Shown here one piece after another: positions 1-64,000 of a stretch of DNA of 64,000 nucleotides; the stretch's first letter is position 1; every line of letters starts with the position of its first letter. The DNA is from the human T2T-CHM13v2.0 reference genome, Homo sapiens. The translations under genes were made by a program, and so were the position numbers. A model generated the notes under the pieces. It was not told the origin of the DNA. It saw only the letters and a list, made by a program, of their open reading frames with translations, and did no database searches. The stretch lies in assembly GCF_009914755.1 (NCBI RefSeq), contig NC_060925.1; one strand, given 5' to 3'.

Positions 1-3000
1 GCTGTTTTAGTTACTACAACTCTGTAGTATAATTTGAAGTCAGGTAATGTTATTCCTTCAGTTTTGTTTTTATTGCTTAGGATAGCTTTAGCTATTTTGG
101 GTACCTTTAGCTTTTGTGGTACCATAAAAATTTTAGGATTGTTTTTCTCTATTACTGTGAAGAATGTCCCTGGTATTTTCATAGTGATTTCTTGAATCTG
201 TAGATTGCCTTGGGTAGTATGGACATTATAACAATATTGATCCTTCCAGTCCATGATCATGAAATATCTTTTTTTTTTTTGGTGTCCTCTTCAACTTCTA
301 TTTTTAGTGTTTTACTCTTTTTCTTATAGAGATCTTTGACTTCTTTGGTTAATATCTAATTATTTATTTTTATCTGTGGTTACTGTAAATGGGATTACCT
401 TTAGGATTTTTTTCAGATTGTTTGCTGTCAACATATACAAGTGCTACTGGTTTTTTATGTTGATATTATATCTTGCACCCTTACTGGACTTATCAGTTCT
501 AATAGTTTTCTGGTGATTACCTTACGTTTATCGAAAAAAACTTATACCATCTGCAAACAAAGATAATTTGGCTTCTTTCGTTTCAATTTGGATACCTTTA
601 TATCCCTCTCTTGTCTAACTGCTGTAGCCAGGACTTCCAGTATTATGTTGAATAACAGTGGTGAAGTGGGTATCCTTGTCATGTTCCAGTACTTTGAGGA
701 AATTATTTCAGACTTTCTCCATTCAGTATGATAGTAGCTGTGTGTCTGTCAAATGCAGCTTTGATTATGTTTGGGTGTGTTCCTTCTATCTTCAGTTTTC
801 TTTAGTGTTTTATCATGAAGGATTTTGAATTTTATCAAATGCCTTTTTGGAATCAATTGAAATAATCATGTGGTTTATATCCTTCATTGTGTTGGTATGA
901 TGTATTACATTGATTGAGTTGTGTATGTTGAGCCATCTTTGCATCTCAAGGATAAATCCCATTTGGTCATGTTGAATGATCTTTCTAGTATGCTGTTAAA
1001 TTTGTTGCTATTCTTTTGTTGAGAATTTTTACAATTACATTTGTCAGAGATATTGACCTGTAGTATTCTTTTTTTAATGTGTCTTTGTCTGATTTTCTTT
1101 TCAGGGTAATATTAGCCTCACATTGGAAGTATTTGCTCCTCCTCCTCCTCTATTTTTCAAAATAGTTAGAGTAGAATTGGTACTAGTTCTTCTTTAAATG
1201 TTAGGGAGAATTCAACAGTGAAGCCAATATGTCCTGAGCTTTTCTTTACTATGAAACTTTTTATTCTGGCTTTGATCTCATTACTTGTATTAATAATTGA
1301 TCTGTTCAGGTTTTGGATTTCTTTCTGCTTCAATCTTAGTAGGTTTTATGTGTCTAGGAATTTGTCCATTTCTTCTAGACTTTCCAATTTATTGGAATAT
1401 CATTCCACATAGTGGCTAATAATGATTCTTTGAATTTCTCCAGGATCAGAAGTAATGTTTCCTTTTCATTTCTGATTTTATTTATTTGAATTCTCACTCT
1501 TTTTCTCTTAGTCTGGATAAAGGTTGATCAGCATGTTTAGTATTTTAAAATAACAACTTATGTTTCATTGATCTTTGTATTTTATTCATTTCAATTTCAA
1601 GTTTATCTGCTGTGATATTTATTATTTATTTTCTTCTAATAATTTTGGATTTGGATTGCCCTTCCTTTTCTAGTTCATTAACATAAATCACCAAATTGTT
1701 TATTTGAAGTTTTTCCTTTCTTTTTTATGTAGTCACTTATAGCTATAAATTTTTCTCTTGGTACTAAAACTGCTATATCCCATAGGTTTTGTGTTTCCAT
1801 TATCATTTGTTTCACAAAATATTTTAATTTCTTCATTGATCCACTGTGCATTCAGGGGCATATTCTTTAATTTCCAGATTCTTTAATTTTTTGTTTCAAC
1901 TTACCATATGGATTGCAAATACTATCTTAAAACCAGAAAACATAACACTGTTTGCATAAACAAACAAGCCAAAGAAAACTCATAAATACTTTCCACCTTA
2001 ATTTTCCCTTCTGCTTTCAAACTTTTTGTTGTTTCTATTTTTATCTTATTGTACAGACTATGTCTTGAAAATCTGTAGTTATTATGTTTCATTAGTTCAT
2101 TATTTAGTCTTTCTACTTAGGATATTAGCTTACACAACCCAGTTGCAGTGTTTTAATATTCTGTATTTTTCTATGTACTTACTATTACCAGTGAGATTTG
2201 TGTCTTCAGGTGATTATTTATTGTTCATGAATTTCGTTTTTTGATTGAAATATTCCCTTTAGCATTTCTTGTAGGACAGGTCTGGCATAATAAAATTCCT
2301 CACCTTTTGCTCATCTGAGAATGTCTTTATTTCTTCTTTATGTTTAAGGGATATTTTCACCAGATATTCTACTCTAGGATAAACGTTATTTTTCTGTCAG
2401 CATGTGTCATATCACTCCTGTAAGGATTCCTCTAAAAAGCCTGCTACCAGATGTATTGGTGCTTCATTGTATGTTATTTATTTCTTTGTTCTTACTGATT
2501 TTAGAATAGTCTCTTTATCCTTGACCTTAGAGAATTTGATTATTAAATGAGTTGAGGTAGTCTTCTTTGGGTTAAATCTGCTTGGCATTCTATAACCTTC
2601 TTGTACTTGATATAGATCTCATTCTCTAGGTTTGGGAAGTTCTTTGTGATTATCCATTTGAATAAACTTTCTACTCCTATCTCGTTCTCTACTTCTTCCT
2701 TAAGGTGAATACTCTTAGATTTGCTTTTTGGAGGTTATTTTTTAGATCCTGTAGGCATACTTCATTGTTTTTAATTCTTTATTTTTTTGTCTCCTCTGAC
2801 TGTGTATTTTCACATAGCTTGTCTTCAAGCTCAACAATTCTTTCTTCTGCTTGATCTATTCTGCTATTAAAGAATAGCACGTGTAATATCTTCTTCAGTA
2901 TGTCAATTGCATGTTTCGGCTCCAGAATCTCTGCTTGATTTTTTAAAATTATTTCAATCTCTTTGTTCAATTTATCTGATAGAGTTCAGAATTCCTTCTC

Positions 3001-5290
3001 TGTGTTATCTTGATTTTCTTTGAGTTTCTTCAACAAAACTATTTTGAATTCGTTGTTTGAAAGGTGACATAACTCAGTTTCTCTAGGATTGTTCCCTGGT
3101 GCTTTGTTTAGTTCATTTGGTGAGGTCGGGTTTTCCTGGATGGCGTTAATGCTAGCAGATATTCTTCTGTGTCTGGGCACTGAAGAGTTAGGTATTTATT
3201 GTTTTCTTCACTGTCTGGGCTTAATTGTAACCATCCTTCTTGGCAAGATGTTCCACATGTTTGAAAGGACTTGGGTGTTGTGACCTAAGCTGTAACTTCT
3301 TTACAGGGTGTCAAAATCCCAGCAATGCAGTGGTTCTTGCAGACTTCTAGGGGTACTGTATTGATGGTCTTGCACATGATCTGAGAGAATTCAGGGTGAT
3401 GAGGGCCCCTGGACCAGGGTGGTTTCCAGGGGACCAGTTTCAAAAACCTTAGATGTCTGCTTGATGTTATATGGTACTGTATCTGGGCTGGCAGTCATAT
3501 TGCAAGTTAAAATGTTGTGGGGTGGGGTGGGGGGAGGGGGGAGGGATAGCATTTGGAGATATACCTAATGTTAAATGACGAGTTACTGGGTTCAGCACAC
3601 CAACATGGCACATGTATACATAGGTAACTAACCTGCACGTTGTGCACATGTACCCTAAACCTTAAAGTATAATAATAAAAAAAAATCCTCCTCACTGTTC
3701 CCTCCCCTTTCCAAAGTCAGAGGAGCCTCACCCTATGGTCTAACACCACTCCAGGCCATGAGGAGTACTGCCAGACAACTGCTGATGTTCCCTTAAGGTT
3801 TAGGTGCTCCTAAGTCAGTTTGTGGTGAATGCTGGCTAGCCTAGGATTCACCCTTCTGGGAACTGGGCTCCCATCTGGTCCATGGTATGTCCAAAAATGC
3901 CACCCACCAGTCAAGTCCAGGAACTGGGGACCCTGGGAGCCCAGGTGGTTCTCTATCCCCTGTGGCCATGCTGGTACCTGAAGCCAGCAAGTCTCAGAGG
4001 CTCACCTAAGGCCCTCAACATAGTATCTGGGTATCACTGCAGGTTATTGAGGGCCAAGGGCTCTTCAGTTAGGCTGGGTGAATGCTGCCAGGACTGCATC
4101 ATTTCCTTCAGGGCATTGGGTTCCCTTTTGGTTCAGGGTATGTCAAGAAATGTCATCTGGGAGCTAGGGCTTAAAGCAGGGGCCTCATTCCTTTGACAGT
4201 TGCCCTATCCTGCTTTGTCTGAGCTGATATCCAAGATGTAAGACAAAGTCTTCCCCGTTCTTCCCTCTCCTCTCCTCAAGCAGAAGGAAGGGGTTTCTTT
4301 TGGAGCTGTGAAATGTGAAGCCTGGGGTTAGGGGTTGGGTGATGCCAGCACGCTCTTTGCTGCCTCACCTGGTGCAGTTGGTGTCTCTGAATATTCTGTG
4401 TCTTCCCCCAGTCCATAGTCTCTGAGCCTAGTTCAGCACTAGGACTCACATACGTGTGCAGTCCTTATGTCCTAGACTGTCTTTCTAGTTTATTTGAGAC
4501 ACAATGCATGGTAGGTAGCCCTAGGTGGCAAGATTTGTGGGAACTTGATTTCAGACCCCTGCAGTCAGCAATACCGTCATGGCTAGCATTGGTTTAAATA
4601 CTCCCTCCATGGGAAGGGGTTAGCTGAGTTTGGTTTGGTTTTCCTTTCTGCTCTAATAGCACAGCATTTTGTTCAATGCCTCACAATTGCTATGTTCTCC
4701 CTCCCTCAGTGCCTAGAGCAAGGCTCTGTACACCATGGCACAGCTGCAAGTGTGGGGAGAGGGGAAAGGGTAGTGTCAGTGATTCAAGATTGTCTGACCT
4801 ATCTCTTACGTGCCACTTTCAGGGATATGAAGTTAAAACCATGTACTATGAGTGCTAATCTGATAATGTTTTCATTTTATGAAGGTGTTTTTTTTTTTTT
4901 TTTTCTGTGTACATAGTTGTTAACTTAGTATCTTTGAAGGGGAATGGTTGGTGTCTCCTATTCCACCATCTGGCTCTGCTCTGCCTAATTTGTGGAAACT
5001 CTTTATCATGAAGAAATGTCAAAGTTTCTCAAATGTTTTTAGTACTTCTATTAAAATGATCATATAGTTTTGTTCATTCTGTTATTGTGATATGTTACAT
5101 CTATTGGTTTGTGTATGTCTACCCATCTTTATTTTATGCATAGTTTGAAAAACAATACTACCAGTTTTTTATACTGTTTGGTTGAATTCAGCAGTGAAGA
5201 TAACAGGCGTTGGGCTTTTTTGATAGGTGAATTTTATTACTGATTTAATCAACTTACTCATTATTTGTTTGTTTTGATTTTCTATTTATT
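1..5290 (-). mobile_element. Old, fragmented LINE-1 (L1M/L1PB-type): ORF2, ORF1 and 5' UTR remnants, antisense, upstream of the pseudogene promoter
   Basis: T-rich antisense L1-like sequence; minus ORF 2779..2970 (SRIDQAEERIVELEDK) resembles the L1 ORF1 coiled coil; 1360-1390 matches the antisense ORF2 motif [11 protein letters not shown]. Probably several fragments; boundaries approximate. Confidence 0.8.
3516..3684 (+). mobile_element. 5'-truncated young L1PA 3' end with A-tail
   Basis: G-rich tract, then GATAGCATT...GCACATGTACCCTAAACCTTAAAGTATAATAATAAAAAAAAA, the L1PA 3' terminus. Confidence 0.9.
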
Positions 5291-5842
5291 CCTAATACAA
5301 TCTGTATTAGGAATTTTTATTTTAATTTGTATTTGTATTTTACAAGCTATTTTATTTTTAGCTTGTATTTGTATTTGTAGCTGTATTTGTATTTTAGCTT
5401 GCTTCTCCCTTAGATTCCCCCATGAGATGTACCTAAAGAAAACTTGGACCAAGTGAAAGACAAGGCATTATCTGGTAGCAGCTGCTGGTAGCAGCTGAGA
5501 TCACCAACAGTAGCTTTCCTTGCTTCTGGAAGTTTTCCTAAAAAACATCCACTGCAGTACAATGGATAATTAGTGGGGCATCACTAAGATTCCTGAACTT
5601 CGGAATTTTCTGGAAATAGCATTTTTGACCTTTGTTCCCTCAGTTCTTCCAATAGTTGTGGAAGCCTTTCGTTCCCTTTATTGATACTCTCTTTACTCAA
5701 AAAATGAGAGATAAAATAAATTAATGTTTTATATTACTTTTGGATTCAGTCCATTACTGTCCCTAAATAATATTTTACAAGTACATTTCAGGGAATCAAT
5801 TCCACAGATGGTTGTGAAACCACTAACTGGAATTATTGAAGC

Positions 5843-5886
5843 ATTTTGCAAAACTCTCTGAACTTTGATATTTACTAAGTGACCTT
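5843..5886 (+). promoter_or_regulatory. Hepatocyte motif cluster in the pseudogene promoter (C/EBP-like, HNF4-like, FOXA-like)
   Basis: TTTTGCAAAA, TGAACTTTG (5859-5867), TATTTAC (5869-5875), TGACCT; identical to the CFHR4 promoter copy. Motif match only. Confidence 0.5.
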
Positions 5887-6013
5887 AAAGGCCTAGCTTC
5901 GTGGTAGTTTCCTCAAATTCGGAATCACCCTTGGTAACTAATAATGAAAGATTTCAAACTCCAAACAGTACAACTGAAACTTTTGCATTACTATACTACT
6001 GAGAATATCTAAC

Positions 6014-6071
6014 ATGTTGTTACTAATTAATGTCATTCTCACCTTGTGGGTTTCCTATGCTAATGGACAAG
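6014..6071 (+). pseudogene. CFHR3/CFHR4-like pseudogene exon 1 (signal peptide MLLLINVILTLWVSYANGQ)
   Basis: ATG at 6014, 19 codons plus G, donor GTAAAT at 6072; near-identical to CFHR4 exon 1 with C15Y. Probably the annotated CFHR3-like pseudogene between CFHR1 and CFHR4. Confidence 0.92.
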
Positions 6072-7549
6072 GTAAATTGGAAGAGATCTAAACACTCAGC
6101 TCCCATCTTAAATGTAACTTCATGTAATATCTAGCTTCCTATGTCTCCATGTCTACAATTTTTTATGAACCAAAGAGGATTTATTCATTATGCTAGTAGA
6201 AATAGCATATTTTGTAAGACTATAACAGAAATTAATTTTATGAAATATTATCTCATTTTAACTTAAACAATGAATAATATTTTCTTTGTTTTATAAGTTC
6301 TACAGTGTAAAAGACATTTAATATTGATTATGGAGATATGTGAATATACTCATGAAACTTTAAGTAGGAAACATGTCACTAGACAGATTCTAACCTTAAA
6401 ATGTTCAGAAGTTTCTTATTTGTAATGCAAGGGGAGTGACTGATATTTTCATAATCTTACAGATGGTGATTTTTTATAGATTCATATACCAAAACATCAA
6501 ATAATACATTTTAAATTCTGCAGTTTCTTTTATTTCTATAATACCTTAAGAAAGCTGCTAAAATGAATTAACATTAATATGAACTTAATATTTCAACAAG
6601 ATTAGCAACATGTAAATCACAACATGTAAATCACAACATGAATATAATCAAAAAGTAGACTATATGCTTAACTTACTTTTGAATGACAGTAAATTTTGCA
6701 TTTCTGAGCTCACTAGCAAATGTTCAATAAATAAATACATAAATAATTATTTTTTATAGCTTTATGTTATTGTTCACTGATTTGTTTTCTCCTCAACAGT
6801 CATATATTTTCTATATTAACTATCTTTTTGAATGCAGGCCTTGCATATTAAAGAACTATATCGTAACATTAGCAGTGGAACCACATGGGTCAAAAATCAT
6901 GGACAATCAAGGGTTTGTGGCCATTAATGAAGAATATAAATTTTGTAATTATCCGAAACTTCATAATATTTCAACAAATGTAGTGGAGGGTAATACTGGA
7001 AATCCAATTATCAATTTATGAGAGTATCTTTTCCCTCAGCCTCTCTTCTCAAAGCTATGCCACTTTATTTGATTCTAGGTAAAGAGCTTTAGGTTTTACA
7101 GTGTTATCTATCACATGATTTGCTAGTTTTATTTGTTGTGCAAAATCAAACTTGATCTGTGCCAAAATGGAAAGAAAAGGAAATTCTCCTGTTATTTCCT
7201 TTGTTAACTGAACTGATACAGGTACATTTTTTTCAAATAAAGATTAAATAGATTAAAATAGAATGAAAAGAAGAAAAGTAGTACCATTTTGAAATGACTG
7301 GAATTAGAGAAGCATATGCACTATACTTTCTTACTTACTTTCTTAAAAGCACTATAAAAAAAGAATGATGACAAATTCTTCCTTATCTGATATTCCAGTT
7401 GAAAACTTGTCTCCTCCAATGAACTTTTTGTAAGAGTAAACTTGAGCAAAATGTCTTGTAAATTTAGGTCGCACCTATATTTCTCAAAGGAGAAAGTAAC
7501 TCATTGGGTTACTTTCAACGTCTTGGTTAGAGAGAAACATCTTTGTGTA

Positions 7550-7925
7550 TTCAGTAGCATTGGCTCAACTGCATCCCGCCAAAATTCATTTGTTAAAGTC
7601 CAAATTCCCAATACCTGAGAATGTGACTGCATTTGGAGAAGGAGTGCTTAAAGATGTAATTAAGTTAAAGGTCAATGATTCAGGTGGGTCCTACTCCAAT
7701 ATAACTGGTGTCTATATAAGAAAAGAAAATAAGAACACACCATATAGAGAAAGATCACGCAAGGCATAGAAAGAATACAACCATTTACAAGGCAAAGGAA
7801 GAGGTCTCAGAAGAATCCAATCCTGTTGACAGCTCTATCTCAAACTATTAGCCTCCAGAACTGTGAGAAAATAAATTTCTATGAAATCAGTGGTACTTTG
7901 TTATGGTAGCTCTAGCAGATGAATA
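7550..7925 (+). mobile_element. MLT1-type (ERVL-MaLR) solo LTR
   Basis: CCAAAATTCAT..GAATGTGACTGCATTTGGAG..GCCTCCAGAACTGTGAGAAAATAAATTTCT motifs; second copy at about 45475-45850. Confidence 0.75.
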
Positions 7926-8866
7926 CCATGATATTTACACAATTTATTAAAAGAACATTAATAACTAAAAATAACTTTTTACGTTTTACTCAAGAGTATA
8001 TATATATATATGTAGCCACCACACAGATTTTAGAGGCTATTCATCAGAATTTGGTAATTATATCTTGGGTGTATTTTCCTGCTGATTTTTGTCTTGTTGA
8101 ATACTTTATGTGTATATATATCTGTATTCATCTATATTCAGAATCTAGTAAATCAAATCTAAGAAAGATTTTTCATATCATTAATGAAGGACATACTTTG
8201 TGAATTGCTTATGCTAATAAAATTTTTTTAATGGTAGTTGATATTTCAGTTCTGAACAATAAAATCGGCACACCAATTCTTTTGGAAACCACACTATTTG
8301 AAAGACAAACTCGACAGAAAATTTGTAATTGTAACCTATTATAATGTTCATTGAATTTGTATTGGCCATTATTTCTTCCATTAAGTCATAAGTTATTTAT
8401 ACTTATTTAAAGATAGGTTATCAAGAGCATTATTTTTAATTATGAATATCCTTTCAGAATTGTATAAATTTCATATTCATCTACTAGAGTTGCCATAACA
8501 AAGTGTCAAGGGTGACAATTAACATTGTAGAGCAGGGTTGCTTCTAAATCCCTTTTAAACTGATCATTTTCAGTACCCAATGCATTACAGTTAATTGCCA
8601 TTGTACTTCTTTGGGACGCTCAAATTTGTTTCAAATCTCACTAAGAAGCTGGCTTTTGTGTATATTTCATGTGCCCCCATTAAGCTTTGGCATAACAAAA
8701 GGTCCCATGCTTTCCTTGACTTTTGCTACTACAGACTAACTTTCAATAATTTCTGTATGAAATTCCAGTGACTTTTAGTGGGAAAAACGATTTTTAGAAA
8801 CAAACCTAAACTATGAAAAACTCACTTCAGGTTTGAAATTATCGTTGACTAAGAAAAATAATATTT

Positions 8867-9180
<314 letters not shown>

Positions 9181-10615
9181 TTAATTAATGTCCCTTTCTT
9201 CCTCGGACTAAATATCCTGCAATCATAAGAAAATGTAAAAGTATCTCAGGAGGTTACACAGGGCACGGAAGTTTCGATTTTCCAATACGGAGGAGACAGC
9301 AGAAAACTGTGCAGCCATGCTTGAGGGGCTGGGTCAGACAAGCTGTCATGCGTCACCTAACAAGCCTCTAGGGCCAGTTCTGTAACTAGCAAACGCTTCC
9401 CTCAAAGTAAAGATGTCACGTCTATGAACTTAGTCTTCTCATCTGCACACTAAAGCTGTTGTGCCACTAGCTTCCTTCCCGTTCTCTCTGATTTATGATG
9501 ATTCAAACTTAAAGATTTTTCTTTAGTTATATTCTTAAGTTCTCATAACAAATAGAATGTAAATACTATTTTCTATCACTTGTTCCATAATTATAGAAGA
9601 AACATAAATTATATGCTATTTAAATTGTGGTGGTGTTCAACATTCTATAGGTATACATACCTATAGAATATAAGAATATATATATATTTGTACATTCGTC
9701 TATGCACCTATTTTTTATGTCAATAATATGTCTCATCTGATACATGAATTCTAACTATGGTAAGAATGCATGCCATCGCATACAAACAAAATGCCACAAA
9801 ACTAAACAAAATGTTTTATATCTGGAGATAATTTGCTACATTTCAGATTTTTTTATGCTACAGTCATATTTCTTGTCTCTCTTTTCCAAAACACAATCAT
9901 TGCTGATGTGTGCACCCTAAACTGACAGCTTGAGCTTAACTTGGTATAGTTGTAGATAAGTTCAGTTTAAATTAATGCTGATAAAACCTCCAGAATTGCT
10001 GAAGAGACCATACTATGTTAGTAGAAGTAGAGAAAGTGAAATGAGCTTCTTGTCCTGTTAGCTGACTTGAGTTCCATTAAAGATTTTAAGTGGAGAAATA
10101 AAATGACCAGATGAAAGGTCATTAATTTATACACAGGAAAATAGATTATAAAGATGAGAGGTCAGGATCAGGAAACTAGTTACGGTTGCTGTAATCTCAG
10201 AAGAATTTGGTTGAGGGACGATGATATCAAAGGTTATTGCCAGGGTTTTTTTATGCCTGTTGTGTTTATTTGTTTGTTTGTTTTGACAGAAAAAAATTGA
10301 GTGAAAGGGAATACCACAATTGCAGAAGTTCAGTTATTATTGAGAGAGGTAATGAGAATGATTGACATGAATTTCCCCCAAAAAATGTTCTGTCAATAAT
10401 TACTATATTACGAATAAATAGAGCATGGAATATTTTTACAGCTGACTCAGAGAAAATAGCTATTACAGCAAACCTATGTCTATATTGAAATTCATATATA
10501 CATTCAAAGAATATTACTCTATACCATTTATCTCAAGAGAACTAATCTTCAAAGCAAAAGAAATCAGCAACATGTTTTTAATTAAAATTTTAACTTCCTT
10601 CAAAAATGTCTTTTG

Positions 10616-10939
<324 letters not shown>

Positions 10940-12521
10940 TTAAGAACAGATAAATCATTCATGCGGCATTCAAGTCAAAAAAGAATTTTTTGTTGTTGGC
11001 AGATTTACCTAGTGGAAACAACATTTGTATTTAGCTTCTAAAGTAAATTAAGTGGAGGAAAATGAAGATTTTCATTAATAACCTTAATATTAATAGACAA
11101 TGGTGGTACTGAGGAGAACATCTATCTCTTTTAGGCTTCATGAGGAAATGATGTTTTTCAGTGTCGACAAATTAATTTCAGCTGTGTGGTTTGCCCACCA
11201 AATATCATGCCTGTAATAATATACTGTACTTAGCCTACCATATTTTAAAATGATTGGTTTCCAACTATCAAGGCATAGAAGAGAATATATAGATAGTTGA
11301 AGAGTTAAAGAAATTATAGCATAAGAAGCATGCAAAAAGATACAGTTATAGCATTATAATGACTGTCTTGAGATACTTGAAAACATTTATGAAGGGGAGC
11401 AAGTTAACTTTTGATGAGGACTGTCACAGTCAGTGAAGCAGGTAACAGTATTATCCAACATCGAATCAGAGGTCAAGTGATTTTCTAAAAGTGTGACCTA
11501 TACGGATATTGCCATATGTCGGGGGTGGGGGTAGAAGAGTTGATCTCTTCTGAGCCCTCCACGTTTTAAGTTGTATGATTCAAAATTATACATACAAACC
11601 TTGTTTTTATTACACTCTATTTTAAAAACTGCAGTTATCTTTTGAGTTGATTTTATAATTTATTTTTGTTTTAATTGCTAATGAGCTCAGAAGCAGTTCC
11701 TTGGAAAATATATTTCACTACACAATTCAGATATCTTCACTTGTAAGCACTGTTAAGAAAAATATGTTAGACAGAAGTTAATGAGGTTAAAGAGTCACCA
11801 CTTTCTTTCTCCAGGCTGCGTAGATGACATCTATGAAATGCGTTTGCCTTGCAGTTCCCTGTCAAATTTCTTCTATGTGGAGCCGCCTCTCTCAGCTCAA
11901 AACACACATTTCAGCTCTCCTGCTCTCTCCTACAGGAACACTGCTGTTCTGTGTAAAGAGGAGGTAGGGCCTTGTCTTTCACGCAAGCCTGGCTCAATTG
12001 GGCACCTCACCACTGGGGTTGCAGCCACCGCTAATCCCCCTAGAATGTCTGTCCTCTGGTGTGTCTGCACCAGTCTCCTTTGCGAGTGACCACAGCTATG
12101 TCCACAGAATTGGGTGCAGGGGAGATGTCCCCCTCTCTACATCTGTGCCCAAGCACTGGGGCCACCTGTCTCCTAGGATGGATCTATACTCCCTTGCAAG
12201 GCAAGCACGGTGCCTGTGTGCCTGCTGAAAGTGGTCTAGTCACTTTCAGCCCACAAGCAGGTTTCTCTTGCACACAGGAAAGTGGAATGAACAAAATTAG
12301 GAATCAACAAAAAAAGTTTATCATAATCTTAACTATTTGGATATTAAGAAATATTCCTAGTCTATTTCTGCGGTTTAATAAACACTGGAAATCTTGGCTC
12401 AGTGACTTGTTTGAGGCGTGAATTAGCTGTGTTATTTTTCTGTGCGGTATTATCAAAGAAAAATTTTTGTGTTCCTCAATATGTTTATATTGTCCAGTAA
12501 TTAGAAAAGAGCCTAGTGAAT

Positions 12522-12838
12522 TTATTTGTTTTCTATTTTTATTTTTATTTTTTGAGATGGAGCCTCGCTCTGTCACCCAGACTGGAGTGGAATGGCGCAA
12601 TCTCAATTCACTGCAAACTCTGCCTCCTGGGTTCAAGCGATTCTCCTGCCTCTGCCTCCTAAGTAGCTGGAATTACAAGGGCGCACCACCAGGCCCAGCT
12701 AATTTTTTTTGTATTTTTAGTAGAAACGGGTTTCATCATGTTGGCCAGGCTGGTCTCGAAGTCCTGACCTCAAGTGATCTGCCTGCCTCAACCTCCCAAA
12801 GAGCTGGGATTATAGGCATGAGCCACCGTGCGCAGCCC
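12522..12838 (-). mobile_element. AluS-like
   Basis: Antisense Alu dimer flanked by TGAATTTA on both sides. Confidence 0.92.
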
Positions 12839-13336
12839 ATGAATTTAATCCAAAACAATAAAAACCTTAAATCCCTCAAAATACTACCTCCTTACATTGA
12901 ATTTTTCTGAGAAGAAAATACAGGGCTCTGTTTACTGATGACAGTAGAAAAGAAAAAAAAAAGGAATACCTGAGCTAAGTGATAAAATTGACATATTTCT
13001 CAACCAAAAAGCTCATTTAATTAGCCAGAGGTAGGGTATATGTACTCAAGGGGAATACATTAAATAGGTTTGTACATTTTTCCTTCTAGAGAGCCTTCCT
13101 ACAAATTTATGCATCACGTGATCCACAAGACATAATCTCATCTTCATTAGCAAAGACCTTCTCGTCACATATCTTAGTCATCTGAGTTCTATCATTTGTT
13201 TTGACCTAGAAACCCTAATGGAATGTGTAATTATTCTAAGAAGAGAATATAATTCAGTGATAAAAAAATTTATCTCTAATATGATTATTTATTACAGTAA
13301 AAAGTATTCATACTTTTTTTTGTTTTTTATTGCAAG

Positions 13337-13531
13337 TGAAATCTTGTGATTTTCCAGACATTAAACATGGAGGTCTATATTATGAAAGTATGTGTAGACC
13401 ATACTTTCCAGTAGCTGTAGGAAAATCTTACTCCTATTACTGTGATGAATCTTTTGAGACTCCTTCAGGAAGTTACTAGGATTACATTTATTGCACACAA
13501 GATGGGTGGTCGCCAGCAGTACCATGTCTCA
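13337..13531 (+). pseudogene. Pseudogene exon 2: CFH-SCR6/CFHR3-SCR1-like, premature stop
   Basis: aag|TG AAA TCT TGT GAT...; [64 protein letters not shown]; TGG>TAG at 13477-13479; donor GTAAGT intact; 195 nt. Confidence 0.93.
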
Positions 13532-13964
13532 GTAAGTAAACCTCTGGACAGCCATATATGTATAAAACTTTCAAAGATTGAAGAGAGGAGAGCACATAAG
13601 TGATTACACTTGACTTATATAACAGAAATAGGGCCAAGAAAAGAGTTGTTCAAGCAAAATGACCAAAATAGATCTTTTCTATTATGAGTTCTTAAAAATC
13701 ACGAGAAATAAATATAGAGACTTTATGAGAATATCTATATAATTGATACATATTTTAATTATAAAAACTTAAGTAGTATTAAATATTGATATTTCTTTTT
13801 GTACAAACCTTTGTTAGTAATTTTAGTTCATATTCAGTTATACATTGTTTTTGGATGTTTATGCAATCTTATTTAAATATTTTAAAAATAATTGTAATAT
13901 ACTATTTTGAGCACATTTTTGTGTCTCATTTACTTTATTCATTTATCATTGTTATCGTCCTTAG

Positions 13965-14141
13965 GAAAACGTTATTTTCCTTATTTGGAAAATGGACATA
14001 ATGAAAATTACGGAAGAAAGTTTGTACAGGGTAACTCTGTAGAAGTTGCCTTCCTTCCTGGCTGTGGTCTTCCAAATGAGCAGACCACAGTTACATGTAT
14101 GGAGAATGGCTGGTCTCCTCCTTGCAGATGCATCCGTGTCA
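13965..14141 (+). pseudogene. Pseudogene exon 3: CFH-SCR7/CFHR3-SCR2-like, dead donor and lost cysteines
   Basis: [59 protein letters not shown]; Cys1>Arg, Cys2>Phe; donor is CTAAGT instead of GTAAGT; 177 nt. Confidence 0.93.
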
Positions 14142-14416
14142 CTAAGTACACTACTCTGAGATCCCAGCAAGTTCATGTCTTTCTAAGTAACACAGATGAC
14201 ATGCTAAGACTCATCTATATTAACTGCGGCAAAATATTTATGTCAACTTGCTTCGCCATCGGACCTATTTAGTTTTATTTTTTCAATTCTGTATAAACAA
14301 ATATACACATTTCTTGATAAGTTCATAGTAAAATAAATGCTCCTATTATTGGGCATTAGTCAAGAATACAGTAAAAGAGTTTGAAAACAATACTTGTTGG
14401 TTAAATTAAGACATAT

Positions 14417-15055
14417 TGAAATGGCATCATTGTCTGGAGTAAATACCCGAGGTTTCTCATCTGGCACTGAGAAGATTAAGGACATGGACACACACAAGGA
14501 GTGGGCGTAGGATCGCAGGTTTAATAGGCAAAAGAAAGAGAAAGGAGAACAGCTCTGTCTCTTGTGAGAGAGAGGGGCACCCAAAAGTGAATTCTGGCCC
14601 CGGCTGGGGTGCACTGGATTTTATAAACAGGCTTGAGGAAGCAGTGTCTGATTTACATAGGGCCCAAAGATTGATTGGACCAGGTGTGATATTTACATAA
14701 TGTGCTAGGAAGCTGGCTGCCCCACCCTAATCTTATTATGCAAATGGGATCTTTGCCTGGCCAGCGCCATGTTGCCTTTTCCTTACTGTACACGTGGCTG
14801 GCAAAGAGAAGGGAAGATGGAGTTGCCATATGAACATGCCTAGTCCCAGGTAGCCTTTTCCTATTGGCACAACTGCTGCCATTCACCTTGCAAGCTTCCA
14901 ACTTGCTTGTCTATGTTTACATCTCTGTTTTACAGGTTCCACTTTGTTAGAAAAAGAAATGATTTGGGGGCTCCTATTATTAAAAGGAAAACTTTACCAA
15001 GGACTCCTGTACCCTCATTATCTGCCTAAATAATTTCTTCTTAACTCGTGTATCA
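14417..15055 (-). mobile_element. ERV1 solo LTR (MER50-like)
   Basis: TG...CA termini, 4-bp TSD ATAT; reverse complement begins TGATACACGAGTTAAGAAGAAATTATTTAGGCAGATA. Subfamily from memory. Confidence 0.8.
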
Positions 15056-15924
15056 ATATTAATATGTACTTTGGAATCAATCATTTGACTCAAAATGATT
15101 ATACATTTATAGTTTAAAATAGAAAGTGAGTACAATGATAGCCAATAATGTCATTCATACATTCAAACAGTCATAGGTCACTTTTACAATAAAGTTATCT
15201 AACTTTCTCTATTATATGTAAGTACAAATGGATTTTCTGGGATATTGTGCATATTCGACTCTAGAAGGTTTCCTATATTATTTATCCCAATATACATTTA
15301 TATCAACAGTTCCTTCTTAGGTGTTTTACATGTTAATGATTGGTGATGTCACATTTTAATATTTACAAATTGAGTGGCTATAAAATGTTTTACCATTGTA
15401 GTGTAAATTTGCATTTCCTTTATTACTAATTGGGTTTGGAATATATATTCACAGTTTAATTGGTATTTGATTGTTCTAATCTTTGAAAATGCAGGTTTTT
15501 TGACTTACCTTTTTGGGAGTTTTGGTATTTATTAGTTGGAGTCATCTTACTAATTCTGAATATAAAATCTCTTTTAATTATATGTAATCCAAATGCATTC
15601 TTTTTTGTGGCTAGTATTTTTCTTCCCTTTTTTGTGTATTATGAATATAAGTTGCTCGTTTTACTAAATAATCATCAATCTTTTCTTATGATGAATATTT
15701 TTTGTTTCTATTTAAAGGAATACTTCAAAAACACAGAGCCATTATACTATTTTTATTGTAAAAATTTACATGCTACCTTTTTTCATATTTTAAAATTGTG
15801 TGTTGATTTTATTCATGATAATAGCTATATTTTATTTTTAAATAAAATATGGCAAACTCAACATTTCCCTAACAATTTTTATAGTACCTTTCTCATACAG
15901 TATATGCTATATTGTATATTTTGT

Positions 15925-15997
15925 CCCCTCCCCTCCCCTCCCATCTTCTTTTTCTCTTTCACAGTGTGTCCCCTCCCCTCCCCTTCCCTCTTCTTTT

Positions 15998-16052
<55 letters not shown>

Positions 16053-16690
16053 CTTTCTTTCTTTCTTTCTTTCTTTCCTTCCTTCCTTCCTTTCTTTCCT
16101 TCCTTCTTTCCTTCCTTCTCTCTTTCTTTCCTTCTTTTTCTTTCTTTCTTTCTCTTCCTCTCTCTTTTTTTTCTTTCTTCCTTTTTGTTCTCTTTTTTCT
16201 CTTCCTTTCTTTCCTTTCTTTCTCTTTCTTTTGTTTTTTCTCTTTCTTTCTTTCTGCTGTTAAGAGTGAACTACTTTTTTCCCCTTTCCTTTCCTTTCCG
16301 TTCTTTTCTTTCTTTCTCTTTCTTCTTTCTTTCTTTCTTTTTTTCCTTTCTTTCCTTCTTTCTTTCTTTCTTTCTCCTTCCTTCCTTTCTTTTTTCTTTC
16401 TTCTGGCTAATAATATGCTTTGATTGAATATGCAATTTCTCCTGGTATCAAACAACTCAATCAAGGTTTATGCCTCTTGTTTTGGATTTGGAGTTGTTTG
16501 AAGAATCAACTACTTATTTTCTTTCTTTCTTTTTCTTTCTTTCTTTCTTTCTTTTCCTTTCTTTCCTTTCTTTTCTTTCTTTCTGTCTTTCTTTCTGTCT
16601 TTCCTTCCTTCCTTCATTCCTTTCTTTCTTTTTTTTCTTTTCTTTCCATTTTCTTCCTTTCTTCCTTCCTTTCCTTTCTTTATTTCTTTC
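15925..16690. repeat. Polypyrimidine (CTTT)n/(CCTT)n low-complexity tracts
   Basis: Two long TC-rich blocks; these explain the F/L/S-rich and K/R/E-rich spurious ORFs. Confidence 0.97.
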
Positions 16691-17139
16691 ACTATCCCAA
16701 GTGTGCCTGGCTCAAGTTATTCTTGAGAATGTTACTGTTTTACTCTTCATGCTAGACCCTGTACTTTAGTCAAGTTATTTAGCTACTTTATGGTGGTCAT
16801 ATAATTAACAAGTCTTAGCTTCATCTTCAGATTGCGATATCAACATTGTATTTTCAATGTACAGTCAATTGTCAGTGAATCACAGTACTTTTCAATTTAA
16901 CAAAATCTAAATTCCTCATAACCATGTTGTGAAAATAAGCAGAAAAATTTAAATATACTTGTGCGAGTACAGTAGACAGATATTGGAGTGTGTCCTGCAT
17001 GAGTGCAAACTGGCTGTGGTTTCCTTTAAAATAGTCACTTAAAGAAAACATTTGCCAAATACATCACAGAATATCAATTTTTCTGGACTTGTAAAACTTG
17101 AAATACTGGTGCCTTCTGAATGATTCTTCTGAAGTTAGA

Positions 17140-17400
17140 GTAGTCTGTCCTTATCTGTGGGAGACAAAAGCTGCATTAGTCCCTCTTATCCACGTGGGGT
17201 ATGTTCCAAGCCCCCCAGCAGATGCCTGAAATAGTTAATACTATAAAACCCAAGTAAGCTACATTTTTCCATCTGATAACTGTGAAGACTACTAAGTGAC
17301 TAACAGGCGGGAAGTATAAAATGTGTCTACACTAGACAAAGGGAGGATTCATGCCCTGGGCAGGATAGAGTTGAATGGCAAAGGATTTCATCACACTACC
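17140..17400 (+). mobile_element. TcMar-Tigger-type DNA transposon fragment (MER82-like)
   Basis: TAGTCCCTCTTATCCACGTGGGGTATGTTCCAAG..GATGCCTGAAA resembles a Tigger-derived terminal repeat. Confidence 0.55.
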
Positions 17401-17624
17401 TAGAATATTTTTTTTTATTGCTAAGTATTATTCCATTGTATCATAGGTCACAGACTGTTAATCCATTCACTTGTTGAAAGGCATTTGCATAGTTTTTGGC
17501 ATTTGTGAATCATGCTGGTAAGAAAAATATTCACCTACAGTTTTTATATAAACACAAATTTATTCCTCATGGCTTCATATCTAGGAGTGGCTTTGTTGGA
17601 TAAATGGCATGTCTCTGTGTGTGC

Positions 17625-21157
<3,533 letters not shown>

Positions 21158-21868
21158 TGTGTGTTTATTTTTATAAGAAATAGACAAACTGTTTTCCTGA
21201 GTGATCATATATTCTACCTTCACATACTCAGTGTATGCGAGTTCCAATTGTTCTACAACCTCACCAGCCTTTGAGATAGTGGTTGTTTTTCCATTAAGTT
21301 ATCCATTCTAATATGCGTGTAATGGTATCACATTCCCTAGTGACTAATGCTGCTGAGCATTTTCTTTGTACTTATTTACCATCTATGTACCTCCTTTAGT
21401 GAGGTACCTCCTTTAGTCCAAATTTTTTGCCCATTTTTCATTGGGTTGTTTGATTCTTTACTGAATTTTGAGACAACTTAATATATTGTGGCTACAAGTC
21501 CTTCACTGAGTAAATATTTTAGAAATATTTTTCTTGCATCTCTAGCTTTACTTTTATTTCTCTTAGCAGTCTCTTTCAATGAGCAAATGCATTTAATTTT
21601 GATGTTATCCAGTATATCAAATATTTCATTTATGGATTATGCTCTTTGTACCATCTAAAATTTCCTTGGCCTAAACCAAGGCCATGTACAGTTCTAGAAG
21701 TTAACATTTTACACATAGTTATATGATCGTTTTGAGTTAATTTTTGTATGAGGTATGAGAAATATGTTGAGGGTTTTTATTTTGCATTTGGATGCCTTAC
21801 TATTCCAGTATCCCTTGTTTAAAGGATTGTGTTTTCTTTATTGAATTGCCTTTGCTCCACTATTAAAT

Positions 21869-22797
<929 letters not shown>

Positions 22798-23430
22798 TTA
22801 TCTACAGTCCAGTGCCCCCCATGCCACTGGGGCTGACCCACAGACAAGCCCAGGCAGCTGCTTAGCTATGATGAACTAAGGGCCTTTGCTGGGGCCTTCT
22901 GTGTTGGCAGGGCAGTGCTGACTTTCAGCACATAAACTTGTCTGCAGCAGAGAAACCATTTGTGGTCTCAGAAGAAGTCTCAGGTGAGTTTTCTCAGAGC
23001 AGCTGGCACCCCATTTCCTTCTGTTTTTTTTTTTGTTGTTGTTGTTGTTTGTTTTTGTTTTTTCATCTTAGAGGCCTTGTGACCTATTTTGAGGTCTTGT
23101 TGATCCTCCCTAAGTCATAGGTAGGGCCTTATTTGAGGAGACCTCCCCTCAGATGGAAGGAGACTAGAGGGCATTGCTTGGGAGAAATGCTCTTGGATTT
23201 TGGAATCTGAAACTTTATATTTAAAGGTCTTTTGTTTGTGTTTGTCTTGTTATAGGTATTTATGTTTGTGGAGGTGTTCTCTGAAGAAATTACTAGTGGA
23301 AGAAATTACTAACTCAGGAAACTCTTCTTGTTTGTCTGGTCATTTATATTCACTTAGTCCTGAAGGAGTTGCTAGTGGAATCTCAGCAAGTCTAACTCAG
23401 GGTAACCGTCTGCTCTTCAATCCTTCCCAG

Positions 23431-23680
23431 AGTCCACCCACTGAACTCCTGACTGAAGGTCATCCCTCTCCAACTTGAGTAGATCAAATATGATGAGGGC
23501 TAATGGAACCAAGTTTGAGCCTTGCCAGGTCAATACTTGGGTTCTGAGTACGGTGACTAGTATCTGTGTTTGGTTACATGTATATAATTCCAGCCAGAAT
23601 GGGAAATGTTAATTCAGTTCCTCCCTGCAGCCCAGTGAGGGCTGGTGGCTTTGAGATTATTACTCTTTCTCTGCTGCAAA
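23431..23680 (+). pseudogene. Putative paralog of the FHL-1-specific terminal exon of CFH, within the ERV leader
   Basis: Acceptor TCCTTCCCAG at 23421-23430, then phase-1 AG TCC ACC CAC TGA (KSTH*, versus SFTL* in FHL-1); downstream GAAGGTCATCCCTCTCC..AATGGAACCAAGTTTGAG..CAGCCAGAATGGGAAATG..GCTGGTGGCTTTGAGATTATT matches my recollection of the FHL-1 3' UTR; correct position between SCR7- and SCR8-like exons. Confidence 0.75.
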
Positions 23681-24318
23681 TCCCACTGTCTCAGTGTATT
23701 GTTCTGTTGCTGTGCTGCAGGCATACAAATCTGACAGTCTTGTAACTATTTGTGGCAAGCCAGGTCGAGGTTACTCTCCTTGAGGGCATTTACTCACAGC
23801 CTAGTGCCCCCTTGCCACTGGAGCAGACCCAGAGACAAGCACTAGCAGCTGCTTAGTAGTTCTGATGAACTAATGGCTGTCCTTTAGTTCTCCCCATGTA
23901 ACCCACACTGTAATTTTGATGGGCTGCATCTTCCAAAATTGAAAAGCCTTTGTCTATCATTCCATAAAGCAAAACAAGATTATCTTATTTTTTAACATGG
24001 CTTGACCTCAATACCCATGGGGTTTGGGAGAACAGTGGCCACTGCATGGTTCTCATACATACAGTACCATCCTGTAGCTAGATTTGTTATGTATGAAGGA
24101 AGAGAAATGGGATAAAATCCCTTATGTATAATGTTTTATGTTGCTTTGGTAAAGTAGATCAATGTAGAAAAAACGGAAAAATTATGAATTAGCAAGAAAT
24201 TAAAACCTGTTTGGATTGATTTACAAGAGAAAGAACTTATGGAGGAGCTGCAGCAGCACTACTGGCACCTAAGCCAGAGTCCCCACCACCAAAAAGTCAC
24301 AAACCCAGAGCAACAGGA

Positions 24319-24616
24319 ATTTTTTTTTTTTTTTTGATGGAGTCTTGCTCTGTCGCCCAGGCTGGAGTGCAGTGGCACGATCTTGCTCACTACAACCTCA
24401 ACTGCCTGTGTTCAAGAGATTCTCCTACCTCAGCTTCCTGAGCAGCTGGGACTACAGACACGTGCCACCAAGCCCAGCTCATTTTTGTATTTTTAGTAGA
24501 GATGGGGTTTCACCATACTGGCGAGCCTGGTCTCGAACTCCTGACCTCAGGTGAACCACCCCCGCCTTGGCCTCCCAAAGTGCTGGGATTACAAGCGTGA
24601 GCCACCGTGCCCGGCC
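24319..24616 (-). mobile_element. AluS-like within ERV gag
   Basis: Antisense Alu dimer starting with a T-tract. Confidence 0.92.
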
Positions 24617-25899
24617 TTTATCTCTGCTTCTTCTACCCAACAGGTGACTCCTTTTAGCTAGGGTATCACTTATACCTAACAGGGGACTCAATTTAGCCAG
24701 GATTTCACTCTGGCTCTGAAAGGCAGTTTCCCCTATAACAACTACCTATAGGAGGTGATGCTGCCACAGCCCAGCCTATAGGATTTATGTGGGTTTATTC
24801 TCTGTTCTCCACTACCCACCTATTTAATTAGAAAAATAATATGCCTATTTATTGAGAAGATCTAAAGTTTATGGAAGAAAAAGGATAAAAAAAAAATCCA
24901 AAGCATATGGAGAATCTATTCTCCTCTGTATTTGCCACCCACAATCCTACCTGAGCAGATACCTAAAATTTGCTCAATATTTTGTTGAGTTCAGAGAAGC
25001 AAAGAATGGTTTTAGAAAAAGCTAAGGAAAAGGCTGATCTTATTCACACTGACTCTCCCAGTAATCCAGTAAGGGCAGCAGTAAGGGCAGCTGCTCAGAT
25101 TGCAGTTCCCACCTCTGTCCTGGGATAGAATATAAACACTGGAGATAGATCTAACCTCGAACACTATCAAAACTGCATTTTGGCCAGCCTCTGCAAGGGA
25201 GTGCCCAAGGAAAGCGGCCTCAGTAAGGTCCAGGAGATCAAGCAGAAGCCTAATGAGTGTGCCTTTGGAATTTTTAGAACAAGTCTTTGAAGCTTTCAGA
25301 CAATAAATGGATATTGACTCAGAAGCCTCAGAAAATTTAAAGTTAGCTAATACGATGTTTATCCAACAAAGTACCCCAGCTATGCAGGGAAAGTTACAAA
25401 ATGTAGATGAGGCTTTGGACATGTTTATGTCTCAATTAGTGAAGATTGTTTTTAATGTATTTACTGATCACAATTTTAAATAGTGAAAAATAAAAACACA
25501 AGGAATAATGAAGAGAAAAGCTGACTTGTTAGCTGTGGCTCTGAACCTAGTAGTCCCTGGACCACAACAAGGGCCCTCATCAGATGCTCCATCTAAGGTA
25601 GGACCACCTGGGCCCCCAAAAGCCAAAAAAAAGGGACATCCCATTGCAGGTCCCAAGCAGTGTGCTTACTGCAACAGGGGGGACACTGAAAGGAAAATTG
25701 CCCATGCCTTACAAAGCCTGATGTTAAACACAGTCAGTCTTCTGCCCACCAAATGCCTGGGATAGCTGGGGAGCTTGAGAGAGATACTGAAGAAAAAGAC
25801 CAGAAATGATGGCACCCAGGGGCTTATCCTGACTCAAACAACACCCTCCATATTTCCCACATGGGGCTTGAGATCCTGATGATGGTGAGAAATCAGCTT

Positions 25900-28800
25900 C
25901 TGGACTTTCTAGTAGACATGGTGCCACCTATTTGGTGTTAAATATCTGGTTGTCTAAACTTTCCTCAGAAACTATGAAGGTGACTGAAATCTCAGGAAAA
26001 ATACTGATGAGATCATTCCTCCCAATTTTGGATTCTCAGCTAGAGCAAGGTAATTTAAAGCAGTTTTTCTATACATGTGTGAATGTCCCATCCCTTTGTT
26101 GGGGCAAGTCCTCTTAACCAAACTAAATGCTAAGATTACTTTTTCTCTGAGATGATTGGACATCCAGGTGCCTTCAGACCAAGCATGTGCTCTGCAGGCC
26201 ACATTATTACAACTGGAAGTCCTTGAAAGTGCCCTCATCCCTGAAGAGATACTCCAAAATGTTAGTCCGGGAGCATGGGAAATGGAAGGCCAGGGAAAAC
26301 AAAAACTGCATCTCCAGTACAAGTCAAGTTTTGTGCAGGAGTAGCGCTGCCAAATCTAAAACAGTATCCTTTGAGAGAAAAGGCACAGCAATGCATTTAG
26401 CCTCTGCTAATGGCCTTCCTGCAATACAGGAAGACTTCATCATTCCCCATGTAATGTCCTAAAGACACAGTCCTGGGTCAATTGAAGGGTGGCATGCCTG
26501 CCATACTGTGTGGTATCATGTACGTGTTTGATGATATCTGTCGTGAGATACTTGGGTACCAGAACCTTTTCTTCTGTGTTACATATCTACTCAGGAATAT
26601 TGATTCGTACAGGATTTGAGGGCTACTAGCCAAATTTTCAAAGTCATTTATCTGGTGGTACCCGATGCTTATACATTATTCATGACTTTAACCAGTGAGT
26701 TGTACTGGTGTTCAGTCTTGGATTTGAAAGATGCCTTCATCTGTATTCCTCTGAGTCCAGAGTCCCATGAAGTGTTTGCCTTTGAATACGAAGACACTGA
26801 CACTAAAGCAAACCAACAGTATTGCTGGACAATGCTTCCTCAAGGCTTCAAAAACTCACTAATTGGTTGGGAGGAAATACGTGCTAAGGAGTTTGGGACC
26901 TTCGATTGAAAAATGGGACTTTGTTTATTTATGTTGATGACATATCCATAGCCCCCAAAACTAAGGCAAACTGACCAGAATACTATACTGACTTTACATT
27001 TCTTGTCTGAATTGGGATCCAAGGTATCCAAGAAAAAGGCACAAATCTTGAAACCCTCAGTTACATATCTTGGATTTGAACTTTCTCAGGAGCAGAGCAA
27101 TCTGCTTTCGGACTGCAGAGAAGCTCTTGTCAGGGTGGCCAGACTCAGGACATGGCAGCAGCTGTGAGGGGTTTTTAGGTATGGCTGGATGTTGCCTTAT
27201 TTGATTTTCTTATTTTGGGCTTATAGCAAAATCTCCCTATAAAGCCCTAAGACCAGACAGTTGACTTCTGGAATGGACCAAGGAATGTCAAAAGGCCTTT
27301 CTAACCATTAAATAAAAATTGTTAATGGCTCTGGCTACTGGTACCCCCTGAACTAAGAAAGCCATTTAATTTGTTCATATGTGAGAGAGAAGGGGTGAGT
27401 TTAGGAGTACTAACCCAAGACTTGGGGAATATCATGAGGCCTGTAGCCTACTTTTCAAAACAGCTGGACATTGTCCAAAACTGGGTTGGACTTCTTGCCT
27501 CTGAGCCATTGGTACCACTTGTGATCTTCTCCAGGAGGCAGAAGAGTTCACTTTGGGTTAACCTAGCACAGTACACACCCCACACTATGTATGCTCTTTG
27601 TCAGAGCAGAAGTGGATCTACTGACTTAATTCTAGAAGACTGAATAGATATCAGGCCATCTTCCTGCATAATCCCAGTGTTACTCTGAGAGCTGTTTCTA
27701 CTCTAAATCCTGCTAACTAAATCTATACATGATTGCTTATAAAGTATTGAGCAAGTTTATTCTATTCAACCAGACTTGACCAAAATTCCCTTTAAAAACC
27801 TGGACTTAGAAATATTCACTGAGGAAAGCAGCTTTATGAACCACAGACAACAGAAGGCTGAGTATGCTATGGTAACCCTGTGACAGATCCTAGATGCAGA
27901 GACACTCACTCTGGGTTCATCAGCACAAAAGGCAGAACTTAGAGTCCTAAACAGGGCATCCCAACTATGTAAAGACTCCTGAGTCACCATTTGCTCTTAT
28001 TCCAGGTATACTTTTATTGTTGTCCATGCTTATGGGGCTACTGGAAAGAAAGGGGATTCTTAACCTTTGGTGATTAAAAAAAATGATTAAGCATGCTAAA
28101 GAATCTTAGCCTGACTAAAGACAGTCTTGGTACCCAAGAAAGTAGCTATACTACACCACCCTGGACATCAGTGGATGGACAATTTGGTAGCAAGAAAAAA
28201 AATCACTAGGCAGACCAGGCCACTAAAGGGATGACCAGAGAAAAAATACCCAAAGCCTTGCTAATGCCATTAATCCCTGAAATAAACTTCAGCCTAAAAT
28301 CTATATCTATTTGGAAGAAGATCTAAAAGCACTTGATTGAGGCTTTGACTCCAATCAAAGAACCCAAAATGAGTAGATATGTAACACAGAAGAAAAGGTT
28401 CTTGTACCCAAGTATCTTACCACAGATATCATCAAACACATACATGATACCACGTAGTATGACAGGCATGCCACCCTTCAATTGATCCAGGACTACGTCT
28501 TTGGGACACACTTAAAGAAGGCTATCCAACAAATAATTCTAAAATACCTACTTTGTGCCCAGAACAATCTTAAGACTGGTCCTCCACCCCCAGTTCCAGG
28601 GATTCAAGCAAGAGGTGCAGGACAAATAGAGGACTGGCAAATTGATTTTAACGTGATGCCAAGGGTAGCAGGAAATTTTAAATACTTGCTGATATTTGTA
28701 GATACATTTTCAAGATAAATGAAAGCATTCCCCTGCAAGACCAAGAGAATGTATGAGGTTATAAAAGACTTGTTAGAGAAGATTACCCTCAGGTTTAGAT

Positions 28801-29410
28801 GGCCTGTCTTCATCCAGTGTGACTATAGTGCAACTTTTGTAGCCTAGGACACCATATATTCCAGGCCCTCAGCATAATCTGGAATCTTCATACAGCCTGG
28901 AGACTGAAGTCTACTGAGAAAACTGAAAAGTTAAATCATACTATAAAAAACAAAACAAACTTTTGCTAAGATTTGCCAAGAAACTAACAACCTGGAATAA
29001 AATTCTGTCCTTCTCCCTGCTCAGAGTAAGGGTGGTCCCTAAAAGTGGGCTTAAATAAGCCCTTTATAAATTTTATATGGGAGATTATTCTGTTCTCTTC
29101 TCAGACTAAGGAATGCCAATAATATACACATAAAGAAATTAGATATTATCAAATATATACAATCTTTAGGTCACACTTTAATTACTATTCATGAGTTTGT
29201 GGTTCCAGCAGATTGTGGTATCCAACTGACATTCTCTTGCGTCGCATCCAACCAAGAGACTGGATTCTGCTCAAGACCAGGAAAAGTCAACATCCTGAGG
29301 ACCACTTGAAAACACAGTGAAAGAGGCCATACAATGCATGACTGGTGACTCATTCCTCTGTTCGGGTGAAGGACTTAGACCCTGGATTCACCACAGCCAT
29401 ATAAAACCCA
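25900..29410 (+). pseudogene. ERV pro-pol remnant (protease, RT, RNase H, integrase) with stops and frameshifts
   Basis: ORF fragments 26616..26909 (VLDLKDAF, WTMLPQGFKNS), 27371..27643 (GVLTQ..RPVAYFSKQLD), 28482..28718 (WQIDF..KYLLIFVDTFS). Confidence 0.9.
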
Positions 29411-29849
29411 CCCCGCCAGACTCTAGTGCTATCAAGAAATGTAGAAAGGCCAACCCTATCTGAATGGATAAGTACATCTTTGATGGGCCTCAAATATCTT
29501 TTGAAGAAAAATATCATATAAATAACAAACTTAAAGAAAATTAGACAAAACACATGTCCTCTTGACAACTACAATAGTTACTTTGAGCATAATAGGAATT
29601 TTTGTTATAATTATTTTACATAAAAAGGTGAGATACCTTCCTGTCTATTCCGTGCCTTACTGAATGCTTAACCCATAGATTTACCTGGTCATTATAATTG
29701 CCTTGGTCATTACAATTGCTACACTTATAGATTTTACTTCACAATTGCCTTGGTCATTACAATTGCTAGACTTACAGATTTTCCAGACATCCTATACCAT
29801 GCTGACTTAGTCTCCTGCCTCCCATTATTTGGACATTCTAAAATTTAGA

Positions 29850-31110
29850 AATGGTCACTCTTGTTTTAAAACTTCTAATAAATTTCCTTTTACTGCAATG
29901 CCTAGACAGGGATAACAACACTGTAGTTAAACTGCTTCAAGGTATTGCCACTGGAAGAAACCTACCAGAATGATGGATCTGTCAGTAACTCCCTCAAACG
30001 ATTCAAAATAAGCATTTTCTGTTAGTCATACTTGTAACTGACTTTCTGTCCCAAATACGACTACCTATCTGCAACAGCTTCTTTCCATGGCTAATTTCCA
30101 GGTCCAACTGGTAGTACACCAAGAAATCACCACCCCACATCTCAATCTCTCTCTATATATCATAAATGGAAAGTCATTCCATAACATAGGCCCTCCATGG
30201 CCCATGGCATAATGGGTAGACAAATGCAGCCAGGAGAAGGGAAATAAAATTAAAAGTTTCTCTTTGCTGTGCCAAAAATATTTACAGTGGGGAATATCAC
30301 ACAAATTTTGGGGAGCCTGTAGAAAAAGATCCACAGTTCAATTCCATTTGTCTATATTCCCCATGAAAAAAAACCATCAATACATGCATCTTTGAGGGCT
30401 TCACTTGTGTGTCCCCTTGGCAAATGTTTATTTGTGACACAGGATCAGAACCTCCTCTGTTAGGACAAGCTCACTGGTGTCTCAATAACCTGTATATTGA
30501 GGGCTCTTACTTATTGGGACACTGGTCAGTCCATCCTAATGACTAAAGATTCTGCCCATTTTCCCACGGACTCCAAAAGCCACTGCCAGGCATATATCAA
30601 TATATCCGGTGACAGGGCCTTCTTGGGCATCACAATTCCTAGCTATGAAGTATACACTAACTGGGTCATGATCAGAAACTTACCGGCAACTTTAGAAATA
30701 ATTGCAAAAGAGGCTGCTAAGAACATTAAGGCTGAGAAAACTCTTTAAATTTACTTACCCAGATAGTTCTTAACAATGGAGCTGCACTTGATTTTCTCTT
30801 GGCTTTACCGAGGGGAGTCTGTACAGTGATCAATACCACCTGTTATACTTATATCAATGCTTCTGGTAAAATAAAAACCAAGCTAAAGAAAATATTTCAG
30901 CAGTCTCGCTGGAGACCATATGTCTACACCACAGACCCTAAGTCTGACTAGCTTTTTGAGCTTTTCCCCTCGATACTCCACGTTTTCCAGTCCATTTTCC
31001 AAGGGCTCTTAAAGTTCAAGCTCACAATTCTGTTTATAGGGCTTACAGTTTACATCATAGGCTGCTATTCAATTAAATATTACAATAAAACCATAGACTG
31101 AAGTACTAAC
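29850..31110 (+). pseudogene. ERV env remnant
   Basis: 30745-30870 reads LNLLTQIVLNNGAALDFLLALPRGVCTVINTTCYTYINASG: degenerate immunosuppressive domain and CX6C(C) motif. 5' boundary approximate. Confidence 0.82.
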
Positions 31111-31303
31111 ATGTTCATGCAGCACCTTCAGCTGGGTGTAACGACTTGCAGGTTGTTACAATACGGTTTCATTCCTCTAATCCCGACTCATTCTCTGACT
31201 GTGCCCCTTGTCAGCAAAAAGAAGCTAGAGTCGTCATTGCCTGTTTCCCACCATATTAGCTGTTACACCTCAAGATTAAGAAGGGATCAAGCCTGGGAGG
31301 AAC

Positions 31304-31816
31304 TGAAACTGTCCCTAAGAAAATTACATAAAATTGATTAAGGGGGGAAAATTCATCTACGCTTTCAGGACAAGCAGCAGTAATCATTAGGCCAGCTTTC
31401 CCTTTGTCCTACGTCTTTGTAGCTGGTCATGGATTACTACCACCCTAGGATAATGTAGCCCTTGTCACAAGACCTTTTGGTCCTTTTCTTTTCTACAGAT
31501 AAAATCTAAGACATTGTGAGACTATAATCTTTCTGCATGAGTTTCTCCTTTAGGTTCGGCATACCAAAAAACCTATCAACATACTCGTCAACAAGGCAAA
31601 ACCACATTTTCACAAAAAATTAAAGAAATTAGGCCAGGCATCATGGCACAGGTCTGTAGTACCAGCTGCTCAGGAGATCTGAGGTGGGAGGACCACTTGA
31701 GCCTGGGAGGCAGAAGTTGCAGTGAGCTGAGGTCACGCTACTGCAGTGAGGTCACGCTACTGAAATCCAGTTGGGCAACAGAGCAAGACCATGTCTCAAA
31801 AACAAAAAACAAATAT

Positions 31817-31852
<36 letters not shown>

Positions 31853-32169
31853 CAGCTGGTCTAAAGAGCCCAGCAAAAAGCTGACTCAGGAAATAATGCA
31901 GGTTCCACATCCCACATCCCGGTGACTTCATCCCCCTTACCCTGACCAATTGACAACCCAAATTTTCTAGCCCCTCACCCTCCATGATCCCCTTAAAGTC
32001 CCTTGCCCAGAACCCCTTCACAGAACAGATTTGGGGCTTGAGAATCCTCCCATTTCCTTGTTTGGTGCCCTTGCATTGATTAAAGTTTTTCTTTGCTGCA
32101 AACTCTACTGTCTCAGTGTATTGGTCTATTGCTAGACAGTGGGCATGTGAACCTGATAGTGTTATAACA
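31304..32169 (+). mobile_element. 3' LTR of the provirus, interrupted by an Alu monomer and (CA)n
   Basis: Purine tract GGGAGGAA before TGAAAC; ATTAAA at 32079-32084; ends TATAACA; Alu-derived insert and CA repeat at about 31585-31851. Confidence 0.82.
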
Positions 32170-32520
32170 AAATAGAATAGAAGCTATTTACAAAATCGAT
32201 CCATGCATGTGAGTCTATTTCTGGACACCATTTTCTCTTCTATTCTTCTGTGTGTTTATCCTTTCACCAGTGTCAGGAGATCCTTTTACTCACTGTAGCT
32301 TTTTCTAAGTCTTAAAATTTGGTAATGTGAGCTTTTCAACTTCTCTTATCTTTTGAAGAATTGTGTAGCTATTTTAGTCCCTTTGCCTTTCTGTATGACT
32401 TTAGAATCAGCATGTCCATATGTGTAAAACATTGTGCTTGGTTATTCACTAGAAATGGGACACACTCATAGATGAATCTGGGGAGAACTGACATGTAACA
32501 GTATTAAATTGTTCAGTCCA

Positions 32521-32874
<354 letters not shown>

Positions 32875-33778
32875 TTACACTAGTTTTTTTTGTGTGATTT
32901 TCAGCATACAGATCCTGTATTTTATTAGATTTATCACTAAATATTTTGTTTTTCATGCTTCAGCTACAAATTCAATTTGTTTAATAGATATAATTTATTA
33001 ATGCTACCTAATCCTTCTTCAGTGAGCTGTGACAGTTTGTGGCTTTAGTAAGTTTCTAGTTCATTCAAGTTATTGAATTTATTGACATGGCATTATTCAG
33101 AATATTTCTTTATTTTTCTTTTAATATATGTAAAAACCATAATGATGTCATTTCTGTCATTGCTGTTATAAGCAATTTGTGTCATCTTTTTTTCTGATTC
33201 AGTCTGTCTAAGGTTTCTCAATTATAGAGATCTAAAATAACAAGCTTTTGGTTTCCTTGTTTATATACATATTTACTTATTATTTCATCTCTGATCTTTA
33301 TTGTATTATTTCTTCTGCTTACTTTGAGATTAATTTTTTCTACTTTTTCTAATATCTAATGGTAGAGGCTAAGGTTACTGAAGTGGAACACTGCCATTTT
33401 CTGTCCCAGGTATTTAGTGACACCAATTTATTTCATACTGCTCTAGTGTCATTCCACAACTTTTGATATGTAGTTTGGCTGGAGTAGGGAGTTTGGCTGG
33501 AGTAGGGTGAGTATACCATAAAAGATTTACTGTGTTTTTTGGAGGCAGGTGGGGAGAGGGAATTATTGCCAAAAGGTGGGTTATTTTATGTATTTATTTT
33601 TTTAACTCCACTCTGTATTTTAGCTAAGAGAAGCAGCTTTGGAACTTCTGAAGTCTGTACATCTCTGTGGCCCCCAAGGATTACTTGTTTTAAATTTTGT
33701 TTTAATAGTCTAAGTTTATCATGGGTCAACTTGATTCTTTCAAGGCTTATTTTTAAGCTTTTAAAAGGCTGGTTTAGC

Positions 33779-35547
33779 GGCTGCCTGGAGCGGAGCGCTG
33801 CGAGAGCTGCGCGGCGCGCCCAGGTTCCAGCCGGCTCCGCTCCGGGTCCCCCAGTGCTCGCTGGCTCCCCGCTTGAGCCAGCCCGCCCGCCCAGCGCTAG
33901 GGGCCAAGGAGCGAACCGCACCTGCGATCCGATTGTCCGGGGCACGCCGTAGAGGATGGGAGGACCCATGAGGCGCTAGCCTGCGAAGGTGGCGGTGCTG
34001 CTGCTCCGGCTGCTCTTGGAGTTGCATGTACACGACGTGGCAGACTTTCCAATGGGAGGATTGTGGATTCTGATGACATAGGAAACTGCATCTTCCAGAC
34101 ATTGCCACAGAAAGCACACAGACTTTGGAAACCAGCAGACCTGAAGTCAAATGTCGACTTTCAGCTTGCTCCTGTGTCACCTTTGTAAGTTAATTCACCT
34201 CTCTGAGACTTTAGTTTGCTCATTTATAAACCACCTAACTCCCAGGGTTCTTATGATGTTAAGTGAGATTTCATATGAAAAGCACCTAGTGGATTACAGG
34301 CATTCCATGTATGGCAACTACTGTTTTTGCCTTCTGAATGAGCTGGAATTAAAAGAGTCTCTACATCATTGGACATTTAGGGAAATGCCAATTAAAATCA
34401 CGATGAGCTACCAGTACAGCATCAGATGGCTAATATCAAAAAACAGATAATAAGTGTTAGTGACGATGTAGAGAGACCGGAGCCCTCTTACATTGTTGAT
34501 GGGAATGTAAAGTAATGCAGCTGCCTTGGAAAACAGTTTGACAGTCTCTCAACAAGTTAGGTAAGGAGTTACCGTGTGACCTGGCAGTTCCACTCCAGGT
34601 CTTGGAGTGGTCTTGGAGTGGCATGTACCCATTCTGCTTTTCTTGGTATGTACCCAAGAAATTAAGACATTTGTCCATGCGAAGATCTGTATGCAAATGG
34701 ATGTAGCAGCCTTATACATAATAGCCAAAATGCAGTATCAACCCAGATGCCCATGAGCTGGAGAATGGATAAACAAAATGTGGTGTCTTCATAGAATATT
34801 GCTCAACACTAGAAAGGAATGAATTTCTGGTATATGCAGCAACATACAATCCAGACATAAGAGACTATAAGTTGTATGATTTTCTTTAATTGAACCATAT
34901 AGCAAAGGCAAGACTATGGATAAAGATACAAAGCAGATCAGTATTGCTTGCGGGCTGGGATAGGAGTTGGAATTGACTGCAGAACAACATGAGGGAACTC
35001 TGTGAAGTGAAGGAAGGGTTCTGAAGTTGGATTGGGGTGTTGGAGGCACAGCTGTATACATTTCCTAAAACACATCAAACTATACCTTGAAAATGGGTGG
35101 TTTTAGAGTGTATAAAGTAAACTGAGCTAGAACTTGGATCACCTGATCCAAGTATCATAAATTGTGATTTATATTGATAATTATGTTTAAAAGATACCAT
35201 GGTTTTCAGAATGCTTGTGCTCAGTGGGCATGAGTAGGAGCTCCTGAGTGCCCGTGTGTGTTGGGTATTGCAGTTAATCCAGTCCTTTGCACTCATTGAG
35301 GACTCTTACGTGTCCCTTGTCTCTTGCCACAACAGCCTCTATCACCAGAAATGAAGGCTTCAGTAGAGAGATATTTTAAAAAGAAATCACACCATCCAAA
35401 TACAACACTGTGAATTTAGGCTTATGCTGTTACATTCTTTCTCCTATGAATATGTTTATTTTTACGTTGTTGAAATTAAATATACATAATGTGTTTTAAA
35501 TTAACTATATGCAATAAACATTTTCCAGGATGTTAAAAAAATAAAAA
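33779..35547 (+). pseudogene. Processed retrocopy of an unidentified transcript (CpG-rich 5' end, repeat-containing 3' part, poly(A))
   Basis: Abrupt GC-rich start directly after an L1 endonuclease-type site TTTT/AAAAGGCTGGTTTAG; AATAAA at 35513-35518 and A-tract at 35535-35547; contains MIR-like (about 34115-34325) and old L1 (about 34365-35115) sequence. Confidence 0.65.
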
Positions 35548-35548
35548 T

Positions 35549-38520
<2,972 letters not shown>

Positions 38521-40354
38521 TGTGAAGAGGGTATTATTGCCAAAATGTGGATTTTTTTTTTTTAACTACACTCTGTATTTTGGCTAAGAGAAGCAGCTTT
38601 GGAACTTCTCAAGTCTGTACATCTGTAAGACCCCAAGTATTACTTGTTTTAATTTTTTTTTTAAGTCTAAGTTTGTTATGGGTCAACTTAGTTCTTTCAA
38701 GGCTTATTTTTAAGCTTTTAAAAAGCTGGTTTAGGGAGGCTAGAACTGTGTCCCAGTTCTAGCCTCTGGGTAAACCGCAGAGATAGTTTGTTCAGAATAT
38801 TAAGCTGCTTCTGATGTCTCTACTAAATGACCTAGATGTTCAAACGAGTCTTTCTACTCCGATTGATTCCATTTAAATGTCTCCCTGTGTTGTGTGTGCT
38901 CTGCGAATCCTTTACCTTTTTGTTCTCTGGTAGTGTTCTTCATCTGATAGGTATCCTTGGTCCATTCTTGGGGAGTTTTACTCTACTCTCCAGAGTGTCA
39001 ATATTCATCCAAATAATCTAGGGAGTTGTTGTGGAAATTTGTAGAGCCCTTTCACTCCATAGTTTCTTCTTTTCTGACTCTCTTTCCTGCAGATTCTAGT
39101 GACCTCATCTTCTTTGGGAACATTGAGTTTTGTTTCTTCTACTCAGCAAGTCTGCCATTTTCTGCTTGAATTCTCCTTCTCCGTGCGGCTGTTTGGAAAT
39201 TTTCTCCCAGCATAAAGTCACTTTGATGATGGAATTCATCTCATTGTCACTTTTTATCTGGAATTAGGTGCTTCCTGCTTTCCAATGTCTGAAAATGTTA
39301 TTTTCATCTATTTGGTTCCATTTCCTTATTTGTGGCTGGAACTCTGTTTTACTTGATTATTCTTGCCTGAGCTTTTACCTTTTTAAATTGTCTCTACTGT
39401 TTGTTTTCTATTTGATTTCTACTTATATTTGAATTTGTTTCAAAATTTATACTCATGCTGTATTTTGTTTGCTTTCTTTGTTATAATTTATTATAAATAA
39501 TAATTTATTTTCAGTTTTACTCTTTTCTTTTATAGCTATGTAATGATAAATTTCCCTCTAAGCACTATTTGAGTGTCATCTCACCAAGTTTTATTTAATA
39601 TGTTTTTATTATCATTCAATTCAAAATATTTGATGTTTCCTCTTCCAATTTTCTCCTTATCCATGAGTTATTTATAAATGAAGCTGATTTCTGGGAGGCA
39701 ACCTAGGAACCAACAGTAATTTCTATCATCAGTTTACAGAGACAGTAATGTCCACTCTTTCAAGTTAAGTACTACATAATTTGAAGAATCATCATTTTGG
39801 CCTTTCAAGATAAATAAATCTGTTACTGTCTCTCATCTTCTTTGAACTCCACATGTCCATTTACTTTGAAGCACACAGTAAGAATGGCATTTCAAATTCT
39901 TGGAGCCAAAGGCTATGACAATTATTTTGGCAGATTTTCTAAGATCATCACGGGATCTCAGACACTCCAATTGGTTAAATGAGTTTTGGAATTGCCTAAA
40001 AGATCTAAAATAGGCAAGATTAAAAAGTCTTAAGAAATAATACTCATTGTCTATTGAGTTCTGACATGCTGTAGAATTCCAAATCCATTAGACCAACAGA
40101 TTTCCAATAATTTCTTAGAAATAATTGTAAGAGTCTTAAATAATGCCTTGTTTTAGAAAATGATGGAGAGTCTTGATGTAATGTCTTTGGCAACTCAGAA
40201 CTTATTTTCTTTGACTTAAGTATCTGAATGCTTATGATTATCCAAGTTTTCAGTTACAAATCACTCATTATTTTTTATATTTGCATATTATTTACATTCT
40301 TATAAAATGTTATTGAACATATGCTTGTCTTTTTCTTATTCTCTTCCTTTTTAG

Positions 40355-40537
40355 AAACATGTTCCAAATCAAGTATCGATATTGAGAATGGGTTTATTTC
40401 TGAATCTCAGTATATATATGACTTACATAAACAAGCAAAATATCAATGCAAACTAGGATATATAACAGCAGATGGTGAAACATCAGGATCAATTACATGT
40501 CAGAAAAATGGATGGTCAGCTCAACCCACATGCGTTA
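40355..40537 (+). pseudogene. Pseudogene exon: CFH-SCR8-like, open frame, intact splice sites
   Basis: ttttag|AA ACA TGT...; [61 protein letters not shown]; 4 Cys and Trp retained; donor GTAATT; 183 nt, phase 1-1. Confidence 0.92.
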
Positions 40538-41171
40538 GTAATTTATTATGTTTGTATTGATTATCCAGATGATACACAAAAGTTTACTAACTTTAGTCTT
40601 TTTATGGGGGCTGATATAATTTCATTTGAAAACATAAGAAAAAAACTTTGAGGAACAAAGCAGACATCAATTTTTTTTTCCTTTTCACATTAATTACTCA
40701 AATATTAGTGTGCTTTTCCATTCAGGCTTTTCCCACTCTAAAGCATTCTGTGTTACAGAGACGAGTTAGGGAGCTTTATGTGTATTCTGGTTTAAACTTA
40801 TTTCTTTTTAGCTGAGACCTTTATAACTGTTGTATATACCTGTTTTATGTGATTAGCCTTCTATATCAAAGTCTTTCTCCTAGATATAAAAGTAATGTTT
40901 TTAATGAAGATATGGAGGCATAGTGCATAATATCAAAATAATTTAAACTCTATAATTTGTAGATTTGGCACTGTAGGATATGTCCAATTCTGAATATCTT
41001 CCCCCTTAGAAATTTTTTGCAAATATATAGGTAGTAGAGAGACAAAATATTTCTAGATGGTACCCATTTCTGCTCTATTGAAAGATTTCCCTACCATACT
41101 ATCTAAATATTTATGAAGATTTTCTAGGAACAGTTGGCTCAGTTTGTGCTATTTTTTGCAAAGCCACTCGG

Positions 41172-41366
41172 TAATATATGTATATTTATATATATATATA
41201 TCATATATATAAAGATATATATATTATATATTTATATTTATATATATGATATATATATTATATATTTATATTTATATATATATGATATATATTATATATA
41301 TATCATATATATATGATATATATATTATATATATCATATATATATGATATATATATGATATATATC

Positions 41367-41417
<51 letters not shown>

Positions 41418-41430
41418 GAGAGAGAGAGAG
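41172..41430. repeat. (TA)n-rich and (GA)n microsatellite derived from an Alu tail
   Basis: Directly visible; runs into the antisense Alu at 41430. Confidence 0.95.
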
Positions 41431-41660
41431 TCTTGCTCTGTCATCGTCCAGGATGGAGCACAGTGGCATGATCTTGGCTCACTGCAACTTCTGCCTTCCA
41501 TGTTCAAGCAATTCTCCTGCCTCAACCTCCTGAATAGCTGGGATTACAGGCACCTGCCATCTTACACCCACCTAATTTTTGTATTTTTAGTAGAGACAGG
41601 GTTTTGCCATGTTAGCCAGGCTGGTCTTGAACTCCTGACCTCCAGTGATCTGCCTGCCTC
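41428..41660 (-). mobile_element. AluS-like, 5'-truncated
   Basis: Antisense Alu body (GAGTCTTGCTCTGTC...GTGATCTGCCTGCCTC). Confidence 0.9.
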
Positions 41661-42089
41661 TCAGTAATATTAGTGAAGTAATGTTTAATATACTCACATT
41701 AAGTGAAGTTAATATTTAGGATATTCATGCATACTGTTTTCATTTCTTTTTTAAATGTCTATGCTTAATATGAGGTCTAGTTTACAAAAATGTTACTCAT
41801 CATAAAAAAATCTTAGTAAATTTTTATTAATTATTCTTTTAAGATTTTCTTATTATGAAAGAGAAAATGTCTTGTATAACAAAGGAATTCATCTTTTTAA
41901 TCCTTTTTTTCCCTTTTTACATATGTCTCAACTACAATTTAGCCTGGACTTTTAATGTACAAAATTCTGTTATGATTTTCTTTAAAATGTAATATACACC
42001 TGTAGTGACCTGTTTTATTACTAGCATTGTCATAAATGCTTTAGTATAAATGAATTAAGAAAAATGCTCTTAAAATAGATTTTGGGGCT

Positions 42090-42767
42090 TATCGGGGGAA
42101 ACCAGCCCCTGGCAATTCAATGTAGGTTCTTTTCTATTTCCCTAAGTGTCAGCTGGTCTGAGAAATAAAGGGAAAGAGTACAAAAGAGAGAAATTTTAAA
42201 GCTGGGTGTCCAGGGGAGACATCACATGTTGGCAGATTCCGTGATGCCCCCCAAGCTGCAAAACCAGCAAGTTTTTATTAGTGATTTTCAAAGGGGAGGG
42301 AATGTACGAATAGGGTGTGGGTCACAGAGATCACATGCTTCACAAGCCAATAAAATATCACAAGGCAAATGGGGGCAGAGCACCAGGACAAAATTAAAAT
42401 TGCTAATGAATTTTCAGGCATGCATTGTCATTGATAACATCTTATCAGGAGGCAGGGTTTGAGAGCAAACAACCCGTCTGACTAAAATTTACTGGGCGGG
42501 ATTTCCTCGTCCTAATAAGCCTGGGAGCACTACCCAAAACCAGGGCTTATTTCATCCCTTATCTGCAACCGTATAAGACAGACATTCCCAGAGCAGCCAT
42601 TTCAGAGATCTCCCCCTAGGAATGCATTCTCTTTCTCAGGGCTGTTCCTTGCTGAGAGAAAGAATTCAGTGATATTTCTCCTATTTGCTTTTGTAAGAAG
42701 AGAAATGTGGCTCTGTTCTTCCCAGCTCTCAGGCAGCCAGACCTAATGGTTATCTCCATTGTTCCTT
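42090..42767 (-). mobile_element. MER11-type (ERVK) LTR, truncated
   Basis: TATCGGGGGAAACCAGCCCC...GAGAAATAAAGGGAAAGAGTACAAAAGAGAGAAATTTTAAAGCTGGGTGTCC matches the antisense MER11 3' end as recalled. Confidence 0.8.
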
Positions 42768-43766
42768 ATTGTACCTTAAAATAATACATACCCCAAAACA
42801 CAAGTTTAAAAAGATTGAGATATCAAGAATATGCTGAAACTTTTGTACTCAGTATGATCCATTGTGAGTTATCAAAATCAGTATGCTACTCTAAACACAT
42901 GAAAATACAGACAGTGGAATGGGGTCCAGACATACTGGTTTGTTTTCATACGATCCTTAAATAATTAAGTTGGGTATTGGGAAGCAAAGGACGATAGAAT
43001 ATTAAAGTAACATGGACCCTGAGAGATATTCATTTATGATTCATCTGCTTGTGGAAGAACTTCAAACAATTTTCCAGTCTTTAATTTTAAAATTAGTGTT
43101 CTCGTTGTAAGAAGAGTATGTGTGTGATAGGAGATAGTATTATGACCATTTGTGGAAAAAAAACAACCTACCATGCTCAAACAGCAGGATTTTCAGAAGT
43201 AGAATAGTGTGCCAGATGTTTATTTTCAACGTGATGTCAACACGGCTCCTATCTTCATTTTCTTCTCCATTGCAGAAGATAAGTCTGAAACTACAGTTTC
43301 TGAAGCCTGTTTCTCCATAACTTGCTTCTTCCTTAGATTCCCCCATGAGATGTACTTAAAGAAGACTTGGAAGAAGAGAAAGACAAGGCATTATCTGTCA
43401 GCAGCTGCTGGTAGCAGCTGAGATCACCAACAGTAGCTTTCCTTGCTTCTGGAAGTTTTCCTGAGAAACATCCACTGCAGCACCATGGATAATTAGTGAG
43501 GGCATCACTAAGATTCCTGAACTTCAGAATTTTCTGGAAATAGCATTTCTGACCTTTGTCCCTCAATGCTTCCAATAGTTGCAGAAGCCTTTCATTCCCT
43601 GTATTAAAACTCTCTTTACTTAAAAAATAAGAAATAAAAATGAATTAATGTTTTATGTTACTTTTGGAGTTGGTCCATTACTGTCACTAAATAAAGCTGT
43701 ACATGTACATACCAGGGAATCAATTCCAGAGATGATTGTGAAACCACTAACAAGAATCATTGAAGC

Positions 43767-43810
43767 ATTTTGCAAAACTCTCTGAACTTTGATATTTACT
43801 AAGTGACCTT
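43767..43810 (+). promoter_or_regulatory. CFHR4: CFHR4 proximal promoter hepatocyte motif cluster (C/EBP-like, HNF4-like, FOXA-like)
   Basis: TTTTGCAAAA (43768-43777), TGAACTTTG (43783-43791), TATTTAC (43793-43799), about 150 bp before the ATG; CFHR4 is liver-expressed. Motif match only. Confidence 0.55.
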
Positions 43811-43937
43811 AAAGCCCTAGCTTTGTGGTAGTGCACTTAAATTCAGAATCACACTTGGTAACTAATAATGAAAGATTTCAAACCCCAAACAGTGCAACTG
43901 AAACTTTTGCATTACTATACTACTGAGAATATCTAAC

Positions 43938-43995
43938 ATGTTGTTACTAATCAATGTCATTCTGACCTTGTGGGTTTCCTGTGCTAATGGACAAG
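43938..43995 (+). CDS. CFHR4: CFHR4 exon 1 coding part (signal peptide MLLLINVILTLWVSCANGQ)
   Basis: ATG at 43938; donor GTAAGT at 43996; phase 1. Confidence 0.95.
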
Positions 43996-45474
43996 GTAAG
44001 TTGAAAGAGATCTAAACACTCAGCTTCCCTCTTAAATGTAACTTCGTGTAATATCTAACTTCATATGTCTATAATTTTTTTATAAATCTGATAGGATATA
44101 TTCACTATGCTAGCAGAAGTAGCATATTTTGTGAGAGTATAACAGAAATTAATTTTATGAAAAAATATCTCATAATTTAAAGAAAAAATGAATAATATTT
44201 TCTTTGTTTTACAAATTCTACAGTGTAAAAAGCATCTAATATTCATTATGGAGATATATGAATATACTCATAAAACTTTAAGTAGGAAACATGTCATTAG
44301 ATAGATTCTAACCTTAAAATGTTCAGAATTTTCTTATTCATAATACAAGGGAAACTTTGGGAGTGATTGATACTTTCATAATCTTACATACAGTGATTTT
44401 TTATTGATTCATATATCAAAACAGCAAATAAAATATTTTAAATTATGCCATTTCTTATATTTCTATTATACCTTAAGAAAGCTGCTACATCTAATTAACA
44501 TTAATATGAATTTAATATTTCAACAAGATTAGCAATATGTAAATCACAACATATATGTAATCAAAAAGCAGAATATATACTTAACTTACATTGGAATGAC
44601 AGTAAATTTTAATTTGCATTTCTGAGTTCACTAGCAAATGTTCAATAAATAAATACATAAATAATTTTCATAGCTTTATGTCATTGTTCTCTGATATGTT
44701 TTCTCCTCGATAGTCATGTATTTTCTATATTAACTATCTCTTTGAATGCAGGCCTTGCATATTAAAGAACTATATTGTATGTAACATTAGCAGTGGAACC
44801 ACATGGGTCAAAAATCATGGACAATCAAAGGTGTGTCACCATTAATGAAGAAAACAAATTTTATAATTATCCAAAACTTTATAATATTCCAACAAATGTA
44901 ATGGAGGATAATATTGGAAATCCCACTATCAATTATTGAGAGTATCTTTTCCCTCAGCCTCTCCTCTCAAAGCTATGCCACTTTATTTGATTCTAAGTAA
45001 ACAGCTTTAGGTTTTACAGTATTATCTATCACATGATTCGCTAGTTTTAATTGCTGTGCAAAATCAACCTTGATTTGTGCCAAAATGAAAAAAAAGGAAT
45101 TTCTCTTGTTATTCCCTTTGTTAACTAAACTGCTACAGGCACATTTTTTAAAATAAGGATTACATAGATTAAAGTAGAATGCAAAGCAGAAAAATAGAGA
45201 AAAACAGTACTATTTTGAAATGACTGAAATTAGATTAGAATAAGCTCTACTTTCTTAGTTACTTTCTCAAAAGCAGTATAAGAAAAGAATGCTGACAAAT
45301 TCTTTCTTATTTGATATTCCAGTTGAAAACTTTTCTCCTCCAATGAACTCTTTGTAAGAGTAAACTTGAGAAAAATGTCTTGTAAATTTGGGTCACACCT
45401 ATATTTCTCAAAGGAGAAAGTAACTCATTTAGTGGAATAACATCTTGGGTAGTGAGAAACATCTTTGTGAATTC

Positions 45475-45850
45475 AGTAGCATTGGCTCAACTGCATCCCT
45501 CCAAAATTTATTTGTAAAAGTCCAAATTCCCAATACCTGAGAATGTGACTGCATTTGAAGAAGGAGAGCTTAAAGATGTAATTAAGTTAAAGGTCAATGA
45601 TTCAGGTGGGACCTACTCCAATATAACTGGTGTCAATAAGAAGAGAAAATAAGGACACACCATATAGAGAAAGACCACGTAAGGCATAGAGAGAATACAA
45701 CCATTTACAAGGCAAAGGAAGAGGCCTCAGAAGAATGCAGCCCTGTTGACAGCCACATCTCAAAGTATTAGCCTCCAGAACTGTAAGAAAATAAATTTCT
45801 ATGAAATCTGTGGTACTTTCTTATGGTAGCACTAGAAGATAAATACAATG
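45475..45850 (+). mobile_element. MLT1-type solo LTR (paralog of 7550-7925)
   Basis: Same motifs and flanks as copy A. Confidence 0.75.
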
Positions 45851-46762
45851 ATTTTACACAATTTATTAAAAGAATATTAACTTAAAATAATTTTTTACTC
45901 TTTAATCATGGATACGTATATACCCACCATACATATTTTAGAGGGTATTTATCAGAATTTGATAATTATATCTTGGCTGTATTGTCTTCGCTGAGTTTTG
46001 TCTAGTTGAATACTTTATGTTTATATATACCTGTATTCATATCTATTCAGAATCTGGCAAAGCAAACCTGAGAAATATTTTTCATATGATTAATGAAGGA
46101 CATACTTTGTGAGTTGCCTATGCTAAGAAACTTTGTTTTTAATGGTAGTTGATGTTTCAGTTCTGAATAATAATTCTTTTGGAAGCCACGCTATTTGAAA
46201 AATAAACTTGACAGAAAATTAGTAATTGTAACCTATTATAATGTTCATTGAATTTGTATTGAGCATTATTTCTTCCATCAACTTGTAAGTTATTTACATT
46301 TAATTTAAAATAGGTTGTCAGGAAAATTATTTTAATTATGAATATCCTTTTAAAATTGTATAAATATTTCATTCATCTATTAGAGTTGCCATAACAAAGT
46401 ATCAAAGGTGACAATTAGTATTTTAGAGCAGGATTGCTTCTAAATCTCTTTCAAACTAGATCATTTTCAATACCCAGTGCATTACACTCTGTTGCCATTG
46501 TACTTCTTTGGGATGCTCAAATTAGTTTCAAATCTCACTAAGAAGCTGGTTTCTGTGTGTATTTCACGTGCCCCCATTAAGCTTTCGCATAACAAAAGGT
46601 TCCAGGCTTTCCTTGACTTTTCCTACTACACACCCAGTTCTAATAACTTCTCTATGAAACTCCAGTGCCTTCTAGTGGGAGAAACGATTTTTAGAAATGA
46701 ACCTAAACTATGAAAACCTCACTTCAGGTTCGAAAATGTCGTTTATTAAGAAAAAGAATTTT

Positions 46763-47059
46763 TGGCCAGTCATGGTGGCTGTAATCCCAGCAATTTGGAG
46801 GCCAAGTCGGGGAGATCACTTGAGGCCAGGAGTTTGGGACCAGCCTGGCCAACATGGTGAAACACTGTCTCTACTAAAAATTCAAAAAATTAGCCAGGTG
46901 TGGTGGCAAACACGTGTAATTTCAGCTACTCAGGAGCCTGAGGCAGGAGAATCACTTGAACCCGGGAGGTGGAGGTTGCAGTGAGCCAAGATCACTCTAC
47001 TGAACTCCAGCCTTGGCGACAGAGCAAGACTGTCTCAATAAATAAATAAGTAAATAAAA
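46763..47059 (+). mobile_element. Alu (paralog of 8867-9162)
   Basis: Alu dimer with the same flanks as copy A. Confidence 0.93.
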
Positions 47060-49859
47060 TGATTTCCTTTAGTTTACGTCTCTTTCTTCCTTGGACTAAA
47101 TATCCTGCAATCATAAGAAAATGTAAGAGTATCTCAGGATGTTACACAGAGCAGGGATGGTTAGATTTTCCAATACGGAGGAGACACTCAGCAAAAAACT
47201 GTGCATCCGTGCTTGACGGACTGGGTCAGAGAAGCTGTCATGCGTCACCCAACAAGCCTCTGGAGCCAGTTCTGTAACTAGCAAACGCCTCCCAGAAAGT
47301 AAAGATGTCACTTCTCTGAACTTAGTCTTCTCATCTACACACTAAAGCTGTTGTGTCACTAGCCTCCTTCCAGTTCTCTCTGATTTATGATGATTCAAAC
47401 TTAATTTTTCTTTAGTTATATTCTTAAGATTTCATAACAAATAGAACGTAAATATTAATTTCTCTCATGTTTCAGAATTATAAAGAACTTGATATAAAGA
47501 AACTTGTTTCAAAATTATAAAGAAACATAAATTATTTGCTATTTAAATTGTGGTAGTGTTCAATGTTCTCTTTGTATATACATATACATATATAAATATA
47601 CATATAGAATGTATGAATATATATGTATATTCGTGTGTGGACCTATATTTTTATATCAATAATATGTCTCACCTGATACATGAATTCTAACTATGGTAAG
47701 AATGTATGCCATCTAATACAAACAAAATGCCACAAAACTCAACAAAATGTTTTATTTCTGGAGATAATTTGCTACATTTCAGATTTTTTCTTATGTTATA
47801 GTAATATTTCTTTTCTCTATTTTCCAAAAAACAATTATTGCTAATGTGTGCACCTGAACTGACAGCTTTAGCATAACTTGGTATAGTTTTAGATAAGCTG
47901 AGTTTAAATTAACGCTGATAAAATTTCCAGAATTGCCGAAGAGACCATACTACGTAGGAGAAGTGGATAAAGTGGAATGAGGTTCTTCTTGTCTTGTTAG
48001 CTGATTTGGGAGCCACTAAGGATTTTAAGTGGAGCAATAAAATGACCAGATGAAGGATCACTAATTTATACACAGGAAAATAGATTATAAAGATGAGAGG
48101 TCAGGATCAGGAAATTAGTTATGGTTGCTGTAATCCCAGAAGAAAATGGTTGAGAGAAGATGATATCAAAGATTATTGGCAGGGTTTTTTTGTGCCTGTT
48201 GTGTTTGTTTGTTTCTTTGTTTTGATAGAAAAATTGAGTGAAAGGGAACACCACAAATGCAGAAGTTCAGTTAATTTTGAGAGAGGTAATGAGAATGATT
48301 AACATGAATTTCCCCCCAAAAAAGTTCTGTCAATAATTACCATATTATGAATAAATAGGGCATGGGTTATTTTTGCAGCTGACTCAGAGAAAATAGCTAT
48401 CACAGCAAACCTATGTCTATATTGAAATTCATATATACATTTAAAGAATATTATTCTATACCATTTATCTCAAGAGAACTAATCTTCAAAGGAAATAAAA
48501 TCAGCAACATATTTTTAATTAAAATTTTAACTTCTTTCAAAAATGCCTTTATTATTTATCTGTTAAGAACAGATAAATCATTCATGAAGCATTCAAGTCA
48601 AAAAGAATTTTTATTTTTTTGTTGGCAGATTTACCTAGTGGAAACAACATGTGTATTTAGCTTTAAAAAGAAAATTCCATTAATATCAGATGAGGAAACA
48701 TTCAACTAACAATGCAGTTAAGTGGAAGAAAATGAAGAGTTTCATTAATAACCCTAATATTAATGGACAATGGTGGTACTGAGAGGAACATCTATCTCTT
48801 TTAGGCTTCATAAGGAAATGGTGTTTTTCAGTGTCAACAAATTAATCTCCACTGCGTGGTTCACCCACCAAATAGCATATCTGTAATAATATATTGTACT
48901 TAGTCTACCACGTTTTAAAATGATTGGTTTCAAACTATCACAGCATAGAAGACAATATATAGATAGTTGAAGAGTTAAAGAAATTGTAGCGTAAGAAGCA
49001 TGCAAAAAGATAGAGTTATAGCGTTATAATGACTGTCTTGAGATATTTCAAAACACTTACGAAGGGGAGCAAGTTAGCTTTTGATGAGGACTGTCACAGT
49101 CAGTGAAGCAGGTAACAGTATTATCCAACATCGAATCAGAGGTCGAGTGACTTTCTAAAAGGGTGACCTTTACAGATATTGCCATATGTTGCTGGGATGG
49201 GGGTTGGTGGTAGAAGAGTTGATCTATTCTGAGCCTTCCACATTTTAAGTGGTATGATTCAAAATTACACATACAAACTTTGTTTTAATTATACTCTATT
49301 TTAAAAACTGCAATTATCTTTTGAGTTGATTTTATAATTTATTTTTCTTTTAATTTTTGACTTAAGCTCACAAGCAGTTCCTTGGAAAATATATTTCACT
49401 ACACAATTGAGCGATCTTCACTTATAAGCACTGTTAAGAAAATATGTTAGAAAGAGGTTAATGAACACAAGAAAATGATAACCCACATTAGATTTATGTT
49501 TGGCTGATGGTATGTGTAATACCATTGTTTGTCTTCAGATGTAAAAGATTTACCAACACAAGAAGCAGATTTGCTTGTTATTTGGGAATAACTGTATTCC
49601 CAAATCTCAGTAGCTTAATAAACCAAAGTTTATGTCTTGTTCACACTTTGTTTTCAATGTAGCTTAGAAGGGAATTTTGTTTATTACATGAATTCTAAGA
49701 CTCAGGTGACACAGACCTAATCTCTCTATGTGCTTCCATGATAACTCTTAACAGCTGGGAAGATAACACAAAAATTTCTCCAATGGTTTCTTAAAATTCC
49801 TCCGAAGCTGAATATTAACTCTCATTTACACCTATTATATATTACAACACTCTCAGTTA

Positions 49860-52625
49860 AATTGCACCTGCTTAACTTCGCTAATATAGAAAAACTGCTC
49901 TATCCCCCCTTTTCCGTTGTTAATGTCACAGAATTTCATCTTTACACATCATGTGCCCAAAACTTAATAATTCACTTAAATGCATTGGTTTCCTAAATTA
50001 TGTAGAAAATGAAATATGGAGTTTTAAACCAAAGTTACAACAATAAAAGCTTTTAGGTTAATAATTGTTTTTCTAAACTTCACTGGTCTCTTAAATCATA
50101 TAGAAAAACAAAAAATGGAGACAAAAACCATTGTTACCATAATGCTAGCCTTTTTAAATTGCCCATGTATTTACCTTTATTGAGGTCATTATTTCTTCCT
50201 GCAATGTCCAGTTACTGTCTAGTATTATTTCACTTTACCCTTCAGGACTCTATTAGACATTTCTTGAAAGGCAAGTCTAGTGGTCTCAAACTCCCTCAGC
50301 TTTTGTTTATCTGGGAATGAATTAATTTCTCCTTCACTTTTGAAGGACACTTTTGACAGATATGGGATTCTTAGTTGAAAGACGTTTTTTTTCTTTTAGC
50401 GTTTTGAACATATTGGCCCAATGCCTCTGGCCTATAAACTTCTGATGAGAAATCTGCTAATAATCTGACTAAGAAATACTTACCTGTGAGAAATTGCTTC
50501 TCTCTTGCTGCATACAAGACTCTCTCTGTGTCTTTGCTATTTAAAAATTTGATTATGACCAAGTATAGTGGCTCATTCCTGTAACGCCAGCACTTTGGAA
50601 GACTGAATGGGGAGAGTTGCTTGAGGCCAGAAGTTTGAGGTCAGCCTGGCAAGCATGGCAAAACCCTGTCTCTAAAAACAACAACAACAACAACAACAAC
50701 AACAAATTATTCAGGTATGGTGAAATGCACCTGTAGTCCCAGCTACTCAAGAGGCTGAAGTGGAAGGATCACTTGAGCCCAGGAGGTCGAGGCTACAGTA
50801 AGGTGTGATCACATCATTGCATTCTGGCCTGGGTGCCAGAGCATGACCCTGTCAAAAAAAATTATATTAAAGAAAAAAGTTAGCCTGATATAGTAGAGCA
50901 TGCCTGTAGTCCTTACAATTCAAGAGACTGAGGCAGGAGGATTGCTTTAGACTAGGAATTTGAGATTGCAGTGAGCTATGATCACACCACTGCACTCCTC
51001 CCTGGGTGACAGAGCAAGACCCTATCACTACAAATTAAAAAACTTAATTAAATTAAAGTTTGATTATAATGTATCTTGATATCTATCTCTTTGAGTTAAT
51101 CTCATTAAGTTCATTAAGCTTATTGAGGGTCTCTATTAATGCCATTATTTCTTCAAACATTCTCTATTCATCTTTCTCTTCTCCTTCCGAAATCCACTTT
51201 GTGTGTGTTGGTCTGCTTCCTGGTGTCCCATGTTCCTTAGATTCTTTTCACTTTATACTTTAATTTCTTTTTCTGTTATTCAGATTCAATAATTTTGGTT
51301 TTTCTAAAATTGTTAATTCTTTCATCTGCCTGCTCTACTATGCCTCTGAATCTCTTTTTTGATTTTTTTCCTTTTAATTATTGTACTTTCAGAATTTCTT
51401 TTTGTTTCCTTTTCAGGCTTTCTATCCCTTTATTCATATTTCCATTTTGATCATACATCATTTTCTTTCTTCACATCTTTCTTTACTTCTTTCAGTATCT
51501 TTAATACAGTTATTTTAAAGTTTCTAATAGACCTACCATCAGAGCTTTTTCAGGGAAACTTTCAGTTTATTTTTTTTCTTTTAATAGGCCATACTTTCCT
51601 ATTTCTTTGTATGACATAATTTTTTTGTTGAAAACTGAACATTTTAGTCTAATAATGGGTAACAACTGGAATCAGATTCTCCTCCTTCTACATGTTTGTT
51701 GAGGGGCTTCCTGCATTGTTTTCATTTATTGTTTTTGTCTGAATGTTGTAGGCTATGTCTGTGTCACAAATTAGCCTGTAGTATAGACTTTAGGTTGTCT
51801 CCAGTGTTTTCCAAGCCTGCACTTTTTGCTAAGTGTTCATAGTCATTTTCTAATTTTCCCCATTCATGCAGTTGCTTTGGAACATCCTAGTGTTTAGTGT
51901 CTGGCTGCCAAAATATTCTTTTTGTGGAAAACTGAACTTTTTAATCTAATAATGGGTAACAATGGGAATCAGATTCTCCTCCTTCTACATGTTTGTTGAG
52001 GGGCTTCCTGCATTGTTTTCATTTATTGTTTTTGTCTGAATATAGTAGGCTATGTCTGTGTCAAGAATTAGCCTGTAGCATATACTTTAGGTTGTCTCCA
52101 GTGTTTTCCAAGCCTGCACTTTTTGCTAAGTGTTCATAGTCATTTTCTAATTTTCCCCATTCATGCGGTTGCTTTGGAATATCCTAGTGTATCTCCCCTT
52201 GGACAAATTCACATCAGCCAAGGGGAGGGGCTTGCAACAATGGAGAAAACTGAAAAACAATGGCCGCCTATCTTTCTGTCTGCATCTCTGTGATCAAAGA
52301 ACCCAGCAATCAGAGCACAAATCTCAAATATTTGAAGAATCGAGTTGTTTTCGACACTCTGGCTCCCCGCTGCTATGTGCAGGTTGCTCCATAAATACAC
52401 ATACAGCTGCCTGCCATGTGGCTAAGGAGCGTGGTATGAACATATGACACTGTGCTAGGAGCTAAAATTGACTGAATGTGAGTGCAACTTACGATCCAAG
52501 TCATCCCTAGAAGTTGTAGGGCTTCAATAGACTCCAAAAATAGTACAATCAGACAAATTCTGGCCATGCAACTGTAAAGGTGAGGAGTCAGATTCCAGGT
52601 GTTTCCTCCTCCGCCATCTTCCCAG
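49860..52625 (-). mobile_element. Old L1M 5' region/ORF1 remnant with nested AluJ-like elements (about 50556-51040)
   Basis: Minus ORF 50371..50562 (KFLNSKDTERVLYAAREK..VRLLADFSSE) is ORF1-like; Alu dimer plus monomer inserted. Boundaries approximate. Confidence 0.72.
51622..52189 (+). repeat. Tandem duplication of about 270 bp (period about 297)
   Basis: 51622-51891 and 51919-52189 are near-identical (AAAACTGAAC...GAATCAGATTCTCCTCCTTCTAC...TCCTAGTGT). Confidence 0.93.
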
Positions 52626-52689
52626 ATTTCTTTTTCTATATTTCTTAGATTGCTTTCAGTAAATAGAATAACAAGCTAATGAATTTAAT

Positions 52690-52810
52690 CTTTTTTATTA
52701 TTATTATTATACTTTAAGTTCTAGGGTACATGTGCACAACGTGCAGGTTTGTTACATATGTATAAATACGCTGTGTTGGTTTGCTGCACTCATCATTTAC
52801 ATTAGGTATC
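52690..52810 (-). mobile_element. Short L1PA 3' end
   Basis: TTATTATTATACTTTAAGTTCTAGGGTACATGTGCACAACGTGCAGG. Confidence 0.9.
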
Positions 52811-52948
52811 AAACATAAACACTACTAGCTCCCTCCATTGAGTCGTTCTGAGAAGAAAAGGCAGGGCTCTGAATTCCGATGGAAGGGAACAGAAAGAAAA
52901 AAAGAAAAGGACTGAACTGGTGAAAGCACCTTTGTCTTTCAATCAAGA

Positions 52949-53716
52949 TGAAATGGGGGAGTTCCCTGATTCCCCTCGCAGGACGTGCGAGAGGGGTGTT
53001 ATCTGCTTTGTCGCCCCGCAGCTCAAACCCCTAGGGGCAGCTTGCAGACGGGCAGGTGCAGAGGCCGGCATGAGTGCTTTTGAGCTCTGGCCCCACGGCA
53101 GCGTCTAGGGTAGGCGTCTGTGAGTACAGACGCCCAAGTGGACGCGTGTTACAAAACTCAGATTTGCTGTCTGCAGACGGCTTGTGTGTTAATCCGCTCA
53201 ATGGACCCTCTGCCTTATCTCAAGAGCCTGGGGCCAGTGTGACAGACTTCTGTATCCTGAGCTCTTGCCCAGTGGTCCTAAAGAATTGGATCACATGCGG
53301 GCTCAAAGGATGACTGCAAGGTTTTATTGAGTGATGGCGGTGGTTCTCAGCAAGTTGGATAGGGAGCCCGAAGTGGGGGATGGAGTGGGAAGGTGTTCTT
53401 CCCCTGGAGTTAGGCCACCCAGCGGCCAGATTTTTCTCCGACCTCCCCTAGCGGAACTCATTTCCCTCGGCATCCAGACATTCCTGCTCTTCTCTCTTTC
53501 TCTGCTGCCTTGTTCCGCTGTGATTGTTCAGCCGCGTATGTGTGCCCGCTAAGGTGTTGGGTTTATATGGGGGCTGGATGAGGAGCATGGAGGGCCAAAA
53601 GGCAACATTTTGGACAGGAAAACAGACATGCCTGTCCTCATTTAGGGTCGGGGTGGGGCCTTTGACAGGGAATCGCCCTCTTCTAACCAGTATTTGCCTG
53701 TCTCCTTTCCGTATCA
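52949..53716 (-). mobile_element. ERV1 solo LTR (LTR1-like)
   Basis: TG...CA termini with 4-bp TSD AAGA; reverse complement begins TGATACGGAAAGGAGACAGGCAAATACTGGTTAGAAGAGGGCG. Confidence 0.82.
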
Positions 53717-53925
53717 AAGACTCTCACTAAATCAACCAGAGCTAAGATATGTGTACTCAAGGAGAAAAGCTGAAAGACTTCTGTGTGGAATACATGGATG
53801 GTTAACACTGTAAGTCCTTACTCAGGCCTTCCTTATTTGCATTTTTACTGTGTTTCTAGCAAGAATGTACTTTATTTTAATGGGTAGTGATTTCTACATA
53901 GTCCACACAGCCGTTTTCTTTTCAG

Positions 53926-54105
53926 AAAAAAAAAAATGTAATCCTCCTTATATTCAAAATGATGTCTACACACCTGAAAAGACAAAACACAGAATTGAAG
54001 ATTTAATCATATGTGAGTTTATAGATGGCTTTTATCCTACAACCCAGGGAAACAGGGCAAATGCACTAGTAGTGGGTGGGTACCTACGTGCTCCAGGATG
54101 TAGCA
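53926..54105 (+). pseudogene. CFH-SCR5-like fossil exon in CFHR4 intron 1
   Basis: ttttcttttcag|AA AAA..; KKKCNPPYIQNDVYTPEKTKHRIEDLIICEFIDGFYPTTQGNRA.., with CTSSGWVP in a shifted frame and APGCS at the end; resembles CFH SCR5 ([45 protein letters not shown]); donor GTAAGT at 54106. Confidence 0.85.
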
Positions 54106-54404
54106 GTAAGTTCCAGTCCATATACTGACTTACATTTAAAATCTGAAATTACTTTCTCTTAAACACAAAAAAAGGGGAGACAATAAATTTCAATATTTTA
54201 GTATATGGAGTTTTGAGAAGTCTTTGCTTTCCAAAGTAGATAATTCTAAGTAGAATTTAAAACAATTATTGTAAACTAAAATTCTCTTTAATGTTTGCTA
54301 CTCAGAATTATACAGATGGATGTGTGTATATGAATAGATATTTCTCTATTCTTCCAATGTCCAAAATAATACACTGGGTGAGACTAGCACCCTCTAAAGC
54401 CTAG

Positions 54405-54915
54405 TATATTAGTTATGTATGGTTGTGAAACATATTTTGCTAAAAACATATTTGCTTAAAACAATAAACCTTTATTTTCTCACAGATTTTGTGGGTCAGG
54501 CATTTGGGAGTGACTTTACTGTTTAGTTCTGTGTCAGATGCTCTCCTGTGTCGTTGTCAAGGATGTTGGCCTGGGCTGCAGTGACCTGACAACTTGGCTG
54601 GGCTGCAGGATCTGCTTCCAACATGGCTCACTCACACAGATTTTGGTAGGAGGTCCCAGTACCTTACCACATTGTCCCCTCCACAGGTTGCTTGAATGGC
54701 AACTACATTTCTCCAGAGCTAAAGATTCAAGACAGAGAGAGTGAGGAGTAGGAGGAAGCCTTCATGTCATTTATCACCTAGTCACACACTCTCACCTGAG
54801 CCATATTTATTCTTCAGAAATGAGTCACTAAGTCCAGCACACAACAAGTGGAGGAGAATTAGGCTCCACTATTTTGAGGAAGGAGTATTGAAGAATTTGT
54901 GGAATTTCCACAATC
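54405..54915 (-). mobile_element. MLT1-type LTR
   Basis: GCTTAAAACAATAAAC..TTCTCACAGATTTTGTGGGTCAGGCATTTGGG..GATCTGCTTCCAACATGGCTCACTCACA motifs. Confidence 0.7.
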
Positions 54916-55099
54916 ATCAAATGTAGCAAAATGTCTCTCACGTCAATAGGGTGTTTTATTTCTATGATGGTTCCTTTGCCTTTTTCAAGATTTTTTCTGT
55001 CTCTACAAACATATTCTTTTTTTTTTCTATCTTGCAGTGCATTGTAAAGGTGAACCATACTTAAAGTGGATAGTCCATGACAGAAAAATGTTCTTTCCT

Positions 55100-55378
55100 C
55101 TTCTTTTTAAAACAAGGTCTTCCTCTGTTGCCCAGGCTGGAGTGCAGCAGCGCAGTATACGTCGCTGCAATCTTGACCTCCTTGGCTCAAATGATCTTCC
55201 CACTGCAACCTCCTAAGCAGTTGGGAATATAGGCATGTGCCACCATGCCCAGTTACTTTTTTATTTTTATTCTGTAGACACAAGGTCTTGCTGTGATGCT
55301 TAGGCTGATCTCAAACTGGGCCTCAAGCAGTCCTCCCACCTTGGCCTCCCAAGGTGTTCGGATTATCGTGCCCAAACC
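55100..55378 (-). mobile_element. AluJ-like
   Basis: Diverged antisense Alu dimer. Confidence 0.85.
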
Positions 55379-58215
55379 CAGATGAATTGTCAAAAGCATG
55401 AGTTCTTAAGAAAGGTAGCTATTGTAACTGTGAAACCAATTTCACTGTGCATAAAAACTATAAGGTAAATAAATAATTATTCTATAGTTGGCTTATGAAA
55501 ATGCTAGATCAGCCCAAATGCTTCTGGACCAACTGAATGCCAGCTATATCTGGTTTTCTGCAAAAGTATTTCGCAAGTGACCTTCTGAAATTTGTGTGGA
55601 AAAGATGGAGAAATTGACTGGTTTGATGATTTATCAAGTAGTTTGCAGTTTTATTAAATGTTTTACCTGATTATCAGATACAGCATTTTATTCTCAGGCT
55701 TCATTACTCTTTTGTGTCTGCCCATAGTTTAACGGTTTAGGAGAAATGCAGTATAAATTCACAAATGAAATGCTACAGCAGATGGTGACAGTGAATCTGC
55801 ATTAGTATAGATTCATAATTCCAGAAGAATCCTACGTGCAAAGCTAAATCTAAAAAAATTAAATTTAGTAGTGGTAACTGTAAGATCCTGGTCTTGGGTC
55901 AAAGGAATCAGCAGTACTAGTACAAACAGATTAGCAACCACTATAAAAATTAGTGAGTATTTTAATCAACGTTAAGGTCAGTTTGAGTTAACATTGTGAT
56001 AGAACCATCATAACTGCTTGTGAGTCTACAATTCACATGGTAGAAGACTAAGAAATAGAATGAGGCTGCTCTAAGTTCTGCTGACTTCAGTGCCAATCAG
56101 ATCATAGGTGGAATTTTTTTTTTTTTTTTTTTTGCTTTAGAGAACTACCATATGAGAAAGATAAAAATGGTTTAAATTTTCTCAGTAAAAAAGAAAAGTC
56201 ATGAAGTGGCTCAAGCTTGTGGTATTAATGATAATGATAGCTACTTTTAATTATACTTCCTTTTTGATTTTTTGAAAAGAAATCTCAGCAGACTATGTTA
56301 TTTACATTCTATGAAACACCATCATGAGATAGATAACTATACTTGTTCTGAAATCAGAAAACTAAAGTTTAAATCTCTGCTCTACCACTTAATGGAAATT
56401 TTAATTGAGTTTTTTAAGGCTCACTTCCTGCAAATCCAAAGACTCAAGCTTGTCCAAGGTGGAATTAGTGTTAAATGATCTATGTTGAAGTATCATAATG
56501 TATCATGATGAAATTTGCAAAGTTCAAAGGTAAAGAGAAAATAATACAAATATCCAAACAGTGGTCGGGGGGAAACAACAGAATGTAACATAGAAGGAAT
56601 GAAACTAAATGAGGCATTTTAAGCTCAACTTTGGAAGTTCAAAAAATGGGGGGCAAAATCTATCAACAATGAGAGATATGGATATAGGCCAAGAAACTAT
56701 ACAAAGACAAGTTATTGTTCCCAGGTCTTTGTTAAAGACATTTACAACATGCAAGGATTCAAAGTTATAATCGGCATAACTAATCTGTAGAAACCGGTTG
56801 AAAAATTTTTCTAATCAAACAAAAAGAAATAGATTGATGAACGCCAGATGTGTTAAAGACAAATTATTCATCTGACACTTGTTAATATGACAAGACAGAT
56901 TTTATTTGACTATTGCAATAGGGGAAAGAAGTCTTGAGCTAAGCTTCAAAAACAGCACAGCTGAGGGTTTATACCCTAAAATCAGAGTAATTAAGATGCT
57001 ATTTATAAGCAATGAAACTGAATGAATATTTGAACTTCCACATTGGAAGTTTCAAAAATGTGGCAAAAAAAAAATGGTGAAGAGAAATATGGACTGTAGG
57101 CCAAGAATCTATACCTAGAGAAGTTACTCACGTATCTTTTAAATGAAGATACTTAAGAGATGCAAGAATTCAACATTTATAATCCACAAAACAAGACTGT
57201 AGAAACTGCCTGAAAATCTCGCTAATGAAAAAATAAGAAAGAAAGACAATAAACCAGTGGACTAAAGAATAATGGAGATAATAAACAATATTGTGCGTGT
57301 GTGTGTGGTGCATATGTTGGAATTTTTTATAATGTGTAGTATAAGGTTTCTTGAACAATGATCATATTTCATAGAAAAAATGAATATTCTTCTGGTATTA
57401 CAAGTAGTAAATTATCTCCGAATCATCCCATGGAAATGGAAACTTTTTTTGGAAATATCGAGTATAAGCCTTATAATAACATAGTGCTTAAACATATATG
57501 TCAAATATTCAATATACACAAATTCCTCAATAAACTGTAAATATACTGTAAAAAATATTGTATATAAAACATTAAAAACATCTTATTTTCTAATCAAAAT
57601 TAAAAATTAATAAAAATGCTTATTACACTCTTAGATATTTAGATATTAAGAAATATTCCTAGTTCATTTTCCTGGTTAAATAAAGGATAGAAATCTTGTC
57701 TTAATAACTGGTTTGAGACATGAATTAGCAATATTATTTTGTTGTGTGATGTGATCAATGAGAAATTCCTGTTTCTCTGTAGTTTTTACATTCCTTCCAG
57801 TCAATTTTTTAAAATCCTCAAAAAACTACTATCTCCCACTCTAGAGTTGGTCTGAGAAGAACAGGCAGGGCTCTGATTTCTGATGGGATGGAACAGAAAG
57901 AAAAAGAAGACAGATGAGCTGAATGGTAAAATAAGCGCCTTCATCTCTCAACCAGGAAGCTCACTAATCAACCAGGGCTACGATATATGTACTCATGGAG
58001 GGTACATTAAATAGGTCTGCACAGTTTTCTTCAATCTTCATTAGCAAACAGCTCTTCACATATCTAGGTCATTGGATTTCTGTAACTTTTCTTGCCCTAA
58101 AACCCCTAATTCATTACACTAAGAAGAGAATATAATTTATTGATCAAAAATGTCATATATGATTATCTGTTATAGAAAAACATTATTTATACTGTTTTTT
58201 GTTTTTTATTACAAG

Positions 58216-58413
58216 AAGTGAAACCTTGTGATTTTCCAGAAATTCAACATGGAGGTCTATATTATAAGAGTTTGCGTAGACTATACTTTCCAGCAGCTGC
58301 AGGACAATCTTATTCCTATTACTGTGATCAAAATTTTGTGACTCCTTCAGGAAGTTACTGGGATTACATTCATTGCACACAAGATGGTTGGTCACCAACG
58401 GTCCCATGCCTCA
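58216..58413 (+). CDS. CFHR4: CFHR4 exon 2 (SCR1); NAGNAG acceptor allows start at 58216 or 58219
   Basis: (E)[65 protein letters not shown]; donor GTAAGT. Confidence 0.96.
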
Positions 58414-58840
58414 GTAAGTAAACCTCTTTACAAGAATATGTGCATAAAACTTGAAAAGAGTGAGAGAACAGCAAATAAATGATTATATTGTCTTATATAA
58501 CAGAAATAGGACCAAAGGAAGAGTTGTTCAAGCAAAAAGACCAAAATGGATCTTTTTTGTTATGAGATCTTCGTGAAAATTACATGAGAAATAAATGTGG
58601 CAACTTTATGAGAATACCGATATAATTTAAACATATTTTATCATAAAAACTAAGGTTAAGTAACATTGAATACTGACTTTTTTGTAAAAACATTTAGTAG
58701 TAGCTTTAGTTTTTCTTGAGTCATACATCATTTTCAGTATTGATGCAGTCTTATTTAAATGTTCCAAAAATTATTTTAATATACTATTTTGATCAAATTC
58801 ATGTCTCTAATTTACCTTTAAATCATTTTATGGTCCTTAG

Positions 58841-58937
58841 GACAATGTATTTTCAATTATTTGGAGAATGGATATAATAAAAAATATGGAAGAACGTATT
58901 TACAGCTGGTCTCCTCCTCCCAGATGCATTCGTGTCA
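58841..58937 (+). pseudogene. Internally deleted CFH-SCR7-like fossil exon in CFHR4 intron 2
   Basis: ccttag|GA CAA TGT..: RQCIFNYLENGYNKKYGRTYLQ joined out of frame to WSPPPRCIRV; 97 nt versus 177 nt at 13965-14141; donor GTTAGT. Confidence 0.88.
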
Positions 58938-59168
58938 GTTAGTGCACTCATTTGAGATCCCAGTATGTCCGTAACTGTCTAAGATCTAGATATTTAACTG
59001 GAAAATTTTGTACATCAACTCTGAAGCCGAATTTATGTCTTTTTATTTTAAAACAGAAGCCTATCTAGTTTCCAGTTCCAAATGTGTCTGAATACATTTA
59101 AAATTTCTGGATAATTAGTGGATTCTGTCACTTAATAGGGCCAAGCAGCAATAGAAATATAAGTCAGG

Positions 59169-59509
<341 letters not shown>

Positions 59510-60905
59510 TCATGAAGATCACAAAATACACTAAATACACATTAAAGTAACACTGCTTCAGTATTTATATCAAAGTGAATGCATTGATTTAAGTAGATTA
59601 TAAAATTATAGCATTAATTAACAATGCTTGCCCAAAGGTCACTTGTACATCTCTCACAATTATATGACATCTATTCTTATAGCTAATGCTCATGCTCTGT
59701 CGCTTTAAATGAAGACACATTCAGTTATAGCTGACTTTCACTTTTTAGGTAAAGGGGTCTCTGAAAGTTGTTTGTGTGTATTGTTTGCAATTTACAAAAC
59801 ATTCCATTATAGAAACTATATGATAATTAGGATACAATAGAGATAAAGGACAATGGTAATCTTCTTACACATTCATAGAAGCACTGCCCTCAACAACAGC
59901 CTAAGCCTCTGGAAGGGAAGTCCCTTTTGCTCCTGCCATAGGCACCAACTCTGTCATTAATCCACTTAACAAATATTGTTGTGTGTCAAGTGCCTTTATA
60001 GGTATCGAAAATAAAATTGTTTACGAGAGAAACTGAATACTGTAGTTTAGAGACTGGAGGAGATTAATCGAAAAGTTGACAAGAATAGATCAGAAAACTC
60101 ATGATTATGACAAATGCTTTATTATAAACATGTATCATCTTTAACATGATTTATTTTCCTTTCAGATAGTAAAATTGGTCCATTTACATTTTTTTCTAAT
60201 TACTAACCAAAAAAGAACATACACATTATTAATAAGTTAGAACATACGCATTACTAAAATAATTACTACCTTATACATATACCCATTAGTAATGTATAGA
60301 ACACATACATTGATAATATATAAAGAACATATACATTACTAATATATTAGAACTTATTTTTGCTATCTTGTTTGTTTTTTCCTGCTTACATTTCCACATT
60401 TCTCTCAAACACCATGGCTATATGGGTTTAAGCATCCACTTAAGATGACAACTATTTTAAATTCCTGGAGACAAAAGATTTACAAATTTATTTCCTTGCC
60501 TGTGGTAGCAGTGTGTACTGTATCTTTGCCTGGGAAATGGCATTTGACTAAATGAAGTCTAAGACCTCTTAATAGCACCAGAAAGGTTCAGGTTATTGCA
60601 AAGTAGCCAGAAACTCTTCCAAATAATTATAGGGAATTGAGAGTCTGCTAGATCTGCATTCCTCAAGGCCTGCCAGAGCTCTGTTGACAGTCTCAAAGAT
60701 TCTTTGCTTTTATTCTGCCCTTCCCTGTGTTTTCACTATTTTCTTTCAAAATTCACAGATGTCTAGGAAACTTCCAGTTTTGCTGTTTTCAATTCATTAA
60801 CAGATGTTTCATTGTTTCACCATACTGCCATGTTTTTACTTGTTCCCTTCTATAAAAGAAGTATTCAACAAATATTTACTTTTTTCTCTACTTTTTCTAT
60901 TTTAG

Positions 60906-61088
60906 GAACATGCTCAAAATCAGATGTAGAAATTGAAAATGGATTCATTTCTGAATCTTCCTCTATTTATATTTTAAATGAAGAAACACAATATAATTGT
61001 AAACCAGGATATGCAACAGCAGATGGAAATTCTTCAGGATCAATTACATGTTTGCAAAATGGATGGTCAACACAACCAATTTGCATTA
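60906..61088 (+). CDS. CFHR4: CFHR4 exon 3 (SCR2)
   Basis: [61 protein letters not shown]; AG/GT, 183 nt. Confidence 0.96.
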
Positions 61089-62658
61089 GTAAGTTATTTA
61101 CATATTCCCACTCAGTTTCTGTCAACTTCTTTCCTCTCTTTGAGGTGATAGTGTTTTACAGAAAAAGATAGAAAACACTTTTAGGAGTAAAGAGATATAA
61201 ATACTTCTAACATCATCTAACATTCTGTGCCAAACTAAGTCTTTTTTGCCTTTTTAGAGTAATGGCTACTTGGGAAGATGATCATTCCATCTCTCTCAAT
61301 TCAATTTGCCTTTACGTAAAAGCAATCCCATCAGGTACAGACTAGTTAGGGAGCTGCATGGGAATATCAGCACAATGTATTACTTGTCAATAAAAACTTT
61401 GTTCTTTTCCCTTTCTTTGTATTTCAAAATTATCAACTGCTTGTATTGTATTCCTTGCTCACACTCTTAAGATGTACATGTTAGGGAAGGGATGAGTGCT
61501 TAATTCTGAGTTTCTGCTAGCATCAGGAAAATGAGACTTCAATAATTTGTATCAATGATGCAACTGAGGAGAACCAACTCAAAAAATTATTTCCAGCTTA
61601 TTGTCTAGTACAGAGAAAACAAGTAAAGAAAAAGAGTAAGTGGGTGGGCTGAATGTTTACAAACCTCATACTTGGCAATGGATTCCTTACAACTAAAGTT
61701 CTCTAAAACATTCCCAACTTGTAATTATTTATTAATAAAGAGATTGCATAATGAACAATGGAAACCTTGCAGTGGCAAAAGTTTATCTTTTTTGTCTTTC
61801 CTCTTTAGGCATTCACCAAGATTTGTAAAGATAAATCATTTAATGTATTTTTAACACACATATTGATATATAATTTACATACTGCAAAATCCACTTCATT
61901 TTCAAGGGTACAATTCAACTATTTTTAGCCATGAGACGAAATGGAAAGGACTACTGATATGTAATTGAACATGGATGAATCTCAAAAATATTAATCTAAG
62001 TGAGAAAAAAGAAAATGCTACACTTAGAAAGTGATTATCTCAAAGTTACTCTGAGGTTTGGGAGCTATAAAATATCAATTCGTACATTTCTAGAATACTG
62101 TTTTCAATTTCTATGCTTATCACGGGCTCTGCAAAAGACAAAGCTGTACACTTCAATCTGATTTGACCAGCTTTGATAAATGATCTAAGATTTGTAAAAT
62201 AAAAGATGCTTTAAAATTTTTATAGAACGTATATCCAATGAATATAATTTTAATCCAACTTATAAACCCTGTCAGTAAACTGAGTACATAAATATGTACA
62301 TTAACTTTTAAATTCACAAAATTTTATCTTCTTTAAAATAATACATTATAGTGATAAAGGTAGACTGTAATAACAGTCAATGAGGTGTTCACAAATAAAA
62401 ATAGATCTGACTAAATAGTCTTAATATGTTTTTCATAGGGTTTGAATAATGAGAAGGATCATTATAGGGAAATGTATTTTTCTCTTGTAATTAACTGTTA
62501 TAGCACAAAAAAAACACTGATTGTCGGACTATTTTTAATAGTACTCAATTTATTAGCACACACTGATTGGTAAATTTTATTCCTACAATGGGACTTTCTT
62601 AGTCGAGTTGTACATCATATGGCATAGAAAAGCAATCCTCAATTTTATTTTGTTTCAG

Positions 62659-62835
62659 AATTTTGTGATATGCCTGTTTTTGAGAATTCCAGAGCCAAGA
62701 GTAATGGCATGTGGTTTAAGCTCCATGACACATTGGACTATGAATGCTATGATGGATATGAAAGCAGTTATGGAAACACCACAGATTCCATAGTGTGTGG
62801 TGAAGATGGCTGGTCCCATTTGCCAACATGCTATA
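62659..62835 (+). CDS. CFHR4: CFHR4 exon 4 (SCR3)
   Basis: [59 protein letters not shown]; AG/GT, 177 nt. Confidence 0.96.
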
Positions 62836-63113
62836 GTAAGTATTTTATTCAAGTATTTCTTTTTACTAGAATTAAACAAATAGAAACATACATATGTATA
62901 TGTACACATATGTGTATGAATACATATGTGTACATATACATGTAGTCCTCATTTGAGTGTGAATTACCTTGAAACTTAAAAAAAAAGGTTGAAAATACAA
63001 ATGTCTTCCTAAGAAATCAAATAAGATACATTTAAGAGTATATAAAAAGCTTTATTCAGAAAGTTTCCAATAAAACTGTTGATTTTTCCCCAATGTAAAG
63101 TATTTTTTTTCAG

Positions 63114-63296
63114 ATTCTTCAGAAAACTGTGGGCCTCCTCCACCTATTAGCAATGGAGATACCACGTCCTTCCCGCAAAAAGTGTATCTGCCATGGTCAA
63201 GAGTCGAGTACCAGTGCCAGTCCTACTATGAACTTCAGGGTTCTAAATATGTAACATGTAGTAATGGAGACTGGTCAGAACCACCAAGATGCATAT
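63114..63296 (+). CDS. CFHR4: CFHR4 exon 5 (SCR4); gene continues beyond the window
   Basis: [61 protein letters not shown]; AG/GT, 183 nt. Confidence 0.96.
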
Positions 63297-63687
63297 GTAA
63301 GTTCTTAATATTCTGGATCTGAGAAAATTAGAGTAATAACTTTGATCCTTGTTTATTTATACTAAAATTTTTATGGGTTATTACCCTAGAACTGTGTTCA
63401 CAAACAGCTATTCTGCTGAATATTTGCCTTTCAGATCTTAATATATAAGTGTATAAGCTTGGAAAATTTTATGTAAACAATGACAAAGTTTCCTTTTAAA
63501 AACAGGAATGTTCAGAGACCTCAATTTGTTAATGGACACAATGAGTTTTCAAGAATGATATCCATTTATTGCACACATATGAAATACAGCATCTCACCTT
63601 AACATCAATAACCATTTTCACATTATTAATACTTAGGTAAACAGTTTTCAAAGAGTTTTGAAAACACTGTTTTAAAAACCATGGATG

Positions 63688-64000
63688 TGGAACCAACCCA
63701 AATGTCCAGACCCAAATGACAGACTAGATAAAGAAAATGTGGCACATGTACACCATGGAATACTATGCAGCCATAAAAATGGATACGTTCATGTCCATGT
63801 CAAAAGTGACATGGAGGAAGCTGGAAACCATCCTTCTCAGCAAACTATCACAAGAACAGAAAACCTAGCACCACATGTTCTCACTCAGATGTGGGAACTG
63901 AACAAGGAGAACAGGTGGACTCAGGGAGGGGAACATCACACACCAGGGTCTGTCACAGGATGGGGAGCTAGGGGAGGGATAGCATTAAGAGAAACACCTA
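63688..64000 (+). mobile_element. L1PA ORF2 end/3' UTR fragment, runs off the window
   Basis: GGAACCAACCCAAATGTCC..GATAAAGAAAATGTGGCAC..GGGAGGGATAGCATT. Confidence 0.9.

What the first reader, a model, noticed from the sequence alone, without database searches (positions are those of the whole stretch)
23421..23690. Paralog of the FHL-1 terminal exon lies inside an ERV leader: FHL-1 may be a retroviral exaptation
Seen: between the SCR7-like and SCR8-like exons there is an acceptor (TCCTTCCCAG, 23421-23430) followed by a phase-1 four-codon tail and TGA (A|AG TCC ACC CAC TGA). It lies between the 5' LTR and the Gag start (ATG GGA AAT at 23599) of a sense-oriented provirus. Established: FHL-1 is CFH SCR1-7 plus SFTL from an alternative terminal exon at this relative position, and mice lack FHL-1. 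Recalled, not computed: the following ~230 nt match the FHL-1 3' UTR. Inference: the acceptor, tail, stop, 3' UTR and poly(A) site of FHL-1 all come from this provirus, and this window holds a duplicated fossil of the event. I cannot verify whether this has been published.
Basis: partly seen in the sequence, partly recalled or inferred. Interest (0 to 1): 0.88.

Follow-up and report, generated by a model that had tools for sequence, protein, structure and literature searches.

The report
FHL-1 terminal exon is retrovirus-derived
The short extra exon that turns complement factor H into its truncated form FHL-1 appears to be built wholly from an ancient endogenous retrovirus, and this window holds a dead duplicate of that exon.

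Summary
TCCTTCCCAG (23421-23430) is followed by AG TCC ACC CAC TGA. It lies in the leader of a sense-oriented, decayed class-I provirus, upstream of a gag-like ATG at 23599. The window is a 29-kb paralog of CFH (K2P 0.104). The matching CFH site reads CCCAG|GC TTT ACC CTC TGA, the SFTL tail of FHL-1, between the SCR7 and SCR8 exons.

The exon is retroviral. In 28 other genomic copies of this leader, 19 keep the AG and 22 keep a stop at the same codon. All 28 have 16-18 pyrimidines in the 20 nt upstream. The first poly(A) hexamer after the CFH stop (ATTAAA, +211 nt) aligns with the LTR family's own hexamer. It sits in an extra R-U5-PBS-leader piece placed in gag, found only in the CFH/CFHR pair (0 of 25 other copies).

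The window copy is dead: hexamer lost, SCR7-like donor GT changed to CT, two cysteine codons lost. The five tail differences all lie on the CFH branch.

Not tested here: the FHL-1 mRNA 3' end, the repeat family name, and other species. Ten literature searches found no paper making this link. This is a new member of a known kind, of moderate to high interest.

The parts
13965..14137 (+). SCR7-like exon of the CFHR3-like pseudogene. It is the paralog of CFH exon 9. The donor GT is changed to CT and two cysteine codons are lost.
   Evidence: alignment to CFH C1:196036373 onward: 90.6% over 233 nt. CFH ends GTC A|GTAAGT, the window ends GTC A|CTAAGT. TGT is changed to CGT and TGC to TTC.
21877..22448 (+). 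5' LTR of the provirus. Its poly(A) hexamer is decayed to AGTAAG.
   Evidence: Direct repeat with 31317-32170. The R-U5 end aligns with LTR copies genome-wide. Homology of the left flank to an older dispersed repeat ends at 21855-21871.
22461..22775 (+). Alu inserted just after the LTR end, inside the PBS-like TGGCAAG. It is shared with CFH.
   Evidence: the CFH_5LTR row also runs into an Alu. It lies inside the contiguous block 20186-24320.
22776..23598 (+). ERV leader. It includes a splice-donor-like CAG|GTGAGT near 22981.
   Evidence: window 22959-23672 aligns with L007 between its LTR and gag. 23060-23640 aligns with all 8 copies fetched first.
23411..23430 (+). Pyrimidine tract (17 of 20) and AG. 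This is the paralog of the FHL-1 exon 10 acceptor.
23431..23444 (+). Paralog of the FHL-1 coding tail: AG TCC ACC CAC TGA ((K)STH-stop). CFH has GC TTT ACC CTC TGA ((S)FTL-stop).
23445..23680 (+). Paralog of the FHL-1 3' UTR. It consists of the distal leader, the first 15 gag codons and the start of the ectopic R region. The hexamer site at about 23659-23662 lost 2 bp (ATTATT--ACTC).
   Evidence: There is no AATAAA or ATTAAA before 24199.
23599..23644 (+). Start of gag (ATG GGA AAT ...), interrupted after about 15 codons.
   Evidence: ATG is kept in 21 of 28 other copies. A Gag_p30 match lies downstream in the homologous L007 copy.
23645..23919 (+). Ectopic 275-nt R-U5-PBS-leader piece inside gag, flanked on both sides by GGGCTG. 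R-U5 ends at about 23747 and the PBS-like TGGCAAGCCAGGTCGAGG lies at 23753-23770.
   Evidence: It matches 22342-22469 and 22778-22883. LTR copies genome-wide match only 23643-23746. It is absent from 25 of 25 other copies and present in CFH.
23920..25800 (+). Rest of gag, decayed. It carries a window-specific Alu at about 24320-24620.
   Evidence: L007 homology 23920-24233 and 24669-25348. (Gag_p30 in L007). (the Alu breaks collinearity with CFH).
26604..27167 (+). Reverse transcriptase remnants.
   Evidence: Pfam RVT_1 E 7.9e-9, 35.9 bits, above the cut-off. A second piece scores E 0.0048, below the cut-off.
30736..30951 (+). Env transmembrane remnant.
   Evidence: Pfam TLV_coat E 5e-4, 19.3 bits, below the 22.5 cut-off.
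31312..32168 (+). 3' LTR. It holds an Alu piece and a CA repeat, and its hexamer ATTAAA is intact.
   Evidence: Homology to the older flanking repeat resumes at 32207-32210.
40355..40533 (+). SCR8-like exon of the pseudogene, the paralog of CFH exon 11.
   Evidence: Hub annotation. The translation is open. It is collinear with CFH.

Best explanation
Window 23421-23690 is the CFHR-side copy of CFH exon 10, the terminal exon that makes FHL-1. It was carried along when about 29 kb of CFH (SCR6 to SCR8 with introns) was duplicated. In both copies the exon lies inside an old, sense-oriented class-I (gamma-like) provirus that had inserted between the SCR7 and SCR8 exons before the duplication. The provirus supplied all the parts of the exon. 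(1) The distal leader supplied a pyrimidine tract plus AG. (2) Four codons later, in the phase left by SCR exons, it supplied a stop. (3) The rest of the leader and the first 15 gag codons became the 3' UTR. (4) A 275-nt extra copy of R-U5-PBS-leader sitting in gag supplied the poly(A) signal; its retroviral ATTAAA and GT-rich U5 lie 211 nt after the stop. Shown here: paralogy, the ERV origin of each element, the uniqueness of the extra R-U5 piece, and the decay of the window copy. Inferred: that FHL-1 mRNA is cleaved just after that ATTAAA, and that without the extra piece a transcript spliced into the leader would have no nearby poly(A) site. After the duplication the CFH copy changed 5 of the 11 tail bases to give SFTL. 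The window copy stayed close to the usual ERV reading and then lost its hexamer, and the upstream exon lost its donor.
For: Paralogy. Window 12293-41246 is collinear with CFH C1:196034720-196061070. K2P is 0.104 over 8 blocks and 20,811 aligned nt. Only two copies in the genome exceed 80% identity, the window itself and CFH.

The CFH copy reads TTTCCCAG|GC TTT ACC CTC TGA. Exon 9 ends GTC A|GTAAGT, giving ...IRV-SFTL-stop. The exon starts 49,331 nt from the annotated CFH start. Papers state that exon 10 encodes SFTL and the FHL-1 3' UTR (passages of PMC7593401 and PMC9923232).

ERV origin. The segment matches dispersed copies at 68-77% identity: 40 were scored out of 314 first-look candidates. 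Of 28 fetched copies, 19 have AG at the acceptor column, 22 have a stop at the same codon, and 14 have both. All 28 have 16-18 pyrimidines in the 20 nt upstream. Four real copies (L010, L019, L026, L033) read AG ACC ACC CAT TGA.

Context. In 25 of 28 copies the leader runs straight into the gag continuation. In L007 the order is LTR, leader, then Gag_p30 (E 7.7e-8) and RVT_1. The window itself has RVT_1 at E 7.9e-9.

Poly(A). The CFH ATTAAA at C1:196047942 is the first hexamer after the stop; the next AATAAA is 1,599 nt after the stop. It aligns with the hexamer column of the LTR R region, where 18 of 28 LTR rows have ATTAAA and 1 has AATAAA. After collapsing six near-identical rows this is 14 of 23.

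The 275-nt piece is present in CFH and the window, and in 0 of the 25 other copies where both sides were found.

Decay of the window copy.
Against: No FHL-1 mRNA, poly(A)-site or RNA-seq data could be consulted. Use of the ATTAAA rests on its position and on a recalled mRNA size of about 1.8 kb.

No repeat library was on hand, so the family is unnamed. 'Leader' is defined only by position relative to the LTR end, the PBS-like site and gag.

Gag was not detected by Pfam in the window itself, only in the homologous copy L007. TLV_coat and rve fall below their cut-offs.

The two LTRs differ by K2P 0.35-0.38. That is over three times the CFH/CFHR distance and about as much as unrelated family members differ. 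No target-site duplication was found. So a simple single-provirus history is not proven, although the whole unit interrupts one older repeat.

Six of the first 8 leader copies (L003, L005, L006, L008, L009, L010) share upstream sequence with one another that differs from the window's LTR and 5' leader. None of the 8 has the R-region motif within 4 substitutions. The leader is therefore shared by more than one subfamily.

Nine of 28 copies lack the AG and 6 of 28 lack the stop. The state of these sites at insertion is therefore likely, not certain.
Confidence: 0.85

Rival explanations
1. The direction is reversed. An ancestral retrovirus picked up a piece of CFH (exon 10) and spread it, so the ERV copies derive from the gene rather than the gene's exon from the ERV.
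For: Sequence similarity alone does not give a direction.
Against: The segment is an internal part of a 600-nt leader that is contiguous with gag in 25 of 28 copies on many chromosomes. No SCR sequence accompanies it in any of the 8 copies that one search compared with window 21500-33000. In CFH the exon is embedded in a full LTR-gag-pol-env-LTR unit that interrupts an older repeat. The CFH tail is the odd one out: at its 5 differing sites, 17-27 of 28 copies agree with the window and 0-5 with CFH.
Confidence: 0.02
2. The exon body is ERV-derived, but FHL-1 mRNA ends at some other site. The LTR-type ATTAAA would then be a coincidence and the extra R-U5 piece irrelevant.
Against: ATTAAA at +211 nt is the first canonical hexamer after the stop; the next AATAAA is 1,599 nt after the stop. 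It is followed by CTGCAAA and a GT-rich run, as in the family's R-U5. The paralogs of the fragment differ less (K2P 0.072) than the paralogs of the 5' R-U5-PBS-leader (0.166), which is compatible with constraint.
Confidence: 0.1
3. The window copy is still a working terminal exon, giving a truncated CFHR3-like product.
For: The AG, the pyrimidine tract and the in-phase TGA are intact.
Against: The donor of the upstream SCR7-like exon is CT instead of GT and two structural cysteine codons are gone. The hexamer lost 2 bp and the next ATTAAA is at 24199, 755 nt after the stop. RefSeq calls the gene a pseudogene and does not use this site (hub annotation).
Confidence: 0.04

Closest known systems
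CFH exon 10, the FHL-1 terminal exon
   Same: It is the direct paralog. It holds the same place between the SCR7 and SCR8 exons and has the same acceptor, phase and stop position. Identity is 87.9% over 281 nt.
   Different: The tail codons differ at 5 of 11 bases ((K)STH against (S)FTL). The poly(A) hexamer is destroyed and the upstream donor is destroyed.
LTR-derived alternative terminal exons and poly(A) sites, such as the human leptin receptor short form with a HERV-K LTR-encoded C-terminus, and HHLA2/HHLA3 using HERV-H LTR poly(A) signals (recalled from Kapitonov & Jurka 1999 and Mager et al. 1999; neither paper was seen)
   Same: A sense-oriented retroviral element in an intron supplies an acceptor, a few C-terminal residues, a stop and the poly(A) signal, which yields a truncated isoform.
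   Different: Here the acceptor and stop lie in the proviral leader, not in an LTR. The poly(A) signal comes from an ectopic internal R-U5 copy inside gag rather than from a flanking or solo LTR.
Transposon exonization in immune genes, such as IFNAR2-S with an Alu-derived terminal exon (bioRxiv 10.1101/2023.09.11.557241; passages seen)
   Same: A TE-derived terminal exon makes a shortened immune regulator. That preprint counts 470 such events in 355 immune genes.
   Different: The element class differs (ERV against Alu). CFH is not named in the preprint's main text. Its supplementary tables are closed, so CFH may be listed there.

Membership tests
Paralog of CFH exon 10 (FHL-1 terminal exon) | Same position between the SCR7-type and SCR8-type exons inside a collinear duplication | tested here: met
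Paralog of CFH exon 10 (FHL-1 terminal exon) | Acceptor AG, phase-1 junction and a stop after four codons | tested here: met
Paralog of CFH exon 10 (FHL-1 terminal exon) | Working poly(A) hexamer about 210 nt after the stop, and a working donor on the preceding exon | tested here: not met
   2-bp deletion in the hexamer. Donor GT changed to CT. The window copy is therefore a fossil, not a functional member.
TE-derived alternative terminal exon (exaptation), applied to CFH exon 10 | Exon sequence homologous to dispersed copies of a mobile element in the same orientation as the gene | tested here: met
TE-derived alternative terminal exon (exaptation), applied to CFH exon 10 | Splice acceptor, stop and poly(A) signal all inside the element | tested here: met
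   Acceptor and stop. Hexamer aligned to the LTR hexamer column.
TE-derived alternative terminal exon (exaptation), applied to CFH exon 10 | Transcript evidence that these sites are used | not testable with these tools
   Only statements in papers: exon 10 encodes SFTL and the 3' UTR (PMC7593401 and PMC9923232, passages). No mRNA or 3'-end data were held.
TE-derived alternative terminal exon (exaptation), applied to CFH exon 10 | Isoform restricted to lineages that carry the insertion | not testable with these tools
   No other mammalian genome was on hand. PMC7593401 (passage) cites Dopler et al. 2019 (not held) that FHL-1-type gene structure is not found before Old World monkeys.
Class-I (gamma-like) endogenous provirus | Two LTRs in direct orientation bounding gag-pol-env | tested here: met
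   LTR repeats. RVT_1. Gag_p30 in the homologous copy L007. However, the LTRs differ by K2P 0.35-0.38.
Class-I (gamma-like) endogenous provirus | Primer binding site after U5 and a target-site duplication | tested here: inconclusive
   A TGG-initiated 18-mer follows the LTR end in the ectopic copy, and its start follows the 5' LTR before the Alu. The tRNA was not assigned and no clear duplication was seen at the ends.
Class-I (gamma-like) endogenous provirus | Gamma-type env | tested here: inconclusive
   TLV_coat E 5e-4, below the curated cut-off.

The most novel reading that the evidence does not exclude
FHL-1 exists because one malformed provirus landed in sense orientation in CFH intron 9. 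This provirus carried a second R-U5 copy, with its poly(A) signal, inside gag. Its leader already held a latent acceptor and an in-phase stop, and the extra R-U5 placed a retroviral poly(A) site 211 nt further on. A seven-SCR soluble regulator therefore became available in one step or a few steps. The tail was then reshaped to SFTL by a burst of five changes on the CFH branch after the CFH-to-CFHR duplication. This origin has not been described in the complement literature.
Probability: 0.45. Interest if true: 0.78.

Novelty: new member of a known kind. Interest (0 to 1): 0.62.

Why it matters
[quoted passage not shown] Reviews call its late evolutionary appearance and its absence from mice unexplained (PMC7593401, passage).

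A retroviral origin gives a concrete cause for that lineage restriction. It also names the exact DNA elements (acceptor, hexamer, GT-rich U5) that set the FH to FHL-1 ratio. That ratio can then be tested by comparative genomics and by deleting or blocking those elements.

It also adds a medically important case to the list of immune isoforms made by mobile elements, with an unusual source for the poly(A) signal.

Tried and rejected
- **Literature.** The terms combined FHL-1, CFH or factor H with retrovir, endogenous retrovirus, transposable element, exonization, LTR and polyadenylation. None returned a paper linking the FHL-1 exon to a mobile element. Where 'retrovir' occurred in the two top hits, it was in reference lists only. 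Male et al. 2000 (the 221-kb CFH sequence paper), Dopler et al. 2019 and Cantsilieris et al. 2018 are not held and may bear on novelty and dating.
- **Pfam on the window's own gag region.** This gave nothing, so a homologous copy was used instead.
- **An R-region motif upstream of the leader.** A 24-nt motif was sought in 8 other copies with up to 4 substitutions. It was found in 0 of 8. Most of those copies carry a different upstream part that they share among themselves.
- **The older repeat around the provirus.** Its boundaries were sought inside the window without result. They were then found with genome copies.
- **Mis-mapped segment.** In one search one segment mapped to the ectopic fragment instead of the CFH 5' LTR. 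The four distances of that call that involve 'CFH_five' or the fragments were discarded and recomputed. The LTR5-LTR3 value stands.
- **Not attempted.** Naming the tRNA of the PBS and naming the ERV family were not attempted, because no repeat library was available.

Full report
**The observation**

One search shows TCCTTCCCAG at 23421-23430, followed by AGTCCACCCACTGA at 23431-23444. ATG GGA AAT starts at 23599.

The site lies between two exons of the annotated CFHR3-like pseudogene. The exon at 13965-14137 is 90.6% identical over 233 nt to the CFH exon that encodes SCR7 with the Y402 codon. The exon at 40355-40533 translates as an open SCR.

**Paralogy with CFH**

The window's own assembly is held. 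A 501-nt query around the site found only two places above 80% identity: itself and chr1:196047590-196048085, at 90% identity, inside CFH.

Window 12293-41246 is collinear with CFH 196034720-196061070. The K2P distance is 0.104 over 8 blocks and 20,811 aligned nt.

At the matching CFH place the sequence reads TTTCCCAG|GC TTT ACC CTC TGA. CFH exon 9 ends GTC A|GTAAGT. The junction therefore gives ...IRV-S-F-T-L-stop. Papers state that SFTL and the FHL-1 3' UTR are encoded by exon 10 (PMC7593401 and PMC9923232, passages only).

The exon begins 49,331 nt after the annotated CFH start, 11.1 kb after exon 9 and about 12.4 kb before the SCR8 exon. So the window segment is the paralog of the FHL-1 terminal exon.

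**The provirus**

Direct repeats mark a 5' LTR (about 21877-22448) and a 3' LTR (about 31312-32168). The following lie between them, all on the + strand:
- RVT_1, E 7.9e-9, above the cut-off.
- A weak integrase match.
- A TLV_coat match, E 5e-4, below the cut-off.

Pfam found no gag in the window itself. The homologous copy L007 (chr3) has, in order, LTR, leader, a Gag_p30 match (E 7.7e-8, above the cut-off) and RVT_1.

The whole unit interrupts an older dispersed repeat. The two halves of that repeat are contiguous, within 20-28 nt, in the three of four fetched copies where both halves matched (L068-L070); L071 gave no right-half match. The same provirus lies in CFH, so it inserted before the duplication.

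**The exon is retroviral sequence**

The 23310-23645 stretch matches many dispersed copies at 68-77% identity: 40 were scored out of 314 first-look candidates. I fetched 28 of them and aligned them.
- AG stands at the acceptor column in 19 of 28.
- A stop stands at the same fourth codon in 22 of 28.
- Both are present in 14 of 28.
- The 20 nt upstream hold 16-18 pyrimidines in all 28.
- Four real copies (L010, L019, L026, L033) read AG ACC ACC CAT TGA.
- The gag-like ATG is kept in 21 of 28.

In 25 of 28 copies the leader end abuts the gag continuation directly. In the other 3 the gag side was not found. The acceptor, the pyrimidine tract and the in-phase stop are thus common properties of this ERV leader. 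They are not inventions of CFH.

**The poly(A) signal**

In CFH the first canonical hexamer after the stop is ATTAAA at 196047942, 211 nt downstream. The next AATAAA is 1,599 nt after the stop.

That hexamer lies in a 275-nt piece (window 23645-23919) that interrupts gag after about 15 codons and is flanked by GGGCTG on both sides. The piece matches the end of the 5' LTR together with what follows it (22342-22469 and 22778-22883). LTR copies across the genome match only its first about 104 nt and stop at the ...TGTAACA LTR end. The piece is therefore R-U5, then a TGG-initiated PBS-like 18-mer, then about 150 nt of early leader.

The CFH ATTAAA aligns with the hexamer column of the LTR family. 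There, 18 of 28 rows have ATTAAA and 1 has AATAAA. After collapsing six near-identical pericentromeric rows this is 14 of 23. The hexamer is followed by CTGCAAA and a GT-rich U5.

The extra piece is present in CFH and in the window, and in 0 of the 25 other copies where both flanks were found. How it arose is not settled. It could be a reverse-transcription error before integration or a later duplication at the GGGCTG microhomology.

That FHL-1 mRNA ends just after this hexamer is an inference. No transcript data were available.

**The window copy is a fossil**

Its hexamer lost 2 bp (ATTATT--ACTC). The next ATTAAA is at 24199. The SCR7-like exon's donor is CT instead of GT, and two cysteine codons are lost.

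**What changed in CFH**

For every site where the two paralogs differ, I counted how many of the 28 other copies agree with each.
- In the 11 coding bases of the tail, all 5 differences fall on the CFH branch: 17-27 copies agree with the window and 0-5 with CFH.
- In the 201 nt that follow, 6 differences fall on the CFH branch, 10 on the window branch and 6 are ambiguous. There are also 3 indel columns.

Five of 11 against 6 of 201 gives Fisher p = 5.4e-5. Four of the five changes lie within five adjacent bases, so one complex mutation could explain most of them. Selection on the tail is a possibility, not a result.

**Ages**

| Comparison | K2P |
|---|---|
| CFH against window (paralogs) | 0.104 |
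| Ectopic piece against the 5' R-U5-PBS-leader, all four within- and cross-copy pairs | 0.234-0.257 |
| The two LTRs | 0.35-0.38 |

Because all four ectopic-piece comparisons agree, there is no sign of later gene conversion. Taken at face value, the provirus is several times older than the CFHR duplication, and the extra piece lies in between.

The stretches are short and LTRs decay fast. The LTR distance is also as large as that between unrelated family members. This remains unexplained.

The two paralogs of the ectopic piece differ less (0.072) than the two paralogs of the 5' copy (0.166). This is compatible with constraint on the CFH poly(A) region.

**Comparison with what is known**

TE- and LTR-derived terminal exons and poly(A) sites are a known kind. 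I recall the leptin receptor short form and HHLA2/3 as examples, but did not see those papers. For IFNAR2-S I saw passages of the preprint. Two features are unusual here: the proviral leader is used for the acceptor and stop, and an ectopic internal R-U5 is used for polyadenylation.

Reviews say that mice have no FHL-1 (PMC10894998 and PMC7593401, passages). One cites an in-silico analysis (Dopler et al. 2019, not held) that FHL-1-type gene structure is not found before Old World monkeys. The provirus gives a candidate cause for this, but no other species could be examined here.

None of the ten full-text searches found a paper linking the exon to a mobile element. Subscription papers and closed supplements may hold such a link, and a RepeatMasker track would show it at a glance.

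**Verdict**

This is a new member of a known kind. Interest is 0.62.

Noticed in passing
window 1-44000 and upstream (hub annotation): CFH ends 12 kb before the window, and the next genes are the CFHR3-like pseudogene and CFHR4. CFHR3 and CFHR1 are not listed between them. This fits the common 84-kb CFHR3-CFHR1 deletion haplotype described in PMC1828695 (passages). It was not checked by searching for CFHR1 or CFHR3 sequence.
   Followed up: partly
window 21877-22448 against 31312-32168 (and the CFH counterparts): The two LTRs of the provirus differ by K2P 0.35 (window) and 0.38 (CFH). That is more than three times the CFH/CFHR paralog distance and about as much as unrelated family copies differ. 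They do not look like sister LTRs of one young integration, and no target-site duplication was seen.
   Followed up: partly
window 26455-26593 and 28370-28508: An inverted repeat of 139 nt, 92% complementary, lies inside pol. The upstream arm is a reversed copy of the integrase N-terminal region. Collinearity with CFH breaks exactly there (134 nt in the window against 31 nt in CFH), so it may be specific to the window copy.
   Followed up: partly
window 24320-24620; CFH C1:196050098-196050798: Alu insertions differ between the paralogs. There is one in the window's gag that CFH lacks, and about 700 nt of Alu in CFH that the window lacks. The Alu at 22461-22775, inside the PBS-like site, is shared by both.
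   Followed up: no
window 22981-22989: A splice-donor-like CAG|GTGAGT lies in the early leader. The RefSeq pseudogene model places a 4-nt 'exon' (22984-22987) on it, which looks like a modelling artefact. Together with the latent acceptor at 23430, it would outline a 450-nt leader intron in the ERV family. This was not tested.
   Followed up: no
loci L003, L005, L006, L008, L009, L010: These copies share the 23060-23640 leader and gag with the window. Upstream they carry about 1 kb of sequence that they share with one another but not with the window's LTR and 5' leader. The same internal sequence is therefore paired with at least two different upstream parts.
   Followed up: partly
loci L046-L051 (chr9 and chr2): Six LTR copies are identical or nearly so over the stretch compared. 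They lie at chr9:40-80 Mb and chr2:95 Mb, which suggests recent segmental duplications (my inference from their near-identity, not tested), so I counted them as one when tallying hexamers.
   Followed up: no

What the first reader, a model, noticed from the sequence alone, without database searches (positions are those of the whole stretch)
23655..23880. Third, internal copy of LTR R/U5-PBS-leader inserted just after the gag start, with its poly(A) hexamer lost
Seen: CTCTTTCTCTGCTGCAAA..CACTGTCTCAGTGTATTG..CTGACAGTCTTGTAAC..TGGCAAGCC..GACAAGC..GCAGCTGCTTAG..GATGAACTAA repeats the end of the 5' LTR and leader (22355-22460 plus 22770-22885) and the 3' LTR end (32079-32169). Gag-like sequence (MGNVNSVPP.. 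then ..MGCIFQN) flanks it. The 3' LTR has ATTAAA (32079-32084); this copy reads ATTACT. Inference: the duplication put a poly(A) signal about 230 nt after the cryptic acceptor, creating a terminal exon; it is retained in CFH (ATTAAA as I recall) and disabled here.
Basis: partly seen in the sequence, partly recalled or inferred. Interest (0 to 1): 0.72.

Follow-up and report, generated by a model that had tools for sequence, protein, structure and literature searches.

The report
Retroviral poly(A) site behind FHL-1
The short complement regulator FHL-1, central to macular degeneration research, ends in an exon made from an old retrovirus inside the CFH gene, and its RNA is cut at a duplicated piece of the virus's end repeat that likely made this exon possible; this window holds a likely dead sister copy that has lost that signal.

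Summary
Confirmed and extended. A decayed ERV1 provirus (21869-32169) carries a second R/U5-PBS-leader-gag-start unit at 23645-23926. It reads best as a tandem duplication of about 1 kb that lost about 700 nt. Among 40 scored genome matches only this copy and its paralog in CFH span it; 28 of 28 family loci lack it. The CFH paralog holds FHL-1 exon 10: exon 9 plus this acceptor translates ...CIRV-SFTL-stop, with ATTAAA at +225 inside the duplicate. Published long reads give a 246-247-nt exon, ending 15-16 nt after that hexamer. 3'-end reads number 6003 there against 40 at the 5' LTR site. The window copy lacks two hexamer bases and its upstream donor reads CT, so neutral decay explains the loss. 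The acceptor is family-wide; the duplication likely supplied the missing poly(A) site. New lead: all 5 differences in the exon's 11 coding bases lie on the CFH side. The ERV overlap is already one row in a 2023 supplementary table; my 10 searches found no text on it, on the duplication, or on the cluster. New variant of known TE exonization.

The parts
21869..32169 (+). Decayed ERV1 (gamma-type) provirus, TG...CA ends, AAAT target-site repeat on both sides (21865-21868, 32170-32173); paralog of the provirus in CFH intron 9
   Evidence: CFH copy about 9-10% different; Pfam on 5 open-frame fragments: RVT_1 above cutoff (E 7.9e-9), env and integrase weak and below cutoff, 2 with no match
21869..22448 (+). 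5' LTR; poly(A) hexamer position 22358-22363 degenerate (AGTAAG; GGTAAA in CFH)
   Evidence: the CFH-equivalent site has 40 3'-end reads
22344..23644 (+). Unit 1 of the tandem duplication: late R/U5, PBS-like stretch, full leader, gag start (about 983 nt without the Alu)
22458..22775 (+). Alu inserted at the PBS of unit 1, with about 15-nt flanking repeat; in both paralogs, absent from unit 2
   Evidence: NCBI mask in the hub note
22981..22989 (+). CAG|GTGAGT, likely the provirus's major splice donor; absent from unit 2
   Evidence: GT at the aligned place in 3 of 5 family loci with a full leader; function inferred
23392..23430 (+). Branch-point-like CTAAC, pyrimidine tract and acceptor AG (23429-23430); the CFH equivalent is the FHL-1 exon 10 acceptor
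23431..23678 (+). Paralog of FHL-1 exon 10; first 11 coding-equivalent bases differ from CFH at 5 places, then an in-frame TGA (23442-23444)
23599..23644 (+). gag-start-like stretch (MGNVNSVPP...); family loci continue straight into GGGCTGCATC-like sequence
   Evidence: gag identity inferred from position
23645..23747 (+). Unit 2, duplicated late R/U5: hexamer remnant ATTACT 23659-23664, cleavage-equivalent near 23677-23678, GU-rich stretch behind it
23753..23882 (+). Unit 2, PBS-like stretch and first about 115 nt of leader
23883..23926 (+). Unit 2, second gag-start-like stretch after a gap of about 700 nt relative to unit 1
31304..32169 (+). 3' LTR with an Alu insert; ATTAAA at 32079-32084
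13965..14139 (+). Paralog of CFH exon 9 (CCP7); its donor reads CT at 14138-14139 where CFH has GT

Best explanation
This is the likely dead paralog of the FHL-1 terminal exon: a provirus in CFH intron 9 carries a second copy of its own LTR end and leader, and in CFH that copy is where FHL-1 RNA is cleaved and polyadenylated, so the duplication likely turned an old retroviral splice acceptor into a terminal exon. Steps. (1) Shown: the provirus sits sense-wise in CFH intron 9 and in this paralog. (2) Shown: a locus-specific second R/U5-PBS-leader-gag-start unit follows the first. (3) Inferred (about 60%): it arose at DNA level from this element's 5' end after integration and before the Alu insertion, and lost about 700 nt that include the second donor and acceptor. 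(4) Shown for CFH: exon 9 joined to the acceptor gives SFTL-stop, and transcripts end 15-16 nt after the duplicate's ATTAAA. (5) Inferred: without the duplicate the nearest ATTAAA would be about 500 nt past the junction and barely used, so exon definition would be poor. (6) Shown: after the segmental duplication the window copy lost its exon-9 donor and two hexamer bases; neutral decay is inferred.
For: Only 2 of 40 scored matches span the junction; 37 stop at query 352 or earlier and 1 is the element's own 5' LTR. 28 of 28 family loci have no insert. Translation ...PRCIRVSFTL* and ATTAAA at +225. Long-read CFH exon chr1:196701318-196701564 (hg38), with the HUERS-P1-int annotation ending 207 nt into the exon, within about 4 nt of my junction (PMC10515820 supplement). 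QuantSeq-REV: 6003 reads at 196701565; 40 at -1272, which lands on the 5' LTR's equivalent cleavage point; 33 at +520; 879 at the full-length end; no listed site at the 3' LTR equivalent, +8747 (PMC10094766 Table S2, 22 CFH rows). 15 of 25 family LTR ends carry ATTAAA/AATAAA at this place. Duplicate versus unit 1 differs at 37/214 (window) and 39/209 (CFH) sites, the two LTRs at 160/569 and 151/564 (sums). One column state is shared by all six copies and 0 of 25 family LTRs; another by the window 5' LTR and both internal copies and 0 of 25. Rodents lack FHL-1 (PMC12165806 passage).
Against: The tree on 107 columns joins the internal copies to the 5' LTRs with only 53% ultrafast bootstrap; the 92% node is the pair of 5' LTRs alone. 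The internal copy also evolves slowly (0.21-0.22 from family LTRs versus 0.26-0.29), which inflates its closeness, and the family LTRs were picked by similarity to it. Necessity of the hexamer is untested; a second ATTAAA lies at +763. The hg38-to-CHM13 mapping rests on internal offsets, not a liftover. The internal R/U5 differs between paralogs at only 3 of 101 sites (lowest 4% of windows), mildly odd for a decaying copy. No other primate genome was available.
Confidence: 0.82

Rival explanations
1. The duplication arose during reverse transcription (template switch between co-packaged RNAs at 2-3 nt of microhomology) and was already in the virus when it integrated. The consequence for FHL-1 is the same; only the timing differs.
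For: Short TG/TGG overlap at the first junction; weak tree support for the 5' grouping (53%); the LTR U5 states shared by all six copies.
Against: The duplicate is closer to the 5' LTR (0.15-0.20) than to the 3' LTR (0.24-0.27), and closer to unit 1 than the LTRs are to each other. No other genome copy carries the structure. The copy starts just before the hexamer, likely not at the R start (R start not mapped).
Confidence: 0.3
2. The duplicate is used but was not needed: the family-wide acceptor would have made a terminal exon anyway with a downstream signal, and what created FHL-1 was the later CFH-side change at the exon start.
For: Acceptor AG in 17 of 24 family loci and the stop already present in the paralog; a minor site at +520 has 33 reads; 5 CFH-side changes at the exon start.
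Against: The duplicate site outnumbers the +520 site about 180-fold (6003 versus 33); the +763 ATTAAA has no LTR-type GU-rich stretch that I examined.
Confidence: 0.15
3. The hexamer loss in this paralog was selected, to stop a CFHR-like gene from being truncated at the ERV exon.
For: The deletion hits exactly the hexamer in an otherwise well-kept segment (3 of 101 differences).
Against: The locus is an annotated pseudogene; its exon-9-type donor is also dead; 10 of 25 unrelated family LTR ends have also lost the canonical hexamer.
Confidence: 0.08

Closest known systems
CFH row in Pasquesi et al. 2023 (PMC10515820) supplementary file 1: Isoform_161452_28, HUERS-P1-int, LTR/ERV1
   Same: Same exon and same element (CFH paralog); shows that the ERV overlap of the FHL-1 exon is already catalogued.
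   Different: One table row among 3503 events; the main text has no 'CFH'. It names only the internal segment, not the duplicated LTR end, the poly(A) source, the paralog or the exon-start changes.
TE-derived truncated immune isoforms: sPD-L1 (L2a), IFNAR2-S (AluJr), IL13RA1-LOR1a, IL18R1-Short (review PMC13709765, passages)
   Same: An intronic TE gives a terminal exon or poly(A) signal and a C-terminally truncated immune protein.
   Different: Here acceptor and poly(A) signal come from two parts of one provirus joined by an internal duplication; the product is a long-known secreted regulator. That review has no 'factor H' or 'FHL'.
PSG9 / MER65-int (PMC12969887, abstract only)
   Same: ERV1 internal sequence supplies poly(A) signals that truncate a host protein in a duplicated primate gene array.
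   Different: There the signals are reported in the internal region itself; here the signal is LTR R/U5 sequence copied into the internal region.
[quoted passage not shown]
   Same: Unit 1 has a strong donor behind its R/U5; unit 2 has lost it.
   Different: Untested here; the 5' LTR hexamer is itself degenerate, which suffices to explain low use, and MoMLV control is donor-independent per the same passages.

Membership tests
ERV1 (class I) provirus | Two LTRs with TG...CA ends and a 4-bp target-site repeat | tested here: met
   AAAT on both sides in both paralogs; LTRs align end to end at 70-76%
ERV1 (class I) provirus | gag-pol-env remnants in order | tested here: met
   RVT_1 above cutoff at 26604-26909; integrase and env matches below cutoff further on; Cys-His-like stretch upstream had no Pfam match
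HUERS-P1 / LTR8 | Internal sequence best matches the HUERS-P1-int consensus | not testable with these tools
   No Dfam library. The name comes from the RepeatMasker label in the PMC10515820 table for the CFH copy
HUERS-P1 / LTR8 | LTRs are LTR8 (PMC6862598 passages) | not testable with these tools
   LTR family name not determined; nearest genome copies are only 69-79% alike
HUERS-P1 / LTR8 | tRNA type of the PBS | not tested
   Resemblance to an Arg-tRNA PBS is recalled, from no call
TE-derived terminal exon | Splice acceptor inside the TE, used in host mRNA | tested here: met
   CFH copy: frame gives SFTL-stop, matching the published tail; long-read exon length matches
TE-derived terminal exon | Cleavage site and hexamer inside the TE | tested here: met
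   CFH copy:
TE-derived terminal exon | Same features functional in the window's own copy | tested here: not met
   Hexamer 2 nt short, upstream donor CT, no canonical hexamer until +768; expression not tested
TE-derived terminal exon | TE deletion abolishes the isoform | not testable with these tools
   Needs editing in cells

The most novel reading that the evidence does not exclude
FHL-1 is a domesticated provirus rearrangement built in three dated steps: insertion, an internal tandem duplication that coupled the family-wide acceptor to an LTR poly(A) site freed of the viral splice donor, and then, after the CFH/CFHR segmental duplication, a selected burst of five substitutions in eleven coding bases that sharpened the acceptor and wrote the SFTL tail. 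The FH/FHL-1 ratio in eye and liver would then be set by retroviral RNA-processing elements.
Probability: 0.35. Interest if true: 0.85.

Novelty: new variant of a known kind. Interest (0 to 1): 0.68.

Why it matters
[quoted passage not shown] This work names the cis-elements (retroviral branch point and acceptor, duplicated LTR hexamer, cleavage point, GU-rich stretch), explains why rodents lack the isoform, and supplies a natural paralog control. That makes the isoform switch directly testable and points to an exon-10 region where variants could shift the FH/FHL-1 ratio.

Tried and rejected
Different-subfamily recombinant for the two LTRs: both hit the same family copies at 68-79% and share one target-site repeat; set aside. 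Family-wide duplication: rejected. Spliced-RNA origin of the 700-nt gap: the gap starts about 100 nt before the donor at 22984, so not donor-to-acceptor. 3' LTR or 5' LTR as the FHL-1 end: rejected. Strong conservation of the internal R/U5: 3 of 101, lowest 4% of windows, treated as weak. Tree support for an internal+5' LTR clade: only 53% (L044-L048 dropped as near-identical to L043, L030 as distant, leaving 25 of 31 family LTR ends). Direct local alignment of the two gag-start stretches gave low scores (19 and 16) and a global alignment failed, so that part rests on the family comparison. Cantsilieris et al. 2018 could not be read, so its duplication dates and any mention of this ERV were not seen. 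Borzoi paper hit was CFHR2, irrelevant. Absolute dates are rough only: paralogs K about 0.10, duplicate about 0.17-0.24 (leader part), LTR pair 0.29-0.40.

Full report
1. Observation. The window holds a decayed provirus at 21869-32169 with TG...CA ends and AAAT on both sides. A repeat search finds 23664-23759 at 86% to the 5' LTR end and 68% to the 3' LTR end, and leader blocks at 77-86% to 22778-22883. The hexamer reads ATTAAA in the 3' LTR, AGTAAG in the 5' LTR and ATTACT in the internal copy. Pfam on 5 open-frame fragments gave reverse transcriptase above cutoff, weak integrase and env matches below cutoff, and 2 blanks.

2. Anatomy. A genome search with 23300-23950 scored 40 of 313 candidates. 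Two span the whole query: the window and C1:196047590-196048233, inside CFH (89%). One is the element's own 5' LTR. The other 37 stop at query position 352 or earlier. All 28 family loci fetched run from the gag-start stretch straight into the sequence that resumes here at about 23921; 4 of them have weak downstream scores. A search with the insert alone scored 40 of 213 candidates and again only these two cover it. Searches score only the best candidates, so this is a lower bound on copies. Family leaders continue the match to about 23882, and 23879-23918 resembles the family gag start (26 of 28 loci above their shuffled mean). So the structure is a tandem repeat: unit 1 (22344-23644, about 983 nt without its Alu) and unit 2 (23645-23926, 282 nt), which lacks about 700 nt of leader, including the strong donor at 22984 and the acceptor at 23430.

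3. The CFH copy is FHL-1 exon 10. CFH exon 9 ends ...GTC A|GT; the window's equivalent donor reads CT. Exon 9 plus the acceptor in the provirus translates ...PRCIRVSFTL-stop, and ATTAAA lies at +225, the next canonical hexamer at +763. Reviews state that SFTL is encoded by exon 10 and that mice have no such variant (PMC7593401 passages; PMC10099856 passages; PMC12165806 passage). The window copy is 2 nt shorter at the hexamer and has no canonical hexamer until +768.

4. Where FHL-1 RNA ends. The supplement of PMC10515820 (file 1, two rows found, one part read) lists a macrophage long-read CFH exon at hg38 chr1:196701318-196701564 over HUERS-P1-int 196700967-196701525. Counting 246-247 nt from my acceptor ends 15-16 nt after ATTAAA, and the annotation's end at 207 nt falls within about 4 nt of my junction. 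Table S2 of PMC10094766 (all 22 CFH rows, 12 cartilage samples) has 6003 reads at 196701565, 879 at the full-length end, 40 at -1272, 33 at +520 and 50 at +1587. The -1272 site lands on the 5' LTR's equivalent cleavage point (hexamer offset -1270), which checks the mapping; no row lies near the 3' LTR equivalent at +8747. The proximal site exceeds the distal one in 12 of 12 samples. This also fits the 1.8-kb mRNA (PMC13273927 passage), given a short 5' UTR (recalled).

5. Order of events. Paralogs differ at about 9-10% (K about 0.10); the duplicate differs from unit 1 at 37/214 and 39/209 sites; the LTR pairs at 160/569 and 151/564. The Alu at 22458-22775 is in both paralogs' unit 1 and not in unit 2. 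One U5 state is shared by all six copies and none of 25 family LTR ends, so the duplicate comes from this element; one more is shared by the window 5' LTR and both internal copies only (deleted in the CFH 5' LTR). Against: the tree supports internal+5' LTR at only 53%, the internal copy evolves slowly, and the family set was chosen by similarity to it. I put post-integration origin at about 60%. Likely order: insertion, duplication, Alu, segmental duplication, then divergence. With a recalled rate of 2.2e-9 per site per year these would be very roughly 65-90, 40-50 and 25 million years; treat as order only.

6. Mechanism. The branch-point-like CTAAC, pyrimidine tract and AG are family features (AG in 17 of 24 aligned loci; 4 of 28 did not align), and 15 of 25 family LTR ends keep the canonical hexamer. 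In an ordinary copy the acceptor has no LTR poly(A) site nearby: one lies upstream, the other about 9 kb downstream. The duplication put one 225 nt behind the acceptor, a size suited to terminal-exon definition (inference). Unit 2 also lacks the strong donor that follows unit 1; donor-like sites behind it start at +432 and look weaker. By analogy with HIV-1 (PMC3694450 passages) this could release the site from U1 suppression; untested, and the degenerate 5' hexamer is a sufficient explanation.

7. A further lead. Of 38 columns in 23331-23645 where the paralogs differ, 17 set CFH apart from the family, 20 set the window apart, 1 is tied. Five of the 17 lie in the 11 coding bases of exon 10, and none of the 20 does (binomial 6e-5 at half the pairwise rate). 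The window and most family copies read AG again right after the acceptor; CFH reads GC, which removes a competing AG and gives G at +1 (effect inferred). The window copy would read K-S-T-H-stop in that frame. Cautions: I saw the cluster before testing it; two dinucleotide changes could make it three events; and 12 clusters of 5 or more in 11 occur in 9231 aligned columns (0.45% of windows), not polarised.

8. Loss in the window. The locus is an annotated pseudogene with a dead upstream donor, and 10 of 25 family LTR ends have also lost the hexamer, so neutral decay is enough.

9. What is known. The ERV overlap is a row in a 2023 supplement; that paper's main text has no 'CFH' (methods passages). 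The 2026 review of TE-derived immune isoforms has no 'factor H' or 'FHL'; the FHL-1 review has no 'retro', 'transpos' or 'polyadenyl'. Searches: FHL-1+CFH+endogenous retrovirus+exon 10, 0 papers; CFH+exonization+transposable+isoform, 0; searches listed nothing on the duplication (titles and abstract starts of the listed rows only). The library lacks most subscription papers, Cantsilieris 2018 could not be read, and other TE or poly(A) supplements may list this site. Closest kinds: sPD-L1, IFNAR2-S, IL13RA1-LOR1a and PSG9/MER65-int (abstract). It works like these; the twist is a poly(A) site moved by a rearrangement inside the provirus.

10. Verdict. Observation confirmed; interpretation supported with refinements. 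New variant of a known kind; interest 0.68; best explanation 0.82.

Noticed in passing
window 22984-22987: The predicted 4-nt RefSeq exon of LOC100996886 sits exactly on the provirus's CAG|GTGAGT donor-like site; likely a gene-model artefact.
   Followed up: partly
window 14138-14139: The exon-9-type donor of the pseudogene reads CT where CFH has GT.
   Followed up: yes
window as a whole (hub gene table): CFH is followed directly by LOC100996886 and CFHR4, with no CFHR3 or CFHR1, whereas the usual order includes them: this assembly appears to carry the common CFHR3-CFHR1 deletion, so other haplotypes may hold further copies.
   Followed up: no
L063 6403-6579 (CFH exon 9): The translation shows Tyr at the place recalled as residue 402 (non-risk allele).
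   Followed up: no
window 23290-23400: Short imperfect repeats in the leader (CTAGTGGAA...CTAACTCAG type) place two branch-point-like CTAAC motifs upstream of the acceptor; blast self-hits suggest the repeat is in family copies too.
   Followed up: no
window 31580-31850: An Alu with a CA microsatellite tail, preceded by about 45 nt of non-LTR sequence, interrupts the 3' LTR in both paralogs.
   Followed up: no
window 29696-29782: Two 40-nt copies at 95% identity, 47 nt apart, inside the provirus.
   Followed up: no
window 24320-24620 and 32525-32834: Alus present in the window but apparently absent from the CFH copy (breaks in the alignment), so inserted after the segmental duplication; useful as date markers.
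   Followed up: no
PMC10094766 Table S2: In cartilage the FHL-1 end outnumbers the full-length FH end in 12 of 12 samples (6003 versus 879 reads).
   Followed up: no
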